Shown here: positions 1 through 64,000 of the stretch, piece after piece | Layout of the letters: every line of letters begins with the position of its first letter | How positions within the stretch are numbered: the stretch's first letter is position 1 | Assembly: GCA_965221125.1 (NCBI GenBank) | Contig: CBDCRW010000006.1 | Span: 416,001 to 480,000 of the forward strand | Direction of reading: 5' to 3' | Source: Alphaproteobacteria bacterium | GTDB taxonomy: Bacteria; Pseudomonadota; Alphaproteobacteria; UBA828 | DNA length: 64,000 nucleotides | Position numbers and translations under genes: made by a program | The notes under the pieces: model-generated | Databases searched by the model: none | Told to the model about the DNA's origin: nothing | The model's input: only the letters and a program-made list of their open reading frames with translations

Positions 1-917
1 AGCGGCCGGACGGCGTGCTGAGCCTGGAGACGACGGTCAAGCGCATGCGGGAATCGACCACGGTCCTGGTCATCCTGTGGATGGTGGGCTCGGCGCTGGT
101 GGTCTCGGCGATCGCCGTCATGTTCCTGCGCAACCAGATACGCCCGATCCGGCGGCTGGCGGCGGCGGCGGACGCGCTGGGCAAGGGCCGGCCTGTACAG
201 GACCTCACGCCCTCGGGCGCGACGGAGATCCGCCGCGCCGGCGCGGCGTTTCTCGAGATGCAGGGGCGGATCCAGCGTCAGATCGCCCAGCGCACCGAGA
301 TGCTGGCCGGGGTCTCGCACGACCTGCGGACGCCGCTCACCCGGGTCAGGCTGCAGCTCGCCATGCTGGCCGACGCGCACCCCGGCTCGCGCGAGGAGAT
401 CGGCGAGTCCGAGCAGGACCTGCAGCTCATGGAGCACATGATCGACGAGTACATGGCCTTCGCCCGCGGCCAGGGCGGGGAGGCGCCGGTGAGCACCGAT
501 CTCGCCGAGATCATCGAGGATGTCGCCGGCGATGCGCGCCGCAGGGGCGGCCCCATCACACTCGAGGTCGAGCGGCCGCTGGTCATGGCGCTCCGGCCGA
601 ACGCCATCCGCCGCTGCCTGACCAATCTGGTGGAGAACGCGACGCACCACGGCGCGCAGGTCGCGATCAGGGCCGCGCGCCGCGACGACGTCGTCTCGGT
701 CGCGGTCGAGGACGACGGGCCGGGCATTCCGGAGGATCAGCGCGAAGAGGTGTTCAAGCCATTCTTCAGGCTCGACAGCGCGCGCAACCCGCGCACCGGC
801 GGGGCCGGCCTCGGCCTCTCGATCGCGCGCGATGTCGCCCGCGGGCACGGCGGCGACATCCGCATGAGCGGCGGCTCGCTCGGCGGCCTCCGGGCGGAGC
901 TTCGGTTGCCGGTCTAA
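1..917 (+). CDS. EnvZ-like sensor histidine kinase (5' part probably outside the window)
   Basis: TM segment, HAMP region, H-box VSHDLRTPL, N-box NLVENA, G1 DDGPGIP, G2 GAGLGLSIA. Confidence 0.9.
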   Translation, partial: RPDGVLSLETTVKRMRESTTVLVILWMVGSALVVSAIAVMFLRNQIRPIRRLAAAADALGKGRPVQDLTPSGATEIRRAGAAFLEMQGRIQRQIAQRTEMLAGVSHDLRTPLTRVRLQLAMLADAHPGSREEIGESEQDLQLMEHMIDEYMAFARGQGGEAPVSTDLAEIIEDVAGDARRRGGPITLEVERPLVMALRPNAIRRCLTNLVENATHHGAQVAIRAARRDDVVSVAVEDDGPGIPEDQREEVFKPFFRLDSARNPRTGGAGLGLSIARDVARGHGGDIRMSGGSLGGLRAELRLPV

Positions 918-936
918 GCGCGCGTGTTGCCGGACC

Positions 937-1584
937 CTATCCGGCTTCCTCCGCAGGCTGGGCATCGCGCCAGTCGCGGCGCGGCGCGAGGCGGCAGAGG
1001 GAGCGCGTGAGCCTGTCGAGGCGCTTCAGCCGCCGGTCGAGCACGGCCATGGTGCGCGCCATGTCGTCGCTGTCGTCATGCAGCCAGACCCGCAGCATGG
1101 CGAGATAGAGCGCATACAGCGCGTTGACCCGAAGCTCGCCGCGCAGGCCGCCGCTGCTCAGGTCGGCGGCTTCGAGCATCCAGCGCATCGAGCGGCGCAT
1201 CGTGAACGACCCGCACAGGACGCCTTCCGGGTTCGACGGGGCGCTCCGCACGATGGCGACGACGCCCTCCCTCTGCGCATTCAGCAGATCGAAGCGCTTC
1301 ATGAGGATGTCGAACAGGCGCTCGGTCGCCGGGCGCCCGGCCATCTCGGGGTCGCGCGCCGCCAGCACCGCGCGGTCGATATCCGCGGCGTAGGCCGCGA
1401 CGATGGCGCTCTTCGACGAGAACTCCGCCCGCAGCTCGGCGAGCGAGACCTCCGCCGCCTCTGCGATGTCGCCCAGCCCGACCCGCGCCCAGCCGCGGCT
1501 CGCGGCCAGTGTCAGGGCGCTCTCGATAATGGCCTGGCGCACGTCCCTGCGCTTGCCGGCCCCCGATGCAGCTTTTCTCGGCAT
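937..1584 (-). CDS. TetR/AcrR-like HTH protein
   Basis: N-terminal HTH (IIESALTLAASRGW...DIAEAAEVS...FSSK); 215 aa; C-terminal DDSDDMARTMAVLDRRL. Confidence 0.75.
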   Translation of the reverse strand: MPRKAASGAGKRRDVRQAIIESALTLAASRGWARVGLGDIAEAAEVSLAELRAEFSSKSAIVAAYAADIDRAVLAARDPEMAGRPATERLFDILMKRFDLLNAQREGVVAIVRSAPSNPEGVLCGSFTMRRSMRWMLEAADLSSGGLRGELRVNALYALYLAMLRVWLHDDSDDMARTMAVLDRRLKRLDRLTRSLCRLAPRRDWRDAQPAEEAG

Positions 1585-1656
1585 CGTCCTGCACCTCGTC
1601 GCCGCCGCCAGTGGGTCAAGTGTAGGCCGCGGGAAAACGCAGCGTCAACGCGGCCG

Positions 1657-1803
1657 AAGCGTTTCCGTTTTTCACGAAAACGCTCCGATCCCTTATCGCT
1701 CACGGCAGCCGGTCTTCGACCGGCGCCTCCGCGAGGGCGCCGCATACGCGGCGGGCCGCGGTTGCGGCCTAGAGCGCGTCCGTCAAAGACGGATGCGCTC
1801 TAG
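1657..1803. repeat. Multi-hairpin intergenic repeat, copy 1 (RIME/CIR/MITE-like)
   Basis: Shares the TCGCTCACGGCAGC core, terminal hairpins and the GGCCGC-N4-GCGGCC hairpin with 15690-15838 and 38342-38503. Confidence 0.85.
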
Positions 1804-2624
1804 GACTTTGGGGCGAGGGCGCGGGAGCGCTCGGTGGCGGCGCGAACCGCGCGGCGCATGAGGGGGCTGAGCCCGTCAGAAGCCATCAGGACCGAGAGCG
1901 CGGCTTCGGTCGTCCCGCCGGGGCTGGTCACGTTGCGCCTGAGCGTTGCGGCGTCGTCCTCGGATTGGGCCAGCAGCGCGCCGGCCCCGCTCACCGTGCT
2001 GTCGGCGAGCGTGCGCGCGAGATCGGCGGGCAGGCCGGCATCGACGGCGGCCTCGGCCAGGCATTCGGCGAGCAGGAAGACGTAGGCCGGGCCGCTGCCG
2101 GAGACGGCGGTCACCGCGTCCATGAGGGCCTCGTCGTCGATCCAGGCGACGGCGCCCACCGCGCCCAGCAGCGCCTCGCAGAGCGCCCGCTGATCGGGGC
2201 TCGCGGCCCGGTTGGCCCAGGCGACGGTCATGCCCGCGCCGATGGCGGCGGGCGTGTTGGGCATGGCGCGGACGACCGGCACGGCGCCGAGGTCGTTTTC
2301 CAGCAGGCGCACGGGCCAGCCGGCGGCGATGGAGAGGTGCACGGTCTCCGGCCCGCCGATACCGGCGTAATGGGGCACGACCTCGCCCATCACCTGCGGC
2401 TTGACGGCGAAGACGACCGCCGCCGGGCGCAGTCCGCCGGGAAGGGCGGAAGGCTCGGCAACGCACGCGGTGCCGAGGGGCGCGAGGCGCCGGGCTGTGG
2501 CGGCATCCGGCTCGACGATGGCGAGCTGCGCGGCCTGCAGCGGCCCGCGCAGCCAGCCCGCCGCGAGCGCGCCGCCCATGCGGCCGCCGCCGACCAGGAC
2601 GATATCGCCGGAAATCGCCGTCAT
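1800..2624 (-). CDS. proC: Pyrroline-5-carboxylate reductase
   Basis: GGGRMGGA Rossmann motif, AVKPQ, RAMPNTPA, AVSGSGPAY, VTSPGGTT; ATG at 2624 overlaps the upstream stop. Confidence 0.95.
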   Translation of the reverse strand: MTAISGDIVLVGGGRMGGALAAGWLRGPLQAAQLAIVEPDAATARRLAPLGTACVAEPSALPGGLRPAAVVFAVKPQVMGEVVPHYAGIGGPETVHLSIAAGWPVRLLENDLGAVPVVRAMPNTPAAIGAGMTVAWANRAASPDQRALCEALLGAVGAVAWIDDEALMDAVTAVSGSGPAYVFLLAECLAEAAVDAGLPADLARTLADSTVSGAGALLAQSEDDAATLRRNVTSPGGTTEAALSVLMASDGLSPLMRRAVRAATERSRALAPKS

Positions 2625-3127
2625 CAGGCCGACCCGCACGGCTCCATGAGCGCGGCCTCGAAGGCATCCTCGGGCGCGAGGTCCCTCTCGATGACCTGCC
2701 GGAAGGCCGGGTAGAAGCGCTCGCACTCGCCGACGCCGACGGTCACGATATCGACGATCTGGGGGTCTTCCACGCCAGCGGTGCCGCGCAGCAGCAGCGC
2801 GTGACGCCAGGTCGGCCGGCCTTCCTCGGCCCAGAGGTCGAAATGGCCGATCCACAGGCTCTCGTTGATCAGGTTGACCAGGGCGCCGACCGTGGGCCGC
2901 CGGTCTTCGGGCACGCGCATGTCGAAGCCGCTCGCGAAATGCAGCACGTCGAGGTCGGCGCGGTAGGCGAACCAGAGCTGGTAGTCGCACCAGACGCCGG
3001 CGAACGCGCCGGTGATGTCCTCGTCGCCCATGCGCTCGAAGGAGAGCCGGCTCGCCATCATGACCCGCTCGACGGCGTCGAGCGGGTCGCTCGACAGGCG
3101 CTCGAGTTCTACTACCGTCGCCGCCAT
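2624..3127 (-). CDS. YbjN-domain protein
   Basis: DPLDAVE...INESLWIGHFDLW...ECERFYPAF; typical partner upstream of alphaproteobacterial proC. Confidence 0.8.
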   Translation of the reverse strand: MAATVVELERLSSDPLDAVERVMMASRLSFERMGDEDITGAFAGVWCDYQLWFAYRADLDVLHFASGFDMRVPEDRRPTVGALVNLINESLWIGHFDLWAEEGRPTWRHALLLRGTAGVEDPQIVDIVTVGVGECERFYPAFRQVIERDLAPEDAFEAALMEPCGSA

Positions 3128-3270
3128 CGCATCGCCCCATCGCTGCGCCGCCATATGCGGTGCCCTGCCAAGACCACCACATGTGGCACCAACTACAATA
3201 GGGTGTGATGGGGCGAGATAAAATCCCAAAATGTTGACGTTCGCGCCGGACCGCCGAATGAATCGGGCGG

Positions 3271-3828
3271 CTATGCCGGAAGCTGGGGCGTGGCGCCGCC
3301 GGGCAGCGGGATGCGGTGCTCGTTCAGCGTCATGGCGATCATCGCGTAGTAGCCGTTGAGCGCGGTGAGCTCCACCACGCCGGCGGGCCCCAGCAGCGCG
3401 AGCGCCTTGTCGTAGGTCTCGTCGCTCACCGCGCGGTTGGCCTGCAACTCGCAGGAGTAGTCGTAGACCGTCACCTCGTCCTCGGCCGTGAGCGGCGGCG
3501 GGCGGCGGTGCCTGATGGCCTCGATCACGGCGTCCGGCAGGCCCGCCTTCGCAGCTTCCGCCGCATGCCAGTGCCATTCGTACTGGCACGACCAGTGGCG
3601 GGCGACCGCGAGGATCGCGAGCTCGCTGAGTCTGGGTTCCAGGCTGGTGTCGTAGCGCAGCAGGGCGCCCAGCGCCTGCACGCGGTCGGCAAGCTCCGCG
3701 TTGTGGAGGAAGGCCATGAAGAGCGCCGGCACCGTGCCGCGCGGCCCGCTCTCGATGGCGTCGTAGACGCGGCGCTGGTCCGCCGAGAGCGAGTCTGCGT
3801 CGGGGAGCGGCAGGCGCTCGCCCGTCAT
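3271..3828 (-). CDS. Carboxymuconolactone decarboxylase (CMD/AhpD-like) family protein
   Basis: [22 protein letters not shown] and [11 protein letters not shown] motifs. Confidence 0.8.
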
Positions 3829-4322
3829 GCTGCGGCTTCCCCGCCCGCCCCCTCGCGCTCGGCGATCGGCGGCACGAAGCGGAGGTCCGTGTCCCAGGGG
3901 AAGAAGATCCAGGTGTCCTGGCTGACCTCGGTGACGAAGGTGTGCGCCTCCCCCCGCCCCGCCGGCTTGGTGTAGACGCAGGCGAAGTGCGCCTTGGGCA
4001 GCATCTCGCGGACGATGCGGGCGGTGGCGCCGGTATCGGCGAGATCGTCGATGATCAGAATGCCCTCGCCGTCGCCCGCGACCGGCTTCAGGACCTGCGC
4101 CGAGCGCTGGTCCTGGTGGTCGTAGGAGGAGATGCAGACGGTGTCGACCAGGCGGATGTCGAGCTCGCGGGCGACGATCGCCGCCGGCACCAGGCCGCCG
4201 CGCGTGACCGCGACGATGCTCCGCCAGGGACCGAGCTCCGCCAGCCGCCAGGCCAGCGCCCGTGCGTCGCGGTGAAGCTGGTCCCACGAAACTGGGAAGC
4301 CCTTCTCGTATCTCTCCGCCAT
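3825..4322 (-). CDS. gpt: Xanthine-guanine phosphoribosyltransferase
   Basis: [25 protein letters not shown] loop [21 protein letters not shown]. Confidence 0.93.
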
Positions 4323-4451
4323 CTCGTCTGCCCTCTGCGAATCCGGCCGCGCCGCCCCCATGCAAGCCGACATCGCCCGGCCGGGCAAGGGGTCGCGCCG
4401 CAAGGCGCGGGCGCCTTTCGATCCGGGGCCGATGCGGGTAAGAAACGGCGC

Positions 4452-5417
4452 ATGGCCGACCGGGTGCGGGCGCTGCCGGGCAGCGAAGCCGAGACGCGGG
4501 CGCTCCTCGAGGACGGGCGCTATGTCGCGGACGATGCGCTGGTCAAGACGCTGTTCCTGAGCTTCGCGCTGGGCCGCCCCCTGCTGCTGGAGGGCGAGGC
4601 CGGCTGCGGCAAGACGCAGCTCGCCGCGACCCTGGCGGAGACGCTCGGCCGCCGGCTGCTCCGCCTGCAATGCCACGAGGGGCTGGATTCGGCCGCTGCC
4701 GTCTACGAGTGGAACTATGCCGCGCAGATGCTGGCGATCCGCCTCGCCGAGCGCGGCGGCACTGCGCGCGACGGGACCGCGCGCGGTGAGACTGCGCGCG
4801 ACGCGCTGGCCGAGGACATCTTCGGCGAGCGCTTCCTGGTCAAGCGGCCGCTGCTCACGGCGCTGGAGCCCGATCCGCTCGGGCCCCCGGTCCTGCTGAT
4901 CGACGAGATCGACCGGGCCGACGCGCCCTTCGAGGCCTATCTGCTTGAAATCCTCTCCGAGTTTCAGGTGAGCGTGCCGGAGGTCGGCACGGTGACGGCT
5001 GCCGAGCGCCCGCTCGTCGTCATCACGTCCAACCGCACGCGCGAGGTGCACGACGCGCTCAAGCGGCGCTGCCTCTACCACTGGGTCGACTACCCGGATG
5101 CCGCGCAGGAGAAGGCGATCCTGCGCGCCCGCCTGCCGGGGGTCGAGAGGCGGCTGAGCGACAACATTACTGCCTTCATCGCGCGCATGCAGAAGGCCGA
5201 TCTCTCCAAAGTGGCGGGGCTCGGCGAGGTGATCGCGTGGTCGAGCGCCGTGATCGAGCTCGACCGCATCGAGCTCGACCCCGAGACGATCCAGGCCAAC
5301 CTCGAGCGGCTGCTGGCCTATCAGCGCGGTCTCGCCGAGGCCAGCGGCCGTGCGCCGGGGACTGTGCAGCCGGAGACCGTAAGGCCGGGGCCGGTGCGGC
5401 CGGGGCAGCGGCCGTGA
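4452..5417 (+). CDS. MoxR/CoxD-type AAA+ ATPase
   Basis: Walker [18 protein letters not shown], Walker [28 protein letters not shown]. Confidence 0.9.
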
Positions 5418-6619
5418 CCGCGGCGCAGGCGACGTTCGAGACGCAAGCGGGCGGCATGCTCGCCTACAACGTCATGCACTTCGTGCGGGGCCTGCGCGGC
5501 ACTGGCCTGCCGGCGGGGCCGGGCAAGACCATCGAGGCGGTGCGCGCGGTCGAGGCGGTCGATCCCACCCGGCGCAGCGACCTCTACTGGGCGCTCCACG
5601 CCGTGCTCGTGGAGCGGCGCGACCAGCACGACATCTTCGACCAGGCGTTTCACCTGTTCTGGCGCGAGATACGCATGCAGAGCGCGACCCACGGGCCGGT
5701 CATGGCGTCGGACAGGCTGCCGCAGCCGGAGGCGCCGCCGGCGAGCCGCCGGGCCAGCGAGGCCATCGCGCCCCGCCTGCCGGACGAGGAGGAGGAACAG
5801 GAAAACGTCGAGATCGAGCTCGACGCGGTGCTCACCTTCTCGCCCCAGGAAGTGCTGCAGGAGATGGATTTCGAGGACATGTCGGCGGACGAGCTGGCCG
5901 AGGCGAAGCGGGCGATCGCGGCGCTCCGGCTGCCGATCAAGCCGGTGCCGACGCGGCGCTTCCGGCCGGATCAGCTTGGGCGCAGGATCGACATGCGGGC
6001 GACGCTCCGCGCGAGTCTCCGCTCGAGCGGCGACCTCATGCCGCTCAAGCGCCGCTCCCGCGCCGAGCGCCTGCCGACGCTGGTGGTGCTCTGCGACGTG
6101 TCGGGCTCGATGAGCCGCTACTCGCGCATGTTCCTGCATTTCGTCCACGCCGTGACCAACGACCGCGACCGGGTGCACAGCTTCCTCTTCGGCACCCGGC
6201 TTACCAACATCACGCGCTATCTCCGGCACCGCGACGTGGACGTGGCCGTCGGCGCCGCGAGCAGCGCCGTCCACGACTGGTCCGGCGGCACGCGGATCGG
6301 CCCCTGCCTCAAGGACTTCAACCACCACTGGTCGCGCCGCGTGCTGGCCCAGGGCGCGCTGGTGCTGCTGATCACCGACGGGCTCGACCGCGACGATCTC
6401 GGCATCCTCCAGGCCGAGGTGGAGCGGCTGCACAAGTCCTGCCGCCGCCTGATCTGGCTCAACCCGCTACTCCGCTACGAGGGCTTCAGGCCCGAGGCCG
6501 GCGGCGTGCGCACCATCCTGCCGCATATCGACGACTTCCGGCCCGTCCACAACATCGCGAGCCTCATGGACATCGCGACCGCGCTGAGCGCGCCCGCGCC
6601 GGGCGAGGTGTGGGGTTAG
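5414..6619 (+). CDS. CoxE-type VWA-domain protein
   Basis: [33 protein letters not shown]; GTG start overlaps the AAA stop. Confidence 0.88.
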
Positions 6620-6840
6620 GAAACCCGCACCATGGTGCGGTGCACGGGGCAGGCAGGTGGGGGCAGGCTCTGCGGATGCAGCGCGAAGACCATCTGTTGT
6701 TTTCCGGTCTAGCCGGATAGAAGCACGGGTTTTTTTCTCACTTTGATTGGTTGGTGGATTTCCCGGGATGGTGGCCGAGTGCGGGAAGGACGCTGCCTGC
6801 GGCATTTTTTTGATCCTCAGCAGAATCCTCATTGCTGTTG

Positions 6841-6974
6841 AAGCTGTGGAGCGGTGGGCGCGAGATCGGCGAGTGTGGTCAGGCGGTGGGCAAGCGCCAG
6901 CTTGTCCACGGGCTGTCCACACGGTCCGCAGGACGCCGATCGGTCCGCAGGACGCGTCCACGGCTCCACAGCTT
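6841..6974. other. Long branched hairpin inside the transposon left end
   Basis: AAGCTGTGGAGC/GCTCCACAGCTT 12-bp stem with nested stems and two TCC-GCA-GGA mini-hairpins. Confidence 0.75.
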
Positions 6975-7063
6975 GGCGGCGGCGGGGAGCGTCCGTAATC
7001 TTGGCCTCTCACTGAACGACAAAGAGAGGCCCGGGGGACGGAACTCCCGCCGGGCCAGGGCCG

Positions 7064-7699
7064 GTGCAGCTTCGCTACGAAACGGGGCTCACCAGCGAGG
7101 AATACGTTAAGACCGAGGCGTGGCGCGACGCAAGGCTTGAGCGCTGCCCGAATCACCCGCACGGCGGATGTTCTGTGGCAAGCCACGGCACCTACGAGCG
7201 GAAGACCCCGCCCGGCGCAAGGGTTCCTCGCTGGTATTGCCGTGAGAGCCATACGACCATCGGCCTGCTGGCCGACTGTCTGGCGGCGCGGCTGCCGGGC
7301 ACGCTCGATGCGCTGGAAGCGGTTGTTGTCGTGGCGGAGGAGGCCGGCAGCCTGGAGGAGGCAGCGGACGAGGTGCGCTGCCCCGAGGACGAGGACGCCA
7401 TCGAGCTTCCCGGCGCCGTGCGTTGGATCCGCCGCAGGCTGAAGCTTGTGCACGACGCGCTTGTGCGCGTCATCGGCCTGATCCCCGACCTGCTCGCGGG
7501 CTGCGCGCCCACCATGAGCGCGGTGCGCGAGCGTCTGAAGAGCGACAGCGCGTTGATGGAACTGCGCGGCCTGGTCGCCGGGCAGCTCCGGACGCTACCC
7601 GCGCCTCTGGGCTTCCAACCCCACGGCATCGACGTGGGGAATCGCAAACCGCAGTTCCAACAACGGGCGGGGCCGGACCCGCCGCCGGAGAGTTCGTAG
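7064..7699 (+). CDS. Transposon-associated Cys/His-rich hypothetical protein (putative Zn-binding, possible HTH)
   Basis: CPNHPHGGC...HGTY...RWYC...H motif; GTG start; directly upstream of the transposase. Confidence 0.75.
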   Translation: MQLRYETGLTSEEYVKTEAWRDARLERCPNHPHGGCSVASHGTYERKTPPGARVPRWYCRESHTTIGLLADCLAARLPGTLDALEAVVVVAEEAGSLEEAADEVRCPEDEDAIELPGAVRWIRRRLKLVHDALVRVIGLIPDLLAGCAPTMSAVRERLKSDSALMELRGLVAGQLRTLPAPLGFQPHGIDVGNRKPQFQQRAGPDPPPESS

Positions 7700-7744
7700 C
7701 GTGACGATCCCGGGGCCAGGGAGTCCCTGAACGAGGATCGCACC

Positions 7745-9073
7745 ATGAACAGCTCAGACGACGACCTTCGCCAACAGATCGCGCTCTTCCGATACGACGT
7801 CATCGCCGATCTGGTGCATCTGCCCGTGGGTGCACCGGGTGCCGGCGCGATGATGCGCGCCAAAGCCGAGAAGACCTACACGATCCCCGGAACCACCAGG
7901 ACCCGGGTCGCCGCCGAGACCATGCGGCGCTGGATCAAGGACTACCGCTACGGCGGCTTCGACGCGCTCTACCCCAAGCCCCGCACCGACCGGGGGAAGC
8001 CCCGGCGGCTGCCGCCCGAGGTCGCCGAGCGCCTCATCGCGCTGAAGACCGAGAACGACGCATTGTCGGTTCGCGCCATCATCCAGAAGGTCAAGGAGGA
8101 GGGTATCGACCACCCGCTCGCCTCGTCCACCGTGCACCGCCTCTTCAGCCGCGAGGGCCTGTTCGACAAGAAGCCGCCCGACGGGGCGGATCGCCGCCGC
8201 TTCGCCTTCCGGCATGCCGGCGAGATGTGGATGAGCGACGTCATGCACGGACCCAAGGTCCGGCACGGCCGAACCCGGCGCAAGACCTACCTGATCGCCT
8301 TCATCGACGACGCCACCCGCGTCATCCCGTTCGCCGCCTTCGCCATGGCGGAGAACACTGCGGCGTTCCTGCCGGTGTTCAAGGACGCGCTGATCCGGCG
8401 CGGCCTCCCGGCCCGCTTGTACGTCGACAACGGAAGCGCCTACCGCTCCCGTCATCTCTCCCTGGTCTGCGCCAGGCTCGGCGTTGCGTTGATTCACGCA
8501 AGGGCGTTCCAGCCAGCGGGAAAGGGTAAGATCGAGCGCTTCTTCCGCACCCTCCGGGCCGGCTGGCTCCGCCACCTCGGCGATGACGTCGACAGCCTGG
8601 AGGCGCTCAACCGCAGCCTCTGGGCCTGGATCGAGGGGGAGTATCACAACAGCCCGCATCGTGGCCTCGACGAGGGGCGCACCCCGCTTGAGCAGTGGGC
8701 GCTGGCCTCGGCCGGCGTGCGCTATCCCGACGCCACCATGGACCTCGACGATCTGTTCCTCTTCGAGGCCAGGCGCCGTGTCTACAAGGACCGCACCGTT
8801 AGTCTGAACGGCCGCGTCTACGAGGTCGACGCCCTCCTGGTGGGTCAGAACGTCATCCTGCGCTACGACCCGGCCGCGCCGCCCTCGCGCCCTCTCGACG
8901 TGGTCCATGACGGCAAGCCGGCCGGCAAGGCCAGCCCTCTCGACGCCTACGCCAATACCGCCGTCAGGCGCACCTACCCGGCCAGGGAGATCGAGGCCGA
9001 AGATCCGGCGCCCGAGCCTCCGCCCTCGCCGCTGGCCATGCGCAACCTCAAGGACAAGAAGGAGGACGAGTGA
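7745..9073 (+). CDS. DDE transposase (rve/integrase core, Mu-transposase C-terminal type)
   Basis: N-terminal HTH; WMSD...FIDDATR...YVDNGSAY...GKIERFFRT catalytic D-D-E; C-terminal RRVYKDRTVSLNGRVYEV. Confidence 0.95.
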   Translation: MNSSDDDLRQQIALFRYDVIADLVHLPVGAPGAGAMMRAKAEKTYTIPGTTRTRVAAETMRRWIKDYRYGGFDALYPKPRTDRGKPRRLPPEVAERLIALKTENDALSVRAIIQKVKEEGIDHPLASSTVHRLFSREGLFDKKPPDGADRRRFAFRHAGEMWMSDVMHGPKVRHGRTRRKTYLIAFIDDATRVIPFAAFAMAENTAAFLPVFKDALIRRGLPARLYVDNGSAYRSRHLSLVCARLGVALIHARAFQPAGKGKIERFFRTLRAGWLRHLGDDVDSLEALNRSLWAWIEGEYHNSPHRGLDEGRTPLEQWALASAGVRYPDATMDLDDLFLFEARRRVYKDRTVSLNGRVYEVDALLVGQNVILRYDPAAPPSRPLDVVHDGKPAGKASPLDAYANTAVRRTYPAREIEAEDPAPEPPPSPLAMRNLKDKKEDE

Positions 9074-9873
9074 TGTACCTGCGCCACTTCGCCTTCACCC
9101 GCCTGCCCTTCGAGACCCCGGCAGAGACCGACGAGCTGTTCGAGTCCAACGCGCGCCGCGAGGCCGAGGCCAGGCTCGGCCACCTCATCGACCTGCGCGG
9201 CATCGGCCTGCTCACCGGCGAGGTGGGCTCCGGCAAGACCACCGTGTGCCGGCATCTGACCGCGCAGCTTCATCCAGGCCTCTACCGGGTCCACTACGTC
9301 TCGCTGACCACGGGCAACGTGCTCGACATGTACAAGGCGATCGCGTGGGAGATCGGCCTGCCCATCGAGCGCTCCCGCGCCTCGGCCTATCAGGCCATCC
9401 GAAACGAGATCTCCCGCCTCGTCACCGAGGCCAAGCAGCTGCCGGTCCTCGTCATCGACGAGGCCCATCATCTGCGCAACGACGTCCTTGAGGACCTGCG
9501 CCTGCTCACCAACTTCGCCATGGATGCAGAGCAGCGCCTGTGCCTCGTCCTCGTCGGTCTGACCGAGCTCAGGCGCCGCCTGGCCATGGCCATGCACGAA
9601 TCCCTCAGCCAGCGCCTCGTCGTCCGCCACCACCTGAGCGGTCTCGACCGCGACGAGGTCGACGCTTACATCAAGCACCGCCTCAGGCTCGCGGGATGCG
9701 AACTGCCGCTGTTCGAAGAGCCCGCCGTCGAGGCCCTGTTCCAGGGCGCGCGCGGCCTGCCGCGCCAGATCAACCGCATCGCCCACTACGCGCTCTCCGC
9801 CGCCGCTCTCGACGAGGCGAGGACCGTCAGTGCCGACCACCTGCAGCACGCGCTCGAGGAACTGCGGCCATGA
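9073..9873 (+). CDS. ExeA/TniB/TnsC-like AAA+ ATPase (transposition regulator)
   Basis: Walker A GEVGSGKT, Walker B VIDEAHHL, ESLSQRL, GLPRQIN; TGATG coupling to the transposase. Confidence 0.92.
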   Translation: MYLRHFAFTRLPFETPAETDELFESNARREAEARLGHLIDLRGIGLLTGEVGSGKTTVCRHLTAQLHPGLYRVHYVSLTTGNVLDMYKAIAWEIGLPIERSRASAYQAIRNEISRLVTEAKQLPVLVIDEAHHLRNDVLEDLRLLTNFAMDAEQRLCLVLVGLTELRRRLAMAMHESLSQRLVVRHHLSGLDRDEVDAYIKHRLRLAGCELPLFEEPAVEALFQGARGLPRQINRIAHYALSAAALDEARTVSADHLQHALEELRP

Positions 9874-10910
9874 CCGGCTTCCCGACCCGCGCCCCGATCG
9901 AGCTGGAGGAGCGGCCGCGCGAGCAGCAATGGCTGGTGGACACGCTATGGGGCGAGCAGGCCGTCGGCATCGTCGGCGGCGAGCCGAAGTGCGGCAAGTC
10001 CATCCTGGCGCTGGACCTCGCGGTCGCAGTCGCCGCCGGCGTCCCATGCCTGCGGCACTTCGCCCCGGCCCGGCCTGGCCCGGTCCTGCTGTTCGCCGCA
10101 GAAGACGCCGGCCACCTCGTGCGCAAGCGCCTGCAGGGGATCGCCCGCGCCGCAGGCGCCCGCTTCGAGACCCTCGACATCGCCGTCATCGACGTGCCCA
10201 CACTGCGCCTCGACCATCTCGACGACCGCCGCCGCCTGCAGCAGACCGTGGAGCGCATCGCACCGCGCCTCGTGGTCCTCGACCCCCTGGTCCGCCTGCA
10301 CGGCGTGGACGAGAACACGGTTGCGGACGTCGCCCCGATCCTCGGCTTCCTGCGCGACCTGCAACGCCGCTTCGAGACCGCCGTCCTCCTCGTCCACCAC
10401 GCCCGCAAGAGCGGGGCCACGAGGCCGGGGCAGGCCCTGCGGGGCAGCAGTGAGCTGCACGCCTGGGGGGACTCGAACCTCTACCTGCGCCGCCGGGACC
10501 GGCAGACCCTCATGACCGTCGAGCATCGCGCCGCACGCGGTCTCGACGACATCGAGATCGAGCTCAAGGAAGACGGAGAGGAGCCCTCCTTCCGGCTGCG
10601 CCAGCCGCCCACGGCCGGCGGCGGGGCGCCTCAGCCCGAAACACCCGAATGCCGCGTTCTCAAGGCGCTCGCCGACGCCGGGGCGCCGCTCTCGCAACGC
10701 CAGATCCGGGAACGCGCCGCGACCCGGCACAAGACCGTCGGCGTAATCTTGCAAAAGCTCGTCCAGGAGGGTCGCGTCGCGCGCAACGCCGAGGGCGGCT
10801 ACAGCGTCGTCGCAGGCGCAGCGGACAAGCGGGCGGCGGCCGCCGCCGCCAACGGCAGCAGTCGGCCGCAGGCCCCGCGGTTCCCGGAGCCCGGTTCCGC
10901 CAACGCCTAG
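9870..10910 (+). CDS. RecA-fold AAA_25/RepA-like ATPase (helicase-like) with C-terminal winged-HTH-like segment
   Basis: WLVDTLW, Walker A GEPKCGKS, FAAED, Walker B VVLDPL, LVHHARK, LRGSSELHAW; C-terminal LSQRQIRE...VILQKLVQEGRV; ATGA coupling. Confidence 0.85.
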   Translation: MTGFPTRAPIELEERPREQQWLVDTLWGEQAVGIVGGEPKCGKSILALDLAVAVAAGVPCLRHFAPARPGPVLLFAAEDAGHLVRKRLQGIARAAGARFETLDIAVIDVPTLRLDHLDDRRRLQQTVERIAPRLVVLDPLVRLHGVDENTVADVAPILGFLRDLQRRFETAVLLVHHARKSGATRPGQALRGSSELHAWGDSNLYLRRRDRQTLMTVEHRAARGLDDIEIELKEDGEEPSFRLRQPPTAGGGAPQPETPECRVLKALADAGAPLSQRQIRERAATRHKTVGVILQKLVQEGRVARNAEGGYSVVAGAADKRAAAAAANGSSRPQAPRFPEPGSANA

Positions 10911-11241
10911 GGGTTCGAGCCGGAACCGCCGTCGGGAACCACCCTTCCCCAACGGTCCGGAAGGCGCTGCGCCTCCACCGGGATACTACGTCAGGTGAGC
11001 GGCCAGTCCGTGGCCGGAAGCTTGCTTCAGGCCATGGCAGCACTTCGTCGTGTGGACGGTGGCGAGTCACCCGAAGGGCCGAAGCGAAGCGCAGGAGCGG
11101 CGCAGCCGCTTGACGCGCCGACGGCCGCGCGACACCTCGTCAGCTCTCCTCAAGCACCAGTCCAAACCTCAATCAGACAGCGACCCCGGACCGCCCGCAG
11201 AGACCATGAGCTCCTACGCTTCGATCCGGAAAAGACCGAGC

Positions 11242-11315
11242 AATCTGGGAAATCAGGGCAGCGATCACGTCAAATAATCTGGGAGATTCGGCGTCAAATA
11301 ACGTGCGAAACAACA
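11242..11315. repeat. Transposon right-end internal repeats (putative transposase binding sites)
   Basis: AATCTGGGA at 11242 and 11276; CGTCAAATAA at 11268 and 11292. Confidence 0.7.
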
Positions 11316-11410
11316 CCATCGCCCTTTCGGGGAAGTCGGGCCGGAGCGGCTCCGGGGGGCCGGCTCGCGGCCGGGCGCTCGGCCGGCGGGCTCCCGCCGC
11401 CGCCGGGACG

Positions 11411-11544
11411 GGCCAGCTTGGGCCACCATGAGCCGCCTTGGACCACTTTGGGCCACTTTGTGCCACTTTGTGCCACTTTGTGCCGCCCGTTTCGGACCAC
11501 TTTGGGCCACTTTGGACCGGCATAGACCGGAATAGGCCGGATTA
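11411..11544. repeat. 10-bp tandem repeat array (consensus KRCCACTTTG, degenerate at both ends)
   Basis: GACCACTTTG GGCCACTTTG TGCCACTTTG TGCCACTTTG...; about 13 units with one 4-nt phase shift. Confidence 0.9.
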
Positions 11545-11574
11545 AGGCCCTTCCGTGCAAAACGGCACCGCTCT

Positions 11575-12273
11575 TTACGCTTGTCGCTCGCGACAGCCGG
11601 ACGGGTTCGGCACGGAAATCCTGCCGGCGAGCCAGTCGTCGACGATGTCGGTGGCGGGCACGCCGGCGGCTTCGCTTGCGGAGAGCGCCTTAATCTCGAG
11701 CCAGGCGCTCACCAGCGCGTAGCCGAGGGCGTATCCCGCATGGCGCGGCCAATCGGGGTCGTCCTTGCGGCCGAACATCCAGTTGTCGTGCTCGTAGTCG
11801 TCCGCAGACAGGAGCGGGCGGGCGCGCTGCGCCATCCTCCCCAGAATCTCATCGTCGAGCGCCACCGCGTAGAAGGGCGTGGGCGCGCCGACCTCCTCCT
11901 CGAAGCACTGGGCCAGGCCTTCGCTGACGAAGCGGGCGCCCAGCGTGTACGCCTCGACGCCGCTGCGAAGCCGCGCCACATGGTGAATCTCGTGCGCCAG
12001 CGTCGCAAAGACCCTGTCGCAGCGCTCGGGGTCCTGCAGCCGGGGCGAGGCCGGGTCCACCGTGAGCGTGATGCGGCCGGGACCGTTCGCGCGGCCGCTG
12101 AGGCCCCACTCCCGCAGCACCCAGGGCTCGGGCGCCACGACGATATCGAGGCGGTCCAGTCGAATGTACTGCGCGATCTGCTCGTTCGCCGCTTCGAGCT
12201 CGCACATGACATCGTTTCTGAGCAGCGCCGGGATCTCGTCCATCGCATCCAGGAGAAGGATTTCGATCGTCAT
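11575..12273 (-). CDS. Predicted Zn-dependent protease (DUF2268-like)
   Basis: HExxH (AHEIHH), downstream SEGLA, GYALGY. Confidence 0.75.
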   Translation of the reverse strand: MTIEILLLDAMDEIPALLRNDVMCELEAANEQIAQYIRLDRLDIVVAPEPWVLREWGLSGRANGPGRITLTVDPASPRLQDPERCDRVFATLAHEIHHVARLRSGVEAYTLGARFVSEGLAQCFEEEVGAPTPFYAVALDDEILGRMAQRARPLLSADDYEHDNWMFGRKDDPDWPRHAGYALGYALVSAWLEIKALSASEAAGVPATDIVDDWLAGRISVPNPSGCRERQA

Positions 12274-12471
12274 GGCTCTCCCGGTCGGCGACGTCCCGAG
12301 CGCCGTCTGTAGCGAGCGGCCGGCGACAAAGATAATGCCGCGCGCGTCGACATCCATGCCGGGACGGCATTCCGCAAGGCCGCCGTGCCCTGCGGTGGCC
12401 CGTGCTTGCCATCGAAACCGGGGCGTGGAAGGTTTCGTCGCCGCGCGGGGAGCTACGGGACGGCGGATGAA

Positions 12472-12555
12472 TTGCAGAGCGTCGGTCTGGTGATATTCGA
12501 CTGCGACGGGGTCATCGCCGACAGCGAAGTTCTGAGCGCACGTGTCCTGGTCCGG
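12472..12555 (+). pseudogene. N-terminal remnant of a HAD-family hydrolase
   Basis: LVIFDCDGVIADSE (HAD motif I), after which recognisable sequence is lost within about 28 codons. Confidence 0.6.
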
Positions 12556-12608
12556 CGGGCCGCGCGAGGCCGTGGGCCGCTTCTTCGACGGCGTGGAGGC
12601 CTGATTCG

Positions 12609-13535
12609 ATGCTGCTTTGCTGCGGCGAAGCCCTGATCGACATGATCCCGATGCCGACCGCGTCGGGGCAGGAGGGCTACGTGCCGCACGTGGGCGGCGC
12701 GGTCTTCAACACCGCGATCGCGCTCGGCCGGCTCGGCGTGCAGACGGGCATGCTGACCGGGCTTTCCACCGATCTGTTCGGCCAGCAACTGATGGCGTCG
12801 CTTCACGCGAACCACGTGGACACGTCTCTGCTCGTCACCTCCGACCGTCACACCACGCTCGCCTTCGTGCAGCTCACGGACGGCCACGCCACCTACACCT
12901 TCTTCGACGAGAACTCGGCCGGGCGGATGCTGGGCCAGGGCGACATGCCCGCGCTGCCGGACGAGGTCAGCACCCTCTACTTCGGCGGCATCAGCCTGGT
13001 CTTCGAGCCCTGCGCCGAGGCCTACGCCGCGCTGCTGAAGCGCGAGGCGGCGGCTCGCGTCATCATGCTCGACCCCAACATCCGCCCGAGCTTCATCCGG
13101 GACATCAAGCGCTACCGCGACCGCCTGGACCGGATGATCGCGCTGGCCGACATTGTGAAGGTCTCGGACGAGGACCTGAACTGGATCTACCCCGGCCCGG
13201 AATCGCTCTCCGACAAGCTGGACTTCGTGCGCCGGGCCGGGCCATCCGTGGTGATCCTGACGCGGAGCGGGAGCGACGCGTCCGCGTTCCTGAAGGACGG
13301 CGCCGAGGTCTCGGTTCCGGTGGACCGCGTCGACGTCGTCGACACCATCGGCGCGGGCGACACCTTCAACGCGGGCGTGCTGGCCAAGCTCGCGGAGCTC
13401 GGGATGCTCGTGAAGGACTCGCTCGCCGCCATCGATCCGGAGCGGATGCGGGACGCCCTGCGCTTCGGCACGCGGGTCGCCGGGATCACCGTGTCCCGCG
13501 CAGGCGCTAACCCGCCGTGGCGGCACGAGCTTTGA
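12609..13535 (+). CDS. PfkB-family carbohydrate kinase (fructokinase-like)
   Basis: GEALIDM, GGAVFNTAIALGRLG, DPNIRP, DTIGAGDTFNAG. Confidence 0.9.
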   Translation: MLLCCGEALIDMIPMPTASGQEGYVPHVGGAVFNTAIALGRLGVQTGMLTGLSTDLFGQQLMASLHANHVDTSLLVTSDRHTTLAFVQLTDGHATYTFFDENSAGRMLGQGDMPALPDEVSTLYFGGISLVFEPCAEAYAALLKREAAARVIMLDPNIRPSFIRDIKRYRDRLDRMIALADIVKVSDEDLNWIYPGPESLSDKLDFVRRAGPSVVILTRSGSDASAFLKDGAEVSVPVDRVDVVDTIGAGDTFNAGVLAKLAELGMLVKDSLAAIDPERMRDALRFGTRVAGITVSRAGANPPWRHEL

Positions 13536-13590
13536 CCCGCGATCCTCCCCACGGTCATGGTGAGGATTGCCGGCTAAAGATCGACTGACC

Positions 13591-15054
13591 ATGGTTTCGC
13601 GAGTCATACCGGTCGAGCCGTTCGACTTCGTGGTCTTCGGCAGCACCGGCGATCTGGCGCGGCGCAAGCTGCTGCCCGCGCTCTACCGCCGCATGCTCGC
13701 AGGCCAGGCGCCGCAGGGCTCGCGCATCGTCGCCGTCGGCCGGCGGGACCTCGACGCGGACGGCTACCGCCGCATGGCCGAGGCGGCGCTCGGCGAGCAC
13801 GCGGGGCCGGGCGCGCTCGAGGCCGATCGGGCGGCGGCCTTCCTCGCCATGCTCGACTACGTGCGCGTCGATGCGGAGGGCGAGGGCGGCTGGGCCGCGC
13901 TAGCGGACACGCTCGACGGCTCGGCGCGCATGCGGGCCTTCTACCTCTCCGTGGCGCCGCGGCACTTCGGCCCGATCAGCGAGCGGCTGGCGGCGAGCGG
14001 ATGCCGCACGCCGGAGACGCGGTTGGTGGTCGAGAAGCCCTTCGGCCGCGACCTCGAGAGCGCGCAGGCGCTGAACCGCCGGCTCGCCACGCTCTTCGAC
14101 GAGCGCCAGATCTACCGGATCGACCACTACCTCGGAAAGGAGACGGTGCAGAACCTGATGGCGCTACGCTTCGCCAATGCGCTGTTCGAGCCGATCTGGA
14201 ACGCGCGCCACGTCGATCACGTGCAGATCACGGTTGCCGAGCGGGTGGGCATCGGCGGCCGGGGCGGCTACTACGACCGGAACGGCGCGCTGCGCGACAT
14301 GATGCAGAACCACCTGCTGCAGCTGCTCTGCCTGATCGCCATGGAGCCGCCCGGGCACTTCGAGCCGGATGCGGTGCGGGACGAGAAGCTCAAGGTGCTG
14401 CGCAGCCTGAAGCCGGTGGACGGGCTCGGCGACGTGGTGCGCGGCCAGTACCTGGGCGCAGGCGGCGAGGCGGGCTACCTGGAGGATGCGGAGAACCCCG
14501 CATCGCGCACCGAGAGCTTCGCGGCGCTCAAGGCGGAGGTCGCCAACTGGCGCTGGAACGGCGCGCCCTTCTACCTGCGCACCGGCAAGCGGCTCAGGGC
14601 GCGGATGTCCGAGATCGCCGTCGTCTTCAAGGACGCGCCGCATTCGATCTTTCCTGAGAGCGCGGGCGGCACGGGCGCCAACGTGCTGGCGATCAGGCTG
14701 CAGCCCGACGAGGGGATCACGCTGCGGCTCACGATCAAGGAGCCCGGCCCCGGCGGCATGCGGCTCTGCGAGGCGCCGCTCGACATGACCTTCGCCGAGA
14801 CCATGGGCGCGCAGGGGCTCACCATGCCGGACGCTTACGAGCGGCTGGTGATGGACGTGATCCGGGGCGACCAGACGCTGTTCATGCGGGGCGACGAGGT
14901 CGAGGCGGCGTGGCGCTGGATCGACCCGATCATCGCCGCGGCGGAGGTCGCGCCGGAGCGGCCGCAACCCTACGACAGCTATTCGTCCGGCCCCGAAGAC
15001 TCGCTGATGCTGATGCATCGGGACGGCCGGCGCTGGCGCGCGCTCGCCGCGTGA
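13591..15054 (+). CDS. zwf: Glucose-6-phosphate 1-dehydrogenase
   Basis: FGSTGDLARRKL, EKPFG, RIDHYLGKE, RDMMQNHLLQ, YLRTGKRL. Confidence 0.96.
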   Translation: MVSRVIPVEPFDFVVFGSTGDLARRKLLPALYRRMLAGQAPQGSRIVAVGRRDLDADGYRRMAEAALGEHAGPGALEADRAAAFLAMLDYVRVDAEGEGGWAALADTLDGSARMRAFYLSVAPRHFGPISERLAASGCRTPETRLVVEKPFGRDLESAQALNRRLATLFDERQIYRIDHYLGKETVQNLMALRFANALFEPIWNARHVDHVQITVAERVGIGGRGGYYDRNGALRDMMQNHLLQLLCLIAMEPPGHFEPDAVRDEKLKVLRSLKPVDGLGDVVRGQYLGAGGEAGYLEDAENPASRTESFAALKAEVANWRWNGAPFYLRTGKRLRARMSEIAVVFKDAPHSIFPESAGGTGANVLAIRLQPDEGITLRLTIKEPGPGGMRLCEAPLDMTFAETMGAQGLTMPDAYERLVMDVIRGDQTLFMRGDEVEAAWRWIDPIIAAAEVAPERPQPYDSYSSGPEDSLMLMHRDGRRWRALAA

Positions 15055-15692
15055 CGCGCATCGTCGAGGCCCAGAATCGGGGCGCGCTGGCCCGCCTGCT
15101 GGCGGACGAGGTCGCGGCGCTGCTGGCGGCGGCGGTTCGGGAGACCGGCCGTGCCGCGCTGGCGGTGCCGGGCGGCACCACGCCGGCCGCGTTTCTCAGC
15201 GCGCTCGGCGGCCATGCGCTCGACTGGGCGGCCGTCGCGGTGACGCTCACCGACGAGCGCTGCGTCCCCGCCGGCCATCCGCGCTCCAACCGGCGCCTGC
15301 TGGACGAGACGCTGTTCGCCGGCCCCGCCCGCGCGGCGCGCTTCGTGGCACTCGACGACACAGAGGCGCTGTCCACGCTGCTGCCGCTCGACGCCTGCGT
15401 GCTGGGGATGGGGGAGGATTGCCACATCGCCTCGCTCTTCCCCGGCGCCGACGCGCTTTCGCCGGACTGCGCGGCGCCGTCCATGCGGCTCAGCGCCCCC
15501 GGCGCACCGGAGGAGCGCATCACGCTGACCGCGCCGGCGCTGACCGGGGCAGAACAATGCTTCGTGCTGATCCACGGCCAGGACAAGCGCGCGGCGCTGG
15601 AGCGGGCGGGGGCTGCGGCCGGCCCGGCTGAAGCCCCGGTGCGACTGGTCCTGGGCGGGCCGCGCCCCGGTACTGTTTACTGGGCGGCATAG
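15051..15692 (+). CDS. pgl: 6-phosphogluconolactonase
   Basis: PGGTTP, TDERCVP...SN, LGMGEDCHIASLFP, ERITLT; GTGA overlap with zwf. Confidence 0.9.
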   Translation: MTRIVEAQNRGALARLLADEVAALLAAAVRETGRAALAVPGGTTPAAFLSALGGHALDWAAVAVTLTDERCVPAGHPRSNRRLLDETLFAGPARAARFVALDDTEALSTLLPLDACVLGMGEDCHIASLFPGADALSPDCAAPSMRLSAPGAPEERITLTAPALTGAEQCFVLIHGQDKRAALERAGAAAGPAEAPVRLVLGGPRPGTVYWAA

Positions 15693-15838
15693 AGCGTATC
15701 CGTGTTACACGGATACGCTCTATGCCTCTATCGCTCACGGCAGCTGGCCTGCGGCCAGCGCCTGCGCGGGCGCGCCGCATTCGCGGCGGGCCGCTGTCGC
15801 GGCCTGTCGCGCGTCCGTACATGACGGACGCTCTCTGA
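15690..15838. repeat. Multi-hairpin intergenic repeat, copy 2
   Basis: TAGAGCGTATCCGTG-TTA-CACGGATACGCTCTA hairpin and TCGCTCACGGCAGC core. Confidence 0.85.
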
Positions 15839-15859
15839 ACCAATGCACGGGAGACTCCG

Positions 15860-17674
15860 ATGCCACTGAACGACACCGTGCACCGGGTGACCGAGCGCAT
15901 CCGCGCAAGGAGCCGGAGCGCGCGCACCGACTATCTCGCGCGCATGGCCCGCGCCGCCGACGCGGGGCCGGGCCGCGCCCATCTCTCCTGCGGCAATTTG
16001 GCGCACGCCTTCGCGGCGAGCCCCGAGGCCGACAAGGCGCGCCAGGCCGAAGCCTCTGCCGGCAACATCGGCATCGTCACCGCCTACAACGACATGCTCT
16101 CGGCCCACCAGCCGTTCGCGGGCTATCCCGCGCTGATCCGCGACGCGGCGCGGAAGGCGGGCGGCACCGCCCAGGTCGCGGGCGGCGTGCCGGCAATGTG
16201 TGACGGCGTGACCCAGGGCCAGCCGGGCATGGAGCTCTCGCTCTTCAGCCGGGACGTGATCGCGCTCGCGGCCGGCGTGGCGCTCTCGCACAACTGCTTC
16301 GACGCCGCGCTCTTCCTCGGCGTCTGCGACAAGATCGTGCCCGGCCTGGTGATCGCAGCGGCCACCTTCGGCCACGTCCCGGCGGTCTTCGTGCCGGCGG
16401 GGCCGATGCCCTCGGGCCTGCCCAACGACGAGAAGGCCGCCGTGCGCGAGCGCTTCGCCCAGGGCGAGATCGGCCGGGACGCGCTGATGGCGGCGGAGAT
16501 GGCGTCCTACCACGGGCCGGGCACCTGCACCTTCTACGGCACGGCGAACTCCAACCAGATGCTGATGGAGTTCATGGGCCTGCACCTGCCGGGCGCGAGC
16601 TTCGTCAACCCCGGCACGCCGCTCCGGGACGCGCTGACCCGGGCGGCGGCGCGCCGCGCGCTGGAAATCACCGCGGGCGGCAACGCCTACACGCCCGTGA
16701 GCGCAGTGCTCGACGAGCGCGCCTTCGTCAACGGCATGGTCGGCCTCCATGCCACGGGGGGCTCGACCAACCTGACCCTGCATCTCGTGGCGATGGCCCG
16801 CGCCGCCGGCGTGCTGATCGAGTGGAGCGACATGGCCGAGCTTTCAGCCGTCACGCCGCTGATGGCGCAGGTCTATCCCAACGGGCTGGCGGACGTGAAC
16901 CACTTCCACGCCGCCGGCGGTCTCGGCTTCCTGATCGGCGAGCTGCTCGACGCCGGTCTGCTGCACGGCGACGTGCGCACCGTCGCGGGCGACGGGCTGG
17001 CCCGCTACACGCAGGAGCCCGTGCTGGGCGAGGGCGGGCTCGAATGGCGCGAGGGCGCGCGCGCCAGCCTGAACGAAAAAATCCTGCGCCCAGCGGCCGA
17101 TCCCTTCCAGCCGAGCGGCGGGCTCGCCGTGCTGAGCGGCAATCTCGGCCGGGCGGTGATCAAGACCTCGGCGGTCAAGCCCGAGCGTCACGTCGTCGAG
17201 GCTCCGGCCCGCGTCTTCCACGATCAGGACGAGGTGAAGGCCGCGTTCCGCAATGGCGTGCTGGAGCGCGACTTCGTCTGCGTGCTGCGCTTCCAGGGGC
17301 CGCAGGCCAACGGCATGCCCGAGCTGCACGCGCTGACGCCGGTGCTGGGCAGCCTGCAGGAGCGCGGCTTCCGCGTGGCGCTGGTCACGGACGGGCGCAT
17401 GTCCGGCGCGTCCGGCAAGGTGCCCGCGGCTATCCACGTCACGCCTGAGGCCGCAGCGGGCGGGCCGATCGCGCGGGTCCGCGACGGCGACGTGATCCGG
17501 CTCGACGCCACGGCGGGCCGGCTCGACGTGCTCGTGGACGCGGCGGCGTTCGCCGCCCGCGCGCCGGCCGAGGCCGACCTCTCGGCCAACGCCAGCGGCA
17601 TCGGGCGCGAGCTTTTCACCGCCTTCCGCAGCCACGTCGGCCCGGCGGAATCGGGCGCCGCGGTGGTTGTCTAG
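15860..17674 (+). CDS. edd: Phosphogluconate dehydratase
   Basis: [59 protein letters not shown]. Confidence 0.96.
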
Positions 17675-17704
17675 CCGCTCTCGCGCGGTGCGCCGAGCGA
17701 GCGG

Positions 17705-19639
17705 CTATTCGAATGTCCGGAGGCGCGCGAGGAGCTGCGCGATCTCGGCGTCGCTCACGTGCGCCGGGCGGTACCAGGAGCGCTCCGACGCGCTCGCGAT
17801 TTCTTGGCGGTCCGCCGGCGAGTCGGGGACGAAGCCGATCCAGAGTTCGCTCATCTCGTCCGTGGTCTCCCAGCCCCAGGTCACGGTCTCGGGCTCCAGC
17901 GCCGGGTTCTGGGGATTGTCCGCCGTGTTGTCGTAGCGGACCCAGGCGTCGATGCGGCTGCCAGCCGGCAGGTGGACCGGCTCCCGGTAGGCGTATGTGT
18001 TCTGCCAGCGGAAATCCCAGTCGGCGATGCGGACGAGGGGCGTCTCGCTGCCGTCGGGGAGCGTGGCTACGGCGATGAACTCGCGGCCGAGGAAGTGCAT
18101 GTGGGGGGTGACATCGGTGAGCGTCATGCCGGCCGGCACGTCCATGGAGAAGCGCCGCCAATAATTCTCCTCGCCTGGCGGAATGCGCAGGTCCTGCGTG
18201 CCGATGACCACGCCGTCGACGTAGCGGCTGACCGGCTCATCGGCGAAGTAGAGGCCCACCTCGCTCCGGTCGGTGGTGGCCTTGCCGTTCAGGTGGTAGT
18301 GCACCTCCAGCACCAGGTCGCCGCCCTTGGGCAGCCACATGCCGAGGCCCTTGTCGAGGACGTAGGGGTCCACGCCGGGCGCCCAGCCGCCGATGCCCCA
18401 GGCGTTGTAGTCGAGGAACGCGCCGGTGCCGAAGACCGAGAAGCCGTGCTCCGCGTCCTTCGCATCCTCCGCCCGCACGGCGCCGCTGTAGTCCATGAGG
18501 TAGTTGGCGTGGTGCACCACCTTGGCGTCGCCGGGGCTGAAGTCGAGGGCCGTCACCACCTTGTCGTGCGCGAATCCGGTCGGGATGACGAAGTAGCGGT
18601 AGATGTCGTCCCCGTCCGCCGGCACCTCGAAGGGCTCGGCCATGCTGAGAACCAGGTCGGGCTCGCCCAGGCGCCACTTGGAGCGGGAGCGGACGGAGGC
18701 CGGCATGGTGTCCTCGGCATCGCCCAGCCGGGCGCCGGTCTCCGACCACGAGGCCAGCAGCGCGATCTGGTGGTCGCTGAGGCGGCGCGCGTCGCGGAAC
18801 GCGCCGAAGCCGGACACCGCCCGCCACGGCGGCATCAGGCGCTCGCCGGCCATGAAGGAGACCATGCGGTGCCAGCGCTTCGCGTTGTCATGGCCTTCGA
18901 GGGAGAAGGGGGCGATGCCGCCCTGCCGGTGGCACTCGACGCAGTTGGCTTCCAGCAGCGGCGCGATGTGGCGGTTGTAGGTGACTTCGGCCGATCCCGT
19001 GCCGGCCCGGCTCCAGTCGTGGTGGAAGCAGCCGACGGCCTCGGTGGCGTAGGGCTCGGGCTGGCCGCCGGCGGCCATCGCCTCGATCACGGTGCGCAGG
19101 TCGTGCGCGCCGATCCGCGTGCGCAGTTTGCCGACGGCGGCGAAGCGGTCGTCGATGCGGCCCCGGTAGACGATGCGGTCGGCGGTGGAGATCACGAAGG
19201 CCTCCGACATCACGCGGGGGCCGAGGCGGAGCGCCAGATCGCCGGCGCTGTCCAGAATGACCGGGAACGCGATCCCGAAATCGTCCACGAAGTCCGCGCC
19301 CGCCTGCCAGGTGATGGCGGGGTTCGACAGGATTCCGTAGAGCGCCGCGCCGTGCGCCTCCGCCTCGGCGTGGAGCGCGTTGAGCGTCGGCACGTAGCGC
19401 GTGACGACCGGGCAGGCGGTGTCGAGAAACACCAGCACCGCCGGCTGCACCTTGCCCGTGGCGACGCCGATCCTGTGGTGGTGGCCCTTCACGTCGACGA
19501 CGCGAACGCCGATCAGATCGACCGCATCGCCCGGTCCCGGCGCCGCGACGGCGGCGAGCGGCGGCGCTGCCGCCAACAGGCAGGCGAGAACGAGCAGGAC
19601 GCGAAGTCTCTTCGCGATGGCGGCCATCGTGGTCTTCAT
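17705..19639 (-). CDS. Exported redoxin + c-type heme + type II copper monooxygenase-like fusion protein
   Basis: Signal peptide; AhpC/TSA-like FLDTACP...YRGRIDD...GC; CxxCH (CVECH, 18929-18943); VVHHAN, VHYH, PHMH, DEM copper-ligand-like motifs. Confidence 0.75.
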   Translation of the reverse strand: MKTTMAAIAKRLRVLLVLACLLAAAPPLAAVAAPGPGDAVDLIGVRVVDVKGHHHRIGVATGKVQPAVLVFLDTACPVVTRYVPTLNALHAEAEAHGAALYGILSNPAITWQAGADFVDDFGIAFPVILDSAGDLALRLGPRVMSEAFVISTADRIVYRGRIDDRFAAVGKLRTRIGAHDLRTVIEAMAAGGQPEPYATEAVGCFHHDWSRAGTGSAEVTYNRHIAPLLEANCVECHRQGGIAPFSLEGHDNAKRWHRMVSFMAGERLMPPWRAVSGFGAFRDARRLSDHQIALLASWSETGARLGDAEDTMPASVRSRSKWRLGEPDLVLSMAEPFEVPADGDDIYRYFVIPTGFAHDKVVTALDFSPGDAKVVHHANYLMDYSGAVRAEDAKDAEHGFSVFGTGAFLDYNAWGIGGWAPGVDPYVLDKGLGMWLPKGGDLVLEVHYHLNGKATTDRSEVGLYFADEPVSRYVDGVVIGTQDLRIPPGEENYWRRFSMDVPAGMTLTDVTPHMHFLGREFIAVATLPDGSETPLVRIADWDFRWQNTYAYREPVHLPAGSRIDAWVRYDNTADNPQNPALEPETVTWGWETTDEMSELWIGFVPDSPADRQEIASASERSWYRPAHVSDAEIAQLLARLRTFE

Positions 19640-20187
19640 GGGCCCAATCCTTTGAGCAATGTGCGGAGCGCGAGGTCGGCAGCGTGCGCCGGTGCGAGGC
19701 TTCCCGCCGCCACCTCGGACCAGGCGAGCCAGACCTGCGCGTCGATGTTGGCGACCGCCCAGGAGCGCGGCACGTCCGCCGCGATCACGCCGTCGGCCTT
19801 CAGCTCGTCCACCAGGTGACCGAGCCAGTCGAGTTCCTCGGCGTAGCGCTTGCGCACGCTCTCGTCGTCGACGGCCTCCGACACCAGGAAGTGATAGCGA
19901 TCGCCGAGTGGCACCACCGCCTCCAGCATGCGCGAGAGGCGCTGCTGCGCCGTCTGCGCGTCGGCGAGTGCTGCAGAGGTCGCGGCATCGATCTCGTCCA
20001 TGCACTGCGCAGACGCGGCGGCGATGAGATCGGCGCGGGACGGGAAGTGGCGGTGCAGGCTCGCCCGGCCTGCGCCCGCGCGGCTCGCGATCTCTGAGAG
20101 GGACGCGCCGGGATCGCGCGCGAGCGTGTCGATGGCCGCGTCGAGTATGGCCTGGCGCATCGGGGCGCGGAGCGGGCGCTCAGTCAT
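19636..20187 (-). CDS. TetR-family regulator
   Basis: ILDAAIDTL...SLSEIASRAGAGRASLHRHFPSR HTH; stop overlaps the start of the monooxygenase-like gene. Confidence 0.9.
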   Translation of the reverse strand: MTERPLRAPMRQAILDAAIDTLARDPGASLSEIASRAGAGRASLHRHFPSRADLIAAASAQCMDEIDAATSAALADAQTAQQRLSRMLEAVVPLGDRYHFLVSEAVDDESVRKRYAEELDWLGHLVDELKADGVIAADVPRSWAVANIDAQVWLAWSEVAAGSLAPAHAADLALRTLLKGLGP

Positions 20188-20313
20188 GGCATTGCTCGAG
20201 CCGGCGGGCGCGCAACCCGGCATGCGCGCCCGCCGGCGGCGTGGGGATCGACGGACCGACGCTTGCTGATGCGGACACGGGAATGAGGGCCTTTCCTGGA
20301 GCGATGGAGAGAA

Positions 20314-20340
20314 TGATACAACACTGTCTCATATGAGACA
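20314..20340. promoter_or_regulatory. Palindromic operator, probably for the adjacent TetR
   Basis: Perfect 16-bp palindrome TGTCTCATATGAGACA (20325-20340) overlapping TGATACA-N4-TGTCTCA in an AT-rich patch. Confidence 0.6.
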
Positions 20341-20447
20341 AGATATAATATTCCGATCCGCCGCGGCCCATTCACTACCCGGACGGCATCGAAGTCACCC
20401 CTTCCTGTACGATCCGAGGGGCGCCGAGCCGAGCTGCCGGGGCTCGC

Positions 20448-20476
20448 TTGACCGCCCTATCCACGCTCGCTACCGT
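20448..20476 (+). promoter_or_regulatory. Possible sigma70 promoter for the transaminase
   Basis: TTGACC-N17-TACCGT about 50 bp upstream of ATG 20528. Confidence 0.35.
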
Positions 20477-20527
20477 CGAATCGAGCGCTGAAGGACGGGA
20501 TCGAACGAGCGTAGCGGGGGGCTGAGC

Positions 20528-21427
20528 ATGTCAGGCGGGTGTGTCCACATAGGCGGCGAATTCGTCGAGCTCGACGACGCCAAGATGTCGATCTTCGACA
20601 CCGGGTTCCTGCACAGCGACGTGGTCTACGACGTCACCACGTCCTGGAAGGGCTACATCTTCAAGCTCTACGAGCACCTGGAACGCTTCTCGGCGTCCTG
20701 CGCCGGCTTCCACCTGACCAATCCCTATTCCATCGACGAGACCGCCCGCCTGCTGGCGGAGTGCGTGCGCCGCGCAGGGGCGGACGACGGCAGCTACATC
20801 CACATGCACGTCACCCGCGGGCTGTATCCCGAGGGCTCGCGCGACCCCAGGCTCTGCGAGAACCAGTTCGTCTGCTACGCGGTCCCCTACGTGTGGCTGT
20901 GGGGCGAGGAGAAGTCGAAGGCCGGCGTCAACCTGCACCTCGCGAATACCGAGCGGATTTCCAGCAAGGCCGTCGATGCCCGCTACAAGAACTTCCACTG
21001 GGCCGACCTGATCCAGTCGCAGTACGAAGCGTACGAACTGGGCCGGGACGATTCGGTACTGTGCGGGCCCGACGGCAACCTCGCGGAGGGGCCGGGCTAC
21101 AACATCTGGGTGGTGAAGAACGGGGTGTGCGCCACGCCCGATGCGAACTGCCTGCTCGGCATGTCGCGCAAGTCGGCGATCGAGCTGTGCGAGGTGGAGG
21201 GGATCCCGTGCGAGACGCGGGCCGTTCACCCGGACGAGCTGCGAGGCGCCGACGAGGCGTTCGTGACCTCGTCTGCCGGCGGGATCATGCCGGTGACGGC
21301 GATCGACGACAGACCGCTCGGCAACGGCGCGCCGGGCATGCTTACCTCGCGCCTCATGAACAGCTACTGGCGCAAGCGTGAAGAGGGCTGGTGCGGCACC
21401 AGGATCGACGACCTGCTCGCCGCGTGA
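20528..21427 (+). CDS. PLP fold-type IV aminotransferase, (R)-selective amine transaminase-like
   Basis: DTGFLHSDVVYDV, HLERF, KNFHWADL (PLP Lys), EGPGYN, TSSAGG. Confidence 0.85.
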   Translation: MSGGCVHIGGEFVELDDAKMSIFDTGFLHSDVVYDVTTSWKGYIFKLYEHLERFSASCAGFHLTNPYSIDETARLLAECVRRAGADDGSYIHMHVTRGLYPEGSRDPRLCENQFVCYAVPYVWLWGEEKSKAGVNLHLANTERISSKAVDARYKNFHWADLIQSQYEAYELGRDDSVLCGPDGNLAEGPGYNIWVVKNGVCATPDANCLLGMSRKSAIELCEVEGIPCETRAVHPDELRGADEAFVTSSAGGIMPVTAIDDRPLGNGAPGMLTSRLMNSYWRKREEGWCGTRIDDLLAA

Positions 21428-21449
21428 AGACTGGCCGACCGCCCGGGCG

Positions 21450-22382
21450 CTAGGCGCTTGCCGCCTGCTCCTCCTCGGGCTCGAGGAGGTCGGCGACCGG
21501 GGTCGCGTGCCAGCCGTCGGCACGCTTCGACCAGTAGAGGTCGGAGAGCCGGCCGGTGGTGATGCCCGGCGCGCCGTTGCCGATGGGCTTGTCGTTCACG
21601 CGCACGACCGCCATGACGCCCCCGCCGGACGACGAGATGAACGCCTCGTTGGCGCCCTCCAGGTCTTCGGCCGTGAGATCCGCCGCCTCGGCCGCCATGC
21701 CGACCTCCTGGCAGAGGTCGAACACGGTCTTGCGGGTAATGCCCTCCAGCAGGTTGTCGCCGGGGGTGAGCGCCTTGCCGTCGCGCACGATCCAGACGTT
21801 GAAGCCGGGGCCTTCGGTCAGGTAGCCGTCGGTGGAGAGAAGCACCGGCTGGTCCGCGCCGTTGTCCAGCGCCTCGAAGTGGGCGGCGGTGAGGTCCATG
21901 CGGTTGAAGTTCTTGCAGCGCTGGTTGATGGCGGCGTCCGGCGCGCGGCGGTTCTGGGCGATCCAGAGATGCGCGCCCGCCTTCACCTTGGGCTCCGGCA
22001 CGATGGTGTAGTAGGGCACCGCGTAGGCGATCAGCTCGTTCTCGGACGAGCGCGGGTCGCCGAAGGCGGCCCCGCCGGCGTAGAGCCCTCGGGTGCACAG
22101 CACGTAGACGATCGAATCCTTGAAGCCCGAACGGTGGGCGCACTGCGCCATGACCTGCCTGATTTCCAAGTCCGGCATCGGCGGCGTGAGGCGGACGTGC
22201 GCGCAGGAATCGTGGAAGCGCTGCATGTGATCGTCGAGGCGGAAGAACACGCCGTCGCAGACCGTGACGGCGTCGAACACCACGTCCGACTTGTGGAAGG
22301 CCGGGTCGAGGATCGGTATCGACGCCTCCTCGATCGGCATGTAGCGACCCTGGCAGTAGGCGATTCCCTTCGATTCCGACAT
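21450..22382 (-). CDS. PLP fold-type IV aminotransferase (second paralog)
   Basis: DPAFHKSDVVFD, HMQRF, KNFNRMDL, EGPGFN, LEGITRK. Confidence 0.85.
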   Translation of the reverse strand: MSESKGIAYCQGRYMPIEEASIPILDPAFHKSDVVFDAVTVCDGVFFRLDDHMQRFHDSCAHVRLTPPMPDLEIRQVMAQCAHRSGFKDSIVYVLCTRGLYAGGAAFGDPRSSENELIAYAVPYYTIVPEPKVKAGAHLWIAQNRRAPDAAINQRCKNFNRMDLTAAHFEALDNGADQPVLLSTDGYLTEGPGFNVWIVRDGKALTPGDNLLEGITRKTVFDLCQEVGMAAEAADLTAEDLEGANEAFISSSGGGVMAVVRVNDKPIGNGAPGITTGRLSDLYWSKRADGWHATPVADLLEPEEEQAASA

Positions 22383-22614
22383 GGCTGCGGCCTCCCCGGC
22401 GGCGTTGGCGGTCTGGCGCGGACGGTAAGGGGCCATGGCCCCTCGCGTCAATGTCTCGCGTTCGGTCCGGGCCGCCGGCGATCAAATTCGCGCGCGTGCC
22501 GTGCCAAGCGCAGAATAAAATGGGGAGACGGCGCGGAAGCCGCTATGATGCAGCCCCAAAGGAAGCGGAAAACCCGCCGAAGCGCCCAATTCACAGGAAA
22601 CAAGTTGGTCAACC

Positions 22615-23163
22615 ATGTCAGAAATCAGTGCACCGCCTAGCGAAGGCACGTCAATCACGGCCCAGGTCAAGTGGTTCAACCCGACCAAGGGCTTCGGCTT
22701 TCTCGTGCCCGACGACGGCTCGCCCGATGTCTTTTGCCATGTCTCGGCGGTCGAGCGTGCGGGTTTCGACACGCTGCCCCAAGGGGCCACCGTCAAGTGC
22801 GAGATCGTGCAGGGACAGAAGGGCCCGCAGGTCTCGCAAATCCAGGACGTCGACACGTCGACCGCGACCGTCATGCCGCCGAGGGGCGACCGGCCACGCC
22901 GCCCAGGCCCCGGCGGCTTCGAGAGCCGGCGCTTCAACGAGCCGATGGGTCCGACCGAGGAAATCGAGGGCACGGTCAAGTTCTACAACGTGGGCAAGAG
23001 CTACGGCTTCGTCACGCCGGACAGCGGCGGGCAGGACGTGTTCATCCATGCCAAGGTGCTTGCCCGCTCCGGCCTCGACGATCTGGAGCCTCAGCAGCGC
23101 GTGCGGCTGATGATCACGCAGGGGCCGCGCGGGCCGCAGGCGACCAGCATCGAGCTGATCTGA
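22615..23163 (+). CDS. Two-domain cold-shock protein
   Basis: [12 protein letters not shown]...DVFCH and [12 protein letters not shown]...DVFIH. Confidence 0.92.
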
Positions 23164-23223
23164 GGCCGCTCGCCATCGGCGAGCATTTGCTTGCGGCAGC
23201 CGGTGCGGGTTGCGGCGACCCGC

Positions 23224-24135
23224 TCACGCGGGCTCTCCGGCCCGGGGAGGGCGGCTGCGCGACTGCACCGAGCCGATCACCATGATGACGAAGGCGGCGA
23301 GCATCAGCGCCGCCGCGGCCCAGACGTAGCCCGAGTGAGTCTCGCCGAAGAAGAGGATGCCCCAGCCGATGCCGCCGACCACGCCGATGATGTTCATGAC
23401 GGAGAAGAGCGAGGCGCCGGCACGGCGGATGATCAGGTAGAACATCGGCCACATGATGGCGTTGATGATGACGGCGCCGATGAGCGAGAGGTCGCCGGCC
23501 AGATCGGGTCCGGGGAAGAGATAGAGCTGGCCGGTCGCGGGCAGGAACGGGATGAGGAGCAGCGCGCCGGCGAAGAGATTGCCGATGGCGAGGCCGAGCG
23601 AGGATGACTCGGGCGGGCGGAAGCGTTCCACGTACACGTTGAGCGCGCCGAACCCTAAGGGGATCAGCAGCGCCACGGCGAACCAGAGCGCCATGCTGGG
23701 CGCGGGCAGGCTCTCGCCCGGCACGACGATGAGCAGGACCCCGGCGATGGCGGTCAGCAGGCCCGCCGCGCTGATCAGGCGGAAGCGGTCGAGCCGGAAG
23801 ATGACCGCAAGCGCATAGGTGAAGACCGGCGTCAGCGTCATCAGCAGCACGACGACGCCGGAGGGTAGCTTGGTCACGACGAAGGCGAGCAGCGCGAACG
23901 GAAAGGCGAAGCCCAGCGCGGCGCTCACGAAGTAGAGCCTGACGTGCGGCAGCGTGAGCCGCGGCAGCTCGCGGCGGACGGCCGCAGGCCCTAGCAGGAT
24001 CAGCCCGGCGCCGAGCGCGTACCAGAACACGTAGGCGAAATTGGGCATGCCCGCGTCGCCCGCGATCTTGTTGACCGGGAACAGCAGGCTGAAGTTGATC
24101 CCGGCGACGAGGATGAGGACGAGCGTAAGGGCCAT
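23224..24135 (-). CDS. DMT/EamA-family transporter
   Basis: About 10 hydrophobic helices with a two-repeat EamA pattern; GILFFGE. Confidence 0.8.
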   Translation of the reverse strand: MALTLVLILVAGINFSLLFPVNKIAGDAGMPNFAYVFWYALGAGLILLGPAAVRRELPRLTLPHVRLYFVSAALGFAFPFALLAFVVTKLPSGVVVLLMTLTPVFTYALAVIFRLDRFRLISAAGLLTAIAGVLLIVVPGESLPAPSMALWFAVALLIPLGFGALNVYVERFRPPESSSLGLAIGNLFAGALLLIPFLPATGQLYLFPGPDLAGDLSLIGAVIINAIMWPMFYLIIRRAGASLFSVMNIIGVVGGIGWGILFFGETHSGYVWAAAALMLAAFVIMVIGSVQSRSRPPRAGEPA

Positions 24136-24158
24136 GACGGGTGTGAGTGCAGGGCGCC

Positions 24159-25340
24159 CTAGTGTCCGCGCCCGGACCCGGCGACGGCCTCGATCAGCCG
24201 CATGACGACCTCGGCGGCGCGCTCGCTGGGCGGTGGGCCGCCGCGGCCGAGCTTGACGGCGATCTCCCGGAAACTCTCGATCTGGTCGCGGCGGCGGTCG
24301 GCATCCCGCAACAGCTGCTCCATCGCCGGCACGAGGCGCTCCGGCGTGCAGTCCTGCTGCAGGAACTCGGGCGCGGCGCGGCGCTCGGCGATGATGTTGG
24401 GCATCGCGACGTGCGGCACCGTGACGATGCGCCACGCGATGGCCGCGGTGATCGGGTTGGCCCGGTAGCAGACGATCATGGGGACGCCCGCGAGCGCGAG
24501 CTCCAGCGTCGCCATGCCGGAGGCGGTGAGAGCAGCGTCGCTCGCGGCGAAGGCGCCGTACTTCTCCGCCTTGCCCTCGATCACGGTGACCGGCGCGCCC
24601 CAGGATGCGGTCTGCGCGGCGACGGTCGCGCGGTTCTGCGGCAGCGTCGGCACGAGGACGCGGAGGCCCTCGATGCGCTTGTGGAGCGTGCGCACGGTCT
24701 CCCCGAACGCGTGCTCGTGCCGGCTGAGCTCGCTGGCGCGGCTGCCGGGCAGGACGGCGATCACGGGCTGCGCGGTCGCGATGCCGTGGCGATCGCGGAA
24801 GCCCGGCCCGTCGGCGTCGGCGATGGGCTCCTCGACCAGGGGGTGGCCGACGAAGCTCGCGTCCAGTCCCTCGGCCTCGAAGTAGGGCGGCTCGAACGGG
24901 AAGAGGCAGAGCACGTGGTCGAGGTAGCGTGCGATCTTCGCCGCGCGCCCCGGCCGGTAGGCCCAGACGGTGGGTGCCACGTAGTGGATCAGGGGGAAGC
25001 CCGCGCCCTTCAACCTGCGCGCGACCCGGAGCGCGAACTCCGGCACGTCGACGGAGACGCAGGCCGCGGGCCGCAGCCGGCGTGCGGTGCGCGCCGTGGC
25101 CCGGATGCGCCGGAGCATGCGCGGCACGTGGGGCACGATCTCCAGGACCCCCATCAGCGAAAGCTCGTCGTAGGGGAACAGGCTCTCCAGCCCCTGCTCG
25201 GCCATGAGCGGGCCGCCGACGCCGGCGAAGCGCACGCCGCCCTGCGTGCGCCGCCTGAGCGCCGCCATCAGGCGGGAGGCGATGAGATCGCCGGACGGCT
25301 CGCCGGCGATCAGGAAGATCAGCGGCGCGTCGCGGACCAT
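24159..25340 (-). CDS. lpxB: Lipid-A-disaccharide synthase
   Basis: IAGEPSGD, HYVAPTVWAYR, FVGHPL, LPGSR, ASGMATLE. Confidence 0.95.
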   Translation of the reverse strand: MVRDAPLIFLIAGEPSGDLIASRLMAALRRRTQGGVRFAGVGGPLMAEQGLESLFPYDELSLMGVLEIVPHVPRMLRRIRATARTARRLRPAACVSVDVPEFALRVARRLKGAGFPLIHYVAPTVWAYRPGRAAKIARYLDHVLCLFPFEPPYFEAEGLDASFVGHPLVEEPIADADGPGFRDRHGIATAQPVIAVLPGSRASELSRHEHAFGETVRTLHKRIEGLRVLVPTLPQNRATVAAQTASWGAPVTVIEGKAEKYGAFAASDAALTASGMATLELALAGVPMIVCYRANPITAAIAWRIVTVPHVAMPNIIAERRAAPEFLQQDCTPERLVPAMEQLLRDADRRRDQIESFREIAVKLGRGGPPPSERAAEVVMRLIEAVAGSGRGH

Positions 25341-25348
25341 GCCGGCCG

Positions 25349-26167
25349 TCAGCTCACGCCGATCATGAACACGCCGTGCGCATCGGCGCGCGCGACGGCC
25401 TGGGCGCGCTCCAGGATCAGCGTCTCGCCCGCCTCAATCGCCACGCCGCGGAAGCCGGCTGCGGCGAGCGTCTCGATCGTGCCGGCACCGATGGTCGGAA
25501 GGTCGGCGCGGCGTTCCTGATCGGGCTTCTTCACCTTGACGAGCACCGCGCCCGGTCCCGCCTCCTGCAACGGGGCGCAGCGCTCGATGAGCGCGTCCGT
25601 TCCCTCGACGCCCTCGACGCCGAGCACGCGCCCCGCCTGCACGACGACGGCCTGGCCGATGTCGTGGGCGCCGAGCGCCCGCGCCGCCTCGACGCCGATG
25701 GCGATGTCGCGCCGGGCTGCCTCGTCCGGCGCGTGCGCGCCGATCACGCCGGCCGGCGCGCAGAGCGACGCGATGAGCGTGTCGGCGCCGACCACGGCGA
25801 AGCCCTCGTCCTCGAGCTCGGCGATCACCAGCGAGAGCAGCGCGTCGTCGCCCTTCGCCTTCGCGCTCGCGATGCGCCCCATGAGCCGCATGCCGCGCAG
25901 ATCCGGCCTGATGGTGGAGAGGGAGGGCCGGCGGATCGACCCGGCGAGCACCACCTCGCGGCAGTTCGCGCGCTTGAGCGACTTCAGCAGGGTGCCGACG
26001 GCGCCGAAGCCGAGCCAGCGGTGGGGAACGCCCTCGCACGTCGCCGGATCGGTCTCGCCCTCGAAGGCGATGACCATGACCTCGCGGCCCTCGCCGACCG
26101 AGGCGCGCGCGATGAGGCCCGGCAGCGGTCCACCACCCGCGATGATGCCGAGGCTATTCCCTGCCAT
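25349..26167 (-). CDS. lpxI: UDP-2,3-diacylglucosamine diphosphatase
   Basis: LGIIAGGGPLP, GDDALL, DIGQAVV, EGTDALI, DLPTIG; between lpxA and lpxB. Confidence 0.9.
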   Translation of the reverse strand: MAGNSLGIIAGGGPLPGLIARASVGEGREVMVIAFEGETDPATCEGVPHRWLGFGAVGTLLKSLKRANCREVVLAGSIRRPSLSTIRPDLRGMRLMGRIASAKAKGDDALLSLVIAELEDEGFAVVGADTLIASLCAPAGVIGAHAPDEAARRDIAIGVEAARALGAHDIGQAVVVQAGRVLGVEGVEGTDALIERCAPLQEAGPGAVLVKVKKPDQERRADLPTIGAGTIETLAAAGFRGVAIEAGETLILERAQAVARADAHGVFMIGVS

Positions 26168-26954
26168 CGTCCCGTGGCTGGCATATCGAGCGGTCGCGAT
26201 CGAGCCGGATGAAGTCGACGATGTCCATGACCGGCTCGTTGTCACGGAACAGCTCGGCGACGTCCGCCAGACGCTCCGACATGGTCCCCTCCTGCGCGAA
26301 GAGCAGGCGGAAGGCGCGGCGGAGGTCGTGCACGATGTCGCGGTTGAAGCCCCGGCGCTTGAGCCCGATCAGGTTGAGCCCCGTCAGCCGGGCACGGTCG
26401 CCCATGGCCGAGCCGTAGGGGATGATGTCGTGCTCCACCCCGGACATGCCGCCGACGACCGCGTGGCGCCCGATGCGCACGAACTGGTGCACGCCCGCGA
26501 GGCCGCCGATGATGGCCCAGTCGTCCACCCTCACGTGGCCGCCCAAGGACGCGTTGTTTGCCATGACGACGTGGTCGCCCACGATGCAGTCATGGGCGAC
26601 GTGGGTCGCGATCATGAACAGGCAGTTGCTGCCGACCTGGGTCAGCATGCGCCCGTGGGGCGTGCCCGGACTCATGGTCACGTGCTCGCGGATCACGTTG
26701 TCGGTGCCGATCTCGAGGCGGGAGGGCTCGCCGCGGTACTTGGTGTCCTGCGGCGGATGGCCGATCGAGGCGAAGGGATAGATGCTCGTGCGCGCCCCGA
26801 TGCTCGTGCGCCCGGCGACGATGGCGTGGGAGACCAGGCGAACCTCGTCGCCGAGGACGACGTCTGCGCCCACCATGCAGTAGGGGCCGATGCTGACGCC
26901 GTCGCCGAGCGCGGCGCCGGGCTCGACGATGGCGGTGGGGTGAATGTCCGCCAC
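26154..26954 (-). CDS. lpxA: UDP-N-acetylglucosamine acyltransferase
   Basis: IHPTAIV, hexapeptide repeats, HVAHDC, VHQFVRIG. Confidence 0.95.
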   Translation of the reverse strand: MADIHPTAIVEPGAALGDGVSIGPYCMVGADVVLGDEVRLVSHAIVAGRTSIGARTSIYPFASIGHPPQDTKYRGEPSRLEIGTDNVIREHVTMSPGTPHGRMLTQVGSNCLFMIATHVAHDCIVGDHVVMANNASLGGHVRVDDWAIIGGLAGVHQFVRIGRHAVVGGMSGVEHDIIPYGSAMGDRARLTGLNLIGLKRRGFNRDIVHDLRRAFRLLFAQEGTMSERLADVAELFRDNEPVMDIVDFIRLDRDRSICQPRDDGRE

Positions 26955-26955
26955 G

Positions 26956-27422
26956 TCAGGTGTCTTCCAGGATCATCGCCGAGTACGTCGCTTCCGCGAC
27001 CGTCTGGCCCTCGACCGCGGCCCTGGCCTCGAACTTCCAGACGTTGCGGCGGCGGTGCTTCTTGGTGACGTGGATGAAGAGCTGATCGCCCGGCACCACG
27101 GGGCGGCGGAAGCGGCAGTGGTCGACCGACATGAAGTAGACGAGCTTGCCCGCCATCGCGGGCCCGAGGGTCGCCACCACGAGCACGGCCGCGCTCTGCG
27201 CCATCGACTCGATGATCAGCACCCCCGGCATGACGTGCCGGCGCGGGAAGTGGCCCTGAAAGTACGATTCGTTGATCGACACGTTCTTGATGCCGGTGGC
27301 GCTCTCGTCCGGGATCACGTCGATCACGCGGTCGATCATGAGGAACGGGTAACGGTGGGGGATCGCCTCGAGGATCTCCTCGATGTCCATGCGCTCCACC
27401 GCCTGCTGCGGTGCCGTCTCGT

Positions 27423-27426
<4 letters not shown>
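26956..27426 (-). CDS. fabZ: 3-hydroxyacyl-ACP dehydratase
   Basis: [29 protein letters not shown]. Confidence 0.95.
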
Positions 27427-28450
<1,024 letters not shown>

Positions 28451-28451
<1 letters not shown>

Positions 28452-29011
28452 CAGCTCTCGTCGAAGATCAGGACGATCTCGGGGAACGACGCGTTCAGCC
28501 GTTCGATGACCGTGTCGGTCAGGTTGAACTCCGCCACGGCGTAGAGCGACGCATGGAGCGGCAGGACGACGTCGATGCCGCGGCTCTCCGCCACTTCCGC
28601 CACGACCGTGCTCAGAGCCTCGCGGAAGCGGACCTCGCCTTCCGCGACGGCGCGCTGCAACATCTGGTTCTGCGCCTTGGCTCTCTGGTCGGCACTCGTC
28701 ACTTCGGCGTTGAATTCGCGCTCGCGCTCCTCCAGCGCGGCCGGCGCGAGCAGCGCCTGCTGCCCGATAATCTCGTCTCGAATGACTCGCAGCCGTTCGG
28801 CCTCGCGCTGCGCCTCTTCGGCGTAGGCCTTGCGCTGCGTCTCGCCCTGGCTGCGGATCGAGTGGACCGCCGTCGCCTCCTCGAGAATCCGCCCCATCTC
28901 GATGACGGCGATCCGCGTCCCGTGCTCGTCTGCCGAAACTCCGGCGGCGCCGCCCAGCGCGCAGGGGACCGCGAGCGCGAGCACCAGCCAGAGCCGCCTG
29001 AACGTGCCCAT
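28451..29011 (-). CDS. skp: OmpH/Skp periplasmic chaperone
   Basis: Signal peptide, IAVIE, long coiled coil, [11 protein letters not shown]; between bamA and lpxD. Confidence 0.8.
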
Positions 29012-29013
29012 GG

Positions 29014-31272
29014 CTAGAACCTCGTTCCGAAGCTGAAGCGGAAGCTCTCCGTCTGGTCGAAGTCTTCCTTGATCAGGGCCCGCGCGAAGTCGAGCCGGAT
29101 CGGCCCCAGCGGCGAGCGGAAGTTGATCCCGGCGCCGATCGAGAGCCGGGGCGAACTCTCGTCCAGAAGCTCGGGCCCCGAGTCGTCGATCGTGGTCAGC
29201 GTGCCGACGTCGGTGAAGACCGCGCCGCGCAGGTTGAGCTCGTCCGGCAGGCCGAGCGGGAAGCCCAGCTCGCCCGTCAGCGAGTAGAACATGTTGCCGC
29301 CCAGCGCGTCGCCGGTCTCGGAATCGCGCGGGCCGACGCCGCTCGGCTCGAAGCCCCGGAGCCTGCGCCCGCCGAGGAAGAACCGATCCACGATCCGCAC
29401 GTCGTCGTCGATGCCGAATACATGGCCGGCCCGCGCCAGGGCGGAGAGCACCCACCCGTCCGCGACCGAATAGAAGTTGCCGAAGGTGAGAGTGTGCTTG
29501 AGGAAACTTGCGTCGCCGCCGACGCCGGCGAATTCCTGCCCGAAGCGCACGTAGTAGCCATCGGTCGGGTCGATGCGGCTGTCGCGCAGGTCGTACTGCA
29601 GCCTGTGGGCGATCGCCGAGGTGGTCGTCTCGCCCTCCTGCTCGCGGATGAACCGCGACGTGGTATCGGAAACGTCGCTGACTTCGTCGTTCCGGAGCGA
29701 GTAGGAGACGGTATGGCGCAGCCGTTCGGCCAACGGATAGCTGGCCCGCGTGGTGAAGCCCACGGTCTCCCGGTCGAACGAGCTCTGGTCCTGCAGGTCG
29801 ACCGTCCGGCTGAAGATGTCGAAGCCGGCGGCGACGTCACGGTCCAGGAAATAGGGCTCGGTGAAGCTCAGGTCGATCTCCTGGCGGCTCTCCGAAACCG
29901 TGAGCCCGAGCCGGAGCTCCTGTCCCTTGCCGAGCAGGTTGCGCTCGCGGATGGAAATGTCGCCGAGCACGCCTTCCGCCGACGAGACGCCGGCGCCGAA
30001 GCTGAGCTCGCCGGTGGGCACCTCTCTCACGTCGACCGTGAGGACGGTGCGGTCCGGCGCCGAGCCCTCGCTCGCTTCGATGTCGACCTGGCTGAAGAAG
30101 CCGAGGTTCATGATGCGCTGACGCGAGCGCCGGATGAGGGCCGTGTTGTAGGCATCGCCCTCCGCCAGCCGGAACTCGCGGCGGATCACCTCGTCGAGGG
30201 TGCGGGCGTTTCCGGTGATCTCGATGCGCTCGACGTAGACCCTCGGACCCTCGTCGATGTCGAAGGTGACGGCGACGGTCCTGGCCTCGCGGTCCGGCTC
30301 GACCTGCGGGCTCACGTCGACGAAGGCGTAGCCGCGGCTGCCGACGGCTTCGGTGAGCGCCACCAGCGTGTCCTCGACCTCGTCCGCGTCGTACCAGTCG
30401 CCCTCTTCCATCTCGACGACGGGGCGGAGATCCTCCGGCGCGAGGTCGCGGAGCTGGCTTTGGATGTCGATGGCGGAGACCCGGTAGCGCTCGCCCTCCT
30501 CGAGGGAGAAGGTGACGATGAAGCCGCTGCGGTCCGGCATCAGCTCGGCCACGGCCGAAATGACGCGGAAGTCGACATAGCCGTTGGAGAGGTAGAAGCG
30601 GCGGAGCAGCTCACGGTCGAACGTCAGCCGGTCGGGATCGTAGGTGTCCGCGCTGGTGGCGAAGCGATACCACGCGTTCTCGACGGTCTGGATCTCGTCC
30701 CTGAGCGCGCTGTCGCTGAAGCGCGTGTTGCCGACGAAGTTGATCACCTCGACTTCCGTGACCGGCCCCTCGTCGATCTCGAACACGAGATCGACCCTGT
30801 TCTGCGGAAGCTGGATGACCTTGGGCTCGACGCTCACGGCGAAGCGGCCGCTACGCCGGTAGATCTCGGTCAGCCGCTGCAGGTCTGACTGCACCCTCGG
30901 CCGGGTGTAGACCACGCGCGGCTGAAGCTGGATCTCGGCCCCCAGCTCGTCGTCGCCGATTGCGTCGTTGCCCTCGAAGGCTACGCGGTTGATGATCGGG
31001 TTCTCCACCACGCGGACCACGAGCGCGTTTCCGTCCCGCCGAATGGCCACGTCGGCGAAGAGGCCCGTATCGAACAGGCGCTTGAGGGAGTCGTTGACCG
31101 CACCGGAATCGTATGCGTCGCCCGGCCCGATCGCCATGTAGGACCGCACGGTTTCTGCCTCGATACGCTCGTTGCCCTCGACGAGGACGGACTCGATCAT
31201 GCTGTCCTGCGCCGTCGCGGCACCGATCCACACGCCGAGGATGACCACTGTCAGCCAGACGATGTGTCGCAT
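29014..31272 (-). CDS. bamA: Outer membrane protein assembly factor
   Basis: POTRA repeats ([16 protein letters not shown]), LRGFE, C-terminal FSFGTRF. Confidence 0.96.
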
Positions 31273-31325
31273 TCGGCCCCTTCCCCGTGCCGTTGTCGCA
31301 CCGGACACCCGCGCCGCTCGCCCGC

Positions 31326-32669
31326 TCACGAGGTCAGGCCGATGATGTCCTTCGTCGTCACCCATACCATCAAGGCTATAACGAGCGTTAGCCCTACCGT
31401 CGCGCCGATCTGCTGAAACCGGGCCGCGAGCGGGCGCCGGAACGCGGCTTCCAGGCCGTTGTACAGCAGGTGCCCGCCGTCGAGCGGCGGAATCGGGAAG
31501 AGATTGATCAGCCCGAGAGCGATGGAAATCAGCGCCGCGAACTCGACGAAGCCCGCGACGCCGCGCTCCAGCACGCTTCGCGACATGACGGCGATGCCGA
31601 CCGGGCCGCTCAGCTGCTCGGTGGAGCGGGCGCCCACGATCATCTGGCCGATGGCGCGGAGGTTGGCGGCGGCGAGCGCATAGGTGTGCTCGACGCCGGC
31701 CCAGATCGATCCGCCGACGCCGAGATCGCGGAACGCGGTCTGCTCCTCGGGGTAGACGCCGATTCGCCCGGTGCCGTTCACGTCGTTCGGCGTGATCGTG
31801 AGTGCCACCTCGCCGCCTGCGCGTTCCACGACGAACGTAAGCGGCGTCGCCGCGTTCCGCTCCACGATCGTGCGCAGGTGGTCGAAGCTCTCGATCGCCG
31901 CGTCGCCGATGCGCACGATCTTGTCGCCGGCCTGGAGGCCGCCCCTCTCGGCGGGGCTGCCCGCCACCACTTGCGCGACCGAGGCCGGCGTGAACGGCCG
32001 GACCCCGATATCGCCCAGCTGCTGCGGCCGGTCGAAGGCGTCCAGCACCTCGACGATCTCCGGCGTCACGGTGAACTCCAGCTCCTCGTCGCCCCGTTCC
32101 ACGGCGAGCGTGAGCGGCTCGCCCAGGCTCTGGAGCAGGGTGAACTGGAGTTCCTCGAAGCGCTCGACCCGGCTGCCGTTGAGCTCGACCAGCCTGTCGC
32201 CAGGCTCCAGCCCGGCGACGGCGGCGGGGCTGCCGGCGCGCACGGTGCCGATCTCAACCGGCGTGTAGCGCTGGCCGACGACGAGGAAGAAGACGGCGAA
32301 GATCGCCGCCGCGAGCAGGAGGTTCGCGAACGGCCCCGCGAAGGCGATGGCCGAGCGCTTGCCCACCGACTTGGCGTAGAAGGAATCGTGCGGCAGCGGC
32401 TCGTCGCTTTCGGCAGACGAGCTGGCGACGTCGGCATCGCCGGCGAACTTCACGTAGCCGCCGAGGGGAAGCGCGGAGAGGCGCCAGCGCGTTCCGTGCT
32501 TATCCTCGATGCCGAACAGCTCCGGCCCGAAGCCGACCGAAAACACTTCGACGCGCACGCCGTTGATCCGCGCCACCAGGTAATGGCCGAGCTCGTGGAC
32601 GAACACCACGGGCGTGATGATCGCCAGAAACGGCCAGATGTAGTTGATCTTGTCGACGATGAGGTCCAT
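31326..32669 (-). CDS. rseP: RIP metalloprotease with two PDZ domains
   Basis: HELGH, PLGGYVKF, AGPFAN, two GSPA..GL..GD PDZ motifs, NLFPIPPLDGGH. Confidence 0.93.
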   Translation of the reverse strand: MDLIVDKINYIWPFLAIITPVVFVHELGHYLVARINGVRVEVFSVGFGPELFGIEDKHGTRWRLSALPLGGYVKFAGDADVASSSAESDEPLPHDSFYAKSVGKRSAIAFAGPFANLLLAAAIFAVFFLVVGQRYTPVEIGTVRAGSPAAVAGLEPGDRLVELNGSRVERFEELQFTLLQSLGEPLTLAVERGDEELEFTVTPEIVEVLDAFDRPQQLGDIGVRPFTPASVAQVVAGSPAERGGLQAGDKIVRIGDAAIESFDHLRTIVERNAATPLTFVVERAGGEVALTITPNDVNGTGRIGVYPEEQTAFRDLGVGGSIWAGVEHTYALAAANLRAIGQMIVGARSTEQLSGPVGIAVMSRSVLERGVAGFVEFAALISIALGLINLFPIPPLDGGHLLYNGLEAAFRRPLAARFQQIGATVGLTLVIALMVWVTTKDIIGLTS

Positions 32670-32965
32670 GGCGTGGGCGTGCGGCTATGATGGATCGCTG
32701 GCGCCGGGTCGCGCCGGGCCGAGCGACGGGTTGGACGAGGCGGTCGAAGTGGCGCCGCCGATTATACACACTGTGGCGCATGCGCCCGCAATTCAACCGC
32801 AATTCGGTGTGAAGAGCGGGGCGAGGTGCAGAGGGGCGAGACGGTGCATGCTTGCGGGAGGCTACCATTCGGGGCAAGTTGCCGGGCCATGAGAGCCGGC
32901 TCTGCGTGCGCTTCGCGTTCAGGCGGGGTACGGCCCATTGCGGGCTGCAGCCAGCGTGTAGAGCG

Positions 32966-35710
32966 ATGAATGCGCCTGACGCGCGGCCTTCGAACCTCTT
33001 CGAGCCGCAGGCCCTAGCGGACGCGATCGCCCGGCTCGGCCGGGACGACCGCAAAGGCGTCCTGGACCTGACGAAGCGCGCCTGCGACGAGGGCCGCGCG
33101 GAACTCTGCCGGCGCCTCGAATCGGGGGCCTCCGGTGCCGAGATCGTCGCGGCCCGGACGGCGATGGTCGACCGGCTGCTCGGCGTGCTGCTCGATCACG
33201 CGGCGCATACCCTCTACCCGGAGCCCAATCCGACCACAGCAAGCCGCCTCTCGCTGGTCGCGGTGGGCGGCTACGGCCGGGGCGACCTCGCGCCCCATTC
33301 CGATATCGATATCCTCGTTCTCCATCCCTACAAGCTGACCGGACGCAGCGAGCAGATCGTCGAGCATCTGCTCTACATGCTGTGGGATCTCGGCTTCGCC
33401 GTAGGTCATGCCACGCGTTCGGTCGACGACTGTCTGGGCCGGGCAAGGCGGGACATGACGATCCGCACCTCCGTGCTCGAATCGCGCCCCGTGTGGGGCG
33501 ATGCGGCGCTCTACGACGGGTTCCGCCGGCGCTTCCTCACCGAGCTGGTGCCCGGCACCGAGGCCGAGTTCGTCGCCGCCAAGCTGCGCGAACGCGACGA
33601 GCGCCACGTGCGCGCCGGCGATTCGCGCTATCTGCTCGAGCCCAACGTGAAGGACGGCAAGGGCGGCCTGCGCGACCTCCACGTGCTGTTCTGGATCGCC
33701 AGGTACCTCTTCCGCATCGACCGTTTCGGCGCGCTCGCCGACCGGGGCGTGCTGAACGAGCACGAGCACGACCGCTTCGTGCGGGCGCAGGATTTTCTCT
33801 GGCGGGTCCGGGCGCACCTCCACGTCGTCTGCGGGCGCGCGGAGGATCGCCTCACCTTCGACCGGCAGCCGGAGATCGCGGCGCGGATGGGCTACGGGCC
33901 GCGCCGCGGCAACCTCGCCGTCGAGCGGTTCATGAAACACTATTTCCTCGTCGCGAAGAGCGTCGGCGAGCTCACGCGGGTCCTGTGCGCGGCGCTGGAG
34001 GCGGAGCGGCTCCACACCGCGCCGGTCCACCGCTCCGGGATCGAGACGGGGCCTCTCCGCGACGGGCTGTTCGTCTCCGGCGGGCGCATCGCTGCGGTCG
34101 GCGAGAACACCTTCGGCGAGCGCCCGGTGCGCCTGGTCACGATCTTCCGCCGGGCGCAGACCGAAGGCCGCGACATCCATCCGGCGACGCTCCGCCTGAT
34201 CCACCAGGGCCACGGGCTCATCACCGCGGCGGTGCGCGACGATGCGGAGGCGAACCGCGCCTTCCGCGCGATCCTCACCGACGAGCGCAACCCCGAGCAG
34301 GTCCTGCGGATGATGAACGAGGCCGGCGTGATGGGCCGCTTCCTGCCGGACTTCGGGCGCGTCGTGGGGCAGACCCAGCTCGACCTCTACCACGTCTACA
34401 CCGTGGACGAGCACAGCATCCGCGCCATCGGCGTGCTCAGCGCGATCGAGAGGGGGGCCCTCGCCGACGAGCTGCCGCTCGCCAGCACCCTCGTTCACCA
34501 GTTGCGGATGCGCGACGTGCTCTACCTCGCGCTGCTGCTGCACGACGTGGCGAAGGGGCGGGGTGGCGACCACTCGGAGATCGGCGCCGACATCGCGCGC
34601 GACGTTGCCCGGCGGCTGGCGTTCACGCCGGACGAGGTCGAGACCGTCGCCTGGCTGGTCCGCTGGCACCTGCTCTTCAGCATGACCGCCTTCAAGCGCG
34701 ACCCCAACGATCCCCGCACCGTCGACGATTTCGTGGGCCGCGTCCGCTCGCTGGAGCGACTGCGGCTGCTGCTGGTGCTGACCGCCGCCGACATCACCGC
34801 CGTGGGGCCGGGACGCATGACGGCGTGGAAGGCGTCGCTGCTGCGCATGCTCTACCACCGCGCCGAGGCGGTGCTCGCGGGCGGCCGCGAGGCCGAGGAC
34901 CGGGAGGCCCGCGTGGCGACGGCCAGGAAGAAGCTGCGCACGCGGCTCGCGGACTGGCCCGAGGCCGACATCGCGCACTTCGAGGAGAGGCTGCCCCTCA
35001 CTTACTGGCTCGCCACCGACGCAGGGATGCAGGAGCGCCACGCCCGCCTCGTGCGGGGCGGGGGCAGGGGGCCGCTGGTCGAATCCCGCATCGACCGGAC
35101 CAGGGACGCGACGGAGATGACGCTCTTCACGCCGGATTTCATCGGCCTCTTCGCCCGCATCGCCGGCGCGGTGGCGAGGTCCGGTGCCAGCATCGTCGAT
35201 GCCCGCGTCTTCACCACCAACGACGGGATGGCCATCGACACGATCTGGATCCAGGCGGCCGACGGCAGCGCGATCGGCGACGAAGACCGCCTGGAGCGGC
35301 TGGAGAGGCGCGTGGTCCGCGCGCTCGCCGAGGATGGCGCGGACGCCGGGGCTGCGGACGAGGCGGCGTTCGTGGCCCCGCCGCCGGCGCGCACCGCTGC
35401 CATCGCGCTCGAGCCCCACGTCCTCGTCGACAACGGTGCCAGCACCGGCTTCACGGTGATCGAGGTGAGCGCGCGCGATCGACCGGGGCTTCTCTACGAC
35501 ATCACGCGCACGCTCAGCGCCTGCGGCGTCTCCATCGGCTCGGCGCACATCTCGACGGTGGGCTCCCGCGCCGTCGATGTCTTCTACGTGCGGGACCGCT
35601 TCGGCCTCAAACTCTCCCGCGAGGCGCAGATCGCGCGGGTGCAGGAGCGCCTGAGCGAGATGCTGGCCCGCGACTCCCGCGATGCGCCGCTCCGCCGTGC
35701 GGCCGGCTGA
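32966..35710 (+). CDS. glnD: PII uridylyltransferase
   Basis: AVGGYGRG...SDIDI, EPNVKDGKGGLRD, HVYTVDEH, LLHDVAKG, two ACT domains. Confidence 0.96.
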   Translation: MNAPDARPSNLFEPQALADAIARLGRDDRKGVLDLTKRACDEGRAELCRRLESGASGAEIVAARTAMVDRLLGVLLDHAAHTLYPEPNPTTASRLSLVAVGGYGRGDLAPHSDIDILVLHPYKLTGRSEQIVEHLLYMLWDLGFAVGHATRSVDDCLGRARRDMTIRTSVLESRPVWGDAALYDGFRRRFLTELVPGTEAEFVAAKLRERDERHVRAGDSRYLLEPNVKDGKGGLRDLHVLFWIARYLFRIDRFGALADRGVLNEHEHDRFVRAQDFLWRVRAHLHVVCGRAEDRLTFDRQPEIAARMGYGPRRGNLAVERFMKHYFLVAKSVGELTRVLCAALEAERLHTAPVHRSGIETGPLRDGLFVSGGRIAAVGENTFGERPVRLVTIFRRAQTEGRDIHPATLRLIHQGHGLITAAVRDDAEANRAFRAILTDERNPEQVLRMMNEAGVMGRFLPDFGRVVGQTQLDLYHVYTVDEHSIRAIGVLSAIERGALADELPLASTLVHQLRMRDVLYLALLLHDVAKGRGGDHSEIGADIARDVARRLAFTPDEVETVAWLVRWHLLFSMTAFKRDPNDPRTVDDFVGRVRSLERLRLLLVLTAADITAVGPGRMTAWKASLLRMLYHRAEAVLAGGREAEDREARVATARKKLRTRLADWPEADIAHFEERLPLTYWLATDAGMQERHARLVRGGGRGPLVESRIDRTRDATEMTLFTPDFIGLFARIAGAVARSGASIVDARVFTTNDGMAIDTIWIQAADGSAIGDEDRLERLERRVVRALAEDGADAGAADEAAFVAPPPARTAAIALEPHVLVDNGASTGFTVIEVSARDRPGLLYDITRTLSACGVSIGSAHISTVGSRAVDVFYVRDRFGLKLSREAQIARVQERLSEMLARDSRDAPLRRAAG

Positions 35711-35744
35711 GCCGCCGGCCCACCGCCCGCCACCCGCGTAACCG

Positions 35745-37301
35745 ATGGCACTCGCCCGCTGGGCCGCAACCGTCGGCGGCTACACCATGGGCTCGCGGGT
35801 GCTGGGCTTCCTACGCGACATCCTGATCGCCTCGGTGCTCGGCGCAGGGCCGGTGGCGGACGCCTTCTTCGTCGCCTTCAAGCTGCCGAACTTCCTGCGG
35901 CGGCTGTTCGCGGAGGGCGCGTTCAACGCGGCCTTCGTGCCGCTCTTCGCGGGCACGCTGGAGCGCGACGGGCGCGAGGCGGCCAAGTCCTTCGCCGAGG
36001 ACGTCCTCACGGTCCTGCTGTGGACGCTGCTGGCGCTGGTGATCGTCGCCCAGATCGCGATGCCGTGGCTGATGCACGTGCTGGCGCCGGGCTTCGCCGA
36101 CGAGCCGGGGAAGCTCGAGCTTACCGTGCAGCTCACGCGGCTCACCTTCCCCTACATCCTGCTGATCTCGCTGGTATCGCTCCTGGGCGGGGTGCTGAAT
36201 TCGCTCTATCGCTTCGCCGCCGTCGCGGCCACGCCGATCCTGCTCAACCTCTGCCTGATCGCAGCCCTGCTCGGGCTCGCGCGCTGGACCGAGACGCCGG
36301 GGCACGCGCTTGCGGTGGGCGTCACGGTCGGCGGGATCCTGCAGTTCGTCTGGCTCGTCGTCGCGGCCTCGCGGGCGGGCATGTCGCTTCGCCTCCGCTG
36401 GCCCCGGCTCACACCGGGGGTGAAGCGCCTGCTGATCCTCGCGGCCCCGGCGGCGCTCGGCGCGGGCGTGGCGCAGATCAACCTGGTGGTCGACATCATC
36501 ATCGCCTCGCTGCTGCCGCCGGGCTCGGTCTCCTTCCTCTACTACGCCGACCGCGTGAACCAGCTTCCCCTCGGCGTCGTCGGCGTCGCGGTGGGGACCG
36601 CGCTGCTGCCGCTGCTGAGCCGCCAGCTCAGGGCGGGCGAGGCCGAGGAGGCGGTGGGCAGCCTCAACCGGGCGATCGAGATGGCGCTGCTGCTGGCGGT
36701 GCCGGCGGCGGTGGCACTCATCGTCATCGCCGGCCCCGTGATCGCGGTGCTCTTCGAGCGCGGCGCCTTCGGCGCGGGCGAGAGCAGCGCCACCGCCGGC
36801 GCGCTCGTCGCCTACGCCGCGGGCCTGCCGGCCTTCGTGCTCATCAAGGTGCTGGCGCCCGGCTACTTCGCGCGGCAGGACACGCGGACGCCGGTGCGGA
36901 TCGCGGTTCTCTGCCTGGTGGTGAACGTGGCGCTCAACCTCGCGCTCATGGGGCCGCTCGCGCACGTGGGGATCGCCCTGGCGACCACGCTCGCCGGCTG
37001 GCTCAACGTGGGCCTGCTGGCTGCGGGTCTCGCGCGGCGCGGCTACCTCAAGCCGGACGGGCGGCTGAAGCGCCGGCTGCCGCGCATGGTGGCAGCCGCG
37101 GCCGGCATGGCGGCGCTGCTCTGGGCGGTGGCGCTCGGCCTGGAAGGTCCGCTCGAGACCGCGGGCTTCCGCATCGCGGCGCTCGCCGCCATCGTCGTCG
37201 CCGGCCTCGTGGGCTACGGCGCGCTCGCCGCCGGCTTGGGCGCCCTGTCGCTCGGCGAGGTGCGCGCGCTGCTGGCCCGACAGCGCGAAGGCCAAGGTTG
37301 A
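35745..37301 (+). CDS. murJ: Lipid II flippase
   Basis: SRVLGFLRD, PNFLRRLFAEGAF, YADRVNQLPLG, DTRTPV. Confidence 0.95.
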   Translation: MALARWAATVGGYTMGSRVLGFLRDILIASVLGAGPVADAFFVAFKLPNFLRRLFAEGAFNAAFVPLFAGTLERDGREAAKSFAEDVLTVLLWTLLALVIVAQIAMPWLMHVLAPGFADEPGKLELTVQLTRLTFPYILLISLVSLLGGVLNSLYRFAAVAATPILLNLCLIAALLGLARWTETPGHALAVGVTVGGILQFVWLVVAASRAGMSLRLRWPRLTPGVKRLLILAAPAALGAGVAQINLVVDIIIASLLPPGSVSFLYYADRVNQLPLGVVGVAVGTALLPLLSRQLRAGEAEEAVGSLNRAIEMALLLAVPAAVALIVIAGPVIAVLFERGAFGAGESSATAGALVAYAAGLPAFVLIKVLAPGYFARQDTRTPVRIAVLCLVVNVALNLALMGPLAHVGIALATTLAGWLNVGLLAAGLARRGYLKPDGRLKRRLPRMVAAAAGMAALLWAVALGLEGPLETAGFRIAALAAIVVAGLVGYGALAAGLGALSLGEVRALLARQREGQG

Positions 37302-37352
37302 CGGCGGCGCCCGGGGGCGCGATAAGGCGCGCCGCTGCGGAGCGTTCCTGAC

Positions 37353-38345
37353 ATGAAGCGGGTCTTTTCCGGCGTTCAGCCGACCGGCAATCTGCACCTC
37401 GGCAACTACCTCGGCGCGATCAAGAACTGGGTCGCGATGCAGAGGGAGTACGACTGCATCTACTGCATCGTCGATCTGCACGCGATCACGGTGCCGCAGG
37501 ACCCTGCCGAGCTGACCGCGAACACGCGCGAGGTCACGGCCGGGCTGCTGGCTGCCGGGCTCGATCCGAAGAGGTGCATCATCTTCAACCAGAGCAGCGT
37601 CGGGGGCCACGCGGAGCTCGCCTGGATGCTCAACTGCTTCACCCCGCTCGGCTGGCTCAACCGGATGACCCAGTTCAAGGAGAAGGCGGGGAAGAAGCGG
37701 GAGAACGCGCTGCTCGGGCTCTACGCCTACCCGGTGCTGATGGCCGCCGACATCCTGCTCTACCACGCGACCGCGGTGCCGGTGGGCGAGGACCAAAAGC
37801 AGCATCTGGAACTTTCCCGCGATATCGCCGGCGCCTTCAACCGCGCCTATGACGTAGAATTCTTCCCGCTGCCGGAGCCGATGATCTTCGGCGCCGCCAC
37901 CCGGGTGATGAGCCTGCGCGACGGGCGCAGCAAGATGAGCAAGTCGGACGGCTCCGACTACGCGCGCATCAATCTCACCGACGACGCGGACACGCTCGCG
38001 CTCAAGATCAAGCGGGCCAAGACCGATTCCGAGCCGGGCCTCTCCTTCGATCCCGAGCGGAGGCCGGAGGCGGCGAACCTGCTGAGCATCTACGCGGCGC
38101 TCGCGGGCGAGCCGGTGGAGCGGGTCGTCGCCGAGCACACGGGCATGGGCTTCGCCGACTTCAAGGGCAAGCTCGCCGACCTCGCGATCGAGACCCTCGG
38201 CCCCATCGCCCGGCGCATGCGCGAGCTGCAGGCGGACCCCGGCTATATCGACGGGGTGCTGGCCGACGGCGCGGCGCGCGCGCACGCCATCGCCGACGCC
38301 AACCTCGCCCAAGTGCGGCGCATCATGGGGCTGCTCGAGGCCTGA
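37353..38345 (+). CDS. trpS: Tryptophan-tRNA ligase
   Basis: [29 protein letters not shown]. Confidence 0.96.
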
Positions 38346-38503
38346 GCGTTTCCGTCCGAGACGGAAACGCTCTGATTCTTTGTCGCTCACGGCAGCTGGC
38401 CGTCCTGCGATTCCGCGCGCCTGCCGGCGCGACGGCCTGCTGCCTGCGCGGGCGGGCCGCTGTCGCGGCCTGTCGCGCGTCCGTCCGAGACGGACGCGCT
38501 CAG
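38342..38503. repeat. Multi-hairpin intergenic repeat, copy 3
   Basis: CTGAGCG...CGCTCAG termini, two TCCGTC-CGA-GACGGA hairpins, TCGCTCACGGCAGC core. Confidence 0.85.
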
Positions 38504-38624
38504 GATCCACTTATTCGGCACGATTTCCCCGAATTCCGCGCGATTACAGACTTTTCGCTTGCGAAGCTTGAGCGGGAGGCGCATGTAGCGGACGCACTCC
38601 CTTACGGTTCATGCGACTCTTCCG

Positions 38625-39539
38625 ATGGAGATCTACCTCCCGATCGCCGAGCTTTCAGCCAATGCGCTGATTCTGCTCGCACTCGGCGGCGGGGTCGGTC
38701 TGCTGTCGGGCATGTTCGGCGTGGGCGGCGGGTTCCTGATGACGCCGCTGCTGATCTTTCTCGGCGTCACGCCGTCGGTCGCGGTCGGCACCGGCACGAA
38801 CCTCATCATCGCGTCCTCGGTCTCCGGCACCATGGCGCACTGGCGCCGGGGCAACGTCGATTTCCTGATCGGCGGGCTCATCTCCGCGGGCGGCGTCGGC
38901 GGCGCCTGGCTCGGCGCCTTCATCTTCAGGTTGCTGAGCGACGCCGGCCAGATCGACCTGGTGGTGTCGCTCTCCTACGTCGTGTTCCTCGCGGTGGTCG
39001 GCTGCCTGATGGGGGTCGAGAGCGTGAGGGCGACGGTGCGCCGCCAGCGCACGGCCCGGCGCAAGGCCCACGTCCACACCTGGATCCACGGGCTGCCGCT
39101 CCGGGTGCGCTTCCGCCGCTCCGGCCTCTACGGCAGCGCGATCCCGCCGTTCGCGCTGGGCTTCCTCATGGGCATCGTCGCCTCCATCATGGGCGTCGGC
39201 GGCGGCTTCTTCATGGTGCCCGCGATGATCTACCTCATCGGCATGCCGACGGCGGTGGTGGTCGGCACCTCGCTGCTCGGCATCATCGTGATCAGCTCGG
39301 TCTCCTGCTTCGCCCATGCCGTCAACAACAACAACGTCGACATCATCCTGGGGCTCCTGCTGGCGGTCGGCGCCGTCATCGGCGCGCAGTACGGCACGCG
39401 GATCGGCGGGCGCATCCGGGGCGAGCACCTGCGCGGCCTGCTGGCGCTCATGGTGCTCGCCGTCGGCGGCCGGCTGGCCTACTCGCTGGTGGTGATGCCG
39501 GACGATCCCTTCGCGGTCGCACCGCTGTGGCCGAACTGA
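38625..39539 (+). CDS. Sulfite exporter TauE/SafE family protein
   Basis: MEIYLPIAE, repeated GVGGGF motifs, multiple TM helices. Confidence 0.88.
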   Translation: MEIYLPIAELSANALILLALGGGVGLLSGMFGVGGGFLMTPLLIFLGVTPSVAVGTGTNLIIASSVSGTMAHWRRGNVDFLIGGLISAGGVGGAWLGAFIFRLLSDAGQIDLVVSLSYVVFLAVVGCLMGVESVRATVRRQRTARRKAHVHTWIHGLPLRVRFRRSGLYGSAIPPFALGFLMGIVASIMGVGGGFFMVPAMIYLIGMPTAVVVGTSLLGIIVISSVSCFAHAVNNNNVDIILGLLLAVGAVIGAQYGTRIGGRIRGEHLRGLLALMVLAVGGRLAYSLVVMPDDPFAVAPLWPN

Positions 39540-40312
39540 TGCGCCGCCTGCGCCGATATCTCGCTTTGGCGGTCGTCGCCGCGGCGCTCGCAGCCGAGGC
39601 GGGTGCGCACGCGGCGGCGCAGGACGAGGGCGCCGACGAGCCCCTGCTGATCGCGCTGTCGACGCAACGCATCGAGATCGACTCCAACTTCGCCGGCACC
39701 TCGATCCTGCTCTTCGGCGCGACCGACGTGGTGGGCGACGTCGTGGTCTCCGTGCGCGGCCCCGAGGAGCCGGTGGTGGTCCGCCGCAAGCGGCAGTCCG
39801 CCGGCGTCTGGATCAACCAGGAGGCGATCGCCTTCCGCAACGTGCCGGGCTACTACTTCGTCGCGGCGTCCCGGCCGCTGGAGGAGATCGCGCCGGCCGA
39901 GTACCTCGACCGCAAGCAGCTCGGCTCCGAGCGCCTGCTGCTGGAGGCCATCTGGTTCGACACGTCCGGCGACGCCGACGAGTTCCGCGCCGCGCTGCAC
40001 CGCCACCGGGAGCGCGACTCGCTCTACAAGTCCGCGCCGGGGACGGTCGAGTTCATCGACGAGCGGCTGTTCCGCACCACCATCGACCTGCCCGCCCACG
40101 TGCCGACCGGCGCTTACGTCGTAGAGGCGACGCTGGTGATGGGCGGCGAGGTCCTCAGCACGCGGACGGACGCGTTCAGCATCGAGAAGGCCGGCTTCTC
40201 GGCGGACATTTCCACCTTCGCGCGGGCGGACGAGGCGCTTTACGGCGTCATTGCTATCGCGCTCGCGCTGGTGGCAGGATGGCTGGGCAGCTTCGCCTTC
40301 CGCAAGGGCTGA
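39539..40312 (+). CDS. TIGR02186-like membrane protein
   Basis: Signal peptide, F.GT.ILLFGA, VRRK...WIN, C-terminal TM; usual TauE partner. Confidence 0.75.
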   Translation: MRRLRRYLALAVVAAALAAEAGAHAAAQDEGADEPLLIALSTQRIEIDSNFAGTSILLFGATDVVGDVVVSVRGPEEPVVVRRKRQSAGVWINQEAIAFRNVPGYYFVAASRPLEEIAPAEYLDRKQLGSERLLLEAIWFDTSGDADEFRAALHRHRERDSLYKSAPGTVEFIDERLFRTTIDLPAHVPTGAYVVEATLVMGGEVLSTRTDAFSIEKAGFSADISTFARADEALYGVIAIALALVAGWLGSFAFRKG

Positions 40313-40335
40313 GGACGCGGCGGGGGATCGATGCC

Positions 40336-40842
40336 ATGAGCGAGCAGTCGACGCCGGAGGCGGGCGGAGCCCACGTCGCCGGGCAGGTCACGTTCCTCGT
40401 CTGCGTCGCCGACGACGGCCACTCGGAGGTGGCGGCGCGGTTCGCCGCGTTGCGCGCGCGCAATTCCGGCGGGCATGTCTCGCTCCTCCACGTGATGCAG
40501 CCGCCGGAGTTCCAGCACTGGGCCGCGGTCGGCGAGCTGATGCGGCAGGAGACGCGGGAGGAGGCCGAGCTGCTGCTGCAGGGCATGGCCGCGAAGGTGA
40601 CGGAGGTCACCGGAGCGGCGCCGAGCACGGCGGTGCGCGAAGGCGGCATCGGCGACGAGATCCTGGGCCACATCGCCGAGCACGACGCGATCGACCTGCT
40701 GGTCGTCGGCGCGGCGCCGCCCGATCAGGGGCGCGGCTCGCTGATTTCCTGGCTCGCCGGCCAGCTTGCCGGCCAGCTCAACATCCCGCTCGTGGTCGTC
40801 CCCGGCAGCCTGAGCGACCAGCAGCTGCAGGACTTGACGTAG
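40336..40842 (+). CDS. Universal stress protein
   Basis: FLVCVADD, VREG, LLVVGA, IPLVVVPGSL. Confidence 0.85.
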   Translation: MSEQSTPEAGGAHVAGQVTFLVCVADDGHSEVAARFAALRARNSGGHVSLLHVMQPPEFQHWAAVGELMRQETREEAELLLQGMAAKVTEVTGAAPSTAVREGGIGDEILGHIAEHDAIDLLVVGAAPPDQGRGSLISWLAGQLAGQLNIPLVVVPGSLSDQQLQDLT

Positions 40843-41013
40843 CGGGCGCCGCCCCCATGTCTCCGGCAGCCGGCGATGCAAACCGGCGCTGTGGACAAGA
40901 TGTGCAATACGAACAATCGGAACGATAATACAATAGGTTACGCGTCGCACTTGACCGATGGGGCGCTCTGAAGCACCCTCCGGTCGCCCTTTGTGGGCAG
41001 GGTTGGAGACAGC

Positions 41014-41571
41014 ATGTTCATCCAGACCGAGCGGACCCCGAACCCGGCGACACTGAAATTCCTGCCGGGAGAGGCGGTGATGTCGTCCGGGACTGCGGAC
41101 TTCCGCGATGCCGAAGCGGCGGAGCGTTCGCCGCTGGCGCGGCGGCTGTTCCAGATCGAGGACGTCACCGGAGTCTTCTTCGGCGGCGATTTCGTCTCGG
41201 TGTCGAAGTCCGAGGAGGCCGACTGGCAGTTGCTGAAGCCGGTGATCCTCGGCGTGATCATGGAGCACTTCGTGGCCGGCCATCCGCTCCTCCTCGACAG
41301 TGCCGCAGAGACGGCAGAGGACCTGGCGGACGACGGCGCCGACGCGGAGATCGTCGCCCAGATCAAGGAGCTGCTGGATACGCGCGTGCGGCCGGCCGTC
41401 GCGCAGGACGGCGGCGACATCACGTATCAGGGCTTTCAAAACGGCATCGTGATGCTTCAGCTTCAGGGCTCGTGCCAGGGCTGCCCAAGCTCGACCATGA
41501 CCCTGAAGATGGGCATCGAGAACATGCTGAAACACTACATCCCGGAAGTCGTGGAGGTGCGGGCCGTCTAG
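41014..41571 (+). CDS. NifU/NfuA-type Fe-S carrier
   Basis: MFIQTERTPNPATLKF, VRPAVAQDGGDI, CQGCPSS. Confidence 0.92.
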   Translation: MFIQTERTPNPATLKFLPGEAVMSSGTADFRDAEAAERSPLARRLFQIEDVTGVFFGGDFVSVSKSEEADWQLLKPVILGVIMEHFVAGHPLLLDSAAETAEDLADDGADAEIVAQIKELLDTRVRPAVAQDGGDITYQGFQNGIVMLQLQGSCQGCPSSTMTLKMGIENMLKHYIPEVVEVRAV

Positions 41572-41623
41572 CACGGCGCGTGCATTCCCGGCGAAGCCGG
41601 GGGAGGGGAGACAGGGCGTTTTG

Positions 41624-43063
41624 ATGAGTGCCGAAGGGCAGGCCTTTGCGCGTGCGCGAAGGGAAAATGCCCTCGAATCCGTGAGGCGCCCGTCCGTGGC
41701 GTCGCCAGCCAGGCAACCGTCGGATGGTGGGAGAAGCATCCGCCTGTCGGCGCTTGGCGTGCTGGGGGCGGTGACGGGTGCCGTGATGGGGGCGGCGCTC
41801 GGCGCATCCGCGGCCGGCGGCGATCTCGTCCGCCCGGCTGCTGCAAGCACGCCGATGCTCCTGAGCCTTACTGCGGAGCAGTCGGAGCCCTTGCCCGGCA
41901 CGGCGGCGGTGGCGTTGGCGCCCGCGCCCCTCATGCCTGAGGCGCCGGGCCGGGTCAGGCTGATCCTGTCGCTTTCGGACGTGACGCTGGCGGAGGAGCC
42001 CCGGCCGGATGGGGCGCCCCGGAGCCATGCGTCGGTCCCCACTCCGCCCGACATTCCGCAAGAGGCCGCATGGCAGGAGGCGGTCGTGGTGCCGGACCGG
42101 CCGGTCGCTGCGCCGGCCACCCCGGTGTTTCGCCGCGCGCCGGCCGAGCGGCAGTCCACGCTGACGCCCGCGCCGGTGATGAAGCCGCCGCTCGCGGCGC
42201 GCGCCAATGGGGTCGACGCGGTGCCTGCGGTCGTGCGGAAGCCCCGGGGGTCGAGCGCATCGGTTTCCGCCATGATCGCGAGCTTCGCGGCGTTCGGCTA
42301 CGACCTCGACCAGGTGCGGGCCGCGGTCAAGCCGGTTCCGCGCCTCTATCTGAGCGAGCTGCCGCACGATCTCGCCAGCGTCTCGTCGGTGGCGGTGAAG
42401 AAGCGGCTCTTCGTCCAGTCGGTTCTGCCGATCATCCTGCGCGTGAACGAGGAGATCATCGCCGCGCGCTGGCGGGCAGAGCGGCTGGGGGAGAAGCTCC
42501 TGTGGGACGGCGCGCTCTCGGACGCCGACCGCGCGTGGCTGCTCGACATGGCCGAGCTTTACGGTGCCGCGCCCTTCGACGTGCCCGGCCTGCTGACGCG
42601 GATGGACATCGTGCCGCCGTCGCTGGCGCTGGCCCAGGCGGCGGAGGAGACGGGCTGGGGCACCTCCCGCTTCGTGCGGGAGGGCAACGCCCTCTTCGGC
42701 CAGTACACGTACAAGGCGGCGATGGGCATGATGCCGGAGCGGCGCGATGCCGACCGCCGCCATCGCGTGCGCAGCCACGACAGCCTGCTCGACGCGGTGC
42801 GGGCCTACGTCCACAACCTCAACAGCCACTGGGCCTATGAGGACTTCCGCGACCGGCGGGCTCTGCTGCGCCACGCCGGCAGGCCGATGGACGGCTACGA
42901 CCTGGCCGGGGCCCTGGGGCAGTATTCGGAGCGGCGGGCGGGCTACATCCGCAGCATTCGCGAGATCATGCGGCAGAACCGTCTGCGCGACTTCGACCGG
43001 GCCTGGTTGAACGCGCGTCAGTGGACGGCGTTGATCCGCCAGCCAGGCGAACGGCCGATCTGA
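41624..43063 (+). CDS. Glucosaminidase-domain (Bax-like) protein with long Pro/Ala-rich N-terminus
   Basis: KKRLF, PPSLALAQAAEETGWGTSRF...GNALFGQ, NLNSHWAY, YSER; start uncertain. Confidence 0.8.
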   Translation: MSAEGQAFARARRENALESVRRPSVASPARQPSDGGRSIRLSALGVLGAVTGAVMGAALGASAAGGDLVRPAAASTPMLLSLTAEQSEPLPGTAAVALAPAPLMPEAPGRVRLILSLSDVTLAEEPRPDGAPRSHASVPTPPDIPQEAAWQEAVVVPDRPVAAPATPVFRRAPAERQSTLTPAPVMKPPLAARANGVDAVPAVVRKPRGSSASVSAMIASFAAFGYDLDQVRAAVKPVPRLYLSELPHDLASVSSVAVKKRLFVQSVLPIILRVNEEIIAARWRAERLGEKLLWDGALSDADRAWLLDMAELYGAAPFDVPGLLTRMDIVPPSLALAQAAEETGWGTSRFVREGNALFGQYTYKAAMGMMPERRDADRRHRVRSHDSLLDAVRAYVHNLNSHWAYEDFRDRRALLRHAGRPMDGYDLAGALGQYSERRAGYIRSIREIMRQNRLRDFDRAWLNARQWTALIRQPGERPI

Positions 43064-43094
43064 TCGGGGGAATACCCGCCGCCGCCAAGTCGGC

Positions 43095-44132
43095 TTACGG
43101 CACGACGAACTGAAGCCCGAACCAGTGCCAGCGCCCGCCCTCGGCGGGCGCCGTGCAATTGAGCCGGGCGCGGCCGGGCGGGAACGGCCGGTCGAACTGC
43201 ACCTCCACCCGGCCGCCGTCCCGCTGCTCGAGAGCGGCAGTGACCCCGCCCGAGGGATAGCAGGCGAGCGAGTCGGGGTTCGCAAGCGGCGGCTCGATGG
43301 TGAAGGCGACCGCCGGCGGGTTCTCCGCCAGGATCTGATCCGCCGGCGTCACGGCGCGGGCGCCGAGCGGCACCGTATCCACGATCAGCCCGAAGCGCTC
43401 CATGGCGCCGTAGCTCTCGTTCAGGGCGAAGCGGGGCAGGTTGAGCCGGTCCGTGTGCGCCGCGACGACGCCCGAGTGCTGGCCGAAGGCAGCAATGAAG
43501 CCGAGGTCTGCGACAAGCGCGCGCGCCGCCCCGTTCCATTCGCCGTAGGGGTAGGCGAAGAGCGTGGCGTCCACGCCAAGCTCCTCTTCAAGCCGCCGCT
43601 GCGCCCGCAGCAGGTCGGCCCGGTTCGCGTCCGCGTCAGCCTGCCACATTTGCCCGTGCGCGGCGCTGTGATTGCCGATGGTGACGCCCGCCGCGACCAG
43701 CTGGCGCAGCTCGTCCCAGCTCATGATGCCGGCGTGGCGCTCGTCGACCGGGTCGGTGGAGACGAAGACGGTGAACGGCATCCCGGCCTCCTCCAGCCGG
43801 GGCCACGCCTCGACGAAGGTCGACCGCGTCGCGTCGTCGACGGTGATGCCGACGGTGCGCTCCGGCAGCGGCCGGCCCGCGTCGATGGCCGCGAGGATGT
43901 CAGGGACCGGCAGCACGGTGTAGCCGCCGCTCGCCAGGTGCTCGATGTGGGCCTCGAACTGGGCGAGCGTCACGCTCGTCGATGGGTACTTGTCCTCGCC
44001 GAAGCGGTGATACATCACGAGGATGGCGGAATCGGCGGCGATTGCCGCAGCGCCGCCGCTCGCGACGACGACGGCCACGGCGAGCGCGATGCAGGCGGCG
44101 CGGCCGGTGCGGAAGAGCGCGCGATTGGTCAT
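43095..44132 (-). CDS. Exported polysaccharide deacetylase (CE4)
   Basis: Signal peptide, MYHRFG, ITVDD, GNHSAAH, FAYPYGE, LPRF. Confidence 0.88.
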   Translation of the reverse strand: MTNRALFRTGRAACIALAVAVVVASGGAAAIAADSAILVMYHRFGEDKYPSTSVTLAQFEAHIEHLASGGYTVLPVPDILAAIDAGRPLPERTVGITVDDATRSTFVEAWPRLEEAGMPFTVFVSTDPVDERHAGIMSWDELRQLVAAGVTIGNHSAAHGQMWQADADANRADLLRAQRRLEEELGVDATLFAYPYGEWNGAARALVADLGFIAAFGQHSGVVAAHTDRLNLPRFALNESYGAMERFGLIVDTVPLGARAVTPADQILAENPPAVAFTIEPPLANPDSLACYPSGGVTAALEQRDGGRVEVQFDRPFPPGRARLNCTAPAEGGRWHWFGLQFVVP

Positions 44133-44692
44133 GGGTCCATCAACCCCGTCTGCGCCGCGCTGTCCCACAGCAGGGGATAGCGGCGCGGCGCGAACATCTG
44201 GTAGTGCCACCACTCGTTGAGATAGTGGTCCCAGCCGGCCGACGCCATGAGGCCGAGCAGCAGCATGCGGTTGCGCTGGGCGGCGGGCGTCGGCGCGTCG
44301 CTGCCGTGGAAGGCGCGTGGCGTCAGGTCGTCGAAGCCGGTGCCCATGTCGAGCGGCAGGCCGCTCTCGCGGTCGACCAGGCTCAGGTCGATGGCGACGC
44401 CCCGCGAGTGCGGCGAGCCCCGCCTGGGGTCAGCGAGGAAGGTCGGGTCCGGGCATTGCCGCCAGAGCGCCCACTGCGCCTCCACCGGGCGGTAGCCGTC
44501 GAAGATGACGAGCTTCAGGCCCTGGACGGCGGCGAGGCCCTGGGCGCGCTCCAGCAGCACGGCGGCGTCGGGGTGCAGGTAGCAGGCGGCCCTGCGGTAG
44601 ATGGGGTGGCCGGTGATGTTGTCCTCGCCGGCATAGGCGAGCGCCAGCGAGACGTCGAAGCGGGGCGGGGCGATTTCGACCAGGGCGGTCAT
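44129..44692 (-). CDS. ddpX: D-Ala-D-Ala dipeptidase (VanX/DdpX)
   Basis: FDGYRP, SPHSRGVAIDL, DMGTGFD, EWWHY. Confidence 0.9.
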   Translation of the reverse strand: MTALVEIAPPRFDVSLALAYAGEDNITGHPIYRRAACYLHPDAAVLLERAQGLAAVQGLKLVIFDGYRPVEAQWALWRQCPDPTFLADPRRGSPHSRGVAIDLSLVDRESGLPLDMGTGFDDLTPRAFHGSDAPTPAAQRNRMLLLGLMASAGWDHYLNEWWHYQMFAPRRYPLLWDSAAQTGLMDP

Positions 44693-44834
44693 GGGCACGG
44701 CGATGTCGCGGATGAGAATGTCGGCACAATAGCACCGCTATGCCCGCCCGTGCATGGTTGCGGCCACCGGCTGCCGAGTGCTAGAGCCGCCGCGTGCGCA
44801 CGGACGGCAGCGAACGGCGAGCGGCGCCGCGGTG

Positions 44835-45542
44835 ATGACGATACTCGGGTTCGACACGGCGACGGCGACATGCTCGGCCGCGCTCTGGGCGGACGGCGCG
44901 GTGGTCGCCCACAGGCGGAGCGAGGCCGGCGGCAGGCACGCGGAGACGCTGGTGCCCATGCTGCGCGAGGTCGCGGCGGAGGGCGGCACGACACTCGCGG
45001 AGGTCGATGCGTTCGCGGTGACGGTGGGCCCCGGCTCCTTCACCGGGATTCGGATCGGGCTGGCCGCGGCGCGCGGTCTCGCCCTCGCCGGCAAGCGGCC
45101 CCTGATCGGTATTTCGACGCTGGAGGTGCTCGCTGCGGGCGTTCCTGACGGCGAGCGCGAGGGACCGATCCTCGCCGCCTTGGATGCCGGGCGCGGGCGA
45201 CTCTATGCCCAGCTCTTCGACCGTTCGCTCGCTCCGCTCACCGAGCCCGCGGCGCTGGAGGCCGGAGCGTTGCCCGCCTTCGTGGAAGCGGCGGGGAGCG
45301 GCGGCCCGCTCGTCGTGGCGGGCACCGGGCAGGCGGTTGCGCTTGGCGCGCTGACGGCTGATATCGAGGCACGGCCTGCAAGCGGGCCGTCCACGCCCGA
45401 CGCGCGCGCGCTCGTGCGCTGTGCCGCCGCCCGCGCCGAGGCCGGGGGCGAGAGTGCCGCCCCGGTGCGGCCGCTCTATCTGCGGGACGCCGGCGCAAAG
45501 CGGAAGTCGCGGGCCGCCGGCGGGAGTGGGCCGCGTGGCTGA
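44835..45542 (+). CDS. tsaB: t6A biosynthesis protein
   Basis: ILGFDTAT, HAETLVP, GPGSFTGIRIG, PLYLR. Confidence 0.93.
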   Translation: MTILGFDTATATCSAALWADGAVVAHRRSEAGGRHAETLVPMLREVAAEGGTTLAEVDAFAVTVGPGSFTGIRIGLAAARGLALAGKRPLIGISTLEVLAAGVPDGEREGPILAALDAGRGRLYAQLFDRSLAPLTEPAALEAGALPAFVEAAGSGGPLVVAGTGQAVALGALTADIEARPASGPSTPDARALVRCAAARAEAGGESAAPVRPLYLRDAGAKRKSRAAGGSGPRG

Positions 45543-46029
45543 ACCGGCTGCCGTCGCCGCAGCGACCATCGCCGAGATCCGCGAGGGCGATGTCGCCGCC
45601 GTCGCCGCGCTGCACGCCCGCTGCTTCGACGAGCCGTGGCAGCCTGCGCTGATCGGCCGCATCGCGCAGGCGCCGGGCGGCTTCGGGCTACTGTGGCGGA
45701 GCGAGGACGAGCCGCTCGGTTTCGTGCTGGGCCGCGCGAACCACGCGCGTGCCGAGGTGCTGTCCCTCGGCGTGGCGCCGGTCGCGCGCAAGCGCGGCAT
45801 CGCCCGCGCGCTCATGAAGGAGGCGATCGATCGGGTGAGCCGGCGCGACCTGCGCGAACTCTACCTCGAGGTCGCCGAGGACAACGCCGCGGCGCAGCGC
45901 CTCTACCGTGCCCTGGGGTTCGCCCCGGTCGGCCGCCGCCCCGGCTACTACGCGCGACCCGAGGCCGACGCCGTGGACGCGCTCACCTTCCGCCGCGTGC
46001 TCGTGCCGGCTGCGCTCGTGGCAGGCTGA
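45535..46029 (+). CDS. rimI: RimI-like GNAT acetyltransferase
   Basis: EVLSLGV...RKRGIA, LEVAEDNAAA..LY...GF...RPGYY; follows tsaB. Confidence 0.8.
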   Translation: MAEPAAVAAATIAEIREGDVAAVAALHARCFDEPWQPALIGRIAQAPGGFGLLWRSEDEPLGFVLGRANHARAEVLSLGVAPVARKRGIARALMKEAIDRVSRRDLRELYLEVAEDNAAAQRLYRALGFAPVGRRPGYYARPEADAVDALTFRRVLVPAALVAG

Positions 46030-46042
46030 CCCCGCGTTCGCC

Positions 46043-46852
46043 TCAGGCGGGTCTGGGCGCCCAAAAACGCTTCCTGATCGGCGGGGTGAGCTTGCCGCTG
46101 ATCGCGCGCGAGACCCCGTCGGCGATCGCGGCCTGGCACGCTTCCGCCATCTCCTTGCGCGAGCGGAACTGCTCGATGGTCACCGGCTGATGGAACTGGA
46201 TGGCGATGGTGGCGTTGCCGAGGCCCGCGACGTTCCAGAGGTGGCTCGCAAGCTCCATGTCGCCGTACCAGGCGTAGAACGGCCGGTAGGGGCGCCCCAT
46301 GGGGATCCCATTCAGTCGCGTATAGGCGATGGAGACCGGCTGAACCACCAATGGCTTGCCCCGGACCGGCCCCTCGGCGATGCCGAAGAAGGCGCTCTTG
46401 AACGGCAGCACGCGGTTGCCGTCGTTGCTGGTGCCCTCGGGGAAGAGGATGAGGTTGTCGCCGGCTTCCAGGCGCTCCGTCATGTTGTCGCGGTGATGGG
46501 CGGTGCGCGACACGCGGCGCTCCACGAACACGGTCCGCTGCAGGACGGCGAGGAAGCCGAACAGCGGCCAGCCCCGCACCTCCGCCTTGGCGACGAAGCT
46601 CCCCGGCACCACGGCGCCGAGCGCGCTGATGTCGAGGTAGGAGGTGTGGTTGCAGACGAAGAGGGTGGGCACGTTGCGCGACACCGTGCCGTAACGTTCG
46701 ATCCTGAAGCCGAAGATGCGGCAGACGCCCCGGTGCCAGACCATGGGCAGGCGCTTGGACAGCGGCGCCCGGATCGCCATGAGAACGAGCTGAAACGGAA
46801 CCAGGCAGACGGTCCAGCCGAAGAAGCGGAGCAGCACCGCGAGCGCGATCAT
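46043..46852 (-). CDS. olsA: Lyso-ornithine lipid O-acyltransferase (PlsC family)
   Basis: NHTSYLD, FVAK, FPEGT; directly downstream of olsB. Confidence 0.75.
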   Translation of the reverse strand: MIALAVLLRFFGWTVCLVPFQLVLMAIRAPLSKRLPMVWHRGVCRIFGFRIERYGTVSRNVPTLFVCNHTSYLDISALGAVVPGSFVAKAEVRGWPLFGFLAVLQRTVFVERRVSRTAHHRDNMTERLEAGDNLILFPEGTSNDGNRVLPFKSAFFGIAEGPVRGKPLVVQPVSIAYTRLNGIPMGRPYRPFYAWYGDMELASHLWNVAGLGNATIAIQFHQPVTIEQFRSRKEMAEACQAAIADGVSRAISGKLTPPIRKRFWAPRPA

Positions 46853-47628
46853 GTGAGCTTGTCCCGGTAGCGCTGGGTCACGAGGTCGGTCTTGACGACG
46901 ATGCTGACATCGACGCTCCCCCACTGCCGGTCGATCACGGCGCCGTCGCCGACGAAGCCGTTGAGCCTGAGATAGCCCTTGATGAGCGGCGGCACCGCCT
47001 TGAGCGCGGCGCGCCTGTTTATCGCGTCCTTGGGTATCAGGTCCATGTTCACGTAGTGCTCGTCCCGGGCGCGAGGGCAGAATTCCGGCGGAGCGCGGTG
47101 GTTGTGAAAGAGATAGGAGAGGGGCTCCGCGTGCTCCTGCGGGTCCGTGCCGGGGAAGCTTGCGCAGCCGAACATGATCGGCACGTCGTAGTGCAGCACG
47201 TAGGCCGCGTTGCCCCGCCACAGCAGGGTCATGGTGGTGCCGTTGCGGTAGGCGGGATCGACGCAGGAGCGGCCGAGCTCCAGCAACTCGCCGGGCTGCG
47301 CCACGATGGTGTCGATGTCGTATTCCCAGGACGAGTAGAAGCCGCCGTGGGCGTCCGCCACGGAGCGGCGCAGCAGGCGGTAGGTGCCGACCACCTTGTC
47401 GCCGGCGCTGCGGTCGTGGTCGATCACCATGAGGTGGTCGCAGTAGGAGTCGAAGCGGTCGAAGTCGCGCTCGCTCGCCGCCATCTCGCGGCTGGGGTCG
47501 GCCGCCATCTCCTCGTAGAAGACGCGGTAGCGGAGCGCCTGGACGGCGTCCACGTCCTCTGCCGAGCGGGCCAGGCGCACCTCAAGGTTGCCGGCGACGA
47601 TCCCGGCCATGAAATCATCGTCGGTCAT
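46849..47628 (-). CDS. olsB: Ornithine N-acyltransferase
   Basis: LRYRVFYEE, DRFDSYCDH, VGTYRL, LELGRSCV, FGCASF, PPLIKGYLR. Confidence 0.88.
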   Translation of the reverse strand: MTDDDFMAGIVAGNLEVRLARSAEDVDAVQALRYRVFYEEMAADPSREMAASERDFDRFDSYCDHLMVIDHDRSAGDKVVGTYRLLRRSVADAHGGFYSSWEYDIDTIVAQPGELLELGRSCVDPAYRNGTTMTLLWRGNAAYVLHYDVPIMFGCASFPGTDPQEHAEPLSYLFHNHRAPPEFCPRARDEHYVNMDLIPKDAINRRAALKAVPPLIKGYLRLNGFVGDGAVIDRQWGSVDVSIVVKTDLVTQRYRDKLT

Positions 47629-47645
47629 GGGCCTCCGCGTTGGTT

Positions 47646-48068
47646 CTAGTCTTCGGGCTCGTCCAGGGGGACCGCGTAAAGCTCCAGCCGGTGATCGACG
47701 AGCTTGTAGCCGAGCGCCTTGGCGACGGCCGCCTGCAGCGCCTCGATCTCCTCGTTCTGGAACTCCACCACCTTGCCCGACGTGAGGTCGATCAGGTGAT
47801 CGTGGTGTTCGTCGGGGTGTTCCTCGTAGCGCGCCCGCCCGTCGCGGAAGTCGTGGCGCTCCAGCAGGCCGCACTCCTCGAAGAGCCGGACCGTGCGATA
47901 GACCGTCGCCAGGCTGATGCGGGAATCGATCTCGGTCGCGCGCCGGTAGAGCCCCTCGACATCGGGGTGGTCGGAGGAATCCGAAAGCACGCGCGCGATC
48001 ACGCGCCGCTGCTCGGTCATCTTCAGACCGATCTCGGCGCAGCGCTTCTCCAGCGTGGATATCGCCAA
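47646..48068 (-). CDS. fur: Fur-family regulator
   Basis: KMTEQRRVI, SLATVYRT, HHDHLID, HRLELY; TTG start after GAGGAG. Confidence 0.9.
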   Translation of the reverse strand: MAISTLEKRCAEIGLKMTEQRRVIARVLSDSSDHPDVEGLYRRATEIDSRISLATVYRTVRLFEECGLLERHDFRDGRARYEEHPDEHHDHLIDLTSGKVVEFQNEEIEALQAAVAKALGYKLVDHRLELYAVPLDEPED

Positions 48069-48229
48069 GTGGTCCCGCTCCTCCTCGGGCGGCTCTCGCG
48101 GCGCATTATAGGCGAGCGGGCGGCCCAAGGCGACCGCGACGGCCCGGAATCGGCGCGCGCGGTGGCATTCGCGCCGCGATTGGCCTAGGTTGTGGCATTG
48201 CCGCGTCACGCGCCCACCGGCACGGGGCC

Positions 48230-48682
48230 ATGACCAACCGAAAGCCCAGCGACGACCTGACGACGGAGCAGATCCTGGAGTCGATCGGCCGGATCGTCTC
48301 GGAGGGGGAAAGCCGCGGGCGGAGCACGGACGTGCCGCCCCTGGCCCCGCCGCCGCGCAAGCGGGCCGGGAGCCAGGACGTGCTCGACCTGGTGGACGTG
48401 GTCGACGAGCAGGGCAACGTGCTCCCGCCGGGCAAGGCCGCCGAGGGCAAGCCGGCGTTCTCCTTCCCGCCGCGCAGCGAGCCGCCGCCCCGGCAAAGTG
48501 CTGCGCCCGGCAAGCCACCGCCCCGGCAGAGTGCTCAAGGCAGCCGGCCCACCGACGAGCAGGTGCTGGAGGCGCTCAAGCCCATGCTGCAGACCTGGCT
48601 CGACACCCATATGCCGCCCATGATCGAGCGCCTGGTCAAGCAGGAGCTCGAGCGGGCGTCGCGGCGCAGCGAGCCCGAGTGA
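48230..48682 (+). CDS. PopZ-like (DUF2497) protein
   Basis: N-terminal [13 protein letters not shown], Pro-rich linker, [23 protein letters not shown]; upstream of valS. Confidence 0.75.
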
Positions 48683-48755
48683 GACGTTACCCGAGAGTTC
48701 CTTCCCGCCCGCCTCTTCACTAGCCCCATCCTCCCGAAACGGTTACGAGACGACG

Positions 48756-51407
48756 ATGCTTGAGAAGACCTATCGGCCTGCCGATTTCGAGGGCCGCCTT
48801 TACGATCTCTGGGAGACGAGTGGCGGCTTCGCCGGCCGGCCCGGCGGGGCCGAGCCCTGGTGCGTCATGATGCCGCCGCCCAACGTCACCGGCAGCCTGC
48901 ACATGGGCCACGCGCTCAACAACACGCTGCAGGACGTGCTGACGCGCTACCGGCGGAAGACCGGCCGCAACGCGCTCTGGCAGCCCGGCATGGACCACGC
49001 CGGCATCGCGACGCAGATGGTGGTCGAGCGCCAGCTTGCCGGGGAGGGGACGGACCGCCGCGCGCTCGGCCGGGACGCGTTCATCGACCGGGTGTGGTCG
49101 TGGAAGGCCGAATCGGGCGGCGCCATCGGCCGCCAGCTCCGCCGCCTCGGCGCCTCGCCGGACTGGGCGCGCGAGCGCTTCACCATGGACGAGGGCCTGA
49201 GCCGGGCGGTGATCGAGGTCTTCGTCTCGCTCTACCGCCAGGGCCTGATCTACCGCGACAAGCGGCTCGTGAACTGGGACCCGGTGCTGGGCACGGCGAT
49301 CTCCGACCTCGAGGTCGAGCAGCGCGAGATGAAGGACGGCAAGCTCTGGCACATCCGCTATCCCGTCGCGGGCGAGCCCGGCCGGCACATCGTCGTCGCC
49401 ACCACGCGGCCCGAGACCATGCTGGGCGATACCGCCGTCGCCGTGCACCCGGAGGACGCGCGCTACCGGGAGCTGATCGGCAGCGACGCGCTGCTGCCGC
49501 TGGTGGGCCGCCGCTTGCCCATCGTCGCCGACGACTACGCCGACCCCGAGCAGGGCTCCGGCGCGGTGAAGATCACGCCGGCGCACGACTTCAACGACTT
49601 CGAGGTGGGCCGCCGGCACGACCTCGCCGTCGTCAACGTCTTCGACGCCGAGGCCCGGATCAACGAGAACGCGCCCGAGGCCTACCGGTGCCTCGACCGG
49701 ATGGAGGCACGGAAGCGCGTGCTCGCCGACCTGGAAGCGCAGGACCTGATCGAGAGGGTGGAGCCGCACGTCCACACCGTGCCGCACGGCGACCGCTCCG
49801 GCGCGGTGATCGAGCCCTGGCTCACCGACCAGTGGTACGTCGACGCCGCGACGCTGGCCAAGCCCGCCATCGAGGCGGTGGAGACGGGCCGCATCCGCTT
49901 CGTGCCCCGGCGCTGGGAGAACACCTATTTCGAGTGGATGCGCAACATCCAGCCCTGGTGCATCTCGCGCCAGCTCTGGTGGGGGCACCGCATCCCGGCG
50001 TGGTACGGGCCGGACGGCCACGTCTTCGTCGCCGCGACCGAGGCCGAGGCGGAAGAGCAGGCGGCGCGGCACTACGGTAGGGCCGAGCCGCTCAGGCGCG
50101 ACGAGGACGTGCTGGACACGTGGTTCTCATCGGGCCTCTGGCCGTTCTCGACCCTCGGCTGGCCCGAGCGCACGGACGCGCTCGAGACCTACTACCCCAA
50201 CAGCGACCTGATCACGGGCTTCGACATCATCTTCTTCTGGGTCGCCCGGATGGTGATGCTGGGCATGCACTTCATGGGCGATGTCCCCTTCCGCACCGTC
50301 TACATCCATGCGCTGGTGCGGGACGAGAAGGGGCAGAAGATGTCCAAGAGCAAGGGCAACGTCATCGACCCGCTGGCGCTGATCGACAAGTACGGCGCCG
50401 ACGCGCTCCGCTTCACGCTGGCCGCCATGGAGGCGCAGGGGCGCGACATCAAGCTCGCCGAGAGCCGCGTCGCGGGCTACCGCAACTTCGCGACCAAGCT
50501 CTGGAACGCGGCGCGCTTCTGCGAGGCGAACGGGTGCAAGCCTGTGGCCGGTTTCGATCCGGCGCGGGTCGAGGGCCGGGTCAACCGCTGGATCGTGGGC
50601 GAGGCCGCGCGTGCCGCCCGCGACGTGACCCAAGCGCTCGACGCCTACCGCTTCGACGCCGCGGCGGGTGCGGTCTACCACTTCACCTGGGACGTCTTCT
50701 GCGACTGGTACCTGGAGTTCTCGAAGCCCGTGCTCTCCGGCCCGGACGGGGCGGCGAAGGACGAGACCCGGGCTGCGGCCGCCTGGGTGCTGGATACCAT
50801 CCTGGGCCTGCTCCATCCCTTCATGCCCTTCGCGACCGAGGAGCTTTGGGGGCGGATCGACGAGGGCAGGGAGGGCACGCTCATCACGGCGCCGTGGCCC
50901 GCGCTCGACGACGGCATCGGCGATGCCGACGCCGCGCAGGAGATGGACTGGGTGGTGCGGCTCGTCACCCAGGTGCGCGCCGTCCGCGCCGAGATGAACG
51001 TGCCGGCGGGGGCGCGCATCGCGCTCGGCTTACGGGGCGCCGGGCCGGAGACGGCGGCGCGCCTCGGCCGCCACCGCGACGTGATCGCGCGCCTCGCCCG
51101 GTTGAGCGAGGCCGAGGTCACGGACGGCGAGGTGCCGGCCGGCTCGGTGCAGATGATGCTGGACGAGGCGACGGTCGTGCTGCCGCTCGCGGGCGTCATC
51201 GAGTTCGACAAGGAGCGCGCGCGGCTCGACCGCGAGCTCGGCAAGGTGGGCAAGGAGCGCGCCAAGCTGGAGAGCAAGCTCGGGAACGAGCAGTTCCTCG
51301 CGCGCGCGCCCGATCACGTGGTCGAGGAGCAGCGCGTCCGCCTCGACGAGGCCTGCACGGCGGAAGCCCGCCTCAGGGCCGCGCTGGAGCGCATCGCGGC
51401 GGCTTGA
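48756..51407 (+). CDS. valS: Valine-tRNA ligase
   Basis: [33 protein letters not shown]-terminal coiled coil. Confidence 0.97.
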
Positions 51408-51526
51408 CCGCAACCCATGGGGACGAGTAAGCCGTGCGGCGTCGGGCCGGGGCTCGCCGAGCCGGCCCGCACGGCACAGAGGCCGCCGCCCGAGAGTTCC
51501 GGGCGGTGCGCAGGGGGAAGGGCGCC

Positions 51527-53248
51527 ATGAGCAAGAGATTCGACAAGTCCAAGCTGCCGAGCAGGCACATCACCGAGGGGCCGAAGAGCGCCGCGCACAG
51601 GGCGTTCTTCTACGCCATGGGCGTCTCCCGCCAGGCGGTGAGCCGGCCCATCGTCGGTGTGGCCACCACCTGGAACGAGACCGCGCCCTGCAACATCACG
51701 CTCCGCCGCCAGGCGCTCGCGGCGAAGACCGGCGTGGACGAGGCCGGCGGCACGCCGCGCGAGTTCACCACCATCACGGTGACCGACGGCATCGCCATGG
51801 GCCACCAGGGCATGAAGTCCTCGCTGGTCTCGCGCGACGTGATCGCGGATTCGGTGGAACTCACCATGCGCGGGCACTCCTACGACGCGCTGGTGGGCAT
51901 CGCCGGCTGCGACAAGTCGCTGCCCGGCATGATGATGGCGCTGGTGCGGCTCAACGTGCCGGGCGTGTTCCTCTACGGCGGCTCCATCCTGCCGGGGCGC
52001 TTCCGCGGCAAGGACATCACGATCATGGACGTCTACGAGGCCTACGGGAAGCTCAACCAGGGCGATGTCAGCGAGGAGGACCTGGCGGAGATCGAGGCGG
52101 TGGCGTGCCCTTCCGGCGGCTCCTGCGGCGGGCAGTTCACCGCCAACACCATGGCCTGCGTCTCCGAGGCCATCGGGCTTGCGCTGCCGCATTCGGCGGG
52201 CGCTCCCGCCGTCTACGAATCCCGCGACGAGTTCGCGGTGGAGTCCGGCAAGTGCGTCATGGACCTGATCGAGAACAACCTGCGCCCGCGCGACATCGTC
52301 ACCCGCAAGGCGATGGAGAACGCAGCGACCGTGGTGGCGGCGACCGGCGGGTCGACGAACGCGGGCCTGCACCTGCCGGCCATCGCCAACGAGGCGGGGA
52401 TCGACTTCGATCTCGCCGCCGTGGCGGAGGTCTTCAAGCGCACGCCCTACATCGCGGACCTCAAGCCCGGCGGGCGCTACGTGGCGAAGGACCTGTTCGA
52501 GGCGGGCGGCGTGCCCATCGTGCTGAAGGCGCTGCTGGACGGCGGCTACCTGCACGGCGACTGCATGACCGTGACCGGCAGGACGCTCGCCGAGAACCTG
52601 GCCGACGTGACCTTCCCCACCGGGCAGGACGTGGTGGTGCCGACGTCGGCGCCGATCACGCCCACCGGCGGCGTCGTGGGGCTCAGCGGCAATCTCGCGC
52701 CGGAAGGGGCGATCGTGAAGGTGGCCGGGCTTACGCGGCTCCGCCACGTGGGGCCCGCGCGCTGCTTCGACACCGAAGAAGAGGCGATGAAGGCCATCGT
52801 CAGCCGCGACTACCGCTCCGGCGACGTGATCGTCATCCGCTACGAGGGGCCGAAGGGCGGCCCCGGCATGCGCGAGATGCTGGCCGTCACCTCGCAGATC
52901 TACGGGCAGGGCAAGGGCGAGGAGGTGGCGCTCATCACCGACGGCCGCTTCTCCGGCGCCACGCGCGGCTTCTGCATCGGCCACGTCGGGCCCGAGGCTG
53001 CGGTGGGCGGCCCCATCGCGCTCCTGCGCGACGGCGACGAGGTGACCATCGACGCGACCAGCGGCGAGCTCAGCGTCGCACTCTCCGACGCCGAACTTGC
53101 GGAGCGCGCCAAGTCCTGGGCGCCGCGTTCGCACGACTACCAGGCGGGCGTGCTGTGGAAGTACGCAGCGACCGTGGGGCCTGCCTACCAGGGCGCGGTG
53201 ACGCACCCCGGCGGCGCGGCGGAAACCCATTGCTTCGCCGACATCTGA
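51527..53248 (+). CDS. ilvD: Dihydroxy-acid dehydratase
   Basis: [41 protein letters not shown]. Confidence 0.95.
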
Positions 53249-53282
53249 GCGGCCGCGCGGTCATGGCCGGCACGGCCGGACG

Positions 53283-54500
53283 ATGAGCAAGGGCAAGGGC
53301 GGCACGGGGCGCCACCGGGACGAGACGCTGCTCTCGGTGCTGGGGCGCGACCCGGCGGCGAACCACGGCGTGGTCAACCCGCCCGTCTATCACGCCTCGA
53401 CCATCCTGCACGAGAACGCCGCGGCGCTGCGGGAAGCGACCTTCGGCCCGCGCCAGTACGGCAAGACCTATTACGGCCGCTACGGCACGCCCACGACCTT
53501 CCCGCTGCAGGATTCGATTACCGCGCTTGAACGGGGATACCGGACCTACCTCTTCGGCTCCGGCAAGGCGGCGATCGTGGCGTCGCTGCTCGCCTTCGTG
53601 AAGAGCGGCGACCACGTGCTGATGACCGACAGCGCCTACGGCCCGACGCGGGGCCTCGCGGGCGGGCTGCTCAGGCGCATGGGGATCGAGACGACATTCT
53701 ATGACCCCCGCGTGGGCGCCGGCATCGCGGAGCTGATGCGCGAGAACACGAGCGTGGTGGTGGGCGAATCACCGGGCTCGCTCACCTTCGAGATCCAGGA
53801 CTTTCCGGCGCTCGCGGACGCGACCCACGCGCGGGGCGCGGTGCTGATCGTTGACAACACCTGGGCCTCGCCGCTCTTCTGCCAGCCGCTGACTCTGGGC
53901 GCGGACGTCTCGCTCCACGCCTGCACCAAGTACATCGTCGGCCATTCGGACGCGATGCTGGGCTCGGTCACCACCACCGAGGCGCATGTCGAGCCGATAC
54001 GCCATATCTTCGAGGAGCTGGGCGCGGCCCCCGGCCCCGACGACTGCTACCTGGGCCTGCGCGGTCTGCGCACGCTCTCCGTCCGCCTGCACCGGCATCA
54101 GGAGACCGGGCTCGCCCTCGCCCGTTGGCTGCAGGCGCGGCCCGAGGTCCGCCGCGTGCTGCATCCCGCGCTGGAGGACGACCCCGGACACGACTTGTGG
54201 AAACGCGACTTCTCCGGCGCATCCAGCCTCTTCGGCGTGGTGCTGGAGCCGGTGCCGGAGCCCGCGGTCGATGCCTTCCTCGATTCGCTCGCGCTCTTCG
54301 GCCTCGGCTACTCCTGGGGTGGCTACGAGAGCCTGGCGCTCCCCACCTATCCCTGGAAGCTCCGCAATGCCACGGAGTGGGACCCGGCCTATCCGCTGCT
54401 TCGCATCTACGCGGGCCTGGAAGACCCGGACGACCTCATCGCCGACCTCGCGCAAGGGTTCGAGCGCATGGCCGAGGCCCGCGACGCCCAGCCCGATTAG
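53283..54500 (+). CDS. metC: Cystathionine beta-lyase
   Basis: VNPPVYHAST, YGRYGTPT, DNTW, TKYIVGHSD, GYSWGGYESL. Confidence 0.92.
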   Translation: MSKGKGGTGRHRDETLLSVLGRDPAANHGVVNPPVYHASTILHENAAALREATFGPRQYGKTYYGRYGTPTTFPLQDSITALERGYRTYLFGSGKAAIVASLLAFVKSGDHVLMTDSAYGPTRGLAGGLLRRMGIETTFYDPRVGAGIAELMRENTSVVVGESPGSLTFEIQDFPALADATHARGAVLIVDNTWASPLFCQPLTLGADVSLHACTKYIVGHSDAMLGSVTTTEAHVEPIRHIFEELGAAPGPDDCYLGLRGLRTLSVRLHRHQETGLALARWLQARPEVRRVLHPALEDDPGHDLWKRDFSGASSLFGVVLEPVPEPAVDAFLDSLALFGLGYSWGGYESLALPTYPWKLRNATEWDPAYPLLRIYAGLEDPDDLIADLAQGFERMAEARDAQPD

Positions 54501-54564
54501 GGCGCCCGCGCTTGGCGCGCGGCTCCACACTTCCTAGATTAGACCCACGCCATCGGGAGCTTCC

Positions 54565-55035
54565 ATGTACGACTGGCACTTCGACGACATGGCGCCCGGC
54601 ATGCGCTTCGAGAGTCTGGGCAAGACCTTGAGCGAAGCGGAGATCATCGATTTCGCCTTCCAGTACGACCCGCAGCCCTTCCATATCGACAAGGCCTACG
54701 CCGAGGCCGGCCCCTACGGCGGGATCATCGCGAGCGGCATCCAGACCATCGGCACGGCGCTCCGCATGATGGTGCAGGCTAGAGTGTTCGCGCCGGAGAC
54801 CGTGCTGGGCTCGCCCGGCGTGGAGGACCTGCGCTGGGTGCAGCCGGTCCGCCCTGGCGACACGATCCGGTCTACCGGCGAGCTCCTCGAGGTCCGGGCG
54901 TCGCAGTCGAGACCTGAGCGCGGCATCGTCCGCTACCGGATGGACGTGCTGAACCAGCGCGACGAGGTGGTCATGACCATGACCAGCAGCACGTTCGTCC
55001 GGCGCGAGCCGGCGGCGGCGGGCGACGCCGCGTAG
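54565..55035 (+). CDS. MaoC-family dehydratase
   Basis: FAFQYDPQPFH, IIASG, PVRPGD. Confidence 0.88.
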   Translation: MYDWHFDDMAPGMRFESLGKTLSEAEIIDFAFQYDPQPFHIDKAYAEAGPYGGIIASGIQTIGTALRMMVQARVFAPETVLGSPGVEDLRWVQPVRPGDTIRSTGELLEVRASQSRPERGIVRYRMDVLNQRDEVVMTMTSSTFVRREPAAAGDAA

Positions 55036-55038
55036 GCC

Positions 55039-55539
55039 TTGATCGCGGCGCCGATACAGCGGTGGGGGGCGGGGCGCGCCATCCCGCTGCTCGTCGCGGC
55101 GGGGAGCGCGGGCCTGCTGCTCGGCGCCTATCTCTCCCAGCACGTGGGCGGGCTCGCGCCGTGCCCGCTCTGCCTGATCCAGCGCTACCCCCACTTCGCC
55201 GTGCTCGGGCTGGGGCTCGCCGCAGCGGCCCTCGGTGGCCGCGCGCGGGTTGCGCTGCTCGGGCTATGCGGCTTCGCGCTCCTGGTGACGGCCGGCTACG
55301 GCGTCTACCATGTTGGCGTCGAGCAGGGCTGGTTCGAGAGCGATTGCGCTGCGCCGATGGCCGGCGGCAGCATCGAGGACATCAAGGCCCAGATCATGGC
55401 GGCGCCGCTCACGCGCTGCGACGAGGTGCCGTGGTCACTGATCGGCGTCTCGCTCGCGGGCTGGAACGCCATTGCCTCGGTGCTGATGGCGGGGCTGGCG
55501 GGCTGGGGCGCGGTGCGGCTGTGGAGGGCGGGCACATGA
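55039..55539 (+). CDS. dsbB: Disulfide bond formation protein B family
   Basis: PCPLCLIQR, YHVGVE, second Cys pair, SLAGWN. Confidence 0.85.
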   Translation: MIAAPIQRWGAGRAIPLLVAAGSAGLLLGAYLSQHVGGLAPCPLCLIQRYPHFAVLGLGLAAAALGGRARVALLGLCGFALLVTAGYGVYHVGVEQGWFESDCAAPMAGGSIEDIKAQIMAAPLTRCDEVPWSLIGVSLAGWNAIASVLMAGLAGWGAVRLWRAGT

Positions 55540-56117
55540 GCGAAGAGGCGCGCGCCGACGCGCGGCCCAGGGTGACGGGCGAGGACCGGCTGCCCGGCGA
55601 TCCCGGACGCGCAGAGCTGATCGCCCGCATGATCCGTGTCGATCACGCCGGCGAGTACGGCGCGAAGCGGATCTACGACGGCCAGCTCGCAGTGCTGGGG
55701 CGGAGCGGCGCCGCGCCCGCGATCCGCGAGATGGCCGAGGCGGAGCAGGCGCACCTGGATGCCTTCGACGAACTGCTGGTGGAGCGCCGGGTACGGCCGA
55801 CCGCGCTGGCGCCGGTCTGGCATGTCGCGGGCTTTGCGCTGGGGGCGGCGAGCGCCATGCTCGGCGAGCGGGCGGCCATGGCGTGCACCGTCGCGGTCGA
55901 GGAGGTGATCGAGGAGCACTACGCGGGCCAGGCCGCAACGCTCGGCGAGGAGGAGGCGGCGCTGCGCCGGACGCTCGAGGAATTCGGCGCCGACGAGGCC
56001 CGGCACCGCGAGACCGGCCTCGAGCACGGGGCCGAGCAGGCGCCCGGCTACGAGGCGCTGTCGGCGGCGGTCAAGCGCGGCACCCGCCTCGCCATCTGGC
56101 TCTCGGAACGGATTTAG
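55536..56117 (+). CDS. coq7: Demethoxyubiquinone hydroxylase
   Basis: RVDHAGEYGA, E..H, MACTVAVEEVIEEHY, DE..H di-iron motifs. Confidence 0.92.
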   Translation: MSEEARADARPRVTGEDRLPGDPGRAELIARMIRVDHAGEYGAKRIYDGQLAVLGRSGAAPAIREMAEAEQAHLDAFDELLVERRVRPTALAPVWHVAGFALGAASAMLGERAAMACTVAVEEVIEEHYAGQAATLGEEEAALRRTLEEFGADEARHRETGLEHGAEQAPGYEALSAAVKRGTRLAIWLSERI

Positions 56118-57904
56118 AGCGCGGCTTCCAGCTCGTCGACGAAGCCTGCGATCACGTCGAGGCCGAGGGACCAGAACGCGGGGTCGCTCGCGTCGAGGCC
56201 GAAGGGGGCCAGCAGCTCCCGGTGGCGGAGGCTGCCGCCGGCCCGCAGCATCTCCAGGTATTTCTGCTCGAACCCCGCCGGCTCCGCGCGGTAGACGGCG
56301 TAGAGCGCGTTCACCAGGCACTCGCCGAAGGCGTAGGCGTAGACGTAGAAGGGCGCGTGGATGAAGTGGGGGATGTAGGCCCAGTAGAAGCGGTACTCGT
56401 CGTGGAAGCGGAGCGCGGGGCCGAGGCTCTCGCCTTGCACCGCGAGCCAGTGCCCCGACAGGCGCTCGGGCGTGAGCTCGCCCGCGCGGCGCTCCTCGTG
56501 CACGCGGCGCTCGAAGGCGCAGAAGGCGACCTGGCGCACCACGGTGTTGAGCATGTCCTCGACCTTGCCGACGAGCATGACCCGGCGGCGCACGGGATCG
56601 CTCTCACCGTCGAGCAGGGCGCGGAAGGTGAGCTGCTCGCCGAAGACGGAGGCGGTCTCGGCGAGCGTCAGCGGCGTCTCCGCCATGAGCAGGCCTTGCC
56701 CGCCCGCCAGCACCTGGTGGACCCCGTGGCCGAGCTCGTGGGCGAGCACCATCACGTCCCGTGTCTTGCCCTTGTAGTTGAGCAAAAGGTACGGGTGCGC
56801 GCCCGGCACCGTGGGATGGGCGAAGGCGCCCGGCGACTTGCCATGGCGCACGGGCACGTCGATCCAGTCGTTCTCGAAGAAGCGCCGGCCGATGTCGGCG
56901 AGTGCGGGCGAGAAGGCGCGGTAGGCGGCGAGCACGGTGGACGCCGCCTCGTCCCAGCCGATGATGCGGTCTCCGTCTTCGGGCAAGGGCGCGTTGCGGT
57001 CCCAGTAATCGAGGCGGTCCACACCCATCCAGCGCGCCTTGAGTGCGTAGTAGCGGTGCGCGAGGCGGGGGGCCGCGGCTTCGACGGCGGCGATCAGCGC
57101 TTCCACCACCTCGTCCTCGACCCGGTTGCCGAGATTGCGCGCAGAGATGGGGCGCGCGAAGCCCCGCCACTGGTCCTCGATCTCCTTGTCCTTGGCGAGC
57201 GTGTTGGTGATGAGCGCGAAGGTGCGGACGTTCTCGCCGAGGACGCTGCCGATGGCCTGCGCGGCCTCCCTGCGCACTGCGCCGTCCTTGTCCGAGAGCA
57301 GGTTGAGCGCGTCGGCGCTGGAGAGCGACTCGCCCTGCACGGGGAAGCGAAGCCCCGCCATGGTCTCGTCGAAGAGGCGCATCCAGGCGGCGCGGCCCGC
57401 GACCTGCTTCTCGTGCAGCAGGCGCTCCACCTCGTCCGAGAGCTGGAAGGGGCGGAAGGTGCGCACGTCGTGCACCCAGGGCGCATAGCGGGCGAGCGCC
57501 GGGGCCGCGAGCTTGTCGGCCAAGGCGTCGTCCTCAATGCGGTTGAGCTCGAGGGTGAGGAAGAGGAGCCGGCTTTCCGTCGCGGTGGTCTCCTCGCGGA
57601 CAGTCTGGAAGAACTGCGCCGTCTCGGCGTCGTCCATCGCCGTGCAATAGACGAGGTAGGCGTAACTGGTGAGACGCCCCAGAATCTCCTGGATCGCCTC
57701 GTAGCGGGCGATCAGGTCGCCCAAGGCTGCGCCATCGAGATCCGCGATGCGGCCTGCGAACTCGTCGTGCAGGGCGGACGCCGCGTCGGCGGCGTGCGCC
57801 AGGTCGCGCTTCAGCGCGTCCGAGTCCGGCGCAGGGTAGAGGTCGGAGAGGTCCCAGCCGGGGAGCGCACCGTCGTCGGTCTGCGCAGCCGCAGCCTGCG
57901 TCAT
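56114..57904 (-). CDS. M3-family oligoendopeptidase F
   Basis: WDLSDLY, LAHELGHGVH, AETASVFGE, PHF...FYVYAYAFG. Confidence 0.92.
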   Translation of the reverse strand: MTQAAAAQTDDGALPGWDLSDLYPAPDSDALKRDLAHAADAASALHDEFAGRIADLDGAALGDLIARYEAIQEILGRLTSYAYLVYCTAMDDAETAQFFQTVREETTATESRLLFLTLELNRIEDDALADKLAAPALARYAPWVHDVRTFRPFQLSDEVERLLHEKQVAGRAAWMRLFDETMAGLRFPVQGESLSSADALNLLSDKDGAVRREAAQAIGSVLGENVRTFALITNTLAKDKEIEDQWRGFARPISARNLGNRVEDEVVEALIAAVEAAAPRLAHRYYALKARWMGVDRLDYWDRNAPLPEDGDRIIGWDEAASTVLAAYRAFSPALADIGRRFFENDWIDVPVRHGKSPGAFAHPTVPGAHPYLLLNYKGKTRDVMVLAHELGHGVHQVLAGGQGLLMAETPLTLAETASVFGEQLTFRALLDGESDPVRRRVMLVGKVEDMLNTVVRQVAFCAFERRVHEERRAGELTPERLSGHWLAVQGESLGPALRFHDEYRFYWAYIPHFIHAPFYVYAYAFGECLVNALYAVYRAEPAGFEQKYLEMLRAGGSLRHRELLAPFGLDASDPAFWSLGLDVIAGFVDELEAAL

Positions 57905-58704
57905 CGGCCGCCCCGGCCGAAGGCGGGCTTGCGGCGCTCGCGGAAGGCGGCCAGGCCCTCGCGGTGGTCGGCGGAGACGTTGGTCAGGCTCTCGTAGGCG
58001 ATGGAGGCGTCCATCATCGCGTGCGCGAGCTGCTTGAGGCCGACGTTGATGGAGACCTTGGTGTAGCGGATCGCCTGGGTCGCGCCGCGCTCGAGCTTGC
58101 CCACCATGCGGTCGACGCGGGCGTCGAGCTGGTCCGCCGGCACCGCCTCGTTCACGAGACCGAGCGCCGCCGCCTCGGCACCGTCGATGAGCTTGCCGGT
58201 CATCAAAAACTCCTTGGCGCGCGGGTAGCCGATGAGCTGAGGCCAGATGATCGCGCCGCCGTCGCCCGCCGAGAGCCCGATGTTGACGTGCAGGTCGCCG
58301 ATCCGCGCGTCTTCGGCGGCGATGATGATGTCGCAGAAGAGCGCCACTGTGGCGCCGAGCCCCACCGCGTCGCCGTTGAGCCGGCAGATCACCGGCTTCT
58401 CAAGGTCGAGCAGGCCGAAGACGATCTGCTTCGCCTCGACCGCGATCCCGTCGAAGATCGAGATGTCGTCGATCGCGCCCTGGAGCCAGTCGATGTCGCC
58501 GCCCGCGCAGAAGGCGCGGCCCGCGCCGGTCAGCACGACGATGTCGGTCTCGGCATCGGCGGCGATGTCGTTGAAGAGCCGCGCCATCTCGCTGTGCATG
58601 GCGGCGTTCACGGCGTTGAGCACGTCGGGCCGGTTCAGCGTCACGGTGAGCACGCGGCGCTCGCGCGCGAAGCGCATGGTGGTGTAGCTCTCGTAGCCCG
58701 TCAT
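57901..58704 (-). CDS. Enoyl-CoA hydratase/isomerase family protein
   Basis: LNRPDVLNA, AFCAGGDI, AFRERRKP. Confidence 0.9.
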   Translation of the reverse strand: MTGYESYTTMRFARERRVLTVTLNRPDVLNAVNAAMHSEMARLFNDIAADAETDIVVLTGAGRAFCAGGDIDWLQGAIDDISIFDGIAVEAKQIVFGLLDLEKPVICRLNGDAVGLGATVALFCDIIIAAEDARIGDLHVNIGLSAGDGGAIIWPQLIGYPRAKEFLMTGKLIDGAEAAALGLVNEAVPADQLDARVDRMVGKLERGATQAIRYTKVSINVGLKQLAHAMMDASIAYESLTNVSADHREGLAAFRERRKPAFGRGGR

Positions 58705-58867
58705 CTCGCCTCCCCTGCCTCTCGCGCGGCTCTCGCGCGGCTCTCGAGCCGGGGGAGGGTGTCAGCACGCCGCCTTGAACGCAACGAATCCCGCGCGCCG
58801 CTCCGTCTTGCCCTCGGCCCGGCCCGACCCTATCGTGCGCGCGTAGCGTGCGCAGGGGAGGGCCGGC

Positions 58868-59200
58868 GTGAGCGACGATCCGGGACGCGGCTGCCACGAC
58901 ATCGGCGGGCTGCCCGCCGGCCGCATCGAGCGGGCGGAGCACGCGCACGCGCCCTGGGAGAAGCGGGTCGACGCGCTGATGGTGCTGCTCGGCGGCCAGG
59001 GGAGCGGGACGATCACCGTGGACGAGCTGCGCCGCGGCATCGAGCAGCTCGGCGCCGAGGCCTACGGCGAGATGAGCTACTACGAGCGCTGGATCGCCTC
59101 GATGACCAACACGCTGCTCAACAAGGGCATCATCTCGTCGGACGAGCTTGGCCGGCGCATGGCCGAGGTCGAGGCGCGGGGCGGGGAGGGCGCCGGCTGA
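58868..59200 (+). CDS. Nitrile hydratase beta N-terminal half (ScnB-like subunit)
   Basis: HDIGG, PWE, DELRRGIE, YYERW. Confidence 0.8.
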   Translation: MSDDPGRGCHDIGGLPAGRIERAEHAHAPWEKRVDALMVLLGGQGSGTITVDELRRGIEQLGAEAYGEMSYYERWIASMTNTLLNKGIISSDELGRRMAEVEARGGEGAG

Positions 59201-59490
59201 TGGCCGCCCGCTTCGCCGTGGGCGACCGCGTCGCCGTGCGCCGCGCCTTCCCGCTCGGCCACATCCGCACGCCCTACTACGCGCGGGGCGCGGTCGGCGA
59301 CGTCGAGCGCATTTGCGGCGCCTTCGGCAATCCCGAGGAGCTGGCGTTCGGACGCGGCGACGGGGCCCGGCAGCCCCTCTACCGGGTACGCTTCGCCCAG
59401 ACCGCGCTCTGGCCGGACTACGACGGCGCGGCCGGCGATACCATTGACATCGAGCTTTACGAGCACTGGCTCGAGCCCGCGACGGAGTGA
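59200..59490 (+). CDS. Nitrile hydratase beta C-terminal SH3-like half (ScnA-like subunit)
   Basis: FAVGDRV, GHIRTPYY.RG, LYRVRF...LW, DIELYEHWLE; TGATG coupling. Confidence 0.8.
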   Translation: MAARFAVGDRVAVRRAFPLGHIRTPYYARGAVGDVERICGAFGNPEELAFGRGDGARQPLYRVRFAQTALWPDYDGAAGDTIDIELYEHWLEPATE

Positions 59491-59493
59491 GCG

Positions 59494-60111
59494 ATGGCAG
59501 CCCACGCCCACGATCACCGGCCGCCGCCCGACGAGGACGGCCCGCTCACCTACTACCAGACCATGGAGATCGCCGTGCGCGAGCTCCTGATCGAGAAGGG
59601 GGTGTTCGGCGCCGACGACGTGCGCGCCGCGATCGAGACCATGGACGCACGCAGCCCCGCGCGGGGCGCCGAGGTCGTCGCCCACGCCTGGGCCGACCCG
59701 GCGTTCAGGGAGGCGCTTCTGGCGGACGGCAGCGCGGCCTGCGCCCGGCTCGGCATCGACATCGGGCCGCTGAAGCTCATCGCGGTCGAGAACACCAAGG
59801 ACGTGCACAACGTCATCGTGTGCACGCTCTGCTCCTGCTATCCGCGCAACCTGCTGGGCCTGCCGCCGGACTGGTACAAGGCGAAGGCGTATCGCGCGCG
59901 GGTGGTGCGCGAGCCCCGCGCGGTGCTGCGCGAGTTCGGCACCGAAATCCCGGAAGACGTGACCGTGCGGGTGCACGATTCCACCGCCGACATGCGCTAT
60001 ATTGTCGTGCCCCGCCGCCCCGCCGGCACCGAGGGCTGGGACCGCGAGCGTCTCGCCGCACTGGTGACGCGGGACTGCATGATCGGCGTGACGGTCCCGA
60101 AAAACCCCTGA
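59494..60111 (+). CDS. Co-type nitrile hydratase alpha / ScnC-like catalytic subunit
   Basis: VCTLCSCY metal motif, LGLPPDWYK, YRARVVREPR, VHDSTAD. Confidence 0.9.
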   Translation: MAAHAHDHRPPPDEDGPLTYYQTMEIAVRELLIEKGVFGADDVRAAIETMDARSPARGAEVVAHAWADPAFREALLADGSAACARLGIDIGPLKLIAVENTKDVHNVIVCTLCSCYPRNLLGLPPDWYKAKAYRARVVREPRAVLREFGTEIPEDVTVRVHDSTADMRYIVVPRRPAGTEGWDRERLAALVTRDCMIGVTVPKNP

Positions 60112-60167
60112 GCCCGGCAGCGCCGCGCCCGGCGCGCCAAATCGAGTTGGGAGGCTGAGTTCGAGCC

Positions 60168-61844
60168 ATGCATGATCTCGTGATTCGCGGCGCGATGATG
60201 GCCGACGGCGTCGGCAACCCACTCATTCGCGCCGATGTCGCGGTGAGCGACGAGCGCATCGTCGAAGTCGGCGACGTGACGGAGAGCGCGCGGCAGACCG
60301 TGGACGCCGGCGGCCTCGTGCTGGCGCCCGGCATCGTCGACGTGCACACTCACTACGACGCGCAGCTCACCTGGGACAGCCAGGCGACGCCTTCTCCGTC
60401 GCTCGGCGTGACCACGGTGGTCATGGGCAACTGCGGCTTCTCCATCGCGCCATGCCCGCCGGAGCGGCGCGAGCAGATGGCCCGCAACCTGGCCGAGGTC
60501 GAGGGCATGCCCGTCGCAGCGCTCGAGGCCGGGATCGACTGGAGCTTCGAGAGCTTCCCCGAGTATCTCGCGCTGCTGAGGCGCAAGGGGTGCTATCCCA
60601 ACGCGGGTGTCTTCGTCGGCCACTCGGCGGTGCGCACCACGGTGCTGGGCGCCGAAGCCTCGGATCGGGCGGCGAGCGAGGACGAGGTCGCCACCATGCG
60701 GGGCATGGTGAAGGAGGCGCTGGAGGCGGGCGCCATCGGCTTCGCCACGTCCACCTCGATCAACCACTACGGCGACGGCGGCGTACCGATGCCGTCGCGG
60801 CTCGCGGACGACGACGAGATGAGCGCGCTGGTGGGCGTGCTGGGCGAGTTGGGCCGCGGCATCTTCCAGCTCACTGTCGGCCCCGGCATGACCAACGAGA
60901 GGATGGAGGGTCTGGCTGCGGAGACCGGCCGGCCCGTGTTCATGACGGCGGCGCTCCACAACGAGACCTTCCCCGAGCGCGCCATCGGCATGCTGGAAGG
61001 CGCGGCGGCTGCGCAGAGCCGGGGCAACGCGCTCTGGGCGCAGGTCTCGTGCCAGCCGCTCAGCATGGATTTCTCCATGCGGACCGCCTTCCCGCTCCAG
61101 AGCCTCGATGCCTGGGAGCCGCTGCACACGGCGTCCGACGAGGAGTTCCTCGCGATCATCGCGAGCGCGGACTTCCGCAACCGCTTCCGCGACGAACTGG
61201 AGAAGCCGCAGAGCGGCAAGATCTTTTATGGCGACTGGCGCAGGGTCGAGGTGGCGATGGCGACGACGCCGGCGCACCGGGCGCTCGAAGGCGAGACCAT
61301 CGAGACCATCGCCGGCCGTGAGGGGCGCGACCCGGTGGACGTGATGTTCGACCTCGCCGTGGACGAGCGGCTTGGCACCACCTTCAACGCCGCCCTGCTG
61401 AACGCGGACGAGGCGGCGGTGGAAGACCTGCTGCGCCACGACGCGGGCCTCATCAGCCTCTCCGACGCCGGCGCCCACCTCTGCTACCTCTGCGACGCCG
61501 GCTACGGCCTGCACCTGCTCGGCCACTGGGTGCGCGACAAGGGCGTGTTCGGCCTGGAGGACGGCATCCGCCGCGTCACCAGCCTGCCGGCGCGGCTCTA
61601 CGGCATCCCCGACCGGGGCGAGATCGCGCCCGGCAAGTTCGCGGACCTGCTGCTCTTCGATCCGGCGACGGTGGGGCGCGGCGCGATCCGCAGGGTCGAC
61701 GATCTGCCCGGCGGCGAGAGCCGCCTGGTGCGCGACGCGAGCGGCGTGCACGGCGTCTGGGTCAACGGCACCGCAGTCTACGACGCAGGCGGCTACCGCG
61801 ACGTGGCCCCGCCCGGCCACGTGCTCGACCGCTATCTGAGTTAG
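60168..61844 (+). CDS. Amidohydrolase (N-acyl-D-amino acid deacylase-like)
   Basis: APGIVDVHTHYD, GVTTVVMGNCG, SDAGAH, DRG.I..G..ADL. Confidence 0.88.
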   Translation: MHDLVIRGAMMADGVGNPLIRADVAVSDERIVEVGDVTESARQTVDAGGLVLAPGIVDVHTHYDAQLTWDSQATPSPSLGVTTVVMGNCGFSIAPCPPERREQMARNLAEVEGMPVAALEAGIDWSFESFPEYLALLRRKGCYPNAGVFVGHSAVRTTVLGAEASDRAASEDEVATMRGMVKEALEAGAIGFATSTSINHYGDGGVPMPSRLADDDEMSALVGVLGELGRGIFQLTVGPGMTNERMEGLAAETGRPVFMTAALHNETFPERAIGMLEGAAAAQSRGNALWAQVSCQPLSMDFSMRTAFPLQSLDAWEPLHTASDEEFLAIIASADFRNRFRDELEKPQSGKIFYGDWRRVEVAMATTPAHRALEGETIETIAGREGRDPVDVMFDLAVDERLGTTFNAALLNADEAAVEDLLRHDAGLISLSDAGAHLCYLCDAGYGLHLLGHWVRDKGVFGLEDGIRRVTSLPARLYGIPDRGEIAPGKFADLLLFDPATVGRGAIRRVDDLPGGESRLVRDASGVHGVWVNGTAVYDAGGYRDVAPPGHVLDRYLS

Positions 61845-61884
61845 GCCAGGCGGGACGCACGCGCCGCAGCCGCGCGGAAGGCGG

Positions 61885-62850
61885 CTACTGATCGGCGCCG
61901 GCCTGCGGGACCACAGGCGTGGGCGTCGCGTCGCTCATGAACGGACGCTCGGGCCGGGGCGCGATGCGACGCTCGGGCTCGCCGCCCTCCGATACCGTCA
62001 CGCGCACGTCGAGCCGGGATTCTCCGCCGCCGAACACCGCGCCCCGCGTCGGCGCCGCATCGGCGTAGTCGCGGCCCACGGCGACGCGGACGTGGCGGTG
62101 GTCGGCGAGGGTGTCGTTGGTGGGATCGATGCCGAGCCAGCCGAGGTCGGGCAGGAGGAACTCGGCCCAGGCGTGGCTCGCGCCTTCGGGCGTCTGCTCG
62201 CCGGGCGCGCCTTCGCGGTGGATGTAGCCCGAGACGTAGCGGCTGGGCACGCCCCATCCGCGCGCAATGGCGATCATCACGTGGGTGTAGTCCTGGCAGA
62301 CGCCGCTGCCGGTCTCCAGGATGTGCTCGATCGGCGAGTCCACAGCGGTGCTGCCAGGCTCGTAGCTGAAGGCCGTGTGCAGGCGGTGGCTCAACTCCAG
62401 CAGCGAGGAGAGGGGATCGTCGCCGCGCCGGAGGCCGTTGGATTCGGTGAAGGCGGCGAGCGCAGGGCTCGGGCAGGCGAAGCGGCTGGGCGCCAGGAAC
62501 TCAAAGTGATCGAGCGGCGCGGCGATCTCCGCCAGCGCGTCCCAGGCGTCCTTCTCCATGCGATCCGGCAGATCGGGCGCGGGCGCGGTCTCCACCTCCG
62601 CCTGCGAGCGCACGGCGGTGTGCTCGTGCGCGCGGTGGACGTTGAACAGGTGGCAGGCGTTACCGAAGGCGTCCCTGAACGCGACGGGAAAAGCGGCGGG
62701 ATCGATTTCGAGCGCGAACGAGGCGACCCGCTGCCCGCCGTCCTCGCGCGGCTGCAGGCGCAGCACCATCAGGCTGCCCAGCGCCGGCTCCTGGTAGCGG
62801 AAATCCGACAGGTGCTCGACCAGGAAGCGCCGCGGCGTGTCTCCGCTCAC
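61885..62850 (-). CDS. Transglutaminase-like protein
   Basis: GVCQDYTH (Cys), RYVSGY, SHAWAE (His), DPTN (Asp), GRDYAD. Confidence 0.9.
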   Translation of the reverse strand: MSGDTPRRFLVEHLSDFRYQEPALGSLMVLRLQPREDGGQRVASFALEIDPAAFPVAFRDAFGNACHLFNVHRAHEHTAVRSQAEVETAPAPDLPDRMEKDAWDALAEIAAPLDHFEFLAPSRFACPSPALAAFTESNGLRRGDDPLSSLLELSHRLHTAFSYEPGSTAVDSPIEHILETGSGVCQDYTHVMIAIARGWGVPSRYVSGYIHREGAPGEQTPEGASHAWAEFLLPDLGWLGIDPTNDTLADHRHVRVAVGRDYADAAPTRGAVFGGGESRLDVRVTVSEGGEPERRIAPRPERPFMSDATPTPVVPQAGADQ

Positions 62851-63821
62851 GGCGCGTCCTCGATCTCGTAGTTGAAGTAGGCGCCCGCGATGTCCTCGTG
62901 CAGATGGCGGCACGAGGCGCCGATGGCCTGCAGCGCCGCGCGGGTGGCGTCGTCGTCGTCCGGGTCGCGGTCCGGCCAGTCGTGGTCGATGCCAGCGGCC
63001 ATCCGGCCCGCGCGGCGTTCCGCTTCGGTGCGCAGCGGCGGGCCGGCGGCGACGGCGCCGAGAGCATCGACGATGCGCCCCAGCGCATGGCGGATCGAAT
63101 GCGACAGCGAAGGGTCGGCGACCAGGAAGTCGACCATGCTGGTGGGGCGAAGGCCCTGCGAGTAGAGGCGGCGGTAGGCGAAGTGCGCCTCGCAGATCCA
63201 GAGCAGGGAGAGCCAGTCCGCGTCGCTGTCGGGGGCGGCGGTCGGAAACAGCGCGATGTGCGCGTCGATCAGCGCGGATACGGACTGCACGCGCTCGACG
63301 AAGCGGCCGAGCTGGAGGAAGTGCCAGCCGTCGTCGCGGTAGATTGTGCCTTCGGCCACGCCCGAGACGGTGCGCAGCGCGCCCTCGGTGCGGTCGTAGA
63401 AGCTGCCCGGCTGCCGGTTCCAGATGGTCTCCATCTCGACGTCGCGCAGGTCGAAGTAGGCGAGGTTGAGGGAGGACCACATCTTGTCGGGGATGATGTT
63501 GCGGACCTGCCGGGCGCTCTCGCGCGCCGCGGCGACGCAGTTGCGGATGGCGTCGGGGTTGGTCGGCTCGAAGGTCAGGTCGTCGGCCAGCGTGTAGGCG
63601 TCGGCCAGCATGAAGTCTTCGTCCTCGGGCGGCGGATCCAGGTGGCCGCCCAGCGGGGTGCGGCCCACCGCGGCAAAGAGGCGCCGCCAGCCCTGGTCGA
63701 TCTGCTCGACCGGGCGGTCCTCGATGATGACGAACTGCTCCGCCAGCAGGTGGCAGCCGTGCTGGGCGCGTTCGAGATAGCGGGCCATCCAGTAGAGGCC
63801 TTCGGCGTTGCGCGACAGCAT
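62847..63821 (-). CDS. Alpha-E domain protein
   Basis: MLSR.AE.LYWMARYLERA and LGRFVER repeated ER motifs. Confidence 0.88.
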   Translation of the reverse strand: MLSRNAEGLYWMARYLERAQHGCHLLAEQFVIIEDRPVEQIDQGWRRLFAAVGRTPLGGHLDPPPEDEDFMLADAYTLADDLTFEPTNPDAIRNCVAAARESARQVRNIIPDKMWSSLNLAYFDLRDVEMETIWNRQPGSFYDRTEGALRTVSGVAEGTIYRDDGWHFLQLGRFVERVQSVSALIDAHIALFPTAAPDSDADWLSLLWICEAHFAYRRLYSQGLRPTSMVDFLVADPSLSHSIRHALGRIVDALGAVAAGPPLRTEAERRAGRMAAGIDHDWPDRDPDDDDATRAALQAIGASCRHLHEDIAGAYFNYEIEDAP

Positions 63822-63825
63822 GGCC

Positions 63826-64000
63826 CTAGTCGGAGAGCACCCAGAGGTCCTTGCCGCCGCCGCCCTGGCTCGAGTTGACCACGAGCGAGCCCTCGACGAG
63901 GGCGACGCGGCAGAAGGCGCCGGGGACGAGGCGGGTCTCGTTCCCGCGCAGCAGGAAGGGGCGGAGGTCGACGTGGCGGGGTGCCGCGCCCGTGTCCGTC
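63826..64000 (-). CDS. Circularly permuted ATP-grasp type 2 protein (3' end only)
   Basis: Reverse strand reads PRHVDLRPF...[25 protein letters not shown]. Confidence 0.85.

Follow-up and report, generated by a model that had tools for sequence, protein, structure and literature searches.

Positions 6695-11315 of the window (the whole 64,000-nucleotide stretch of DNA that was analysed) hold what is almost certainly a real, active transposon of a DUF6431/DDE/AAA+ family, very probably an autonomous DNA transposon that is active now or was so very recently. The family is widespread yet unstudied and carries a replication-type helicase gene in this lineage. It is an uncharacterised family within the known Mu/Tn7/Tn552 kind and no new class. 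As the best reading of its movement, we lean slightly towards replicative Mu-like transposition aided by the element-encoded helicase. The element and its flanking duplications were located as follows:

6690-6694, no strand assigned: left target-site duplication CCATC, read from the sequence.
6695-11315, plus strand: whole transposon, 4621 bp; 20 genomic copies share both end bases and the empty-site alignment is concordant.
11316-11320, no strand assigned: right target-site duplication CCATC, read from the sequence.

The tips of the 4621-bp transposon are TGTTGTTT...AAACAACA, and the junctions read CCATC, then TGTTGTTTTCC...GCGAAACAACA, then CCATC. The initial annotation had given exact boundaries with this CCATC duplication and TG...CA ends, both of which were borne out, but its end at 11320 takes in the duplication, and the element stops at 11315. 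BLAST analysis of the host genome (4.58 Mb, 7 contigs) revealed 20 copies of the element, each with 100% identity throughout its alignment, and the similarity among them begins and ends precisely at the 6695 and 11315 boundaries. Seventeen of the 20 are uninterrupted, and three are broken close to one end by a 1453-bp IS256-family insertion sequence. A perfect 5-bp duplication flanks 15 of the 20 copies. Two copies have a 4-bp match, one matches at four of the five bases, and the copies C4:671960 (minus) and C4:716887 (plus) have reciprocally swapped flanks (CGGGG/CCCTC), which marks an inversion between the two. These identical copies with common exact ends and mostly perfect duplications agree with the earlier view of a recently inserted, probably active transposon. 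The copy in the window interrupts one member of a dispersed repeat of about 320 bp, and the reconstructed empty site can be aligned, with no break where the junction lies, to 15 or more paralogous copies of that repeat that are uninterrupted. The perfect terminal inverted repeat is just 8 bp; chance ends are excluded because 20 copies and the relatives have the same ends, not by this repeat itself. A weak CCNGG preference was seen at the 20 insertion sites, where no shared flanking sequence was found, and the copies showed no orientation bias relative to GC skew.

Four genes lie between these ends, all on the plus strand and all intact without internal stops, as the initial annotation had described them (co-oriented and free of frameshifts):

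7064-7699, plus strand: gene 1, 211-aa Cys/His protein with a divergent DUF6431 zinc ribbon and then an HTH-like segment (hhalign, ESM Atlas, alignment).
7745-9073, plus strand: gene 2, 442-aa DDE transposase with HTH_32, rve core and Mu-transpos_C (Pfam).
9070-9873, plus strand: gene 3, 267-aa AAA+ ATPase (Pfam AAA_22, E 5.7e-27).
9870-10910, plus strand: gene 4, 346-aa RecA-fold ATPase (AAA_25) with a C-terminal MarR-like winged helix at about residues 259-313 (Pfam).

All four proteins are encoded by all 20 copies with an identity of at least 99%, and these elements carry no cargo beyond gene 4. The translational coupling proposed for the last three genes is matched by overlaps: the start of gene 3 overlaps the stop codon of gene 2 (GTGA/TGATG at 9070-9075), and gene 4 overlaps gene 3 by ATGA (9870-9873).

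In gene 2, the Pfam matches to rve (E 1.2e-10) and Mu-transpos_C (E 1.7e-7) were both past the cut-offs, and the catalytic triad is predicted to be D165, D228 and E264. The top-scoring NCBIfam model was IS481 (NF033577), with 201.9 bits under a cut-off of 224, and the IS21 model (NF033546) gave 43.1 bits under a cut-off of 160. The best solved relative in PDB was TnsB (E 5e-7), and the PHROG search gave the Mu-type transposase phrog_310 (E 3e-49). Gene 3 has a Walker A motif (GEVGSGKT, residue 50) and a Walker B motif (VLVIDEAH, residue 126), and it matched Pfam TniB (E 2.9e-4), the PHROG 'DNA transposition protein' phrog_296 (E 1.4e-29) and, as its best solved relative in PDB, MuB (8xvb, E 1e-3); IstB_IS21 was missing from its 17 Pfam matches. 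By these likenesses gene 3 is a putative analogue of MuB/TnsC/TniB. PADLOC also gave weak TnsB and TnsC matches in the element.

Gene 1 had been described as a Cys/His protein in a gene set that fits no named family, and it had no match in Pfam and NCBIfam even at E 10, the PF20020 (DUF6431) model included. Profile-profile comparison by hhalign nevertheless matched it to DUF6431-type proteins with a probability of 97.7% (E 2.3e-12, 116 columns), the comparison set being five DUF6431-type first-gene proteins of syntenic trios, four that pass the Pfam model and the one from Pandoraea. In ESM Atlas, 28 of 30 matches were clusters with DUF6431 as their common Pfam family. We therefore read gene 1 as a distant, divergent DUF6431 member. 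The homologue alignment (1297 clusters are homologous to gene 1) showed that C28, H31, C36, H41 and C59 are invariant, H63 is nearly so, and the C-terminal motif LPxPLGF...GPDPP is invariant. The structure model of this protein was poor (pLDDT 39.5).

The fourth gene had been proposed to encode a RecA-fold ATPase with an HTH, and Pfam found both parts (AAA_25, E 9.4e-37; MarR_2 winged helix, E 2.5e-5). The Walker A motif is GEPKCGKS at residue 37 and the Walker B motif LVVLDPL at residue 134. Residues 32-196 matched the RepA helicase of RSF1010 in PDB (E 9.6e-10), and the PHROG matches were primase/helicase families, with a likeness to phage primase-helicases in their helicase portion. Foldseek, queried with a likewise poor model (pLDDT 56.7), returned KaiC, DnaB, RadA and RepA, and RepA had the highest target-normalised TM-scores among the fold matches listed (0.56-0.59). 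Core features of the RepA/DnaB class are thus present, namely the RecA fold, Walker A/B and the likeness to a solved replicative helicase, and we infer a helicase activity from homology; the ATPase family concerned is broad, with non-helicases such as KaiC and RadA among its members. That gene 4 is a replication helicase serving transposition is a tentative proposal, to which we give slightly less than even confidence. Both Walker motifs and many further columns are invariant among 21 homologues at 70-100% identity, which points to strong purifying selection on gene 4 across homologues. PADLOC gave no defence match for it.

Analysis of relatives showed that the core of the family is three genes, encoding the DUF6431-type zinc-ribbon/HTH protein, the DDE transposase and the AAA+ ATPase. 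Metagenome-assembled genomes from about nine phyla contain this trio, and more distant forms of it were found on proteobacterial, actinobacterial and Bacillota plasmids. Copy-to-copy similarity of relatives was bounded by TGT(T/A)G...C(T/A)ACA tips in eight of nine genome groups compared, and such tips together with a perfect 5-bp duplication were present at 32 related loci from 12 further assemblies. Databases give the trio only generic annotation on plasmids of Cupriavidus, Acidithiobacillus, Streptomyces and Geobacillus; the first gene of the Pandoraea plasmid trio is labelled 'hypothetical', and the Mycobacterium annotation has no such gene. The Geobacillus relative is annotated as IS481 family. 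As the initial annotation had it, the element combines a DDE transposase and an AAA+ protein with TG...CA ends, and it shows the features of the Mu/Tn7/Tn552 kind: a DDE transposase with a Mu-type barrel, an adjoining AAA+ ATPase, TG...CA tips, predicted multi-site ends and short duplications. Its suggestion of an undescribed class had to be dropped, because the trio is already annotated generically on plasmids, which makes this an uncharacterised family of a known kind. The absence of resolvase and TniQ that it had noted held in Pfam: no TnsA, TniQ or recombinase/resolvase domain was found in the four proteins by Pfam and NCBIfam, with TniQ scanned at E up to 10 for gene 1 and up to 0.01 for genes 2-4.

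The four genes had also been taken as one set, but gene 4 is not universal: it is present at 16 of 56 intact related loci and absent from 34 of them, it is absent from all six plasmid trios inspected, and relatives that have no gene 4 are still multicopy with fresh duplications. Gene 4 is therefore an accessory module of some lineages only and is dispensable for mobility of the family. This distribution would also be expected if gene 4 were passenger cargo that takes no part in transposition, such as the hitch-hiking remnant of a replication module from a plasmid or island. The helicase-bearing elements are scattered over the transposase tree, where well-supported branches require at least three changes, which leaves room for repeated gain of gene 4 as cargo, and homologues were found outside transposons (L120 and L121). 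We regard passenger cargo as highly improbable, since the gene appears to be under strong purifying selection, overlaps gene 3 and recurs in three deeply diverged lineages with its position and orientation unchanged, the gene order being the same at transposase identities of only 35% (L122) and only 29% (L127-L129). Moreover, 10 transposon-linked helicases formed one group against 21 other AAA_25 proteins (SH-aLRT 96), and the missing defence match and the elements that have no other cargo also argue against a passenger. Genes of the primase type were found beside or instead of gene 4. In L127 a primase-like gene (Zn_ribbon_DnaG + Toprim) follows the helicase gene and overlaps its last approximately 200 nt, and in L071 (four copies) the fourth slot is taken by a DUF3991 + Toprim gene.

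A weight matrix was built from 26 termini of 13 elements, with the four tip bases left out of the scan, and it predicted the following transposase-binding sites:

6695-6720, plus strand: L1, left terminal site, TGTTG tip included, score 17.4.
6729-6754, plus strand: L2, left subterminal site at element position 35, oriented as L1, score 15.8.
11232-11257, minus strand: R3, right subterminal site, weak, score 6.9.
11266-11291, minus strand: R2, right subterminal site 24 bp inward of the tip, score 13.7.
11290-11315, minus strand: R1, right terminal site, CAACA tip included, score 20.9.

The site at position 35 was within the eight best matches in 10 of the 13 elements scanned, and the site 24 bp inside the right tip in 12 of the 13; at the R3 position six other elements scored 6.0-12.3, and L077 scored 14.3. 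The predicted layout is conserved over the 13 elements, with left sites at 1 and 35, often a third, inverted one at 99, and right sites at the tip, -24 and -58. The ends are thus asymmetric, each with several predicted transposase-binding sites. In the right non-coding region we found no frame-specific conservation.

The untranslated left region contains one further arrangement:

6923-6936 and 6942-6955, no strand assigned: two direct copies of GGTCCGCAGGACGC, read from the sequence.

A 22-nt inverted repeat (arms 6841-6862 and 6953-6974, 91% complementary) encloses these copies, the second of which overlaps its right arm. Rfam had no match in this region, and the repeats at 6923-6955 possibly represent an operator. 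Repeats of both kinds, direct and inverted, ahead of gene 1 would suit a gene 4 protein that is a target selector or regulator rather than a helicase, with the winged helix binding a target feature or this candidate operator and the RecA-fold ATPase acting as a switch. Its role would then be comparable to that of TniQ/TnsD/TnsE or of a repressor in other elements. Winged helices of the MarR/GntR/IclR type, like the one at the C-terminus of gene 4, are typically those of transcription factors, the RecA-fold family includes non-helicase switches such as KaiC, and the family works without gene 4, as would be expected for a modulator. We consider this role unlikely, because the best sequence matches of gene 4 are replicative helicases and primase-helicases, and because the DnaG-type primase gene that joins the helicase in one lineage and the Toprim gene that replaces it in another point to replication. 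The 20 insertion sites, which cover copies of this element alone, also showed only the weak CCNGG preference and no common flanks.

We return to the reading that we prefer, replicative transposition with helicase aid. With good confidence, the tasks of the transposase, the ATPase and the accessory protein are divided as in Mu/Tn7; a replicative pathway is moderately probable. The transposase would bind L1/L2 and R1-R3, nick the CA-3' tips and join them to the target with a 5-bp stagger and the weak CCNGG preference. The AAA+ protein, like MuB/TnsC, would coat or mark target DNA and activate the transposase, and the DUF6431 protein would be a DNA-binding accessory in end or target recognition or in regulation. 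Because there is no TnsA-like second nuclease, the 5' ends would remain joined to the donor, so that the branched strand-transfer product would have to be replicated as in Mu (copy-and-paste). The gene 4 protein would be a hexameric helicase that either the transposition complex or its own winged helix loads on this intermediate, and it would unwind the element for copying by host polymerase; an own helicase would lessen the dependence on host replication-restart proteins. The inverted copy pair with exchanged duplications, 45 kb apart, is consistent with a replicative pathway, but the exchanged flanks can equally be explained by ordinary homologous recombination between two copies. Replicative elements of such a kind usually carry a resolvase, according to parts of PMC8649781 and of the bioRxiv telomeric-transposon preprint. 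The absence of a resolvase from the element is a weakness of the replicative model.

No resolvase would be needed if the element moved by copy-out/paste-in through a double-stranded circle in the style of IS3. The helicase (with the primase in some relatives) would then copy the element out of its donor site or keep the circle as a brief episome, with the winged helix reading an internal origin. The transposase core is closest to IS481, so the intermediate could be circular rather than of the Mu type; the TGTTG tip fits an IS481-family repeat in the part of PMC6794481 concerned, and IS481 is related to IS3 in a passage of PMC10045372. Small replicons are also made up in this way, of a primase and a helicase to which an origin-binding winged helix is fused, and in L121 an AAA_25 + HTH_IclR homologue adjoins a tyrosine integrase in an island. 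The MuB/TnsC-like ATPase, the Mu-type barrel and the asymmetric multi-site ends are hallmarks of Mu/Tn7 strand transfer, and they make the circle distinctly improbable in our view. To our knowledge, these hallmarks do not occur in IS3/IS481 elements. Among the 15 joints listed (of 31, in four runs), no end-to-end circle junction was found, which is a weak argument because contigs drop rare forms.

If replication is indeed aided by the element, a wider and rather speculative possibility is that a widespread Mu-like DDE superfamily recruited its own primosome parts (a RepA-like helicase clade, in some cases with a DnaG-type or DUF3991-Toprim primase) and starts replication of its own strand-transfer intermediate without host restart proteins. 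It would then be a partly 'self-replicating' bacterial DDE transposon, and the own primosome parts might explain why near-identical elements thrive across phyla in sponge microbiomes. Our literature search found no described parallel for a DDE transposon with its own primosome parts.

Among known systems, phage Mu (MuA + MuB) shares with the element a DDE transposase with a Mu-type C-terminal barrel, an AAA+ target-DNA activator, TG...CA tips, several binding sites per end (here predicted) and the lack of a second nuclease, from which a replicative route is expected; Mu also makes 5-bp target duplications. Unlike Mu, the element is 4.6 kb long and no phage, has a 442-aa transposase with an IS481-like core, and adds the DUF6431 protein and its own RepA-like ATPase; Mu depends on host restart proteins. 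Tn552 (p480 + p271) has a similar two-protein core of DDE transposase and ATPase, and staphylococcal 'Mu transposase C-terminal domain-containing' proteins were the commonest plasmid matches (408 of 1037 records), but the identity is 21-23% over full-length matches and up to 27% over the C-terminal third. Tn552 carries a resolvase and resistance cargo, and the element has neither.

The Tn7-like elements, including Tn5053/Tn402, are similar in their TnsB-like transposase and AAA+ regulator; PMC8649781, in the part concerned, gives the AAA+ regulator and arrays of sites of about 20 bp at both ends as Tn7-like hallmarks. Membership of the Tn7-like group as defined there was ruled out, with no TniQ/TnsD selector and no TnsA or resolvase. 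The 'TnsBC elements' of the Peters laboratory, as far as described in portions of bioRxiv 10.1101/2024.11.13.623437, are held to be replicative, have no TnsA/TniQ and in some cases make 5-bp duplications, and our element resembles them in the missing TnsA and TniQ and in its 5-bp duplications. Set against this broad group as a whole, it differs by the lack of TniQ/TnsD, TnsA, resolvase and cargo, by its only remote likeness to TnsB, and by the DUF6431 gene upstream and helicase or primase genes downstream.

The IS481 family provides the best NCBIfam model for the core of gene 2, but membership was rejected at the score given above, and we know of no IS481 member with an AAA+ partner or a Mu-type C-terminal domain. 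A single gene and a 6-bp duplication of the form NCTAGN characterise classical members, and the inverted repeat of TnRErm46/ISRe46 (IS481 family) is TGTTGCGG..., with which the TGTTG tip of the element agrees (both from excerpts of PMC6794481). IS21 (IstA + IstB) likewise encodes an AAA+ helper downstream of a DDE transposase; membership was rejected on the transposase score and the missing IstB_IS21 match. Finally, the core of gene 4 is like RSF1010 RepA and phage primase-helicases by sequence, fold and PHROG matches, but unlike them, gene 4 has a C-terminal winged helix and sits within a DDE transposon.

The initial annotation had read window positions 6690-11320 as a transposon with four co-oriented genes and CCATC duplications at its ends, and this was confirmed by 20 identical copies in the host genome, by their common ends and by an empty-site alignment. 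That span included the two duplications, and the element itself is 6695-11315. Because the terminal inverted repeat is perfect over only 8 bp, the ends required this outside support. The features of the element are as follows.

Features of the transposon in the window
6695-11315: transposon, 4621 bp, junctions in the sequence CCATC/TGTTGTTTTCC ... GCGAAACAACA/CCATC
6690-6694 and 11316-11320: 5-bp target-site duplication CCATC, from the sequence
7064-7699: gene 1 (Cys/His protein) ORF, co-oriented with genes 2-4
7745-9073: gene 2 (DDE transposase) ORF, co-oriented with genes 1, 3 and 4
9070-9873: gene 3 (AAA+ ATPase) ORF, overlapping gene 2 at GTGATG
9870-10910: gene 4 (RecA-fold ATPase) ORF, overlapping gene 3 at ATGA

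The host assembly (4.58 Mb, 7 contigs) held 20 copies of the element, each 100% identical, with identity starting and stopping at the same two bases, and in every copy the four encoded proteins were at least 99% identical. Diverged paralogues of the element were not found in the host genome, and the orientation of the 20 copies showed no bias relative to GC skew. A perfect 5-bp duplication flanked 15 of the 20 copies, with a different sequence each time, and the imperfect ones were a 4-bp match at two copies and four of five bases at another. Two inverted copies lying 45 kb apart on one contig (C4:671960-676580, minus strand, and C4:716887-721507, plus strand) had their 5-bp flanks CGGGG and CCCTC reciprocally swapped, which implies that the segment of about 45 kb between them was inverted, through either homologous recombination or a single replicative transposition within the molecule. 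The target preference was weak and symmetric (CCNGG), with C favored at duplication positions 1-2 (10-14 of 20 copies) and G at positions 4-5 (10-11 of 20). The window copy was inserted in one member of a dispersed repeat of about 320 bp, and at least 15 uninterrupted paralogues of this repeat aligned with the reconstructed empty site straight through its junction. Thus, the element is active, or was so very recently.

In run X1, the word depth was about 390-400 on element contigs and about 9-10 on flank contigs, which fits a multicopy element, the ratio of these depths not being a copy number. Contigs of runs X6 and X7 (sponge metagenome labels, two studies) joined 6688 to 11315 and skipped 4626 bases, the length of the element and one duplication together. 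On their shorter sides these joints had just 27 and 33 letters, with likeness set to 90, and we rejected them as independent empty-site evidence because a repeat of about 20 copies lies at the site and the joints may stem from paralogous copies. Contigs from an RNA library (X18) covered 6695-7306, 8286-8456 and 11120-11317, and such libraries can contain DNA. Part of the stretch was present in 20 of the 23 runs listed, eight of which were labelled sponge metagenome (three studies) and others marine metagenome.

The dispersed intergenic repeat (window about 6624-6694 and 11321-11575) occurred at 20 or more host loci with 70-91% identity and holds arrays of the 10-bp unit GKGCCACTTT, of which 10.2 copies form a tandem array at 11410-11515. 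A two-unit pattern gave 44 matches in the genome and 0 in a reversed control, and about 4 of some 20 arrays lay no farther than about 5 kb from a transposon copy; the repeat is possibly a MITE-like element or a protein-binding array. The host also carried 14 identical copies of a 1453-bp element of the IS256 family (343 bits against the NCBIfam IS256 cut-off of 150), one at G000:C7:276233-277685 and the rest at 13 further places, none of them in the window. It split three of the 20 transposon copies near an end, at element positions 172-179, 4557-4564 (in R3, a predicted right-end transposase-binding site) and about 4528-4541, and three other copies lay within 1.5 kb of a transposon copy, so the IS256-family element may favor transposon ends or their neighborhood. 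The untranslated left part of the element contains a 22-nt inverted repeat (6841-6974; 91% complementary, arms 90 nt apart), with two direct copies of GGTCCGCAGGACGC between the arms, the second of which overlaps the right arm, and this arrangement may act as an operator or fold as RNA. Neither an Rfam match (E up to 1, the 6841-6974 repeat included) nor a sigma-70-like promoter was found in 6400-11700, and the right non-coding region of the element held no conserved small ORF.

The roles of all four proteins are assigned from homology and context. Gene 2 encodes a 442-aa DDE transposase with Pfam HTH_32, an rve core and Mu-transpos_C; its closest solved relative was TnsB of a type V-K CRISPR-associated transposon (E 5e-7), and its top phage family was the phrog_310 transposase (E 3e-49). 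From motif positions, the catalytic triad was placed at the putative residues D165, D228 and E264. The top NCBIfam model was IS481, at 201.9 bits and under the cut-off of 224, and it is this IS481-like core that raises copy-out/paste-in as an alternative, in which the element would move by a circle or episome route; we consider such a route distinctly unlikely. Gene 3 encodes a 267-aa AAA_22 ATPase that matched the phrog_296 'DNA transposition protein' (E 1.4e-29), solved MuB (E 1e-3) and, weakly, Pfam TniB, and it was also close to stand-alone ExeA-like ATPases. Phylum-wide, the gene 3 profile had matches in 227 of 401 genomes, stand-alone ExeA-like ATPases included, and a transposase adjoined two (L130 and L131) of the 20 best short-frame places, so that these matches supply no denominator for the share of helicase-bearing members in the family.

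The 211-aa gene 1 protein had no Pfam or NCBIfam match even at E 10, and among the best 120 of its 1297 homologous clusters none carried a functional name. In the alignment of its homologues, C28, H31, C36, H41 and C59 were invariant and H63 nearly so. When the profile of these homologues was compared with that of the first-gene proteins of five plasmid relatives, the probability was 97.7% (E 2.3e-12, 116 columns), and the match covered the zinc ribbon and the HTH-like segment after it. DUF6431 was also the common Pfam family in 28 of 30 clusters neighboring gene 1 in the ESM Atlas, and on these profile and neighbor matches gene 1 is probably a distant DUF6431 protein. Its structure prediction from 19 close homologues was poor (pLDDT 39.5), and searching IMG/VR with the gene 1 patterns gave no relative.

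The nearest transposase relatives on plasmids were 35-40% identical (E 1e-50 to 1e-77). In five of the six plasmid records opened, a small protein precedes the transposase in the same position, annotated as 'DUF6431 domain-containing' in Cupriavidus, Acidithiobacillus, Streptomyces and Geobacillus and as 'hypothetical' in Pandoraea, and the Mycobacterium record had no first gene annotated. An AAA or 'ExeA family' ATPase was annotated after the transposase in five of the six; the Acidithiobacillus record had none annotated, and a homologue was detected there by tblastn. Remoter plasmid matches were staphylococcal and other proteins named 'Mu transposase C-terminal domain-containing' (21-29%) and true IS481-family transposases (22-28%). 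This pattern places the element in a distinct clade between the IS481 and the Tn552/Mu/Tn7 transposases. This synteny would give DUF6431 proteins, a family of unknown function, a role in transposition.

A pattern scan with the gene 1 alignment across 185,579 species genomes gave 79 loci, all from MAGs, of Alpha- and Gammaproteobacteria, Dehalococcoidia, Acidimicrobiales, Acidobacteriota, Gemmatimonadota, Spirochaetia, a cyanobacterium and a myxobacterium, and the gene 1-2-3 trio was intact and in order at 56 of them. Comparison of copies within genomes gave ends of the form TGT(T/A)G...C(T/A)ACA in eight of nine genomes, and such tips were not seen in the ninth, a Spirochaetia MAG whose transposase gene is truncated. 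At 32 related loci in 12 assemblies the 5-bp duplication was perfect; three-gene elements measured 3381-3852 bp there and four-gene elements 4178-4492 bp. A weight matrix derived from both ends of 13 elements (26 termini), with the tip bases left out of the scan, predicted internal sites at conserved places, 35 bp and often, inverted, 99 bp from the left tip and 24 and 58 bp from the right tip; according to PMC8649781, asymmetric multi-site ends are a hallmark of Mu, Tn7, Tn5053 and Tn552. Near-identical elements occurred in MAGs of different phyla, with branch lengths of 0.015-0.06 (two tree proteins) between alphaproteobacterial and acidobacterial or gemmatimonadetal MAGs, which suggests frequent horizontal transfer, to which mis-binned repeat contigs could contribute. 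In a Candidatus Rariloculaceae MAG (L077 and L078), an insertion of about 3.3 kb interrupted the transposase gene in two 7106-bp copies that were 99.99% identical and had separate 5-bp duplications (element at 6602-13707). This element appears to have moved with the insertion already present, for which a self-splicing intron or mobilization of the element in trans are possible explanations.

Gene 4 encodes a 346-aa AAA_25 RecA-fold ATPase with a C-terminal MarR-like winged helix. Its closest solved relative was RepA of RSF1010, a hexameric replicative helicase (E 9.6e-10), and its PHROG matches included primase/helicase and DnaB-like families. A mediocre model (pLDDT 56.7) matched KaiC, DnaB, RadA and RepA, and this predicted fold only confirms the RecA superfamily and nothing narrower. 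PADLOC gave no match for gene 4, and tblastn against the plasmid collection gave none at E 1e-5. The wider gene-4-like family comprised 478 clusters at 50% identity (E up to 1e-30), and nine of the 10 longer relatives scanned had an N-terminal extension that was unknown or MerR-type. With the winged helix at its C-terminus, gene 4 might be a selector or regulator, a reading we regard as unlikely. One metagenome protein, P0124 (597 aa, 92% identical to gene 4), is an AAA_22-AAA_25 fusion, the sole sequence of its kind; the fusion may be genuine or may stem from a sequencing error where the genes overlap at ATGA, and as one sequence only we rejected it as evidence for a gene 3-gene 4 interaction.

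Gene 4 followed 16 of the 56 intact trios, was absent at 34 (with more than 1.2 kb following) and was left undecided by the script at 6, counts that are not independent since several copies can share one genome. The idea that homologous loci would hold all four genes within conserved ends was therefore borne out for the ends and the trio, and for gene 4 in some lineages only. In a tree of transposase and ATPase (34 rows), the four-gene elements fell in a derived 15-row clade, 11 with gene 4 and 4 without, and the distribution of gene 4 needed at least two changes. This derived position puts gene 4 outside the minimal machinery. However, a more distant contig from a 400-genome sample of the same class (L122) had a canonical DUF6431 gene, transposase, ATPase and AAA_25 gene in the same order, with identities to the window element of 35%, about 35% and 49% for the last three. 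Three genomes of one family in a 400-genome phylum sample (L127-L129) likewise had transposase (29%), ATPase (31%) and AAA_25 gene (41-44%) in this order, and the AAA_25 protein had a tail of winged-helix length in the two complete copies.

The first gene of the L127 lineage has Cys/His residues in an order similar to gene 1, and we did not count it as a DUF6431 homologue, as its comparison with each of the two DUF6431 profiles was not significant (probability below 1%). After the helicase gene of L127, and overlapping its last 200 nt or so, comes a 370-aa gene that matched Zn_ribbon_DnaG (E 6.7e-12) and Toprim_2 (E 8.2e-10). L127:1-5273 and L128 thus read as five genes, Cys/His protein, transposase, AAA_22, AAA_25 and a Zn_ribbon_DnaG plus Toprim primase-like protein, with the left tip TGTTACGC; on the right side one contig stops, and the copies diverge past the last stop codon. 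A Paracoccaceae MAG (L071-L074) held four copies of a 4178-bp relative in which a primase-like DUF3991 plus Toprim gene takes the fourth slot, after the ATPase gene (L073:6743-10920).

The 10 transposon-linked AAA_25 proteins formed one group against 21 other AAA_25 proteins from the same query (SH-aLRT 96), and the helicase-bearing elements were scattered on the transposase tree (26 rows), where well-supported branches force at least three changes. Together, the monophyly and the scatter point to a dedicated helicase lineage that was exchanged among, or repeatedly lost from, members of the superfamily. Gene 4 is probably not ordinary cargo, and the reading of it as plain cargo, with which its absence from many trios would agree, seems very unlikely to us beside this dedicated lineage.

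By analogy with named families, the transposase would pair the element ends and join the CA-3' tips to target DNA with a 5-bp stagger, while the AAA+ protein would select or prepare the target, like MuB and TnsC. As a TnsA-type nuclease is missing, the product would be branched and would need replication. More speculatively, the helicase, with a primase in some relatives, might be loaded on the branched intermediate to begin replication. Against this mechanism stand the lack of a resolvase, the IS481-like core and the dispensability of gene 4.

If this reading is right, the element would be a new and tractable model: a Mu and Tn7 relative that is compact (3.4-4.6 kb), free of cargo and highly active, and whose target preference is simple and probably loose. 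That helicase and primase genes recur suggests that part of the replisome-loading machinery travels with some replicative transposons, and such self-carried replication genes would bear on escape from host restart pathways and on the crossing of phylum boundaries. The 20 identical 4.6-kb copies and the 14 identical IS256-family copies make the host genome rearrangement-prone, with one inversion signature seen, and so many identical copies help to explain why short-read assemblies of such symbionts are fragmented.

The initial annotation had called the element the best candidate for a new system in the window, and to view it as the most interesting mobile element of the region is reasonable. 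It had also called it a possibly undescribed class, which is overstated, since the DUF6431-type trio is widespread and the element resembles Mu, Tn7 and Tn552. In the literature searched, with ISfinder and TnCentral outside its scope, neither the trio nor any DDE transposon carrying a helicase or primase was described. The element lacks the TniQ, TnsA or resolvase of Tn7-like transposons; it differs from IS481 in the sub-threshold score of gene 2 and in its extra genes, and it does not fit IS21. In its manner of working, it would probably be like Mu, Tn7 and Tn552 and like the 'TnsBC elements' of a recent preprint (bioRxiv 10.1101/2024.11.13.623437).

Follow-up and report, generated by a model that had tools for sequence, protein, structure and literature searches.

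A strand-specific hairpin in a transposon left end belongs to a family shared with small plasmids and is a candidate single-strand initiation signal

The left end of a multi-copy DDE transposon from an alphaproteobacterium carries a 134-nt branched hairpin (positions 6841-6974, + strand, of the 64,000-nt stretch of DNA that was analysed, hereafter the window), which belongs to a conserved, strand-specific hairpin family common to pBBR1-type and other small plasmids. From comparison with these relatives we propose that it is a candidate single-strand initiation (ssi) or helicase-loading signal. It would probably be a hairpin of the DnaA-box type and act on the strand displaced in replicative transposition; we give this reading about an even chance. 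The host transposon would probably carry its own candidate signal for starting DNA synthesis on single-stranded DNA (ssDNA).

A branched hairpin that folds on one strand

The preliminary description of this locus listed five nested pairings, and a base-by-base check reproduced them all: 12 Watson-Crick pairs at 6841-6852/6963-6974, eight plus one G·T at 6854-6862/6953-6961, eight at 6864-6871/6934-6941, six at 6873-6878/6917-6922, and nine plus one G·T at 6886-6895/6900-6909, the last closing a GCCA loop. The identical mini-hairpins that it had noted on the 3' side, TCCGCAGGA, are likewise both present (Table 1). Folding gave -56.6 kcal/mol with DNA parameters (z -10.7) and -97.4 kcal/mol for RNA (z -10.1); none of 200 shuffles was as good in either case, and both MFE structures were the same branched form. 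The complementary strand folds clearly worse, at -45.4 (DNA) and -78.5 (RNA) kcal/mol, and the earlier claim of strand specificity therefore holds. A stable hairpin on one DNA strand is what the DNA-parameter fold predicts here.

Paired positions also change together among relatives. In a 13-member alignment, pairing holds in 96.8% of cells, and both sides have changed in 16 of 37 pairs; no shuffled control out of 500 reached four of the five measures, three reached the fifth (further pair types), and slid controls were only 34-41% paired. Conserved G·T wobbles sit at fixed alignment columns, and alpha-, beta- and gammaproteobacterial replicons alike retain the sequence blocks, the positions of the wobbles and the layout of the side hairpins, with colinear blocks joining the window hairpin to members outside the transposon (alignment A2). 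The family is now defined by alignment and by a covariance model, R1, which scores 6841-6974 at 114.4 bits on the + strand versus 49.8 bits on the - strand, a score that is not independent, the window sequence having been in the training set.

Homologous hairpins in plasmids and other mobile elements

Five of 72,556 plasmid records matched the hairpin by blastn. A Legionella antarctica plasmid matched across its whole length (71.5% over 134 nt, E 2e-8), and small plasmids of Acetobacter, Klebsiella and E. coli (H14-H17) matched the apical module at 87-90%, this being the part most similar to small-plasmid hairpins. With the E. coli plasmid hairpin as a second query, 20 records were found, pBBR1 among them. 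The family thus assembled comprises branched hairpins of 125-170 nt in several settings, with a common architecture in independent MFE folds: a long basal stem, a main arm with an apical hairpin, and one or two side mini-hairpins on the 3' side, mostly with GCA, GAA or GTA (GNA) loops. All inspected plasmid hairpins adopt this architecture and are much more stable on the matching strand than on its complement (-104 versus -69 and -122 versus -95 kcal/mol in two examples), and the + strand had the lower energy in 11 of 11 plasmid and mobile-element hairpins folded, in three more, and in 6841-6974.

The genomic settings are diverse. In five plasmid types the hairpin lies 300-620 bp upstream of rep, on the opposite strand; it is also carried by 35-41-kb KPC plasmids and adjoins an integrase with an IS91-type transposase, a tyrosine-recombinase trio or a T4SS-like region, and it is found at rve-type ISs, in one case inside another IS (G427). 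An unrelated IS256-family element of the same genome has a similar hairpin at its own left end, with a perfect copy of the DnaA box consensus, TTATCCACA. In the three cases confirmed inside an IS (the window element, this IS256-family element and the G427 IS), the 5' end of the hairpin strand is at the nearest IS terminus, 47-146 nt in, a geometry independent of the direction of the transposase gene (3 of 3).

Beyond these settings, a DNA search of 400 other genomes of the class found only one short variant (G155), and model R1 under strict filters matched none of 150 other class-level genomes; in a phylum-level sample, two of 150 other genomes had a match. All three sets are samples and no proof of absence. 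A phage collection yielded no match at blastn sensitivity. Within its own genome the hairpin has no copies outside the 20 copies of the host element, which rules out a free-standing MITE or REP of the host genome.

A wider reading is compatible with these occurrences, though we advance it tentatively and with rather less confidence: one portable DnaA-box-hairpin cassette would reside in unrelated mobile elements (two high-copy DDE ISs of this genome, an IS in another member of the phylum, IS91-type and recombinase-trio elements, the pBBR1 family and other small plasmids), each folding it on the strand that becomes single-stranded in its own replication or transposition. As a reader shared across the contexts, only a host factor common to Proteobacteria could fit.

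Position within a Mu-like transposon

The host element is a Mu/Tn552/IS481-like DDE transposon. It combines a transposase that has an rve catalytic core and a Mu-type C-terminal domain with an AAA+ partner, ends in TG...CA and is flanked by a short target duplication (5-bp CCATC, at 6690-6694 and 11316-11320). The nearest NCBIfam model to its transposase is IS481, at 201.9 bits, under that model's cut-off of 224; the element encodes no resolvase gene, and orf211 matches nothing in Pfam or NCBIfam. Twenty copies are present in the genome, 19 with full left ends and one split. The hairpin begins 146 nt inside the left terminus, in keeping with the placement first proposed for it, and is internal to terminal repeats that resemble transposase sites (6695-6790). 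These repeats, presumed transposase binding sites, are conserved in relatives with and without the hairpin, and the inner repeat GATTTCCCGGGAT is seen again at equal distance from the right terminus.

Table 1. Features of the host transposon and of the hairpin region in its left part
Feature	Coordinates	Strand	Basis
Host element, DDE transposon/IS, 4,621 bp, termini TGTTGTTT...AAACAACA	6695..11315	+	copy boundaries, direct sequence
Left end proper: terminal TGTTGTTT and inner repeat GATTTCCCGGGAT (about nt 62-84)	6695..6790	+	sequence
Optional module: T7 run (6805-6811), A/T-richer leader, hairpin	6804..6972	+	alignment, blastn
Apical module: two short helices and GCCA-looped hairpin	6873..6922	+	fold, blastn
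Two DnaA-box-like 9-mers, 3' arm: TTGTCCACG at 6902, CTGTCCACA at 6913; each 7/9 versus TTATCCACA	6902..6921	+	
Side mini-hairpin 1, TCC-GCA-GGA, GNA-type triloop	6925..6933	+	base-by-base check
Side mini-hairpin 2, TCC-GCA-GGA	6944..6952	+	base-by-base check
Degenerate DnaA-box-like 9-mer GGCTCCACA, 6/9, base of 3' arm	6962..6970	+	
Promoter-like motif (candidate): TTGGCG (6973-6978), 17-nt spacer, TAATCT (6996-7001)	6973..7001	+	alignment
Second small hairpin GGCCTCTC...GAGAGGCC, clade-specific	7003..7031	+	sequence
Hairpin directly before first gene, conserved family-wide, compensatory changes among relatives	7028..7056	+	alignment
orf211, first gene; conserved in 59 related loci	7064..7699	+	
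DDE transposase: HTH_32, rve and Mu-transpos_C domains	7745..9073	+	Pfam
AAA_22/TniB-like ATPase	9070..9873	+	Pfam
AAA_25 (RepA/RecA-like) ATPase, C-terminal MarR-type wHTH; clade-specific cargo	9870..10910	+	Pfam

A partner site for the AAA_25/RepA-like protein of the element was considered and rejected, because gene and hairpin mismatch both ways: L011 has an identical hairpin but no such gene, whereas in L010, L020 and L022 the gene is present and the hairpin is missing. Presence of the gene does not correlate with that of the hairpin.

DnaA-box-like motifs and a proposed initiation role

The 3' arm of the family is an array of DnaA-box-like T(G/A)TCCAC motifs. Every one of 16 hairpins contains at least one + strand 9-mer that matches TTATCCACA at 7/9 or better, and 13 of the 16 contain two to four (shuffles, 0.01-0.17). 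The window boxes match at only 6-7/9, two at 7/9 and one at 6/9; these three matches at 6/9 or better compare with a shuffle mean of 0.34, and four of 2,000 shuffles reach three. Relatives have matches of 8/9 (E. coli, Legionella, pKPC2_CF65 and G439) and 9/9 (G427, as well as the IS256-family element that shares a genome with the window element), and at the position of the degenerate window 9-mer plasmid members have ATATCCACA or TTATCCATA. At box position 4, a conserved wobble leaves a T in the 3' arm.

We infer that the hairpin family acts as an ssi, that DnaA is its reader and that the host element transposes replicatively. Under this proposal, the portable, strand-specific hairpin would fold once the + strand is exposed as ssDNA and would recruit host replication proteins: DnaA would bind the box-like motifs in the folded stem and load DnaB helicase, whereupon primase could start complementary-strand synthesis, with the GNA mini-hairpins keeping the fold stable and free of SSB. 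During Mu-like replicative or copy-out transposition, the strand with the hairpin, whose 5' terminus lies at the left end, would be displaced and serve as lagging-strand template for a fork coming from that end, and helicase loaded at the hairpin would travel into the element.

Four options had been offered in the preliminary description: a priming signal, an ssDNA promoter, an RNA leader and an ncRNA. The first gains support, as a predicted function, from homology to rep-adjacent plasmid hairpins, from the box-like motifs together with the GNA mini-hairpins, both known from ssDNA initiation sites (excerpts of PMC6127211 and PMC13037366), and from the geometry at IS ends; the promoter and the RNA leader fare less well. 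Weighing against an initiation role are the imperfect window boxes, the absence of the module from several relatives and the lack of a resolvase gene in the element.

Alternative readings

Only 0-2 nt separate the end of the hairpin from a conserved TTGnnn-N17-TAGTCT motif (TTGnnn-N16-18-TAGTCT in the alignment of relatives), whose window counterpart is a candidate promoter-like motif at which the consensus scan made no call. Because the hairpin abuts this motif, a regulatory role in duplex form is possible. The inverted T(G/A)TCCAC motifs upstream of it might bind DnaA or another host protein as double-stranded DNA, linking the cell's replication state to expression of the transposase or to assembly of the transpososome and forming, in plasmids, a DnaA-box cluster of the origin. 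We regard this as unlikely, albeit with some claim to attention: both strands carry the box-like motifs, spaced at roughly helical intervals, and the hairpin lies next to the promoter-like motif and, in plasmids, near rep genes, yet hairpin-less relatives retain the promoter-like motif without such an array. Nor would duplex binding explain the compensatory changes between boxes (for example GATCGGCG/CGCCGATC here, where the Legionella plasmid has AGCCATCG/CGATGGCT), the conserved G·T wobbles, which degrade the boxes of one arm, or the one-sided placement of the GNA mini-hairpins.

More doubtful is a role as RNA, with the hairpin transcribed within read-through or end-derived transcripts and serving either as a stabilizing 5' leader or as an insulator, attenuator or RNase III target, by which the transposase operon would be kept independent of transcription from outside. 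In three contexts (the window, L121 and L122) the hairpin precedes a gene in the sense orientation; in several others it lies downstream of or antisense to the neighbouring gene, which the RNA-leader option of the preliminary description does not fit, and in five plasmid types it is on the strand opposite to rep. Predicted as RNA, the fold has very high stability, more so for the sense strand; a T7 run (6805-6811) lies ahead of the hairpin, and in some distant relatives this leader contains sites that combine a hairpin with a T run. However, an Rfam 15 search of 5500-8500 returned only two chance-level matches (E 0.58 and 0.82, far under gathering scores), and an intrinsic terminator scan of 6600-7800 found no site, the hairpin being followed by GGCGGCGG. 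A crude terminator scan of the leaders of 32 relatives gave + strand sites in nine elements versus - strand sites in two, but was unreliable and was discarded, several of the sites being the T-rich terminus and an obvious L054 site having been missed. Contigs from RNA libraries (metatranscriptome runs X15-X18, Logan contigs only) cover the hairpin, and transcription through it is compatible with this cover, but strand, ends or even transcription cannot be read from such contigs, and stretches that they leave uncovered carry no weight as evidence. The conserved motifs, moreover, are of the DNA-protein kind, and excerpts of PMC13037366 describe GNA triloops as special for DNA.

It is improbable that the hairpin does nothing for the element and is instead a selfish or mutational quasi-palindrome cassette, spread by recombination and with its arms kept complementary by template switching. 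Compensatory changes in palindromes can also arise through template-switch mutation without selection, and the module is an indel, its flanks joined directly in relatives L020 and L022/L023/L068 (alignment and blastn) and the module absent from L010, L090-L092 and L094-L096 as well. L022-type elements without it are still multi-copy; in close relatives the module is dispensable. Shorter hairpin versions occur in other relatives, with sub-modules in L100, G155 and L013 that give a modular, nested architecture, and no mirror-image hairpin was found at the right end of the element. Such a cassette is hard to reconcile, however, with a hairpin that is the conservation peak of its element (100% identity over about 150 nt versus L011, against about 85% for the rest), that keeps its blocks, wobbles and side-hairpin arrangement across replicons of three proteobacterial classes, that has no free copies in its own genome and that holds a consistent geometry relative to IS ends.

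Similarly improbable is an Frpo- or N4-like ssDNA promoter, offered to RNA polymerase by the folded + strand for a primer RNA or early transcript: the long, imperfect, strand-specific hairpin with its mini-hairpins would suit one, since N4 virion RNA polymerase promoters are DNA hairpins with a 5-bp stem and a 3-nt loop (excerpts of PMC13037366), and + strand-templated transcription would head towards rep in plasmids, but in the window it would run outward across the left end, and the G+C-rich stems include no TATAAT-like segment. A consensus scan of 6600-7800 found no promoter-like site and no -35/-10-like hexamer pair of the Frpo type on either strand; with no sigma-70-like hexamers found, the Frpo-like option of the earlier account is not supported.

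Relation to known systems

Masai and Arai (1995) are cited in PMC6127211 for the DnaA-box hairpin called the A-site. It resembles the present family as a strand-specific, plasmid-associated ssDNA hairpin; the DnaA-box sequence in its duplex stem has a putative, box-like counterpart in the family, and by analogy the same outcome, DnaB loading and priming on SSB-coated DNA, would be expected. It differs in having a single consensus box in a simple hairpin, whereas members of the family are branched folds of 125-170 nt in which two to four box-like motifs are accompanied by GNA side hairpins and conserved G·T wobbles; in the window copy only 6-7/9 positions match the box, and a role of DnaA here is putative. 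DnaA bound to a DnaA-box hairpin in ssDNA is described as loading DnaB, the 'ABC primosome', in excerpts of PMC6127211.

Both the G4 complementary-strand origin and RSF1010 ssiA have GNA mini-hairpins, and G4-type ssi and RSF1010 ssiA/ssiB are similar in being multi-stem ssDNA structures with extraordinarily stable GNA/GNNA mini-hairpins near the priming site (excerpts of PMC13037366) and in residing in plasmids, often as non-essential accessory origin elements. With the G4-type sites, these mini-hairpins are the only common feature noted; the RSF1010 sites are 40 nt and read by a plasmid primase, whereas the window element encodes no primase. Small plasmids carry non-essential 'ssi-like palindromes', loss of which leads to higher copy number and multimers (excerpts of PMC6854812 and bioRxiv 10.1101/2022.12.05.519187). 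By its description in excerpted sources, the palindrome of the pHW126 family (pHW126, pIGRK, pIGMS31) is comparable, being accessory and upstream of iterons and rep in small enterobacterial plasmids; pHW126-type plasmids have four 20-bp iterons, whereas pBBR1-type plasmids have two 25-bp repeats.

Mu transposition needs the host primosome at the strand-transfer fork (excerpts of PMC5778457). There PriA recognises the fork itself, and no transposon-borne site is used. A phiX174-type primosome assembly site (pas; ColE1/pBR322) is comparable in its logic: placed on the displaced strand that is the lagging-strand template, within a few hundred nucleotides of the start point, the hairpin gives the host a place to load DnaB; ColE1-type plasmids are absent from the blastn matches to the hairpin family. 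The DnaA box in the outside end of IS50/Tn5 is reported to provide coupling to the cell's replication state. It too places a host DnaA recognition sequence at a transposon end, but as a single duplex box within the terminal repeat, whereas here a covarying hairpin folds at a site internal to the end.

Replicative and copy-out transposons depend on the loading of a host replisome at their ends, which Mu achieves by PriA-dependent restart. If the proposed initiation role is true, a cis-acting, transposon-borne hairpin for helicase loading and priming would be a different and portable solution, starting a fork at the element's own end and not via the host restart primosome as Mu does, and it might help explain bursts such as the 20 and 14 identical copies of two ISs in this genome. 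The same cassette is present in pBBR1, the replicon of widely used broad-host-range vectors, in small plasmids and in plasmids bearing KPC or OXA-58, and an understanding of its function may prove relevant to copy number, stability and transfer in these replicons. In all these plasmids it seems to be undescribed within the literature searched, which yielded neither a description of the pBBR1 hairpin nor an account of a primosome site carried by an IS, the original pBBR1 paper and older subscription papers lying outside the scope.

Occurrence in environmental samples

Logan contigs from sponge and coral samples contain the element, variants of it and the empty target site. Among the variants are a paired C/G insertion after 6893 and 6901, and an A>C change at 6970. 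Two contigs of run X15 begin at 6972, which may be an assembly break.

A strand-specific hairpin near the left end of a DDE transposon

A branched, strand-specific hairpin had been described at the left end of a transposon in the window, and a base-by-base check found all of its pairings (see table). Minimum free energy folding returned the same structure as DNA (-56.6 kcal/mol, z -10.7) and as RNA (-97.4 kcal/mol, z -10.1), with 0 of 200 shuffles as good in either case. The strand specificity was borne out, as the complementary strand folds worse (-45.4 as DNA, -78.5 as RNA). An Rfam search with the hairpin region found nothing, and a consensus scan of 6600-7800 returned no promoters and no terminators.

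Features of the hairpin, its host element and neighboring repeats (window positions)
Feature	Position	Description
Host element	6695-11315	4,621-bp repeat; termini TGTTGTTT...AAACAACA; flanked by 5-bp duplication CCATC
Hairpin	6841-6974	134 nt, + strand
Basal stem		12 bp, perfect
Second stem		9 bp, one G·T
Third stem		8 bp, perfect, GATCGGCG/CGCCGATC
Fourth stem		6 bp
Apical stem		10 bp, one G·T, GCCA loop
Mini-hairpins		two identical TCC-GCA-GGA, 3' arm only
Promoter-like motif	6973-7001	TTGGCG-17-TAATCT, directly 3' of hairpin
Second hairpin	7028-7056	GGCCCGG...CCGGGCC; ends 8 nt before orf211 GTG start
orf211	7064-7699	no Pfam or NCBIfam match; first gene of IS family
DDE transposase		HTH_32, rve, Mu-transpos_C; nearest NCBIfam model IS481, below cut-off
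AAA_22/TniB-like ATPase		third protein
AAA_25 (RepA/RecA-like) ATPase	9870-10910	fourth gene; C-terminal MarR-type wHTH
Target repeat	6623-6694, 11316-11574	interrupted by host element
Tandem units	11413-11514	six 10-bp units, CCACTTTGKG
REP-like repeats	1649-1801, 15684-15836, 38336-38501	~150 nt, three copies

The host element is present in 20 near-identical copies in the genome (4.58 Mb, 7 contigs); the left end is intact in 19, and in the remaining copy it is split within the hairpin. It encodes four proteins and no resolvase. Within the terminal ~90 nt, the repeat GATTTCCC(G/A)G(G/A)AT lies equidistant from both tips, presumably marking transposase sites. Counting from the left tip, the hairpin begins 146 nt in, past these repeats and 90 nt before orf211; the right end has no mirror structure, and the genome has no copy of the hairpin or its mini-hairpin motif other than those in the 20 elements. 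Relatives keep the promoter-like motif as TTGnnn-N16-18-TAGTCT, with or without the hairpin; we take it to be the likely orf211 promoter.

Two further features of this region were apparent. The N-terminal stretch of orf211 is Cys/His-rich and looks like a zinc ribbon. The second hairpin is kept throughout the IS family, its inner stem showing compensatory changes (for example, in relatives L020, L022 and L026), and on the - strand a T-rich run follows it; a possible role is control of translation or of antisense transcription.

The hairpin is an optional module

Transposase relatives turned up in 447 stretches of species-representative genomes, and 79 of these loci were retained; metagenome contigs added 14 more. 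orf211 is conserved in 59 of the transposase-relative loci, and the distance from left tip to orf211 ranges from 185 to 370 nt. The segment 6804-6972 is wholly missing from L020 and L022/L023/L068 (transposase identity 78-82%), and likewise from L010, L090-L092 and L094-L096, while the full hairpin is present in L009, L011 and L089. L100 and L101 share the leader, but their hairpin is shorter by 66 nt, and in another genome, G155, all that is present is a stem topped by a single CGGTCCGCAGGACG mini-hairpin; a basal-stem pair that is T-A in the window is changed compensatorily to G-C in L100/L101 and is G·T in G155. Other sub-modules occur in L013, L026 and L027. The window and L011 are 100% identical over ~150 nt of hairpin and immediate flanks, compared with ~85% for the rest of the element and 68-80% at the tip. 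The module is dispensable, yet where present it is better conserved than any other part of the element.

The AAA_25 gene is confined to one IS-family clade (window, L009, L010, L012, L020, L022 and L051); a link between it and the hairpin was rejected, as each occurs independently of the other. In distant, A/T-richer family members (L054:2550-2830 and the upstream regions of L078 and L085), the left-end leader carries a textbook hairpin-plus-T-run and, after it, a second perfect hairpin; there is no sequence similarity to the window hairpin.

Homologous hairpins on plasmids and other mobile elements

Comparison of 6790-7064 with 72,556 plasmid records by blastn matched five records. A Legionella antarctica plasmid matches the whole hairpin at 71.5% (E 2e-8), and the apical module is 87-90% identical to a 6.5-kb Acetobacter RepL plasmid and to 2.8-3.0-kb Klebsiella and E. 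coli plasmids. A second search, with the hairpin of the E. coli plasmid as query, yielded 20 records, including pBBR1, small plasmids of Citrobacter, Novacetimonas and Komagataeibacter, Proteus OXA-58 plasmids, 35-41-kb KPC plasmids and a Paraburkholderia megaplasmid. All inspected plasmid hairpins are built alike, on a long basal stem, with an apical hairpin on the main arm and one or two small 3'-side hairpins, and fold much better on the matching strand.

Covariation, which had been proposed as a check, was assessed in a 13-member alignment with an RNAalifold structure of 37 shared pairs. Sixteen of these pairs changed on both sides, several are conserved as G·T, and 96.8% of alignment cells pair; pairing falls to 34-41% when partners are slid by 1-3 columns. 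None of 500 column shuffles reached four of five measures, and 3 of 500 reached the fifth (further pair types). Template switching can also yield compensatory changes in palindromes. The hairpins are a genuine structured family, to which the window hairpin belongs. A covariance model built from the alignment (R1) found a member adjoining the 3' end of an IS3-type gene (L031). In a phylum-wide sample of 150 other genomes it matched two: G439, in a T4SS-like region, and G427, inside a 1.55-kb IS delimited by inverted repeats. Under strict filters, 150 other genomes from the class yielded no member.

Five plasmid types carry the hairpin on the strand opposite rep, 300-620 bp upstream of that gene, and their rep genes are mutually unrelated (HTH_36-type, RepL and others). 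Elsewhere it lies just upstream of an integrase and IS91-family transposase pair (L. antarctica plasmid, L114:4005-4138), 130 nt ahead of three tyrosine recombinases in a row (Paraburkholderia sabiae plasmid, L121:2945-3070), 196 nt upstream of mobV, or downstream of a gene row (pKPC2_CF65). The L114 and L121 members suggest a cassette common to non-DDE mobile elements too. Hairpin-bearing replicons span alpha-, beta- and gammaproteobacteria and have no protein in common; the reader must therefore be a conserved host factor.

DnaA-box-like motifs and mini-hairpins

T(G/A)TCCA(C/T) motifs recur along the 3' arm as an array with roughly helical spacing. The DnaA-box consensus is TTATCCACA. All 16 hairpins examined contain at least one + strand 9-mer with at least 7/9 matches to it (shuffles, 0.01-0.17), and 13 of the 16 contain two to four; the best matches reach 8/9 in several members and 9/9 in G427. 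Those of the window hairpin are degenerate, two at 7/9 and one at 6/9. At box position 4, conserved wobbles pair a 3'-arm T with a 5'-arm G, and the complementary strand therefore reads a poorer TTACCCACA.

Most side hairpins have a GCA, GAA or GTA loop with a C-G closing pair (some plasmids contain GCGAAGC); other loops occur in pKPC2_CF65 and a Proteus plasmid. Extraordinarily stable DNA mini-hairpins form with GNA loops only, and are known at the phage G4 complementary-strand origin, RSF1010 ssiA and N4 ssDNA promoters (PMC13037366). In the 'ABC primosome', DnaA binds a DnaA-box hairpin in ssDNA and loads DnaB, so that priming can follow (PMC6127211). Small enterobacterial plasmids carry a non-essential 'ssi-like palindrome', the loss of which leads to higher copy number and multimers (PMC6854812; bioRxiv 10.1101/2022.12.05.519187).

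Geometry at insertion sequence ends

The split copy of the host element is interrupted inside the hairpin by a 1,453-bp IS256-family element (G000:C6:194952-196404, equivalent to L144:1609-3061); the 8 bp duplicated there, CTCGCCGA, match window 6866-6873. This element, present in 14 identical copies, bears its own sense-strand hairpin 47-118 nt from its left tip (L144 ~1655-1726), with a 24-bp stem, a perfect TTATCCACA in the 3' arm and a G·T at box position 4 as sole wobble; it shares a CTGTGGGTA...TTATCCACAG base motif with the plasmid family. The element is also inserted near the right end of two other host-element copies.

All three hairpins confirmed inside an IS (host element, IS256-family element and G427) lie 47-146 nt from the nearest terminus, and the folding strand is the one with its 5' end there. 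The rule holds even for the G427 hairpin, which lies downstream of the transposase gene in antisense orientation. This geometry fits an end-related, strand-specific DNA function and poorly suits an mRNA leader.

A candidate priming signal

The preliminary description offered a priming signal, an ssDNA promoter, an RNA leader or an ncRNA. Homology, motif content and geometry make the first the best supported, and we give it about an even chance; the degenerate boxes of the window hairpin and the fact that hairpin-less relatives thrive count against it. That the hairpin is specifically a DnaA-box-hairpin subtype of single-strand initiation signal (ssi) is a more tentative proposal, which we consider somewhat doubtful. 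A role in duplex DNA or as RNA is possible: the hairpin abuts the promoter-like motif, and it is spanned by RNA-library contigs, a kind of evidence that establishes neither transcription nor strand.

For a priming signal, we infer the following course from strand transfer through priming. Mu-like DDE strand transfer would join the - strand 3' end at the left tip to target DNA, and the free target 3'-OH would prime synthesis into the element, copying the - strand and displacing the + strand as lagging-strand template. Once ~280 nt were exposed, the hairpin would fold, and a host initiator would recognize the folded stem and load DnaB on the + strand, to travel 5'->3' into the element; primase would then begin lagging-strand synthesis. 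DnaA is favored as initiator because of the boxes, with primase alone or PriA as alternatives. In plasmids, the same cassette would start the lagging strand near the origin, or the complementary strand after transfer. Primosome assembly sites of ColE1-type plasmids offer a parallel, as does Mu, for which the primosome must be recruited through PriA (PMC5778457).

The ssi hairpin is already known as a kind of element. New here are the hairpin family as defined, common to pBBR1-type plasmids and several mobile-element classes, and the location of its members at DDE insertion sequence ends. A literature search that did not cover older papers found no description of the hairpin in pBBR1.

Neighboring repeats

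The host element is inserted in another repeat family, of which an uninterrupted copy (G000:C4:248500-248771) and several other partial copies exist; this family holds the six tandem units. Coral-sample RNA-library contigs join 6688 to 11315, the empty-site form. The REP-like repeats elsewhere in the window adjoin gene ends, and each carries two short G+C-rich hairpins.

Follow-up and report, generated by a model that had tools for sequence, protein, structure and literature searches.

We identified a helicase-type ATPase gene, aaa25, as a core gene, and not cargo, of the transposition operon of a DDE transposon in the 64,000-nucleotide stretch of alphaproteobacterial DNA analysed here (the window). 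Its product (the AAA_25 protein) has the RecA fold of replicative helicases, derives from a phage replication module, and is encoded directly beside two inverted sets of short repeats. This combination of a helicase, a DNA-binding tail and matching repeats suggests self-initiated DNA replication of the element. A more specific reading, to which we give an even chance, is that the AAA_25 protein acts as an initiator-helicase with sequence specificity and triggers replication of the element when it transposes. The coordinates of the element, its genes and its non-coding features are listed in Table 1.

Table 1. Transposon features by window position.
Feature	Position	Strand	Remarks
Whole transposon	6695..11315	+	4621 bp; termini TGTTGTTT...AAACAACA
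orf1	7064..7699	+	211 aa; Cys/His-rich N-terminal motif C..H..Y.RK.P.G
tnpA	7745..9073	+	DDE transposase; HTH_32 + rve + Mu-transpos_C (Pfam)
exeA	9070..9873	+	ExeA-like AAA+ ATPase (AAA_22); MuB/TniB/TnsC-type transposase partner
Exchangeable cassette	9864..11136	+	1.27 kb; aaa25, hexamer site and conserved block (blastn)
aaa25	9870..10910	+	AAA_25 protein, 346 aa; RecA-fold ATPase (residues 1-245), linker, winged helix (residues 259-313)
Left arm of iteron-like site	10879..10898	+	GGTTCC at 10879-10884 and 10893-10898; in codons of the disordered C-terminal tail
Spacer	10899..10921	+	23 nt; central CTAG holding the stop codon
Right arm of iteron-like site	10922..10940	+	GGAACC at 10922-10927 and 10935-10940; inverted relative to left arm
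Conserved non-coding block	10941..11136	+	present in A-type elements and in B-type elements from sponge metagenomes; missing in B-type elements from soil
Right end, lineage-specific	11137..11315	+	subterminal direct repeats CGTCAAATAA (x2) and AATCTGGGA (x2)

The genome of origin carries 20 near-identical copies of the transposon, and since all of them have exactly the ends of the window copy, the element boundaries given in the preliminary description are exact. Seventeen of the copies are 4621 bp long and three are split by a 1453-bp IS. The window copy is flanked by the 5-bp target duplication CCATC (6690-6694 and 11316-11320). Perfect 5-bp duplications flank 15 of the 20 copies; of the other five, two have exchanged their duplications reciprocally, two show a 4-bp match in shifted register and one carries a single mismatch. 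Termini of the form TG..CA together with 5-bp target duplications are those of Mu/Tn552/Tn5053/Tn7-type elements. No shared target sequence was evident across the 20 insertion sites, the 5-bp duplication being merely G+C-rich. The subterminal direct repeats CGTCAAATAA and AATCTGGGA at the right end are presumed to be transposase-binding sites. Joints in Logan contigs that connect position 6694 to 11333 or 11339 represent related empty copies of the host repeat that houses the window copy. The same host repeat contains a 10-bp tandem array (GGGCCACTTT, 11410-11515), which lies outside the element and was ruled out as a set of iterons. Some stretches of the element, 10171-10850 among them, are also represented in contigs assembled from RNA libraries, for which DNA carry-over could account.

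The transposition genes place the element among the Mu/Tn552/Tn5053/Tn7-type transposons, with an rve core and a Mu-type C-terminal domain in the transposase and an adjacent AAA+ ATPase gene. The tnpA product scored over the cut-off for both rve (41.9 bits) and Mu-transpos_C (31.6 bits) and matched the PHROG 310 transposase (E 3.2e-49), while the exeA product scored over the cut-off for Pfam AAA_22 (E 5.7e-27, 95 bits) and matched the PHROG 296 'DNA transposition protein' (E 1.4e-29). The tnpA product scored 201.9 bits against the IS481 model (NCBIfam NF033577, cut-off 224), short of membership of that family, and the TniB profile (PF05621) gave 20.8 bits, under its cut-off of 22.4; with no recognisable TniQ either, the element does not qualify for the Tn5053/Tn7 subfamily. 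The orf1 product matched no Pfam, NCBIfam or PADLOC family, and its AF2 model (pLDDT 41) was too low in confidence for use in a fold search; its counterparts in B-type elements (see below) match HTH_23. Neither a TnsA-like nor a resolvase gene is among the four ORFs of the element, and second-strand processing must therefore come from replication or repair.

The aaa25 frame opens with the ATG at 9870 and closes with the TAG at 10908-10910. Its start codon overlaps the TGA of exeA at 9870-9873, in the ATGA arrangement that had been described at the outset, and the four motifs named there are all in place, i.e. GEPKCGKS (residues 37-44), VVLDP (135-139), LVHHARK (174-180) and RGSS (191-194). The protein is a member of Pfam AAA_25 (PF13481; E 9.4e-37, 127 bits against a cut-off of 27, residues 11-182). 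RSF1010 RepA (1g8y) was its sole significant sequence match in the PDB (E 9.6e-10). In a Foldseek search with the AF2 model (pLDDT 87.4), the best matches were the C-terminal domains of DnaB (2q6t, 2r6a) and RepA (1nlf, 1g8y), with E-values of 6e-12 to 6e-11 and TM-scores of 0.71-0.74 normalised to RepA, which identifies the core as the RecA-like fold of RepA/DnaB helicases. The PHROG families that it matched, in their helicase portion, are phage primase/helicases (phrog_906 with E 5.7e-20, phrog_239, phrog_3228 and phrog_19). PDB, Foldseek and PHROG matches agree with the resemblance to RepA-type helicases and to the helicase portion of primase-helicases that had been noted from the motifs.

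The ATPase residues are conserved throughout the family. In an alignment of 37 sequences with identities down to 34%, residues K40, K43, E78, D79, D138, E148, H176, H177, K180, R191, G192, S193, E218 and R220 are invariant, and the Walker A, AED, LD, HH and RGSS stretches align with their counterparts in RSF1010 RepA. The invariant set includes the NTPase residues of a RepA/DnaB helicase (K43, E78/D79, D138, H176/H177 and R191), which, following the RepA literature, we take to be the Walker A lysine, the acidic catalytic pair, the Walker B aspartate, the sensor histidines and the trans-acting arginine, respectively. The glycine preceding the Walker A lysine is not conserved within the family (same 37-row alignment). 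The wHTH-like character proposed for the C-terminal segment is borne out by a match to MarR_2 just below threshold (24.8 bits, cut-off 27, residues 259-306) and by three helices plus a wing at residues 259-313 of the AF2 model. The tail of the window protein, RFPEPGS, was considered as a clamp-binding peptide and rejected, as its residues are simply what the GGTTCC repeats encode; Q..LP[LF]-like C-termini do occur in some members of the family. A complex prediction for the ExeA-like ATPase and the AAA_25 protein had a score of 0.00, which is no verdict and counts neither way.

Inverted sets of two to three hexamers follow aaa25 in 80 of 90 distinct lineages; in the window the site lies approximately 400 bp inside the right end of the element. 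The underlying unit-pattern test required at least two direct units and then at least two inverted ones just 3' of the winged-helix codons, and was positive in 0 of 1800 shuffles and in 0 of 90 sequences in each of two coding control windows. A stricter test for exact 6-mers was positive in 41 of the 90 lineages, compared with none of 1800 shuffles and 2/90 in a coding control window; a 5-mer repeat test was dropped as unspecific (70/90 positive; controls 33/90 in one coding window and 135/1800 shuffles). The spacer between the arms is mostly 20-23 nt long (median 21 nt) and contains CTA/TAG in 65 of 80 cases; its A+T fraction is 0.35 versus 0.30 for the gene, and it has no obvious unwinding element. 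A winged helix with at least two repeats per side directly downstream, the two sides in opposite orientation, is the layout of the SaPI Rep type.

The hexamer unit varies by lineage and tracks the residue after the conserved arginine at the start of the recognition helix. Lineages with H or K have GGAACC (17/17), those with T have GGAAG or GGAAA (14/14), those with P have GGTAAC (3/3), and those with NA mostly have GGAACG (13/17). Informative pairs in a tree-aware test nearly all pointed in the same direction (on average, all but 0.1 of them). Once relatedness was allowed for, the association of the winged-helix residue with the hexamer was not significant (p 0.06-0.5). Phage relatives that share the GGAACC unit have RSEA at this position instead. 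The hairpin potential of the site is no better than that of shuffles in the window lineage (z -0.62) and is strong in other lineages (z -4.7 to -5.9), and because of these latter the site may also act as a hairpin, i.e. as a terminator, RNA element or ssDNA signal.

Across relatives, aaa25 keeps its place in the operon. An exeA-like gene lies directly upstream at 77 of 79 genome loci (genome contigs) and at every one of the 76 metagenome loci whose contig extends 200 nt or more upstream. The transposase gene is present at 71 of 79 genome and 56 of 80 metagenome loci, and in all 24 metagenome loci without it the contig reaches no further than 1028 nt upstream; the gene order orf1-tnpA-exeA-aaa25 recurs in both data sets. 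Among 26 representative elements, 25 have an in-frame (A/G)TG that overlaps the exeA stop codon. Of 117 distinct versions of aaa25, 112 are intact, and the dN/dS of the gene, 0.22-0.31, compares with 0.17-0.29 for tnpA. Conserved, intact and translationally coupled in deep lineages, aaa25 is neither the sporadic cargo nor the truncated fragment of an unrelated element that the preliminary description had allowed for. Transposase/ExeA relatives without any aaa25 exist (G066, a contig of 4950 bp). In 5 of 22 representative elements, a DUF3991+Toprim gene directly follows the hexamer site inside the element ends; most elements have no primase gene.

The gene and its site move between transposon backbones as a cassette. 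This cassette is the sole DNA similarity (74-80%, blastn) between the window element and B-type elements, while the ends of the A and B backbones differ and the transposases of the two exchanging backbones are approximately 27% identical (25-30% for transposase and ATPase). Cassette relationships track habitat and not transposase lineage (trees, AU test; blastn), which would suit a component that cooperates with the replisome of the host and not with one particular transposase. The 196-nt conserved block at its right side was rejected as a structured RNA, with no Rfam match and no folding signal (z -0.39 and -0.07 for the two strands). Outside transposons, the gene-plus-site layout recurs in distant relatives, namely on two contigs that terminase and portal genes mark as phage (L202 and L204, 37-38% identity), both with GGTTCC/GGAACC arrays, and at one genome locus (L090), where two TTCACA are followed by two TGTGAA.

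Under the initiator-helicase model, the AAA_25 protein would be a self-loading replicative helicase of the RepA/DnaB type that came from a phage and is now a core component of a Mu/Tn7-style DDE transposon. Its C-terminal winged helix would bind the two inverted hexamer sets at the 3' end of its own gene, and its ATPase domains would then form rings at this site. The rings would open the DNA and recruit the host replisome or, in some lineages, the element-encoded Toprim primase, and element DNA would be copied within transposition, either by replication of the strand-transfer intermediate or by copying out of the element. Three functions had been proposed for the protein in no order of preference. 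Those of the replication type, i.e. replication of the element or of an excised circle and replicative transposition with its own helicase, are now favoured because of the iteron-like site, the matching phage layout and the Toprim gene in some lineages; target selection is the less likely option. Against a replicative reading, the 15 copies with intact 5-bp duplications are simple insertions, which alone give no sign of replicative transposition. More generally, we propose tentatively, at just short of even chances, that the bacterial DDE transposons of this kind form a widespread and undescribed class, which has acquired an initiator-helicase from phages along with the iteron origin of that helicase, as a cassette swapped between unrelated backbones. 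With these, the elements could fire their own replication at the strand-transfer intermediate or on a copied-out circle. A cassette that has to match the replisome of its host would be expected to follow the host community, as this one does.

The same initiator-helicase core could instead serve a plasmid-like phase, which we regard as rather unlikely. The transposase would copy out or excise a circle that the helicase-plus-iteron cassette replicates as a small episome, amplifying a transposition intermediate and aiding spread between hosts. A replication gene with an adjacent origin is the layout of autonomous replicons and satellites, and the transposase comes near the cut-off for IS481, a family whose relatives use circular intermediates. 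Near-identical elements also occur in records labelled as different phyla (e.g. L011, 93%, on a 442-kb contig), but for repeats the phylum assigned to a metagenome bin cannot be relied on. None of the joints listed for the Logan contigs from four runs connects the right end to the left end, a weak argument as these are assembled contigs only, and tblastn of the AAA_25 protein against 72,556 plasmid records gave no match at E 1e-10. Furthermore, the element has a Mu-transpos_C domain, an AAA+ partner and target duplications of 5 bp, all of which indicate Mu/Tn7-type chemistry, and this is not known to yield circles.

Readings without replicative unwinding fare less well. The protein might be a regulator or target selector, whose winged helix binds the hexamers or similar target sites and whose ATPase, as a switch or remodeller, governs assembly of the transpososome, immunity or the choice of target. 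The conserved translational coupling to the AAA+ transposition ATPase would suit such a partner, as would the position of the hexamer site close to the right end, where the transposase sites are, and the fusion of ExeA and AAA_25 in one database protein (P0005, a single member); in addition, orf1 has no recognisable TniQ-like identity, so that the selector role may be vacant. We nevertheless consider this role distinctly unlikely, as the 20 insertion sites have no evident common sequence, the gene-plus-site layout is also found in phages without a transposase, and every catalytic residue of a motor ATPase is retained. Exchange of the protein between backbones with such divergent transposases and ATPases is likewise hard to square with a tight, specific partner. 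It is very improbable that the gene is a hitch-hiking phage replication remnant, or anti-phage or anti-plasmid cargo, with no role in movement of the element. The cassette is phage-derived and modular, and transposons often bear cargo beside an end, but the gene occurs in every lineage examined, its operon position is constant with the start codon fused to the exeA stop, it is intact in 112 of 117 versions and under constraint like that on the transposase, the AAA_25 protein is in no PADLOC defence family, and the elements are just 4.4-4.6 kb in size with nothing else aboard.

The initiator-helicase model has parallels in several known systems. According to PMC9371898, SaPI Rep uses its C-terminal winged helix to recognise iterons of five or six nucleotides that directly follow the rep gene, and the origin has at least two iterons on each side in opposite directions. 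With SaPI Rep/PriRep as described there, the AAA_25 protein shares a helicase ATPase followed by a winged helix, opposed hexamers downstream and an optional adjacent primase. SaPI Rep is an SF3 AAA+ helicase, whereas the AAA_25 protein has the RecA fold of the DnaB/RepA type and falls outside SF3, and is therefore an analogue of SaPI Rep and not a member of its family. The central origin region of SaPIs is AT-rich, the spacer of the element being only slightly so, and SaPIs have tyrosine integrases and replicate after excision, unlike the 4.6-kb DDE transposon described here. The likeness to RSF1010 RepA and DnaB (SF4, RecA-fold hexameric helicases) lies in the fold and in the aligned Walker A lysine, AED, Walker B aspartate, HH and RGSS; the AAA_25 protein differs in its extra C-terminal winged helix, in having neither a separate RepC-type initiator nor the N-terminal domain of DnaB, and in the location of its gene in a transposition operon.

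Mu (A/B), Tn552, Tn5053 (TniA/TniB/TniQ) and Tn7-like elements (TnsB/TnsC) share with the window element a transposase with rve and Mu-type C-terminal domains, a dedicated AAA+ ATPase, TG..CA ends, subterminal repeats and 5-bp duplications. The window element differs from them in having no TnsA, resolvase or recognisable TniQ, and in its fourth core gene, which encodes a RecA-fold helicase-type protein with its own cis site. To our knowledge, none of the Mu, Tn552, Tn5053 and Tn7-like systems has a RecA-fold helicase gene. Literature term searches likewise found no match for it in the named transposon systems, in keeping with the initial view that the motif set is unlike that of standard transposition proteins. 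Such searches, including those within PMC10293859, also returned no published description of an element of this kind; ISfinder and TnCentral were outside their scope. Casposons and Polintons are likewise transposons that supply some of the machinery for their own replication; they carry a protein-primed family B polymerase combined with Cas1 or a retroviral-type integrase (PMC4046053 and general background). The element described here instead has a putative helicase-initiator, sometimes a primase, and no polymerase.

In replicative DDE transposition, for which Mu is the model, host restart machinery loads the helicase at the transposition fork. If the initiator-helicase model is correct, an element equipped with its own sequence-specific helicase, and in some cases a primase, would represent a different solution from that of Mu, would connect transposons with the self-loading helicases found in satellites and viruses, and would offer a compact four-gene system for direct study of the hand-over from transposase to replisome. 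The family comprises 478 clusters at 50% identity (E 1e-30), and multi-copy bursts like that in the window genome occur in several metagenome-assembled genomes; this size and strong proliferation make the elements relevant to genome plasticity in these communities.

The aaa25 gene is an integral, exchangeable part of a large, active transposon family that has apparently not been described before. The preliminary observation of the gene was confirmed: its ATG overlaps the stop codon (TGA) of the ExeA-like gene before it as ATGA, 9870–9873, and all four quoted RecA-fold motifs (GEPKCGKS, VVLDP, LVHHARK, RGSS) are present in the product. Residues 11–182 of the AAA_25 protein match Pfam AAA_25 (E 9.4e-37). 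The C-terminal winged-helix-like segment suggested earlier is borne out by a MarR-type winged-helix match of residues 259–306 (24.8 bits, just below the threshold of 27) and by a confident AlphaFold2 model (37-row alignment; pLDDT 87.4, pTM 0.72), in which a RecA-like core (residues 1–245) is followed by a weak linker, a domain of three helices and a wing (residues 259–313) and a disordered tail. The proposed likeness to RepA-type helicases and to the helicase part of primase-helicases also held: RSF1010 RepA was the sole significant PDB sequence match (E 9.6e-10), the PHROGs matched were phage primase/helicases, in their helicase portion, and a fold search with the model ranked DnaB C-terminal domains and RepA highest, followed by RadA, Rad51 paralogues and KaiC. 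Residues K40, K43, E78, D79, D138, E148, H176, H177, K180, R191, G192, S193, E218, and R220 are invariant in the family alignment. At E 1e-30 the family comprises 478 clusters of 50% identity, and the sole name on its members is 'AAA family ATPase'. Roughly half of the family lacks a C-terminal tail altogether, and several distant members end in Q..LP[LF]-like peptides (e.g. QLSLPL, QLDLPF), which resemble clamp-binding motifs. In one database protein, P0005 (597 aa), the ExeA-like ATPase and the AAA_25 protein are fused (92% identical), possibly due to a one-base indel at the ATGA overlap, because it forms a single-member cluster.

The element ends placed at 6695 and 11315 are common to 20 copies in the window's genome (blastn of 6001–12500 against the genome), which encode the AAA_25 protein 20 times with 100% identity. 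Seventeen copies are 4621 bp long and the other three hold a 1453-bp IS256-like insertion. The termini are TGTTGTTT...AAACAACA, and perfect 5-bp duplications flank 15 of the 20 copies, with a shifted 4-bp match in two others and a single mismatch in one. Two inverted copies 40 kb apart, C4:676561 (−) and C4:716887 (+), have reciprocally swapped duplications (CGGGG/CCCTC), which indicates an inversion between them by recombination or by intramolecular replicative transposition, both of which predict the identical pattern. Upstream of the AAA_25 protein, the element encodes orf1 (no family match), a DDE transposase (HTH_32, rve, and Mu-transpos_C) and an AAA_22/ExeA-like ATPase. The transposase matches the transposable-phage PHROG 'transposase' (E 3.2e-49) and the ATPase the transposable-phage PHROG 'DNA transposition protein' (E 1.4e-29); matches to TnsB and TnsC are weak, and the curated cut-offs of IS481 and TniB are not reached. 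The transposon is a Mu/Tn552/Tn5053-style module, in which no TnsA, resolvase or recognisable TniQ was found.

In a scan of one genome per species (79 loci, tblastn), an exeA-like gene lay directly upstream of aaa25 in 77 loci and a transposase was found in 71, the exceptions being contig ends or truncated copies. A metagenome scan that took in more distant relatives (~50% identical to the window's protein) yielded 80 loci; the exeA-like gene was directly upstream in all 76 with at least 200 nt of upstream sequence, and a transposase matched in 56 of the 80; the contigs of the other 24 reach no further than 1028 nt upstream. Of 26 representative elements, 25 have an in-frame ATG or GTG that overlaps the exeA stop. 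Of 117 distinct versions of aaa25, 112 are intact, and dN/dS against four relatives with the window transposon's backbone (A-type) is 0.22–0.31 for aaa25 and 0.17–0.29 for the transposase. The gene is therefore neither sporadic cargo nor a truncated fragment, the two outcomes that the preliminary description had set against its own reading. A close relative (49%) turned up in just one of 400 further alphaproteobacterial genomes, G283, where it adjoins a transposase (35%) and an ATPase (35%) with the gene order unchanged; transposase/ATPase pairs without aaa25 exist among more distant relatives (genome G066). One A-type element (locus L011, proteins 86–96% identical) lies on a 442-kb contig titled Dehalococcoidia, another phylum, and relatives are also found on small contigs titled Acidobacteria, Gemmatimonadota, Poribacteria, and Acidimicrobiales; these titles reflect either cross-phylum spread or binning error.

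At A-type loci all four proteins are 73–99% identical to those of the window. At loci with a second backbone (B-type) the AAA_25 protein is still 67–80% identical, whereas the transposase (25–32%) and ATPase (25–33%) are distant and orf1 is different; these elements are multi-copy too, with sharp ends and sizes of 4.4–5.2 kb. A very long branch of the transposase tree splits A-type and the soil locus L179 from all B-type rows, while the AAA_25 tree places A-type beside B-type from sponge and marine metagenomes and L179 beside soil B-type (both FastTree). Constraining A-type transposase carriers to form one group on the AAA_25 tree cost 113 log-likelihood units (p-AU 5e-7), the groups having been named only after both trees had been inspected; neither nesting of A within its B neighbours nor a sister position was favoured (p 0.63). 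A- and B-type DNA is alignable (74–80%) only from the start of aaa25 to ~180 bp before the right end, and the extreme ends, which hold the presumed transposase sites, are unlike. As a 1.27-kb module, aaa25 and its downstream DNA travel together. A non-coding block within it shows high conservation between A-type elements and the B-type elements of sponge metagenomes and is missing from those of soil; it had no Rfam match and no folding signal. A small stem in this block shows a compensatory change (GCCGC..GCGGC versus GCGGC..GCCGC).

At its 3′ end, aaa25 comes with a putative origin-like site of paired hexamers that the preliminary description had overlooked. GGTTCC/GGAACC occurs 15 times in the whole 64-kb window versus 26 expected. 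Two to three direct units, a spacer and two to three inverted units follow aaa25 in 80 of 90 distinct downstream regions, a pattern derived from these same data that none of 1800 shuffles and none of 90 regions in either of two coding control windows shows; an unbiased exact-6-mer test was positive for 41 of 90 regions, for none of 1800 shuffles and for 2 of 90 regions in a coding control window. The ten negatives include two interrupted copies and five with degenerate versions by eye. The spacer, mostly 20–23 nt, contains CTA/TAG in 65 of 80 cases and has a slightly higher A+T fraction than the gene (0.35 versus 0.30). Single-strand folding of the site's DNA is far better than that of shuffles in several lineages (z −4.7 to −5.9) and no better in the window's lineage (z −0.62), where the hexamers alone are retained, which points to the units being recognised rather than to a continuous hairpin. 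The unit differs by lineage (GGAACC, GGAACG, GGTAAC, GGAAG, GGAAAC) and tracks the residue after a conserved Arg at the start of the winged helix's third helix: H/K occurs with GGAACC (17/17), T with GGAAG/GGAAA (14/14), P with GGTAAC (3/3), and NA with GGAACG (13/17). Informative independent pairs on the ATPase-domain tree agree (3.1:0, 2.3:0, 4.9:0.1) and are too few for significance (p 0.06–0.5).

Coordinates of aaa25, its hexamer site and associated features (window positions unless a locus is named)
Feature	Position	Strand	Remark
aaa25	9870–10910	+	open frame, 346 codons, ATG start
GGTTCC ×2	10879–10884, 10893–10898		directly at 3′ end of aaa25
Spacer	between GGTTCC and GGAACC pairs		23 nt, holds aaa25 stop codon
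GGAACC ×2	10922–10927, 10935–10940		after spacer
A-/B-type alignable DNA	9864–11136
Conserved non-coding block	10941–11136		196 nt
DUF3991 + Toprim gene	L057:7102–7971, L078:7083–7946		fifth gene, primase-like, some B-type elements
Inverted repeat	6841–6862 / 6953–6974		22 nt, upstream of orf1
Tandem array	11410–11515		just beyond right end

A search of 2.9 million viral contigs yielded only four AAA_25 relatives, none beside a transposase or ExeA gene. Two of the four (37–38% identical) sit in the phage contigs L202 and L204, which also encode terminase, portal, and a Mu-like head protease, and are followed by arrays of the hexamers (GGAACC ×5 and GGTTCC ×4 in L202, three of each in L204); in another alphaproteobacterial genome (locus L090), an AAA_25 plus winged-helix gene (31%) precedes TTCACA ×2 and TGTGAA ×2. 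The gene-plus-site unit thus predates its life in transposons and derives from replication modules. The unit-tracking position reads RSEA in the L202 and L204 relatives and differs from transposon members, so a simple residue-to-base rule is not valid that far out. According to passages of PMC9371898, SaPI Rep proteins are self-loading initiator-helicases that recognise iterons of five or six nucleotides through a C-terminal winged helix; these iterons lie directly downstream of rep, two or more flanking a central region on either side and in opposite directions, and a primase gene adjoins rep. The aaa25 cassette has the anatomy that those passages give for rep and its iterons, and a DUF3991 plus Toprim gene stands right after the hexamer site, inside the element, in 5 of 22 representative elements. 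The motor differs, being a RecA-fold RepA/DnaB-type ATPase in the AAA_25 protein and an SF3 AAA+ in SaPI Rep. By analogy, the AAA_25 protein would work like SaPI Rep while belonging outside that family. Literature term searches, as distinct from ISfinder and TnCentral, found no bacterial DDE transposon with such a helicase gene, nor did a term search within the Tn7 target-selector survey PMC10293859.

We propose that the AAA_25 protein would bind the hexamers, assemble on element DNA near the right end, presumably as a ring, and open it for replication, a sequence of steps with roughly an even chance of being correct; copying of the element would then form part of transposition. Such a mechanism is unusual and testable. 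Replication during transposition, which we rank first, fits an element without second-strand nuclease or resolvase and the exchange of cassettes by habitat rather than by transposase lineage. Next, at a clearly lower probability, comes episomal replication of a copied-out circle; no circle junction was seen in the assembled contigs, to which the data are confined. That the protein is a non-replicative regulator or target selector seems somewhat less probable again, and passive cargo, against which the coupling to exeA, the intactness and the dN/dS of aaa25 argue, is the unlikely last.

The inverted repeat (91% complementary) lies in the left 370 bp of the transposon, which are non-coding, and may be regulatory. 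The 1453-bp IS, with a Mutator/IS256-type transposase, has 14 identical copies in the window's genome (e.g. C7:276233–277685) and interrupts the transposon copies at C5:753863, C6:196564, and C7:271669; two insertions lie <40 bp apart near the right end, at positions matching window 11222–11258. The tandem array comprises about ten 10-bp units (GGGCCACTTT). Both flanks of the window copy (6623–6694, 11315–11541) are contiguous at G000:C4:248500–248771 in the same genome, with related copies elsewhere, and the window transposon therefore sits within a dispersed host repeat.
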